Source of the DNA: Bdellovibrionales bacterium
Lineage (GTDB): Bacteria > Bdellovibrionota > UBA1018 > CAIMNF01
Assembly (NCBI GenBank): GCA_040380025.1
Contig: JBEIJY010000035.1
Location: 1 to 24,273, forward strand
Direction of reading: 5' to 3'
DNA: 24,273 bases
In this document: piece by piece, positions 1-24,273 of the stretch
How positions within the stretch are numbered: position 1 is the stretch's first letter
Layout of the letters: every line of letters starts with the position of its first letter
Position numbers and translations under genes: made by a program
Notes under the pieces: generated by a model
Seen by the model: only the letters and a program-made list of their open reading frames with translations
Databases searched by the model: none
Told to the model about the DNA's origin: nothing

Positions 1-37
1 CGGCTCGGAGGCAAAAACATTTTTGTTTCCCAGCCCC
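1..37. repeat. Probable right-hand fragment of a dispersed repeat related to the element at 24171-24273
   Basis: 1-18 CGGCTCGGAGGCAAAAAC matches 24239-24256 CGGCATGGAGGTAAAAAC at 15/18 positions. It is followed by TTTCCCAGCCCC, loosely like an element end. Truncated by the window edge. Confidence 0.4.
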
Positions 38-118
38 TTTTCTGAAACAGAGCGCTGCACAGGCACACCCGAAGGGGCAATTTGGGCCACACACCCGAGC
101 GACGCACCGGCGATTTTC

Positions 119-147
119 TTGAACCCCGCGTCAAACAAGTGTAGAAC
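119..147 (+). promoter_or_regulatory. Putative sigma70 promoter of panD (possibly leaderless transcript)
   Basis: TTGAAC (119-124), 17 bp spacer, TAGAAC (142-147), then 7 nt to ATG 155. No Shine-Dalgarno in between. Confidence 0.4.
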
Positions 148-154
148 CGCATCC

Positions 155-520
155 ATGATTTACACGTTTTTAAAGGCCAAGCTCCACCGCGCCACGGTCA
201 CCGAAGCCGATCTCAATTATGAAGGATCGGTCACCATCGATCGCGACCTTCTCGATGCGGCCGGGATTTTTCTAAACGAGCGGGTCGAAGTGTACGACAT
301 CACGAACGGCAACCGCTTTTCGACCTACGCGATCGAGGGAGAACGGGGTTCGGGCGTGATCTGCATCAACGGAGCCGCGGCCCATCTTTGCCGGCCGGGC
401 GATCTGGTCATCATCTGCGCGTATCTGGGATTGAATGCCGACGAGGCCGCCCACCATGTTCCGAAGGTCATTCTTCTCGACGAGAAGAACCGGATCAAAA
501 CAAAAAACCAGAAAAGTTGA
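155..520 (+). CDS. panD: Aspartate 1-decarboxylase (pyruvoyl-dependent)
   Basis: From ATG155: [29 protein letters not shown], with K9, H11, the G24-S25 autocleavage site, NGNRFSTY (Y58) and INGAAAHL. The start is reassigned from the track's 23 because residue numbering then matches PanD. Confidence 0.97.
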
Positions 521-590
521 TTTTATAAATTATTTTTGTTGATTAAACCGGAATCAATGATAGTTTCCAAACCCGTACAGGAGGGTTTGC

Positions 591-1658
591 ATGAAGCTTC
601 GTTTGGTTTTTCCGGTGTTCCTGTTTTCATCCCTGGTCGCGATTCCCGCGTTCTCCCAGTCTCTCGACATGGAGCAGATCTGCGGGAATGCCGATGCCAC
701 CGAGGGGGCCCCGACGGCCGCATCCGAGGAACATCCCTCGCTGAAGCTCCAGACGATTGTCGACGAGGAGCTGCTCTTCGTGGATCACGGCTTTTGCAAG
801 GAGTACCGGGAGACGCTCGACTCCGGCTCCGGCCCCGGGCCCGCGCAAAATGGCTGGAGAATCCGCTTCTACATGAGCCACTCCTTCACCCGGTATTTCA
901 ATTCGGATGTGAGCTTCCGGTCGTCGCGCTACAATGTCGAGATCCGCGATTACGAATGGGCGGAACGAGGTTCGCGGAATTTCTTCAATCCCGCGAACTG
1001 GTTCCGGAACGGCATGAATCCGGCCCAGATGATCGACGAACCCACCAACACCTTCACGGTCAGCATCGAACGGAACGGGCACGAGTTCTTTCTTTCGGCA
1101 TTCCATCCGAAGTTTCTGCAAAATCCCGGGCAAGTGAAACCCATGGTCGGAGTCATCGACGGGGTTCCGGTCGATGCGGTCCAGCCGGTGAATGCGCCTC
1201 CCCGGGACGGTCAGCCCCTTCCCGGCGAGAGTCACCTCGTTAGGAACGAGTTCACGCACGCGCAGATGGCCTACGAAGTCGGCTACGGACACCGTTTCAC
1301 CGTGCTGAAATCCCGCATCGGGAACATCGTGTACATTCCGCAGGTCGGAGTCGGACTCATGTTCGGGCGGAATCGCTCGGTCATGACCAAGCCCGGAAAC
1401 TGGTACGATTTCGAGGACAGTCGGCGGGGAATCGGACTGTACGGATATGGCGCGAGCGTCCTGAATCGCGTGGAGTTCAACCTGAAGAATGATCGCTTCG
1501 GGGTGTTCTACGAGAACCGCGTGGGCGGCTACACCATGGAAGCGCCGTTTTATGATGGCACCCAGAAGTTCCGGCTGGGCTTTGTCGGCAACAGCGTCGG
1601 CATGAAGTTCCTGCTGTTCCATGCCAAGCCGAAAAAACCGCCGGTCCCGCGGTTTTGA
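591..1658 (+). CDS. Secreted hypothetical protein, likely outer-membrane beta-barrel
   Basis: Sec signal MKLRLVFPVFLFSSLVAIPAFSQ with GGAGGG RBS upstream. Many alternating Gly/aromatic beta-strand segments (AYEVGYGHRF, YIPQVGVGLMFG, GLYGYGASV, FGVFYENRVG). Ends in Phe. Confidence 0.7.
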   Translation: MKLRLVFPVFLFSSLVAIPAFSQSLDMEQICGNADATEGAPTAASEEHPSLKLQTIVDEELLFVDHGFCKEYRETLDSGSGPGPAQNGWRIRFYMSHSFTRYFNSDVSFRSSRYNVEIRDYEWAERGSRNFFNPANWFRNGMNPAQMIDEPTNTFTVSIERNGHEFFLSAFHPKFLQNPGQVKPMVGVIDGVPVDAVQPVNAPPRDGQPLPGESHLVRNEFTHAQMAYEVGYGHRFTVLKSRIGNIVYIPQVGVGLMFGRNRSVMTKPGNWYDFEDSRRGIGLYGYGASVLNRVEFNLKNDRFGVFYENRVGGYTMEAPFYDGTQKFRLGFVGNSVGMKFLLFHAKPKKPPVPRF

Positions 1659-1675
1659 ACGATGTTCGGGGGCAT

Positions 1676-2047
1676 TCACCCCAAAGATTGCCGGAAGAGC
1701 CGGAAGGCCGCGAAAACCAGCAATAACGCAAACAATCGCTGAAGCCACGCCAGCGGCAAGTTGACCGCGATCCGCGCGCCCAGCCACGCGCCAAGAAACA
1801 TTCCGAGCGCGATCCACCCTCCGAAGCGAAGATGCTCGGGGCCGATCTTGCCCGCGGAATAATACTGCCAGACGCCGAGTGCCCCGACCGGCAGAAGCAT
1901 GGCCGCAAGGGATGTTCCGCTTGCTGCGGTCGGCGCGAAGTTCATCAAGAACACAAGCCCCGGGACCAGCACGATCCCTCCGCCGATTCCGAACAACCCC
2001 GAACAAATGCCGGCGAATGCGCCGAGAAGTATGAATCCGATCGTCAT
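1676..2047 (-). CDS. Sulfite exporter TauE/SafE (TSUP) family, half-size (about 123 aa)
   Basis: GAFAGICSGLFGIGGGIVLVP, ASGTSLAAMLLP and GAWLGARIA motifs across about 4 TM helices. ATG at 2047 is preceded by AAGGAGA. Confidence 0.9.
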   Translation of the reverse strand: MTIGFILLGAFAGICSGLFGIGGGIVLVPGLVFLMNFAPTAASGTSLAAMLLPVGALGVWQYYSAGKIGPEHLRFGGWIALGMFLGAWLGARIAVNLPLAWLQRLFALLLVFAAFRLFRQSLG

Positions 2048-2116
2048 GGCCCGAATCTCCTTTGAACGATCCAAGGATGCGGGATCGGGTACGGGGGTGA
2101 CAAGCGGAATTGTATT

Positions 2117-2146
2117 CATTCGCGATAACTTTTCTTATCGTGAATG
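2117..2146. other. dif-like palindrome, candidate tyrosine-recombinase site (alternatively an operator)
   Basis: C-ATTCGCGATAA-CTTTTC-TTATCGTGAAT-G: 11(12)-bp inverted arms with 1 mismatch around a 6-bp asymmetric spacer, with inner ATAA/TTAT as in dif sites. Intergenic, about 160 bp downstream of the recombinase stop. Confidence 0.6.
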
Positions 2147-2307
2147 TAAAAACGCCCTTGCTTCGAGTGCGGGGAAAATCGAGAAAAGCGTGAAAAACCA
2201 AGGATCAGGCCGCAAAAAGTGGACTTTACTCATGCTTTTGCTAACTGCACCCTTTGATTGTGCTTGATGATGGAGCGAGATCGGCCGGGGAAAGGGGCCG
2301 GGAAGGA

Positions 2308-3513
2308 TCAGGATTCGTCGGCAGTTCCGGGAATGCGAGGAGGGAGCGGGCGCTCGGCGCTTCCGTAATCGATCGAATGAACGGCGGACTTCTCGAGCGA
2401 GGTCTTGCGCTTATCGTACCGGGTGATCATCGTCGTAGTCGACCAGCCCGCGAATTCCTGGATCGCGCGATCCGGCACATTGTGATCCCGCGCATTCGAG
2501 ATCGCGGTCGCGCGGCAGGAGTGGGGCGATACCGCATGCGCGATTCCGGCCATGCGCGCGTATTTTCGCACCACATAGAACACGAGCGAAGAGTCGATCG
2601 ACTTATTCACCTTGCTGGTGCGATTGTTCCGCACCGGAGTGAAGAGCGGCTGGTCTGCATTCAGGTCCTTCCGCACCATGCGCGCATAGTGGCGGATCGC
2701 ATTCCAGACCGGCTCGAGAATCACCACGATCCGCTCGGAGTTTCCTTTGCCGCGGAGACGGAAGAACCGGTACCCGCGTTCGGTCTGGATCGAGGCCGTG
2801 CGGAGATCACAGAGCTCCGAGCGGCGGAGCCCGCAGTAAAAAAGGACCATGAGCACGGCGTAATGAAGCGAGCCCGAGCGAGTGTGCAGGTCGGGGAGCT
2901 TCAACACGCGGTTCACCTCTTCGTCGGTGAACCCCCGGGTTCGCGATTCCCGTCTTGGATTCAGAAACCGCACATTCTCGGCCGGATTCTTGGCGAGGAT
3001 GCCATCCTCGACCAGCCATCTGAAAAAACTGCGGAGCGAGGCAAGATGCCGGTCGATGGTCGTGTGCTCGAGCGCCTCGCTCAGGAGCTGATCCTTGTAG
3101 CCGATCACGAGCCCGCGGTCGAGGTTGGCCGAACCGGTCCGTTCGCGGCGCATGAGCCAATAGCCCATGAAGCGCTTCAGGTCTTTCGAATAGGCGCGCC
3201 TGGTGTGCTCAGATCGCTGATCCAATAAAAACGCCTCGATGCTTTTTCGGAGGGTTTCTCCGGGACGGGCGAGATCGAGCGCCCGGATTTCATCCTGTCC
3301 GGGAACTTGGGCCGGGACCTCAAGCGGGGCTGGCCTCGCTATGGGGTTCAATACTGCTTTTTTTGAAGATTTTTGCGCAGTTTCAGGCCGGATGGCGCCG
3401 GCAAACGTTCTTTGGAACTTTCGTGCCTTCCGACGCACGGGCCGCGCGCGTACGCGGGCATTGCGGGGAGTGCGACCAAGACGCTTAAGAAGAAGCGCGC
3501 CGAGTTTTGCCAT
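2308..3513 (-). CDS. Tyrosine recombinase (XerC/XerD-like fold, Cre-type Trp); true start uncertain (ATG 3513 or TTG 3351)
   Basis: Core-binding domain RSEHTRRAYSKDLKRF ... TIDRHLASLRSFFRWL...NPA. Catalytic motifs GLRRSE (R), RGKG (K), HSCR (HxxR), FAGW (H/W) and TRYD (Y). Confidence 0.93.
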   Translation of the reverse strand: MAKLGALLLKRLGRTPRNARVRARPVRRKARKFQRTFAGAIRPETAQKSSKKAVLNPIARPAPLEVPAQVPGQDEIRALDLARPGETLRKSIEAFLLDQRSEHTRRAYSKDLKRFMGYWLMRRERTGSANLDRGLVIGYKDQLLSEALEHTTIDRHLASLRSFFRWLVEDGILAKNPAENVRFLNPRRESRTRGFTDEEVNRVLKLPDLHTRSGSLHYAVLMVLFYCGLRRSELCDLRTASIQTERGYRFFRLRGKGNSERIVVILEPVWNAIRHYARMVRKDLNADQPLFTPVRNNRTSKVNKSIDSSLVFYVVRKYARMAGIAHAVSPHSCRATAISNARDHNVPDRAIQEFAGWSTTTMITRYDKRKTSLEKSAVHSIDYGSAERPLPPRIPGTADES

Positions 3514-4318
3514 TCTTCTTCTTGCTCGATTTTACCGCTTTCATGAAAGCACGCATCCGGGCGGGATCCAGCGGAGCCCCGGCCCTGCCGGCGCGCCGGA
3601 GCGTCGAGCCGACAATGAGACCGATCGCAGGAGCCGGAAGATTCGTCGCCTGAAGACCGCTTCCGATGAAGAGAGGAACTCCGCACTCTTTTGCCGCGCG
3701 GGCGGCAATCGAAAGGTCAGCCCCGGAGGGGGCTCTTCCGGTGGTGCTCCCGGTGACGATCACGCCATCAGCGCCTCCGCGGCCTGCGGTTTCTTCGATC
3801 GCAAGGGCGAGATCGTCCGAAGAAAGGGACTTTGCGTGCTTCACATGGACATCGGCAAGAATCGCCACATGCCCCGCATGGAGGCGCTCGCGCTCGCGGA
3901 TCAGCATCGCCGCCGAACCTTCGATGATTCCCTGATCGGTCGCCATGACCCCCGAGAGCACATTCACCCGGATGAAGTCGGCTCCCGTGATCGCGGCCAC
4001 CGCAAGGGCGCTTCGCGCGTCGTTCCGGAGGATGTTGATCCCGATCGGAAGGCGGGTCGCCTCGCGGACCGCGGCCGAAATCACAGACATCGCCACCACC
4101 GTCTCGGGCGGGACCTCGGAGCGGTAAAAGGGCGCATCCCCGAAGTTCTCGATAATGATGCCTTCAAAGCCTGCTTTTTCGAGCGCGCGCGCCTCGGTCA
4201 CAGCAAGGAGTCCCGCCCGTTCGAGCGCGGACGCCGGATCGAACCTCGATGCGCCGGGAGAGCCGGGCAGGGGAGGCAGATGGATCACACCGATGCAACG
4301 GGGGAGCTTTCGCTTCAT
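3485..4318 (-). CDS. btpA: BtpA/SgcQ family TIM-barrel protein
   Basis: IGVIHLPPLPGSP, IENFGDAPF, GINILRND, FIRVN, ADVHVKH, ADGVIVTGSTTG and GSG motifs. ATGA overlap with the upstream cyclophilin gene. Confidence 0.93.
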   Translation of the reverse strand: MKRKLPRCIGVIHLPPLPGSPGASRFDPASALERAGLLAVTEARALEKAGFEGIIIENFGDAPFYRSEVPPETVVAMSVISAAVREATRLPIGINILRNDARSALAVAAITGADFIRVNVLSGVMATDQGIIEGSAAMLIRERERLHAGHVAILADVHVKHAKSLSSDDLALAIEETAGRGGADGVIVTGSTTGRAPSGADLSIAARAAKECGVPLFIGSGLQATNLPAPAIGLIVGSTLRRAGRAGAPLDPARMRAFMKAVKSSKKKNGKTRRASS

Positions 4319-4824
4319 GAAATGACAATGCTCTCGATTTTGATCGGGGTTTTCGGACGGTCCATCGCATCGCGAGCAACGCCCGAGATCGCAAGAACCA
4401 CATCCATGCCCGCGGTGACTTCTCCGAAGATCGTGTGTCGTCCGTTCAGCCAGGGGGTGGCCTTCACGGTAATGAAAAACTGCGATCCGTTCGTGTTCGG
4501 GCCCGCATTCGCCATGGCGAGGATGCCGGGGCGATCGAAGCGGTCAGAAGGACCGGTCTCGTCGGCAAACCGGTAGCCGGGTCCGCCCGTTCCGGTGCCA
4601 AGCGGGTCTCCGCCCTGGATCATGAATTCGGGGATCACGCGATGAAACACCGTGCCCGAATAAAGAGATCTTCCGGTGATTTTTTCGCGGGATTTCGGAT
4701 CCATCCATTCCTTGGCGCCGGTAGCGAGGCCCACGAAGTTCTCGACGGTTTGCGGGGCGGTTTCGGGGAACAGACGAACCGTGAAGGTTCCCATGGAAGT
4801 GGTGAAGACTGCATTGGTGCTCAT
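4315..4824 (-). CDS. Cyclophilin-type peptidyl-prolyl cis-trans isomerase
   Basis: APQTVENF, FHRVIPEFMIQGGDP, LAMANAGPNTNGSQFFIT, WLNGRHTIFG. AAGGAAAGGA RBS upstream. Confidence 0.97.
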   Translation of the reverse strand: MSTNAVFTTSMGTFTVRLFPETAPQTVENFVGLATGAKEWMDPKSREKITGRSLYSGTVFHRVIPEFMIQGGDPLGTGTGGPGYRFADETGPSDRFDRPGILAMANAGPNTNGSQFFITVKATPWLNGRHTIFGEVTAGMDVVLAISGVARDAMDRPKTPIKIESIVIS

Positions 4825-4869
4825 AAAATTCCTTTCCTTGGGAACTTAATGCAGAACCGCATCGCTCAC

Positions 4870-4911
4870 AAATAAAAACCCCCGCTCTCGGAAGAACCCG
4901 GGAACGGGGGT
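4870..4911 (-). terminator. Rho-independent terminator after the small secreted protein gene
   Basis: Minus strand ACCCCCGTTCCCGG-GTTCTT-CCGAGAGCGGGGGT followed by TTTTATTT: a 14-bp stem with one mismatch and one G-U pair, plus a U-tract. Confidence 0.8.
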
Positions 4912-4939
4912 GGAAACCTCAGTGCGTTGGTTTCAAAAA

Positions 4940-5170
4940 TTATTGGTTTTGATTCGCAGACTCGTCCGAAACGCAGGGCTCATAGCGCTTGGTTTCGGGG
5001 TTATAGCAAGCATCTTCGAACTGTTGGTTTGCGAGATCGTAGAAACAAGGCCCGAGCCGTTTCGTGACGGGATCCAGACAGGCATACACCTGAGCACCGC
5101 CTTGGGTGCCGGCATGAACAGCGGACGAAACAGAAACAAACGCGAACAAAGCAAGAACTACGGATTTCAT
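4940..5170 (-). CDS. Small secreted cysteine-containing repeat protein (76 aa)
   Basis: GGAGGAG RBS and signal peptide MKSVVLALFAFVSVSSAVHA. Repeats ACLDPVTKRLGPC and ACYNPETKRYEPC. Has its own terminator. Confidence 0.8.
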   Translation of the reverse strand: MKSVVLALFAFVSVSSAVHAGTQGGAQVYACLDPVTKRLGPCFYDLANQQFEDACYNPETKRYEPCVSDESANQNQ

Positions 5171-5289
5171 AACCACTCCTCCGAGAAAAACAATCTCGAC
5201 GCAGGATGCTATAAGAAATATCGCTGCGAGTCAATCGTTTTTTTTAATCACTGCTTCTTTTTTCCGACTCATCCTTGAGAGAATCATTG

Positions 5290-5318
5290 TTGAGCACTTT
5301 CGGCGGGCATGCTAGGCT
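5290..5318 (+). promoter_or_regulatory. Putative sigma70 promoter of the 1091-aa gene
   Basis: TTGAGC (5290-5295), 17 bp spacer, TAGGCT (5313-5318) with an extended TG motif. ATG 9 nt later, no SD. Confidence 0.4.
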
Positions 5319-5327
5319 CCGCCCGCA

Positions 5328-8300
5328 ATGGCAGTTTCAGTCCGAATGATCTCAATCCTTTGCCTCTTGGCTGGCCTCGGAGCGCAAGACTCGCAGGCGC
5401 AATCGAATCCGGATTGCTCCGATCTTTTGCACGGAAACAGGGATCCATCCCTTCCCGCAAGCGGCTCCTTGCCGCTTGCTGCGCAGTCCCTGGACGAGCT
5501 CCTCGGGCTGTTTTCCCGCGGCCTCATTCCCGACCTGAGCCAACCGAATCAGAGAATCGCCTTCGACCTCTACCTGAAAATCCGCTTTGGTAACCCCAAT
5601 GCCTTCCTCGGAGCCGACCCCTTGGGTCGGGTGGCCGAGGAACTCGCCCGTCATCCGGATCTCCACAAGGAGCCCTTCCGGAATTTCATCGTAGAGCAGA
5701 AGGCGTTCCGGTACGGGGTGACGGACCGCTTGGCGAAGTTCACCCTCTCTCATCTGAATAGCTCGGGACAAGTCCGCTCGAACCTTTTTCGGGTCGGGGA
5801 GAATCTCGGCTATTGGAAGCAGGTCTTCTCGTATCCGGGATCCGAGTCTGAAAAATATGGCATCAGAATGGAGGAGTTCCTGGAATCGAGGATTCCCTCC
5901 TCGCTGAGATCGGCGCTCAGAAATGCGGCCACTCCGGCAAAAGAGAGGGCGAAAACGCTGTTCTCCCATCTTCGGGAACAACGCCGGCAAATGCAAAAAA
6001 ATGGCGAGTCCGTCCAGCGAATCTCGCAAACGATGGTCGACCTGATCCACACGATCGGCTACCACGACCAATCCGTCATCGATGCGCTGAAAAGCGCCGA
6101 CGCACAAACACGGATCGGGGCCTTCCGTCAGGTCCTCGTCCTGCGGGACGAGTTCGCGATGGAGCTCGGATTCCGCGACCACTTTGCGGGAGCTTTGAAC
6201 CAGCTCGGGGTGGCGATGCCCACCGGTGTCGAGTCCGAGGCGAATCTGCCGGAAACCATCCAGTCGCTCTATGACGAGGCCGCAGCCCAAAAGAATCGGA
6301 CTGAATCCACCTTGCGATTCGAAGTCCGGCATCTCTCCCTGATCGAGTCACTGTTCCGCTCGTGCGTGGGAGGCTCGGATTGCTCGACCCGCACGTATCT
6401 GACCCGCGCACTCGATCCGAACTACCATTATTTCACCATGACCGACGAGCAGGGGCGCTCGACGGGCCAGGCGACGGTGGTTCTCGGAAGCGCCCGGGCA
6501 GGGGAGACGCCGCTTCAGACGGCCTTCCTCGACAAAGTCCAGAATGTCGATCCGGCGGTCCTGCCAGTGTTTTTGGAGGCGATCCGGCAGTCGCTCCTCG
6601 AAAAGAATCTTCGATTGGCGATTCCCATGGATCCGGGAAACCACAACGGGATCTCGAACGATGCGAGCACCCGGAATTTCATCGCAAACCGGATTCCCGT
6701 GGCCATGGAGCCGGTTCTTCTGCGCTTCAAACCCCGGCCCCACCGCTATCGCTTCGAGAACACCTATTCCCGCGCCGATCAGGCGCTTCCGATGCGCATG
6801 GTGCTTTCCGCCCCCGTTCCAGAAACCACGCGCATCCTTCCCGGCGAGATCATCACGGACTGGAAAACCCCCGAAATTCCAATCCAGAGTGCGATCGCCT
6901 CGCTGGTCGCCCTGAAGCGGGGAGGGCCGGAGGAGCAATTTCGGTATCTCTCTTCGATCCGAGCCCTCCGCAAAGCGGGACAAGTCGGTGATCCGCTCTT
7001 TGAACCCACCCTTCGCGAGTGGATCCGGAATCCGGCACTGCCTTTCCTGATCCGGAAAGAGGCCTTGCTCATCGATTGCGAAGACCATGTGCGGTCTCTT
7101 CCGGAGGCGCTCATCGCGTTTTCTCAGAAAGAACAAGTCGATCTGATCCAGAACATTCTCGATACCCCCCGGCGTCGCCACCTCATCACCGAACGGATGC
7201 CCGTGACTCCTGATCTGATCGTGCGCGTTCGATTCGTGCCGAAGGTCAGGACCATGCTGACCGAGCTGTATCCGGAGTCGATCCGGGAGTTGATCACCCG
7301 GATCGCGGAGACCGGGGATTTGAATGCGGAGCAGGTGAAGAGCTCGATCCGGTACCTCGAAAAATGCCTGAATCACGGGGATTTTTCGAGTTATGCCGGG
7401 GTTCTCCGGAATGCCGCGAACAGTGGCATCCGGGAATGGATCGAGGATCGTCTCGGGGGTCTGTTTTTGAATGACGTGCTCTCGAACGATGCTCTGGCCC
7501 GCCGCTTGAATGCTCTTCGGGAAGAAGAGGAACCGGGGATCCGCGGATTCCGGGACGCCGTGTTCGCGCGGGTCTTTTCGGAGGAACGGTTCCAGGGCTT
7601 TCCCGTTCGCGAAACCCATCAGGAAATCCTGACCCTGGCCCGGCGATCGGGCGCAGGACTGGAAGAGGCCGCATGGGAATGGCTTCGGGATCCGGCCATC
7701 GAAACCACGCGAAAAAGCGCGTTTGTTCTTTCGCAAATCGGCGCGGATCTTCCGCGATTCGATCGGGCGAGGCGCGCGGTTCCGCCGGACTTGCAAGAGG
7801 AACTCGGACGGGCGATCGAGGATCAAAGCGCGATCGGGGTTTTTCGGGCATTCGCCGAGCAAAAAAACTTGTCTCCGTTTTTGTTCCGGGAAGGCGTGGA
7901 AGAAAGCTTCCGGTTCGTCTCGGATGGATTTCCGAACGGAACCCCCGGAGGAGCGATCTTGTTCCGGATGGGCGAGGGGGACTCTGCCCGGATGGTGAAT
8001 CTTTCGGCGCCCTTTGAAATGCAGGCGACCCCGGTGACCCAGCTCCAGTGGATGATCGTAATGGGACGGAACCCGTCGATCACGGGAGTGAACGCGAAAT
8101 CCGTGAACATCGACGGCCGGCAAGTGAGCCTGGACCCGGACCATCCGGTGCTCAGGGTCAGTTGGTTCGATGCCATGGAGTTTGTTTCGCGTCTGAATTC
8201 TGCGCAGGAACAGTATGTGTACCGGCTTCCGACCTCGGCCGAGTGGGAGTTCGGAGCCCGCGCCGGTTCTCGTTCCCGCTTCTTTTTCGGCGACAACCCG

Positions 8301-8603
8301 AAAGAAATGGATCAGTACGGATGGACCGCATCGAACTCGGAGTTCATGGTTCACCCCGTGGCGCGCCTTAGACCGAACCGCTTCGGGCTCTATGATGTTC
8401 ATGGAAACATCCAGGAATGGACCGCCGACCTTGTCCGTAGCACAGGCAAATCTTCTGAATTCCGCGTGGTCCGCGGGGGATCGAACCACCTGACGGTCGA
8501 ATACGCCCGTTGCGCGTATGTCTCGGGATTTGATCCGAAAACCATCAATTCCGACCTCGGATTCCGCTTGGTTCGGGAACCGAGAAAACCGAATCCCCAC
8601 TGA
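5328..8603 (+). CDS. Large secreted protein with C-terminal formylglycine-generating enzyme (FGE-sulfatase/SUMF1, C-lectin fold) domain
   Basis: N-terminal signal-like segment. The last about 210 aa carry FRMG, TPVTQLQW..VMG.NPS, HPVLRVSWFDA..F, YRLPTSAEWEFGARAG, PNRFGLYDVHGNIQEW, RVVRGGS and LGFRLV. The first about 870 aa are unassigned. Confidence 0.85.
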   Translation: MAVSVRMISILCLLAGLGAQDSQAQSNPDCSDLLHGNRDPSLPASGSLPLAAQSLDELLGLFSRGLIPDLSQPNQRIAFDLYLKIRFGNPNAFLGADPLGRVAEELARHPDLHKEPFRNFIVEQKAFRYGVTDRLAKFTLSHLNSSGQVRSNLFRVGENLGYWKQVFSYPGSESEKYGIRMEEFLESRIPSSLRSALRNAATPAKERAKTLFSHLREQRRQMQKNGESVQRISQTMVDLIHTIGYHDQSVIDALKSADAQTRIGAFRQVLVLRDEFAMELGFRDHFAGALNQLGVAMPTGVESEANLPETIQSLYDEAAAQKNRTESTLRFEVRHLSLIESLFRSCVGGSDCSTRTYLTRALDPNYHYFTMTDEQGRSTGQATVVLGSARAGETPLQTAFLDKVQNVDPAVLPVFLEAIRQSLLEKNLRLAIPMDPGNHNGISNDASTRNFIANRIPVAMEPVLLRFKPRPHRYRFENTYSRADQALPMRMVLSAPVPETTRILPGEIITDWKTPEIPIQSAIASLVALKRGGPEEQFRYLSSIRALRKAGQVGDPLFEPTLREWIRNPALPFLIRKEALLIDCEDHVRSLPEALIAFSQKEQVDLIQNILDTPRRRHLITERMPVTPDLIVRVRFVPKVRTMLTELYPESIRELITRIAETGDLNAEQVKSSIRYLEKCLNHGDFSSYAGVLRNAANSGIREWIEDRLGGLFLNDVLSNDALARRLNALREEEEPGIRGFRDAVFARVFSEERFQGFPVRETHQEILTLARRSGAGLEEAAWEWLRDPAIETTRKSAFVLSQIGADLPRFDRARRAVPPDLQEELGRAIEDQSAIGVFRAFAEQKNLSPFLFREGVEESFRFVSDGFPNGTPGGAILFRMGEGDSARMVNLSAPFEMQATPVTQLQWMIVMGRNPSITGVNAKSVNIDGRQVSLDPDHPVLRVSWFDAMEFVSRLNSAQEQYVYRLPTSAEWEFGARAGSRSRFFFGDNPKEMDQYGWTASNSEFMVHPVARLRPNRFGLYDVHGNIQEWTADLVRSTGKSSEFRVVRGGSNHLTVEYARCAYVSGFDPKTINSDLGFRLVREPRKPNPH

Positions 8604-8711
8604 ACCCTGACAGGAATACTCTACCAAAACCCCGTTTTCTCGGGTAAATTATGCCCGAAATCATAAAGTGGTGCGTTTTGCGATAACGGAATTCGTTGAC
8701 AGGATAACGAC

Positions 8712-10193
8712 ATGAATCCGATGAATGCTGACTTACAAGTTTTAATGGCCGGGATCGAGACTGCGATCCAGTCGGGCTCCCTCTGGCTTCTCGTTCTCGC
8801 ACTTGCCGTTGCGTGCTTTTTCGAATTCATCAATGGCTTTCACGACACCGCGAATGCGGTGGCAACGGTGATCTACACAAAATCCCTTCGTCCGTGGCCT
8901 GCGGTCATCTGGTCGGGCATTTGCAATTTCATCGGTGTGTTCGCGGGCGGTGTTTCGGTTGCGATGGGCATCGTGAAGCTTCTGCCGGTGACTCTTCTTG
9001 CGGCATCGGATTCTTCCACCAGCCTGATCATGGTGTTCTCGATGCTGATCTCTTCTTGTGTGTGGAATTTCGGCACCTGGTACTTCGGTCTTCCCGCATC
9101 GAGCTCGCATGCCCTGATCGGCGGCATCGTGGGAGTAGGGGTGGGAAGCGCCCTTTGGGACGGACTGCCCGCCACATCGGGAGTCAACTGGACGAAGGCG
9201 ACCGACATCGGACTGTCTCTTTTGATCTCGCCTGTGCTCGGTTTCGCACTGGCCGCTTCGGGTTACCTCTTGATGAAAACCGTGCTGAAGAATCCGACGC
9301 TCTACCGGACGCCTCCCGGAGGCGAAAAACCGCCGCTCGGAGTGCGTCTTGCGCTGATCACGACGAGCACCGGCGTGAGTTTCGCCCATGGCTCGAATGA
9401 CGGACAAAAAGGGGTCGGACTGGTGATGCTGATCCTGATCGCGATTCTTCCGGCGCAGTTCGCGTTGAATCCCACCGCAACGCCGGAGGGAATCACGAAG
9501 GCCCTGAATGCCGCGAATGCGATCAAAGAAGAGCTCGCGATGGTGCCGCAGTCGAAGCCTTCGAAATCCTTTTCTCTGCTGGTTCCAGAAGCACGTGCCT
9601 CGGTGGCGGACGAAGCTCCCCAGAATGTCGTGAAGGCGTCCGCGCTGGTGAACGAGATCGGCCACGATCTCGAGAAAATCCATTCGATCGAAGAGCTCCG
9701 GAACGATGACCGGTTCCAGCTCCGGAGCCGCATCCTTCTTTTGGAGTCCGAACTCGGCAAACTCGAGAAGACCGGCATCAATCTGGCAAAAGTGAAGAGT
9801 CAGCGCAAGAATCTGACTTCGCTTGTGGAGTATGCGCCGTTTTGGGTGATCGTGATGATCGCGTTTTCACTGGGTCTCGGCACGATGATCGGCTGGAAGC
9901 GCATCGTGGTCACGCTCGGAGAGAAAATCGGAAAGACCCATCTGACCTATGCCCAGGGCGCGGTTTCGGAATTCGTCGCCATGAGCATGATCGGGATCTC
10001 GGCCGTGATCGGGCTTCCGGTCAGCACCACGCACTGTCTGTCGTCGGGGATCGCGGGGTCGATGGTGGCCGCGGGTTCGGGAGTCCGCTCGGGCACCGTG
10101 AAAAACATCCTTCTGGCATGGATCCTGACGTTTCCGATGACGGTTGCTATGTCGGCCGGCCTGTTCGTGCTCCTGCGAAAACTCTTTTCTTGA
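8712..10193 (+). CDS. pitA: Inorganic phosphate transporter, PiT family
   Basis: FEFINGFHDTANAVAT, GLPASSSHALIGG, SFAHGSNDGQKGVG, GTMIGWKRIV.TLGEKIGK and GLPVSTTH motifs. Soluble insert between the two halves. Start could be 8712 or 8721. Confidence 0.95.
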   Translation: MNPMNADLQVLMAGIETAIQSGSLWLLVLALAVACFFEFINGFHDTANAVATVIYTKSLRPWPAVIWSGICNFIGVFAGGVSVAMGIVKLLPVTLLAASDSSTSLIMVFSMLISSCVWNFGTWYFGLPASSSHALIGGIVGVGVGSALWDGLPATSGVNWTKATDIGLSLLISPVLGFALAASGYLLMKTVLKNPTLYRTPPGGEKPPLGVRLALITTSTGVSFAHGSNDGQKGVGLVMLILIAILPAQFALNPTATPEGITKALNAANAIKEELAMVPQSKPSKSFSLLVPEARASVADEAPQNVVKASALVNEIGHDLEKIHSIEELRNDDRFQLRSRILLLESELGKLEKTGINLAKVKSQRKNLTSLVEYAPFWVIVMIAFSLGLGTMIGWKRIVVTLGEKIGKTHLTYAQGAVSEFVAMSMIGISAVIGLPVSTTHCLSSGIAGSMVAAGSGVRSGTVKNILLAWILTFPMTVAMSAGLFVLLRKLFS

Positions 10194-10278
10194 TCCGGTC
10201 GCTTGATTTTCGACCGGATTCATTTACCATGAATGTATCTTTGGAATCGAATCCGTGTTTTTCGAGAAAGGAACATCC

Positions 10279-10551
10279 ATGAAATCCATCCTGTCGCGAG
10301 TTGTTCTGGCTCTTGCTGTGGCTGCATTTGTGGCTCCCGCAGTATCCTCCGCAAAGCCCGGGAAGCACCGGAGGCATGCCGCCCTGAAACGGGCTGCCAA
10401 GGCCGGCAAAGGTCGCAAGAAGAAAGCCGCAGCAGCGGCGGCTCGAAAAGAGACCGCTCCTGAAGCGCAGAAAGCCCAGATCGAGGCCCCGGCAGCTCCT
10501 GTCGTGCCGATGGCGCCCGGACCGGTTGCTCCGACGGGTTCGGCACAGTAA
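10279..10551 (+). CDS. Small secreted basic Ala/Lys/Pro-rich protein (90 aa)
   Basis: AAAGGA RBS and signal MKSILSRVVLALAVAAFVAPAVSSA. Mature part is KPGKHRRHAALKRAAKAGKGRKKK followed by a Pro/Ala tail. Confidence 0.75.
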   Translation: MKSILSRVVLALAVAAFVAPAVSSAKPGKHRRHAALKRAAKAGKGRKKKAAAAAARKETAPEAQKAQIEAPAAPVVPMAPGPVAPTGSAQ

Positions 10552-10689
10552 GCATGAGCCACACAGGCGATCCCTGACTGTTTCCTCGTTCCCAGTTCAC
10601 ATAATCATCATTATCAGACATCAAAGAACTGACGAGTCTCCCTCAAGAATTCCAGCATCAGCGCCGAGAAGCTTCTGAGGGAGTTCGTT

Positions 10690-12102
10690 ATGATCCTACA
10701 GACTCGATGGAAACGCATGCTGGTCACAGCCCGAAAAAACCGCGGGATTTTGATCTCGGGCGCCGCTGTGGTGCTGATTTTCGTCCTGTTCCAGAACTGC
10801 GGCGTGAGTCCGGATCAGTACGCGCCGAGCGGTCTGAATGATGGTTCGATGGATGAGAACCTGAACCTGAACACCCCGACGCCGCTTACTTTCTTCCCGG
10901 CAACCGCGACTCTGGGTCCATCCGCGACACAGGCTTTCACAGCCTTCGGAGGATCCAACTCTTACACCTTTACTTTGAACGGTCCCGGAAGCATCCAATC
11001 GATCGTGGGAAATACCGCAACCTACCGAGCCCCGAACACGATCCCCCAAAACCAGACTGCAAGCCTTGCCGTTCAAGATTCCGCAGGGTCTATCAGGACT
11101 GTTTCGATCACGCTCCAGGTGGCCCAAGCCACTCCGACGACAACCCCGACATCGACTCCGACCACCACGCCGACCGCAACTCCGAATGCCTCTTTATTCC
11201 GGAATCTTCTGACCCCGTACGGGAACTGCCTGATCAGCAACAACGGAAAACTCGAAATCAAAAACCCTTGCACTCCTTACGGAAGCCAATCCGAACAGTT
11301 TGAATTGCGAGCGATTCTGATCGATCAGACTTGGGTCTTTCAGTTGCGGTCGTCTGCCGGAAGTTGCGCCACGGTGAAAGACAGTCGTCTCGATAACGGT
11401 GCACCCATCGAGATGGTCGCCTGCAACCAGCAGAACGCAAACCAGCTTTGGGCGCAAACGAACCAAAACGGGTACCTGAGACTTCAGGCTATCCATAGCG
11501 GAAAGTGTCTGGATGTGCCCCACGGAAACCAAGGAAACACGACCCAGCTAATCCAATACGACTGCCATGCCGACAACGACGGTCGCAGATGGGCCCAACG
11601 CTTCTTGCGGGTCCGGCCGGCACCTGCTCTGAATCAAATCGCTCCTGCTACTGAACTTCGAATCCGGCACATCGCCGGCCGATGCGTCCGCACCGCAATC
11701 GGACAAGGCCAGGATTCGCCCAACTTGTGGTCTTACTCTTGTGGAGCCGGCTCACAATATCGCTTTCGGTTGATCTCGTTTGCCGGCAACGGGGCCCCCT
11801 ACCAGATCAAAAGCGGCAACGACAAGTGCCTGACCGTGCTCGATGGCGCGACCCAAAACGGAACCCGAATCACCGAGCAAGACTGCGGAACCGGCTATGT
11901 GGTGGAACAGCTCTGGAACATCCAGCCGACTCCGAATGCGGGACTGTTTTTTACGATTCAACGGGTGGGCGCAAACCTCTGTATGGATTTATCTGGAGCG
12001 GATGATCTTTTTGAACCGGTCGCTCAGGATAATGGCACGGCAATTCAACAATGGGGCTGCAACGGCTCGAACGCGCAGAAATTCATGTTTGATTTGCCTT
12101 GA
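10690..12102 (+). CDS. Lipoprotein with Ig-like module, Thr/Pro linker and two ricin-B (beta-trefoil) lectin domains
   Basis: Hydrophobic stretch ending LFQNC. Ig-like segment (TFFPATATL...FTAFGG..YTF...YRAP...VQDSAG). Cys-paired QxW/F repeats (SEQF, NQLW, AQRF, QYRF, EQLW, AQKF) with SGKCLDV, KCLTV, LCMDL and IQQWGCNG. GAGGGAG RBS. Confidence 0.88.
   Translation: MILQTRWKRMLVTARKNRGILISGAAVVLIFVLFQNCGVSPDQYAPSGLNDGSMDENLNLNTPTPLTFFPATATLGPSATQAFTAFGGSNSYTFTLNGPGSIQSIVGNTATYRAPNTIPQNQTASLAVQDSAGSIRTVSITLQVAQATPTTTPTSTPTTTPTATPNASLFRNLLTPYGNCLISNNGKLEIKNPCTPYGSQSEQFELRAILIDQTWVFQLRSSAGSCATVKDSRLDNGAPIEMVACNQQNANQLWAQTNQNGYLRLQAIHSGKCLDVPHGNQGNTTQLIQYDCHADNDGRRWAQRFLRVRPAPALNQIAPATELRIRHIAGRCVRTAIGQGQDSPNLWSYSCGAGSQYRFRLISFAGNGAPYQIKSGNDKCLTVLDGATQNGTRITEQDCGTGYVVEQLWNIQPTPNAGLFFTIQRVGANLCMDLSGADDLFEPVAQDNGTAIQQWGCNGSNAQKFMFDLP
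11128..11184 (+). repeat. Degenerate 12-bp tandem repeat encoding a Thr-Pro linker
   Basis: ACTCCGACGACA ACCCCGACATCG ACTCCGACCACC ACGCCGACCGCA ACTCCG, encoding ATPTTTPTSTPTTTPTATP. Confidence 0.75.
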
Positions 12103-12112
12103 TGAATCTTGG

Positions 12113-12637
12113 TTACGGTCCCTCGCACTCGGGAACGGCCGGGTTCCCGTAGCGGTGGTTCTCGAGCCCCGTGATCGTACAGAATTTCGCACCCGCGAAG
12201 GCCCCGCCGAGCTGAAAACAACTGGTCAGCACGGTAAGCACCGAAGCCCCGTCCGCGGGCGTCGTCACGCGCGTGCGGTAAAGTTCACCTGCGACGACAG
12301 GAGCGGGCTGATCGCGATAGCCCCGGATCCGCGGCCCCGTCTCGATCAACTCGGGCTCCCCGACCAAAAACCGGCGGTATGCGGTCGCAGGGTCTCCCAT
12401 CGTTTTTTGAAGCAAGTGAATGCCCTCGGGCGAGGAGTAATAGCACGCCATCTTGCCCGTGAAGAGCGTTCCCCAGTCGCGGTCAAAGTGCGAGTCCCGA
12501 AGCGACTCGAACACGCGGTAGAGCACGTATTTCGGGTTGTAGGCATACCCGTACTGGAACGCCCCCGGGTCGCAGGCCTGGAGAACCGGGGTCAGCAGAA
12601 GCGCGAGTACAACCAAAGACAATGATTTTCGTTTCAT
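12113..12637 (-). CDS. Hypothetical lipoprotein
   Basis: MKRKSLSLVVLALLLTPVLQAC with a lipobox-like LQAC. Four further Cys. No recognised domain. Confidence 0.7.
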   Translation of the reverse strand: MKRKSLSLVVLALLLTPVLQACDPGAFQYGYAYNPKYVLYRVFESLRDSHFDRDWGTLFTGKMACYYSSPEGIHLLQKTMGDPATAYRRFLVGEPELIETGPRIRGYRDQPAPVVAGELYRTRVTTPADGASVLTVLTSCFQLGGAFAGAKFCTITGLENHRYGNPAVPECEGP

Positions 12638-12674
12638 CAAGAGAGGTCATCGCACAGGCAGCGCTGGAACGCAA

Positions 12675-13712
12675 TCATAAATTAAATTTATTTAGTTTAA
12701 AGAAGGCCGCACCGGCACCGCTGGTGATCCGCTCCCGAACCGAGGCGAGCTTCGGAAATCGTTCGCCCAGCATCCGAAGGATGCGAATCCGGTGTTCGCG
12801 GGTCAGAATGGTTTTCAGTTCGGGCTTCACCCGGCCGATTCCGTTCAGGGACTCATCAAGAGACCGCGGTGCGATCGTCGGAAACACCTCGCGCGCCGAT
12901 TGGTCCTCGACCACGGTCGGATAAGTCAGGCTCTCGATCAGATGCCGCCCCACCCGCGCATGCTCGGGCACCACGAGCTCGAAGATTTCTCCCAGAACCG
13001 CAGGATCGATCTCGGGCACGGGGAACATCTTTCGATCCATCCCCGAGTGTGCGGCAACGCGACCCAAAAGATCGGCATAGGCGATTTGATCGGGGCCCCC
13101 GATTTCAAAGACGCGCGATCCCCGCACCTCTTGCGTGAGCCCGAGGACAAGGTACGCGATCATATCCTCAAAATGGATCGGCTGGCAGAGCTCGCGCAAA
13201 TTCGCAGGATCGATCAAAAACGGAAGCCTGCTCACGAGCGCCTTCAGGATTTCAGTCGAGGTCGAGCCCTCACCGAGCACGATCGAGGCCCGGAACTCAA
13301 GCACCTGTGCCCGCCCGAGCGCAAGAATGGCGCCGGTCAGATGCCGGCTTCGCAGGTGGGGTGAGAGGTCCCCCGCCCGCCCGAGACCGCCCAGATACAC
13401 GATCCGACCGATTCCCTGCTCGTTCGAGCATTTCGTGAAGACCTGCGCCGCAAGCGCCTCGTGATGCTCGAACGAACGCGGCTCGCCCAGCCCGTGAACG
13501 AGGTACACCGCCGACTCGCAGTCTTTCATGGCATCGGATACCGCCTTGGCATCGCGGACATCGCCCGGAAAGACCTGAAAAGAAGGATGCGAGATCGTGA
13601 CTTTCGAGGGATTCCGCGCGAGAGCGTGGATGACAAACCCCTCCTCCAGAAGCCGCAAGGCCAGAAGATTTCCCACATACCCCGACACCCCGGTCATCAT
13701 GATTTTTTTCAT
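12675..13712 (-). CDS. NAD(P)-binding atypical SDR / epimerase family protein (YbjT-like N-terminal part)
   Basis: TGVSGYVG Rossmann motif, AVYLVHG, RIVYLGGLG, LSPHLRSR, FRASIVLG.GS, CQPIH..D and FEIGGPD. GGAGG RBS. Confidence 0.9.
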   Translation of the reverse strand: MKKIMMTGVSGYVGNLLALRLLEEGFVIHALARNPSKVTISHPSFQVFPGDVRDAKAVSDAMKDCESAVYLVHGLGEPRSFEHHEALAAQVFTKCSNEQGIGRIVYLGGLGRAGDLSPHLRSRHLTGAILALGRAQVLEFRASIVLGEGSTSTEILKALVSRLPFLIDPANLRELCQPIHFEDMIAYLVLGLTQEVRGSRVFEIGGPDQIAYADLLGRVAAHSGMDRKMFPVPEIDPAVLGEIFELVVPEHARVGRHLIESLTYPTVVEDQSAREVFPTIAPRSLDESLNGIGRVKPELKTILTREHRIRILRMLGERFPKLASVRERITSGAGAAFFKLNKFNL

Positions 13713-13757
13713 GGATTCAGATCCTCCGTGTTAGCATCTGCCCTAGAAGAGGCCTCG

Positions 13758-14549
13758 ATGAGCTTACTGCATTTTTTGCCCGGTGTCGTGAAAGAACTCG
13801 CCAAGCATGTGCCCGATCTTGCGCTTGAGGTCACGGACTGGCGGGGCGTAAGCCGCGACATTCCGGTGATCTCACACCGCTGGCTTACGGGAGCCGGCAT
13901 CCAGGAGCTCCGGCGCGCGCATGAGCACAAGATCGGTGCGTTTGTAGAGTTTTCGTCAGGCCCCGGCCCGACCAGCGCTGATCTGCCGACCAAAGAAAAG
14001 GGCGATGCGATTCTGAAACTGTACTTTGCCCAGCTGTATGTTCCGGAAGGACTTTTTTTTGACCTTCGGGACCAGCATTTCGACTGGAAAGAAGGAAAGC
14101 TTCTCTTTGCGCCGAACGGTCTTTGGTACCGTTTGAGTGATGCGTTTCGCACCGGAATTCTTACCGTTTACCAGGGATTTTACCGCGGGGATGAGAAGCT
14201 GTTCGAAGAAGGGCTCGTAGCCACGGGACTTTTGGACCGTTCCTGGAGCCAGGAAGATCAGAGTGAGATCAAGAATCTCTTTCGGTCCCACTTCGGAGAA
14301 AGCCTCGATCGGGACATGGTCTTCGGGCTTGCGGGATTTCAGGAATCCTTTTTGAAGATCTTCCAGTTTCTGGTCCGGAAAAAAATAAAACTCTCGAGCG
14401 AGTTCATGGTGTTCGGAATCTGTCTGGTGACCCTGTATCTTGCGCTCGAAAAAGGCGCCTTCGCGCACGCTGTGCGATCGATCTTTCTTGAGGTTGATCA
14501 ATTCATGCAAGGTCGAAAAGAAGAAATTCCGAGTCCTCTTTCGCCGTAA
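13758..14549 (+). CDS. Hypothetical protein resembling the C-terminal part of UbiB/ABC1 (AarF) atypical kinases
   Basis: ATG13758 after GAAGAGG. The segments ILKLYFAQL..EGLFFDLR, RLSDAFR...GD..LFEEGLVATGLL and IKLSSEFMVFGICLVTL parallel ABC1 C-lobe segments, but HADPHPGN and DFG are not intact. Confidence 0.65.
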   Translation: MSLLHFLPGVVKELAKHVPDLALEVTDWRGVSRDIPVISHRWLTGAGIQELRRAHEHKIGAFVEFSSGPGPTSADLPTKEKGDAILKLYFAQLYVPEGLFFDLRDQHFDWKEGKLLFAPNGLWYRLSDAFRTGILTVYQGFYRGDEKLFEEGLVATGLLDRSWSQEDQSEIKNLFRSHFGESLDRDMVFGLAGFQESFLKIFQFLVRKKIKLSSEFMVFGICLVTLYLALEKGAFAHAVRSIFLEVDQFMQGRKEEIPSPLSP

Positions 14550-15201
14550 GGATCAGCCGCTCCCCGCCCGACCCCGCAAGTCCGTCCCCAGGCCGCATCT
14601 CACGACCCGCGACTTCAAGAGTCCCCCGGATGAGCTGAATCCAAAAATGCCTGCCCTCCGTCACAGGCGCCTCGACCGAGTTTGCTTGATCCAGGAGCGA
14701 GGCATACAACACCACGTCTTGCCGAATCGCAATCGATTCGCCCCGTCCGTCGAGCGAAGCCACAGGACAAAGGCGGTTTCTTCGGGAATCACGGACAAAA
14801 TGCGCCTCGGAATAAATCGGCTTCCCCCCTTGTGCGCGGGGGAGAATCCAAATCTGGAGCAGATGGCACTCCTCGGTTTTGGACGCATTGAACTCGCTAT
14901 GGTACACCCCCGAGGCGGCGCTCATGTATTGCACATCACCCGGGCGGATCACAGATCCGCTTCCCATGCTGTCACGGTGCTCAAGAGCCCCGCGCACCAC
15001 GTAGGTCAGGATCTCCATGTTTCGGTGGGGGTGCGAGGGAAACCCTTCACCCGGAGCGATCACATCCTCGTTGATGACCCGAAGGGCCCGAAAGCCCATA
15101 TGGCGCTCGTCATAATACTCACCGAACGAAAAAGTGTGGGCGGTTTTGAGCCAGCCGTGATCGAAGGTGCCGCGTTCTGCCGAGGGACGGAAAAGGTGCA
15201 T
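14503..15201 (-). CDS. Pirin family protein (YhhW-like)
   Basis: HGWLKTAHTFSFGEYYD, LRVINED, GFPSHPHRNMEI, HRDSMG, VQYMSAASGVYHSEFN, LLQIWI and FLLFDL. Confidence 0.96.
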   Translation of the reverse strand: MHLFRPSAERGTFDHGWLKTAHTFSFGEYYDERHMGFRALRVINEDVIAPGEGFPSHPHRNMEILTYVVRGALEHRDSMGSGSVIRPGDVQYMSAASGVYHSEFNASKTEECHLLQIWILPRAQGGKPIYSEAHFVRDSRRNRLCPVASLDGRGESIAIRQDVVLYASLLDQANSVEAPVTEGRHFWIQLIRGTLEVAGREMRPGDGLAGSGGERLILTAKEDSEFLLFDLA

Positions 15202-15271
15202 GGAAGGATCTCCCTGAACTCACAATACCGTCAAACCAGGCACCTTGCCAATCCGTCCGGGACTGGACAGA

Positions 15272-15291
15272 TTGTTCCGGATTTGGAACAA
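15272..15291. promoter_or_regulatory. LysR binding box between pirin and lysR
   Basis: Palindrome TTGTTCC-GGATTT-GGAACAA containing T-N11-A, just upstream of the lysR ATG in a divergent promoter. Confidence 0.7.
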
Positions 15292-15298
15292 ATACAGG

Positions 15299-16180
15299 AT
15301 GATTGATCTGAATGAGATTCAGTGCTTCAAACAGGTGGCGGAACACGGAAGCTTCAGCGCCGCAAGCAAGGCCGCCTCCATCCCGAAATCGACCCTGTCA
15401 CGGAAGGTCTCGGATTTGGAGCAAAGACTCGGCGTCACACTCCTCCGACGGACCACGAGACAGGTAAAACTCACCGAAACGGGCCTCGAATATCTGAAGA
15501 TCTGTCAAAAAGCCCTCTCGGAGATCGAACGGGCCGAGAGTCTCGCCTCGCGATCGGAAGAAACCCCCGAAGGCAAACTCAGGGTGGCTGCACCGCTTGA
15601 TCTCGGCCTCACTTACCTCGCCGGGCTGGCGAGCGAATTCATCGAAACCTATCCCGGGATCGAACTCGAATTCGTGCTCGGCGACGCCCTGATTGATCTG
15701 ATCGAGCAAAGAGTAGACCTCTCGGTTCGAGCGGGAACCCAGGAGGACTCAAGCCTGAAGGCGCTCAAGATCGGGGTTTCGGAATTCAAGCTATACGCTT
15801 CCCCCGTCTACCTGAAAAAATATGGCGAACCCCTGAGCCCGAAGGACCTCGAGCAACATCGGTGCATTGTGTTTCGGAACCTGCATCCCGAAGGTCAATG
15901 GCCTTTGTCATCCAGGAACGGACGGGCAAAAGTGAATCCCTCGAAAAAACTGATCTGCGACTCCCTGAACATGGCCATGCAACTGGCTTTGAAGGGTGCG
16001 GGAATCGCCCTGTTGCCTGTGTTTCTCGGGCACGAGGAGGTCGAAAAAAACCAGTTGATCCGCGTCTTAAAAAACTGGGGCACAGAGAGAGAGCCCGTCT
16101 ACGCTGTGTATCCGGACCAACCCTATGTGCCCCTGAGAACGAGATTGTTTCTCGAATCCCTGAAAAAAGCCTTCGGATGA
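15299..16180 (+). CDS. LysR-family transcriptional regulator (CrgA/DmlR-like)
   Basis: MIDLNEIQCFKQVAEHGSFSAAS...KSTLSRKVSDLEQRLGVTLLRRTTRQVKLTETG HTH, then PEGKLRV, DLIEQRVDLSVR, YASPVYL..YGEP and GAGIALLP. Confidence 0.96.
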   Translation: MIDLNEIQCFKQVAEHGSFSAASKAASIPKSTLSRKVSDLEQRLGVTLLRRTTRQVKLTETGLEYLKICQKALSEIERAESLASRSEETPEGKLRVAAPLDLGLTYLAGLASEFIETYPGIELEFVLGDALIDLIEQRVDLSVRAGTQEDSSLKALKIGVSEFKLYASPVYLKKYGEPLSPKDLEQHRCIVFRNLHPEGQWPLSSRNGRAKVNPSKKLICDSLNMAMQLALKGAGIALLPVFLGHEEVEKNQLIRVLKNWGTEREPVYAVYPDQPYVPLRTRLFLESLKKAFG

Positions 16181-16780
16181 TTACTTCTTCGCGACTGGCT
16201 TTCCGGCCTCGACCTTCAGGTCGATGGAAACTTCGTCTCCGACCACGGGACCGGCTTCGACCATCTTGCTCCAAGTGAGTCCGAAGTCCTTGCGATTGAT
16301 CTTGCCGCTTACGCGGAAGGCGATCTTGGTGTTGCCAAACGGATCATTGACCACGCCAAGGTACTTCCCTTGCAGAGTTACGGGCTTCGTGACTCCATGA
16401 AGGGTGAGATCTCCGGTGACCTTCAACGCGTCGGGCTTGCCGGTGACGGATTTCGAAACAAAGGTCATCTCGGGGTATTTTGCGCTGTCAAAAAAGTCGG
16501 CGCCGGCGAGGTGCTTGTCGCGATCGGTGTTTCCGGTGCTGACCGAAGAGGTATCGATCTTCGCTGCAATGCGGGTGTCTTCGAGCTTCTTGCCCATCTC
16601 GACTTCGCCCGAGACCTTGTCAAAGCGGCCCTCGACCGAGGCGATCACAAGATGACTCACTTCGAAGCCGATCTTGCTGTGATTCGCATCGAGAGAGTAT
16701 TTTCCTTCCTCGATTTTCGCGGTGCTGGCGAACGAAGCCTGGGCGATGATGGCGGACAAAAGAACAAACGTACGTTTCAT
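16181..16780 (-). CDS. yceI: YceI family lipid/polyisoprenoid-binding periplasmic protein
   Basis: Signal peptide, YSLDANHSKIGFEVSHL, VEGRF, SVSTGNTDRDKHL..DFFD..KYPEMTF, GDLTLHGVTKPV and INRKDFGL. AGGAGG RBS. Confidence 0.95.
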   Translation of the reverse strand: MKRTFVLLSAIIAQASFASTAKIEEGKYSLDANHSKIGFEVSHLVIASVEGRFDKVSGEVEMGKKLEDTRIAAKIDTSSVSTGNTDRDKHLAGADFFDSAKYPEMTFVSKSVTGKPDALKVTGDLTLHGVTKPVTLQGKYLGVVNDPFGNTKIAFRVSGKINRKDFGLTWSKMVEAGPVVGDEVSIDLKVEAGKPVAKK

Positions 16781-16886
16781 GGATCCTCCTTATTTTAGGA
16801 TGGGTTTTACGGTCGAAACCGTATGGCAAGCATGAAGTATGAACAAAAGAACCAAAGCTGACTAGTGGAAACAATCAAAACAAAGC

Positions 16887-16904
16887 GTTCCACAAACGGA
16901 ACAA
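16887..16904. promoter_or_regulatory. Second LysR-type box upstream of yceI
   Basis: GTTCC-ACAAAC-GGAACAA has the same GTTCC-N6-GGAAC core as 15272-15291. An extra half-site GGAAACAAT lies at 16867-16875. Confidence 0.6.
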
Positions 16905-17672
16905 TCAGGTTTTCTCGCCCGGCTCCAGCTCGTCCGAGAACTTCTGGTTGTCGATGCCCAGAATCTGCCCCATCAGAATGCGGACGCAATCCTTGATCCA
17001 GAGTTTGTCGGAGTCCGAGATCGCCACAATCTTGATTCCGGCCGATTCGGCCCCGTGGACCGCCACCACATTCAAACCGACCGGCATCTCACGATTCAAA
17101 ACCTTCAAAACCGCCTGTTTCATCCGGAATCCGGGCACCATGAATTCCGAATCCCCGGGCTCGAGCGCGATCCGCATGCCCTCCCGGCTCAGATCCCTGA
17201 GTTTTCGCACCACAGGACCTTTTTCGGTCTGAAACCGAAGCTCCGCAGGAAAACTATCATTGAAAGGAATCCGGATGAATTTCCGACGATGGCTTTTCAG
17301 CAGCCTCCCCGGAAAAGGGATCCGCAGAAGCCTCTGTCCGTTCTGATATTCCACCTTCATCCGACTTGCGAGGAACATCACCTTGAACTGCAAGAGGGTC
17401 AGGGTGACAAACGCCTCCATGCCGGAATAGCGCTCCACCGAATCGAGCACGCGATTGGTGTGGGCGGAGGAGGCGGCAACACTCCTTGCGATGAAGCCGT
17501 CCGCGATCTCGCCACCCGAGAAAAACTGGAAAGGAAGTTCTTTTTTTTCTCCCGAGAAAAGAATGGTGCCCTTGGGCTTCAGGTTCTTCAGCTCGAAATG
17601 CACGAGCCCGAGCTGGTAGGCATCCGAAATGTCGGTCACTCCTTCCGGAATCGGGAACGGGGACTTACTCAT
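16905..17672 (-). CDS. PilZ domain c-di-GMP receptor (YcgR-like architecture)
   Basis: HRRKFIRIP (RxxxR) and RDLSREGMRI (DxSxxG) preceded by an about 125-aa N-terminal domain. 8-nt overlap with the upstream gene. Confidence 0.88.
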   Translation of the reverse strand: MSKSPFPIPEGVTDISDAYQLGLVHFELKNLKPKGTILFSGEKKELPFQFFSGGEIADGFIARSVAASSAHTNRVLDSVERYSGMEAFVTLTLLQFKVMFLASRMKVEYQNGQRLLRIPFPGRLLKSHRRKFIRIPFNDSFPAELRFQTEKGPVVRKLRDLSREGMRIALEPGDSEFMVPGFRMKQAVLKVLNREMPVGLNVVAVHGAESAGIKIVAISDSDKLWIKDCVRILMGQILGIDNQKFSDELEPGEKT

Positions 17673-18126
17673 TCTCGCGTCTTTCCTTCGAGCTCTTCAC
17701 GAGCCGGTTGAAGGACTCGGCAAGCTCGGGGAAGAAATCGCCCCGCCGGAAGTGGATCTCATGGAGTTTGACCGGCTCGGAGGAACTCATGAGATTCAAT
17801 TCTTTCTGCATCCGGTAAATGGGACCTGCGATTTTATGCGACACAAAAAGGCCTCCCAGAATCAGAATCAACCCCACCAGAATGGCAATGGCGAGGATCA
17901 CCTGCTTGAACGTGCCCTCTTGCATCCTCAGGAACTCGAAATACACGTGATCGGGCGGGAGGCCGAGCTCGGTTCCGACGCGAACAAACTGATCAAACCC
18001 GTACGAAATCAAAAGATAAATCACCCCCGGAAGCAGGGCAGAAACCCCGGTCGCGTAGCCGACCAAAGTCCACTGGAACCTCGGGTTGATCAGAATGGAC
18101 CGTCTTTTGCCTTTTTTTGATTCCAT
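17665..18126 (-). CDS. Two-TM membrane protein with C-terminal HAMP-like segment
   Basis: MESKKGKRRSILINPRFQW, two TM helices, then SHKIAGPIYRM...IHFRRGDFFPELAESFN. No output domain. Confidence 0.8.
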   Translation of the reverse strand: MESKKGKRRSILINPRFQWTLVGYATGVSALLPGVIYLLISYGFDQFVRVGTELGLPPDHVYFEFLRMQEGTFKQVILAIAILVGLILILGGLFVSHKIAGPIYRMQKELNLMSSSEPVKLHEIHFRRGDFFPELAESFNRLVKSSKERRENE

Positions 18127-18199
18127 CAGTCTTGAGTATCTCAGGCTGAGTCCTTGATTTTCAATGAAAAATTGCGTTTTCTGGTGTACGTTCGCCCCC

Positions 18200-20071
18200 A
18201 TGTCTTTTTTTCAAAATGACCCCCTCCCCCGGCATCCGGTTTTTGACGGCGGAGTGGCGACCGAACTCTATGAGCGTGGATTTTACATTAACCGTCTTTA
18301 TGAGGAGCTGAACCTCTCGAACCCCAAAGATGTGGCGGCGGTTCATGAGAGTTATATCGATGCGGGAGCGAAGGTCATCACCACGAACACCTTCTCGCTC
18401 CTCTCGCCCCAGCTCGCGAAACACGACCTTGCGCCAAAACAACGGGAACTCCTGCATGCGGCGATCGAGGTCGCGGCAGAGGCCGTGAGGAACAAAAAGA
18501 CCGACACGAAGATCGGCCTCTCCTTCGGCCCCATGAGCGTGCTGATCGAGCCCCTCGGACCGACCTCGCGCGAAGAGGTGCGCACCGAATACGAGACGCT
18601 GGCGCGATTCGCGCTCGAGGTGCCCAAATTCGACCTGTACCTGCTCGAAACCTTCTCGAACTTGGATGAGCTGGAGTGCGCGATCGAGGGAATCCGGAGG
18701 GTGGATTCCACGACTCCGATCCTGGCCTCGATCACCACGATGAGCACCGAGAAGCGCTTCATCGAGGAATTCGCCCGCCGGATCGGAGAGCGCACGGATG
18801 TGCAATACCTGGGCCTCAACTGCTCGGAGGGTCCTCAGGATTTGCTGCAATCGCTGAAAATCCTGCGGCCGCTCACCGCAAAGTCCATCATCGTCCAGCC
18901 GAATGCCGGGATTCCACGCACAATCAACGGCCGCTATTTTTACATGACCTCCCCCGACTACATGGCCAAGCACGCCAAACGCTTCATCGAAGCGGGCGCG
19001 CGTGGCGTGGGCGGGTGTTGCGGAACAGGTCCGGCTCACATCCAAGCCATCGCCCAATCCGTGCGGATGATGGACGCCAAGGCTCCCGGAACCGAAGAGA
19101 GCATGCCCTTCCAAATGGGCCGGATCACGATCGAAGAAAAAATCCCTTCGGTGCGACGCCCGCTTTCGGAGCGGACCCCCTCGCGGATCGGGCAAACGCT
19201 TGCGACCGGAAAAAAAGTGATCTCGATCGAGCTCACCTCGCCGCGGGGCACGGATCTTTCGCGGTTCTTCTCTTCGATCGAGAAAGTCCGCGCCGCAGGC
19301 GTTGATTTCGTGAACGTTCCGGATGGTGCTCGCGCCTCGACCCGCGTGAGCTCGCTCCATCTCGCCTCCAAAATCAACTCCGATCCTTCGTTCGGCGTCA
19401 CCGTGATTCCCCACTTCACCACCCGTGACCGGAACCTGATCGCGCTTCAGTCCGATCTGCTCGGAGCGTCCATCAACGGGGTGCATGATGTTCTTTTGAT
19501 CACCGGGGACCCGCCGAAGCTCGGAAACAGCAAAGAAGCGACTCCGGTATATGACATCGACTCGATCGGGCTCACCTGGCTTGTCGATCGATTGAACCAG
19601 GGACTGACCCCGCGCGGAGACGCGCTGGGATCGCGCACGGACTTTGCGATCGGAGTCGCCGCAAACCCGACTGCGATCAATCTTGAACTTGAGATCCGGC
19701 GCTGGAAGTACAAGGTCGAATCGGGCGCAGATTTCGCCGTCACACAGCCTGTCTATGAGGCCGGGACGTTCCTGCGTTGGAAGGATTCGATCGGTGCGGA
19801 ATACCGCCCCCACATCATCGGAATCTGGCCGTTTGTGAGCTTCAAAAACGCCGAGTTCATGGCGCACGAGGTGCCCGGGGTCCATGTGCCGGCCTGGGCG
19901 CTCGAGAAAATGGCCGCAACACGCGACAAGCCCGAGGACGCGGTGAAAACCGGAATCGAAATTGCGGCCCGGATCATGCGCGAGCTCTCGAATGAGTGCG
20001 AGGGGTTTGCGATCAGCGCTCCGCTCGGACGCGTGGAAGTGGCGTTGGAGGTTTTGAAATGTCTCGGTTAG
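18200..20071 (+). CDS. yitJ: Bifunctional homocysteine S-methyltransferase / 5,10-methylenetetrahydrofolate reductase
   Basis: [39 protein letters not shown] and GGCCGTGP in the Hcy domain. [33 protein letters not shown] and GADFAVTQP in the MTHFR domain. ATG 18200 is preferred over 18164. Confidence 0.93.
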
Positions 20072-23000
20072 AAGCTCTTTTGAAAGAACGGATCCTCGTG
20101 CTCGATGGAGCCATGGGGTCGATGATCCAGCAATTCAAGCTGACCGAAGAGGATTACCGCGGCGAGCGGTTCCGGGATTTCTCGCGGGACCTCAAGGGAA
20201 ACAACGATCTTCTCGTGCTGACGAAGCCCGAGGTCATCCGCTCGATCCATCTTGATTATCTTCGGGCCGGGGCCGACATCATCGAGACGAATACCTTCAA
20301 TGGCACCTCGATCGCCCAGAGCGACTACGGGCTCCAGTCGATCGTGTATGAGATGAACCGTGCCGCCGCAACTCTGGCGCGCGAAGCCTGCGATCAGGTC
20401 ATGCGCGAGGCAAAAGAACGCGGTGAGACCCGCGAGTGCTTTGTCGCGGGAGCCGTGGGCCCCACCAACAAGACCGCATCGCTCTCGCCTGATGTCAACC
20501 GGCCCGAGTACCGTGCGGTCAGCTTTGACGAGCTGAAAGACGCCTATCGCGAGCAGATCGAGGGGCTGGTCGACGGGGGATCGGATGCGCTCTTGTTCGA
20601 GACGACGTTTGACACCTTGAACCTGAAGGCCGCGGTTTTTGCGTATCAGGAATACAATGACGCGAACCCCGATCGGAAGCTTCCGATCCTCCTTTCGGCC
20701 ACGATCACTGATCAATCCGGCCGCACTCTCTCGGGGCAAACGATCGAGGCGTTCTGGATCTCGATTGCCCATGCGCGCCCGCTCTCGGTCGGGATCAACT
20801 GCGCCTTGGGCGCAAAAGAGATGCGCCCTTACATCTCAGCACTTTCAGACATCGCGGAGTGCGCCATCAGCTGTTACCCGAATGCGGGACTCCCGAACCC
20901 GCTTGCTCCGACCGGCTACGACGAAACACCCGAGATGCTGGCCTCAACCCTGCGTGAGTTCGCTGAAGCGGGTCTTCTGAACATCGTGGGCGGTTGCTGC
21001 GGCACCACTCCGGATCACATTCGCGCCATCGCAGAGACCGTGCGCGAGTATCGCCCGAGGATCCCTGCTCCTTCAAAAGCCCGCGAGGTGCTCTCGCTTT
21101 CGGGGCTTGAGCCCATGATTCACCGCCCGGGCGAGAACGGGTTTCTCGTGATCGGAGAGCGCACGAATGTCATGGGTTCTCCGAAGTTCGCGGAACTCAT
21201 CCGAAGCGGAAAGTTCGATGAAGCCCAACGGGTCGCCAAGCAACAGGTCGAAAACGGCGCAAACCTGATCGACATTTGCTTTGATGAGGCGCTTCTGGAT
21301 GCCGAATCCTCGATGGTGCGGTTTTTGAACCTTCTTGCCTCCGACCCTGATATCTCGCGCATTCCCTTCATGATCGACAGCTCGAAGTGGACCGTGCTTG
21401 AGGCGGGGCTGAAGTGCATGCAAGGGAAAGGTGTTGTGAACTCGATCTCGTTGAAAGAGGGCGAAGCGGCATTCCTTCAGCATGCCGAAAAGGTCCGTCG
21501 CTATGGCGCCGCTGTGGTCGTGATGGCATTTGACGAAAAGGGCCAGGCCGCGACCTTCGAGGACAAGGTCCGCATCTGTGAGCGCTCCTACAAGCTCCTG
21601 ACCGAACGCTGCGGGTTTCACCCTTCGGACATTATTTTTGATGCGAACGTGCTTACGGTCGCTACCGGCATGGAGGAGCACGACGGATACGCTCTCGACT
21701 TCATCCGGGCCGCGGCCGAGATCAAGGCCCGATGCCCGGGTGCGCGCACAAGCGGCGGGATCTCGAACGTATCGTTCTCGTTTCGCGGCAACAACACCGT
21801 TCGCGAGGCCATGCACTCGGTGTTTTTGTACCATGCGATCAAAGCGGGCCTCGACATGGCGATCGTGAATGCGGGAATGATCACCGTGTACGACGACATC
21901 GAGCCCGAGCTGAGGGAGCTCGTGACGGATGTGATCCTCAATCGGGCTCCCGGCGCATCGGAGCGCCTGACCGAGTATGCCGAACGGGTCAAGGGTTCGG
22001 GGGGTGCTGCCTCGGCGAAATCCGGCTCTGCGTCCCAGAAGAACGCATGGAGATCTTTCTCGCTCGAAAAACGGATCGAACACGCGCTCGTTCACGGCAT
22101 CACGGACTTCATCGATCAGGACACCGAGGAAGCACGTCAAAAATACGGCAAGCCTCTTCATGTGATCGAAGGCCCGCTCATGGACGGCATGAAGGTCGTG
22201 GGCGAGCTCTTTGGCGCAGGAAAGATGTTCCTCCCCCAGGTCGTGAAAAGCGCGCGCTCGATGAAAAAAGCCGTGGCCTACCTGACCCCCTTCATGGATG
22301 CCGAGAAAAGCGCCACAGGCGCGGTCCAGACCCAAGGCACGTTTGTCATTGCAACCGTGAAGGGCGACGTGCACGACATCGGCAAGAACATTGTCTCGGT
22401 CGTGCTCTCGTGCAATGGCTATCGCGTGATCGATCTCGGTGTCATGGTTTCCTGCGAGGAGATTCTGAAGGTCGCCCGGAGCGAGAATGCGGATTTTGTG
22501 GGCCTGAGCGGCCTCATCACACCCTCGCTCGACGAGATGATCCATGTGGCAAAAGAGATGAACCGGCAGGGGTTCGAAGTTCCGCTTCTGATCGGAGGCG
22601 CCACCACCTCGCCTGCCCATACGGCGATCAAGATGGCCTCGCACTACGACCACCCGATGGTGCAAGTGGGGGATGCCTCGCTTGTGGTCGAGGTCTGCAC
22701 GAAGCTCCGGAGCCCGACCCTTCGGGAAGAGTACGTGCGCGCGCTCCGCGAATCGCAGGCAAAACTGAAAGAGAGCCATGAGCGGAACCGCGGCCAGAGT
22801 TCGTTTTTGCCGCTTGCGGATGCCCGCAAAAAACGTTTTCCCATCGACTGGAAAGCATTCCATCCCCCTGCTCCCCCGTTCACGGGTACGAAGGTTCTCG
22901 AGTCCATCCCGCTCGAAGAGGTGGCGGAGTTCATCGACTGGTCTCCGTTTTTTTGGAGCTGGGAGCTGAAGGGCAAGTATCCGGCCATCTTGAACCATCC

Positions 23001-23754
23001 GGTCCACGGAGAGCAGGCAAGCCAGCTCTTCCAGGATGCAAAAGTGATTCTCCAGAAGATCATCCGCGAGAAGCGCTTCACACTGAAAGCCGTTTACGGA
23101 TACTACCCGGCAAATCAGGTCCGGGACGAGGACGTTCTTCTTCATGGCGACGGAACAAGCGCAAAATTCCATTTTTTGCGCCAGCAAAAAGAAAAGGTGG
23201 GCGATCAGACATACTACTCGCTTGCGGACTTCATCGCGCCCGAGTCGTCCGGGATCCGCGATATTTTAGGCGTGTTCTGCGTGACCGCAGGCCCCGGGGT
23301 CGAGGAGCTCTCGCAGGAATTCCTGGCCCAACACGACGACTACAGCTCGATCATCGTGAAAGCGATCGGTGATCGCTTTGCCGAAGCGGCGGCCGAATGG
23401 CTCCATGCGAAGGTGCGGCGCGAGACGGGAGTGCGCGAATCGCTCTCGGTTCAAGAAATGATCGAAGAAAAATATGAGGGAATCCGTCCTGCGCTCGGTT
23501 ACCCCGCCTGCCCCGATCACAGCGAGAAGGAGACTCTTTGGAAGCTTCTTCGCGCGGATGAGCGGATCGGTGTGAGCCTGACGACGAGCTTTGCGATGAC
23601 GCCTCCGTCTTCGGTATCGGGTATTTATTTCTTTCACCCCGAGGCGCGGTACTTCAATGTGGGGCCGATCCACGAAGAGCAACTGATCGACTACGCCAAA
23701 CGAAAAGACGTTCCCCTTGCGCGCGCCCGCGAGCTCCTGGCGCCCAATCTATGA
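20059..23754 (+). CDS. metH: Cobalamin-dependent methionine synthase
   Basis: [73 protein letters not shown] (B12 His), SGLITPSL and [15 protein letters not shown]20059 follows GGAGG and overlaps the yitJ end. Confidence 0.98.
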
Positions 23755-24098
23755 GTCCCGTTCCCGTAAACTCCGATCTTGCCTCCCGGGTTGACCGGGA
23801 ACTTGCCAGAATGGCAGCCCCGGCCGCCCTTCGGGAGCAGTTCCATGCGGCCCCGGCCGAATGGCTCGCGCAATTCGCAGACGGCGTCGATCAGAGCCCG
23901 TATTCGCTCATTGAGTGGCTGGATGCGCTCGTGCGGTTCTCGGTCTGGGAAGAAAAACACAAGCGCCCGCTCTTGCTCGAAAGAAAGCAAGAATACCTTT
24001 TGTGCTGCATTGAGGGCACAGGAACACGCGCCCCGAGAATCGGCCTCGCGGATGCGCTTGAGCATTACTTGAACACGAACGGAGTCCGCGAGGACTGA
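23751..24098 (+). CDS. Hypothetical protein (115 aa), translationally coupled to metH
   Basis: ATGA overlap with the metH stop. Helical-looking sequence (EYLLCCIEG...[10 protein letters not shown]). No domain recognised. Confidence 0.7.
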
Positions 24099-24170
24099 GA
24101 TCCGAGTAGCCGAGAGTTCTTACAAACTGTTTGTTTGATCGGGATTGGTGATGGAGGTGGACCGGGAGAG

Positions 24171-24273
24171 GCCTCTGGAATAATTCAGTTTTTGCCGACT
24201 CTCGCGAGCCAGGATGGCGAAAGCGAGGCCGGACGACCCGGCATGGAGGTAAAAACGGAATTATTCCAGAGGC
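24171..24273. mobile_element. MITE-like / structured repeat with 26-bp terminal inverted repeats
   Basis: GCCTCTGGAATAATTCAGTTTTTGCC (24171-24196) pairs with GGTAAAAACGGAATTATTCCAGAGGC (24248-24273) at 24/26, and the outer 16 are perfect. Non-coding interior with nested hairpins. Runs to the window edge. Confidence 0.65.

Follow-up and report, generated by a model that had tools for sequence, protein, structure and literature searches.

A probable single-recombinase dimer-resolution system, likely of plasmid origin, at the chromosome terminus of Bdellovibrionota

A tyrosine recombinase gene beside a palindromic dif-like site raises the question of whether the two form a chromosome dimer-resolution system of their own, and how such a system would relate to XerC/XerD and dif. 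We examined such a locus in a stretch of 24,273 nucleotides (the window) on contig C35 of a Bdellovibrionales genome (G000; 98% complete, 53 contigs, 2.35 Mb). The symmetric 11-6-11 site, ATTCGCGATAA-CTTTTC-TTATCGTGAAT (2118-2145, no strand assigned), is the predicted target of the adjacent recombinase. The initial annotation, made from the letters alone, had described its arms as inverted copies at 10 of 11 positions, its right arm as matching the E. coli XerD arm at 8 of 11, its place as about 160 bp downstream of a complete tyrosine recombinase gene, and its surroundings as free of phage, transposase and conjugation genes. These descriptions were borne out: the arm symmetry follows from the sequence, a recount by hand against the XerD arm quoted there again gave 8/11, and the site lies 162 bp past the stop codon of a complete 401-aa reading frame (2308-3513, minus strand). 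A Pfam scan of 13 window proteins found no such genes besides the recombinase, the other open reading frames being judged by eye. On the opposite side of the site from the recombinase, tauE (Pfam TauE) starts at 2047, 70 bp away, and no sigma-70 promoter was predicted across the site within 1900-3700. Inverted repeats of the 11-6-11 shape with at most one mismatch number 83 in the 2.35-Mb genome, so a palindrome of this kind is not rare by symmetry alone; when the Xer-type inner TAA/TTA and a symmetry of at least 9/11 are added, the site is the sole match in its own genome. It has the features of a dif-type site, i.e., about 28 bp, two arms, a 6-bp spacer, an intergenic location, a single copy and variable flanks.

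The 401-aa protein consists of a basic N-terminal stretch, a SAM-like core-binding domain and a catalytic domain, with PF02899 and PF00589 both above their cut-offs. Its catalytic residues R230, K256, H331, R334, W357 and Y366 are invariant in 23 of 23 orthologues, and with the full R-K-H-R-H/W-Y set and both domains it is a tyrosine recombinase. The AlphaFold model gave a two-domain fold (mean pLDDT 78, pTM 0.57) in which the N-terminal ~75 residues are of low confidence, and the best structural matches of this predicted model were XerA (top) and Cre. The protein belongs to none of the named groups to which it was compared. It scored 128 and 126 bits against the XerC and XerD models (TIGR02224 and TIGR02225, cut-offs 335 and 330) and fell outside the XerC/D clade; it scored 46.7 bits against XerS (NF003462, cut-off 267) and 102 bits against XerA (NF040815, cut-off 220). 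The XerH structure was not matched by the protein at E<=0.001, and the XerH score of the family profile, 70 bits, was below that of XerD (143) and also below that of XerA. Identity to one putative XerL sequence was 22% (35 bits); that sequence, CBUA0010, is a Coxiella plasmid's only annotated integrase-family gene and was taken as XerL. Membership among phage or ICE integrases was rejected as well, with a single site, no attL/attR pair and no element genes among the 13 scanned proteins.

G000 encodes four PF00589 genes: a XerD-like gene (C27), a XerC-like gene (C2), a phage-type integrase (C31) and the 401-aa recombinase. Its own XerC and XerD score 290-295 bits, below the TIGR02224/TIGR02225 cut-offs yet best in class. 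The window also holds a canonical asymmetric dif that had gone unmentioned, ATGTCTGATAA-TGATGA-TTATGTGAACT (10594-10621, minus strand), in the gap before a ricin-type lectin-domain gene. It is the predicted XerC/XerD target and a marker of the terminus, is the only close match of its kind in G000, and is of the same type as the Bdellovibrio bacteriovorus dif in Table 1 of PMC2731167 (this and the other papers are cited from extracts). The symmetric site is therefore a second site, 8.5 kb from the canonical dif. The initial annotation had implied a module that works instead of XerCD and had suggested checking for a genome lacking xerC, xerD and a canonical dif; that part does not hold, as all of them are in G000. 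It had also named, as evidence against itself, a canonical XerCD/dif elsewhere combined with a site far from the terminus. The first half applies, because G000 has XerC-like and XerD-like genes and a dif 8.5 kb away; the second does not. A leading/lagging 5-mer strand-bias score, for which 26 other contigs served as the training set, has its maximum, a weak one of 4.9, at C35:10,854; to the left of the symmetric site C35 extends for 2.1 kb, and gyrA on C6 sits at a skew switch of the opposite kind. With the dif at 10594-10621, the strand-bias peak and gyrA at the opposite switch, the terminus therefore lies in the window, where the two dif-like sites are separated by 8.5 kb, and the earlier suggestion to place the site by skew thus led to the terminus region, with a signal that is weak but consistent within C35. 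The word GGGNAGGG is skewed 222:69 between leading and lagging strands of G000, and GGTGGGG-type skewed words gave no sharper terminus on C35 or in G002.

A few further features of this genome were recorded. The words GGTGGGGC (83:5) and CGGTGGGG (63:1) are skewed towards leading strands more strongly than GGGNAGGG and are candidates for a KOPS- or Chi-like word of the lineage. A second origin-type GC-skew switch, besides that of gyrA on C6, lies on C1 near 125-130 kb and may be an inversion or a misassembly. The phage-type integrase (L004, C31:391-1530) has an excisionase-like ORF upstream (judged by eye), IS fragments alongside and the contig end nearby. Between the two sites of the window, a 1091-aa protein (5328-8603, plus strand) combines an unannotated N-terminal portion of ~880 aa with a C-terminal FGE-sulfatase domain.

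The same proximity to the terminus is seen in relatives. Of the 61 genomes of the order, 11 carry the symmetric site and the canonical dif on a common contig, separated by 0.13-52 kb and never more, and G242 is a twelfth genome with both on one contig (12 kb apart). On two long contigs the site lies 3-11 kb from the GC-skew peak: in G002 the cumulative peak (430,831) falls between site (419,824) and dif (438,320), and in G171, a complete single contig of 3.81 Mb, it is at 1,901,925, 3.2 kb from the site at 1,898,694 (49.8% of the sequence), with 13/13 sampled stretches before the peak positive and 11/11 beyond it negative. Skew peaks of G068, G131 and G111 lie 6-22 kb from the sites in the 40-140 kb read; in the 60 kb of G289 in which a switch was sought, none was seen. 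The stretches read in G220, G257, G097 and G271 show no skew switch at the gene; a clear site, CACGATAA-TGTTTC-TTATCGTG, lies on contigs other than that of the gene in G097 and G257, and its pattern was not found in G220, G090 or G271. The site thus has the terminus position of a dif-type site: it neighbours the canonical dif in 12 genomes and lies close to the skew peak in G002, G171, G068, G131 and G111, with the subgroup of G220, G097 and G257 excepted.

Gene and site also travel together. Protein matches at E<=1e-20 occurred in 38 of the 61 genomes of the order, one of which (G012) has a 60-residue fragment and was scored as lacking the gene; the site pattern, which fixes 14 of the 28 bases, matched 34 genomes, compared to one for the reversed-pattern control. 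Both were present in 33 genomes, the gene only in four, the site only in one and neither in 23, i.e., the site was found in 33 of 37 genomes with the gene vs 1 of 24 without it. (Fisher's test on this co-occurrence gave p 1e-11, which we do not rely on because kin are not independent.) The gene-only genomes (G013, G023, G032 and G056) are 64-97% complete in 180-500 contigs, and the site-only genome (G017) is 75% complete and has differing arms. One site match was found in 33 of the 34 genomes, G009 adding a second, different one. Conservation of the palindrome beside orthologues, which the initial annotation had proposed as a check, was thus confirmed as a single copy that tracks the gene, and its pairing of one recombinase with one symmetric site agrees with gene and site being gained and lost together, one each per genome. 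They share a contig in 28 of the 33 genomes, at ~60 bp to 53 kb and in either orientation. In the order, the site is mostly downstream of the gene and its asymmetric spacer is conserved (CTTTTC in 16/29), with an arm symmetry of 8-11/11 vs 4-7/11 for the canonical dif. In a set of 79 named loci, mostly labelled Oligoflexia, Bdellovibrionota or Bacteriovoracaceae and partly from the same genomes as the 61, at least 41 have the site within 10 kb and at least 8 more have a variant with one TATAA arm, many of these loci being incomplete.

The pair is patchy at close range. In genus g1, a full gene is present in 8 of 16 relatives. The 60-residue remnant of G012 (G012:C7:297,907-298,086), 4 kb from the canonical dif and without a symmetric site, is an apparent case of decay of the system. 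In G093 (G093:C124:990-3877), gene and site are duplicated in tandem, which may be a recombination product or an assembly artefact.

These counts bear on the idea that XerC acts on the site, or that the site serves as a tauE operator. Both of its arms have the inner GATAA of the XerC arm of this lineage, one arm equals the XerC arm of the window's dif at 7/11 positions, and tauE is only 70 bp away. But the site is kept in two genomes that lack XerC (G021 and G038), and of the 24 genomes in which the extra gene is absent, nearly all with XerC/D, 23 have no such site. The palindrome follows the recombinase gene, and tauE, whose linkage with it was to count against the original proposal, adjoins only 3 of 30 site loci, so that we consider this idea hardly credible. 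An integrative element that inserts near dif, with the gene as its integrase and the site as its attachment site or boundary, is also very improbable. Such elements are known to target dif (PMC9765430, PMC5357621), and the pair is patchy in genus g1; against this, the site is present in one copy instead of an attL/attR pair, has no XerD arm and has a spacer unlike that of dif. Moreover, the DNA between site and dif encodes btpA, a cyclophilin, a sulfatase-modifying-domain protein and a phosphate transporter, the gene appears to descend vertically (see below), and its best phage matches are only ~30% identical.

The initial annotation had placed the module in "this lineage"; its range turned out to be far wider, with the family and its sites spread over the phylum. 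The recombinase family profile at E<=1e-55 matched 133 of 301 Bdellovibrionota genomes, including 31/34 in family f18, 40/67 in f22, 13/20 in f16 and 6/6 in f13, and none in f21 (0/35), f25 (0/18), f23 (0/14), f15 (0/9) or f19 (0/9). In a pattern search of the 301 genomes, among the matches listed, f13, f14, f16, f18 and f28 have palindromic sites at 70-370 bp upstream from the gene match, and the families without the gene show scattered, poorly symmetric matches (f21 3/35, f25 2/18, f23 1/14, f15 1/9, f19 0/9). XerC/D-like genes are present in nearly all families, with 0/67 in f22. A wider profile that includes f22 proteins matched 76 of 81 f22 genomes; some of its weaker matches occur in several copies and are probably mobile. 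The close homologues found for an f22 protein carry the names Bacteriovorax or Bacteriovoracaceae. A relaxed site pattern gave matches too noisy to use in five f22 genomes.

Within the order, the family gene is the sole PF00589 match in the MAG G021 (97% complete, 120 contigs), and in the MAG G038 (95% complete, 190 contigs) no XerC/D-like match was found; both keep the symmetric site, and in neither did a dif search exceed its control. The site-2 protease operon follows xerD in G000 and G040; in G021 and G038 the operon is mid-contig, and the gene before it, within the ~1.5 kb of upstream sequence covered, is unrelated; scpA and trpS in this comparison were recognised by eye, and xerD of G054 lies 5.7 kb away. 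The canonical-dif pattern gave no convincing dif in G165, G094, G254 and G188 although they encode XerC/D, so that absence by pattern is weak evidence outside the order.

Family f22 contains a second, unrelated and divergent Xer-like recombinase (type X; e.g., L212 10980-12053, minus strand, with its site at G171:C1:1,879,097; further loci L297-L326), which is below all NCBIfam cut-offs and occurs in 35 of 67 f22 genomes and in no others. By hand count, a symmetric site (>=8/11) is present in 23 of 30 loci, one of them probably a chance match; it abuts the gene start and its spacer is often TTTATA. Where both are on the same contig, type X lies 7-55 kb from the family gene. Type X is possibly another undescribed single-enzyme system, and it could be the real XerCD replacement in f22.

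Other members of the superfamily deserve mention. Xer-like proteins without the catalytic set (L366, G220:C2:40,016-41,021; L367, G257:C21:227,930-228,872; L377, G097:C3:237,374-238,316; L376, G271:C1:54,183-55,032) are conserved, with the first Arg mostly replaced and the H-x-x-R histidine missing, in genomes without XerCD; they are possibly non-catalytic partners or repurposed DNA-binding proteins. Two family paralogues lie 37-47 kb apart, with differing symmetric sites nearby, in G111 (C6, 534-589 kb) and G289 (C1, 358-395 kb). Several proteins of 600-750 aa (P0295, P0327, P0332, P0333, P0349 and others) contain two tandem family-profile matches, i.e., they are fused double recombinases.

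Pairwise recombinase identity follows XerD identity (rho 0.80 over 18 genomes, 0/999 permutations), and in a quick tree the recombinase subfamilies follow host families, which suggests vertical descent. The nearest relatives outside the phylum are plasmid proteins of ~33% identity; among 8 plasmid loci fetched, 6 carry a symmetric GATAA-N6-TTATC site upstream. In a careful tree built from 24 proteins, the family and the plasmid proteins grouped together (99/97), separate from XerC/D and type X; the putative XerL, the phage integrase and a further 39 entries of the quick tree were left out. The branching order among an f22a subgroup, the plasmid group and the remainder was without support, and f22a did not resolve inside the Bdellovibrionota clade. 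This kinship points to plasmid resolvases as the likely source of the module, the plasmid-to-chromosome direction being our inference because the careful tree is unrooted.

Plasmid kinship, together with a site situated upstream of the gene, mostly a few hundred bases or less away, on the plasmids and, among the matches listed, in f13, f14, f16, f18 and f28, could also mean that the site is an operator of the recombinase, or a relic of an integrated plasmid module, without a role in chromosome segregation. We regard this as quite unlikely, since in the order the site is mostly found downstream, in either orientation and at distances of up to 53 kb, and still keeps its asymmetric spacer, while the catalytic residues are invariant, the site position tracks dif and the skew peak, and most orthologue loci of the order still have the gene behind btpA.

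One gene and one site per genome, the position at the terminus, intact catalytic residues, a tree that follows host taxonomy and plasmid kin with the same site core are the observations from which we conclude that the pair is probably a single-recombinase dimer-resolution system, likely derived from a plasmid, which coexists with XerCD/dif and sometimes replaces it. In tyrosine-recombinase chemistry (PMC2965235), symmetric arms need one protein, a tetramer acts on two sites and an asymmetric spacer sets direction. By analogy, the two inverted arms would each be bound by one monomer, the site's two sister copies would synapse in a homotetramer, and cleavage by Y366 would lead to strand exchange across the asymmetric 6-bp spacer, turning a dimer into two monomers. 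With one site per chromosome, the sister copy would be the sole partner, and a crossover would therefore convert a dimer to monomers or the reverse. Cre/loxP and XerS work (PMC2965235) suggests that FtsK would bring the sister sites together, which would account for the site's retention close to dif. Dimer resolution in E. coli by Cre/loxP inserted at dif takes place only with FtsK-C (PMC2965235), so that selection for a place near dif is predicted, as the genomes show; FtsK-gamma was found in G000, G021, G171 and G220. As to history, a plasmid multimer-resolution module may have settled at the terminus early in Bdellovibrionota, after which lineages would have kept both systems, lost the module or lost XerCD; where the site is just upstream of the gene, it may double as an operator. 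What speaks against this dimer-resolution reading is that XerCD/dif is intact in G000 and most carriers, so that the system looks redundant, and that 24 of 61 relatives do without it.

The module resembles the known single-enzyme systems in how it would work, and is none of them by sequence. XerS, XerH, XerA and XerL occur where XerCD is missing (PMC9765430, PMC2731167, PMC2965235, PMC5357621), a trait that the module lacks: absence of XerC/XerD-dif does not apply to G000 and applies only to G021, G038 and f22. Like the module, XerL/difL of Legionellales pairs one recombinase with a site of nearly perfect symmetry at the skew peak, the flanking genes vary, and relatives on plasmids have a site of their own (PMC9765430); Legionellales, however, have no XerCD (PMC9765430), whereas XerCD/dif is usually intact beside the module. 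XerS/difSL of streptococci and lactococci and XerH/difH of Helicobacter and Campylobacter likewise use a single enzyme on a site near the terminus and often near the gene (PMC2731167, PMC2965235, PMC5357621), but it is the module's site that has the classical 11-6-11 layout. Archaeal XerA/dif shares the use of one recombinase on an 11-6-11 inverted-repeat site (PMC5357621), with 21-23% identity in the fold match, and the module is in a bacterial host with FtsK. XerC/XerD-dif, predicted in Bdellovibrio bacteriovorus (PMC2731167, PMC11318664), has in common the 28-bp 11-6-11 terminus site, the inner ATAA/TTAT and the catalytic set; it differs in its less symmetric arms and is separately present. 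The closest kin, recombinases of Pseudomonas, Burkholderia, Massilia, Azotobacter and Citrobacter (e.g., NZ_CP103372.1, NZ_CP006257.1), are of the same clade, but are plasmid-borne, have no long basic N-terminal extension and are annotated only as integrase or recombinase, their resolvase role being presumed. Literature searches returned known Xer systems only and no work on this recombinase family; the supplements of PMC2731167 and PMC3025954 may list Bacteriovorax-type dif predictions, and the main text of the latter, as far as our extract of it goes, makes no mention of Bdellovibrio or Bacteriovorax.

A distinct single-enzyme system a few kb from an intact XerCD/dif in many genomes, with relatives that have lost either one, offers a natural series for how a dimer-resolution system gets replaced. 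It also provides a family of cultured predators, in which no XerC/XerD was detected, with candidate enzymes and dif sites, and adds Cre/lox-like enzyme-site pairs with differing arms. Very tentatively, many Bdellovibrionota may run two independent terminus systems with divided labour, XerCD/dif (or its replacement) acting at the septum and a domesticated plasmid resolvase unlinking multimers or catenanes earlier. If so, the phylum would show every stage of one Xer system displacing another, including a cultured family without XerCD.

An alternative to dimer resolution is that the pair recombines at the terminus for another job, e.g., FtsK-independent unlinking of catenated or multimeric chromosomes before septa form, which would explain why it is kept next to XerCD. 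Two independent recombinase/site pairs do recur at the terminus, as XerCD with the family, the family with type X (G171, G068, G131) or two paralogues (G111, G289), and XerL worked in yeast without FtsK (PMC9765430). Furthermore, most of the 61 relatives, including G000, have one GyrA/ParC-type gene and thus no separate Topo IV. But a single GyrA is found with and without the system (G170, of a family without it, also has one), and a link of the system to Topo IV absence was rejected for lack of correlation. In addition, close relatives in the same genus manage without the system, and Cre/loxP at dif produces dimers if FtsK is lacking (PMC2965235). We therefore judge this other job unlikely. 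Three f22 genomes encode a second GyrA/ParC homologue, of ~480 aa.
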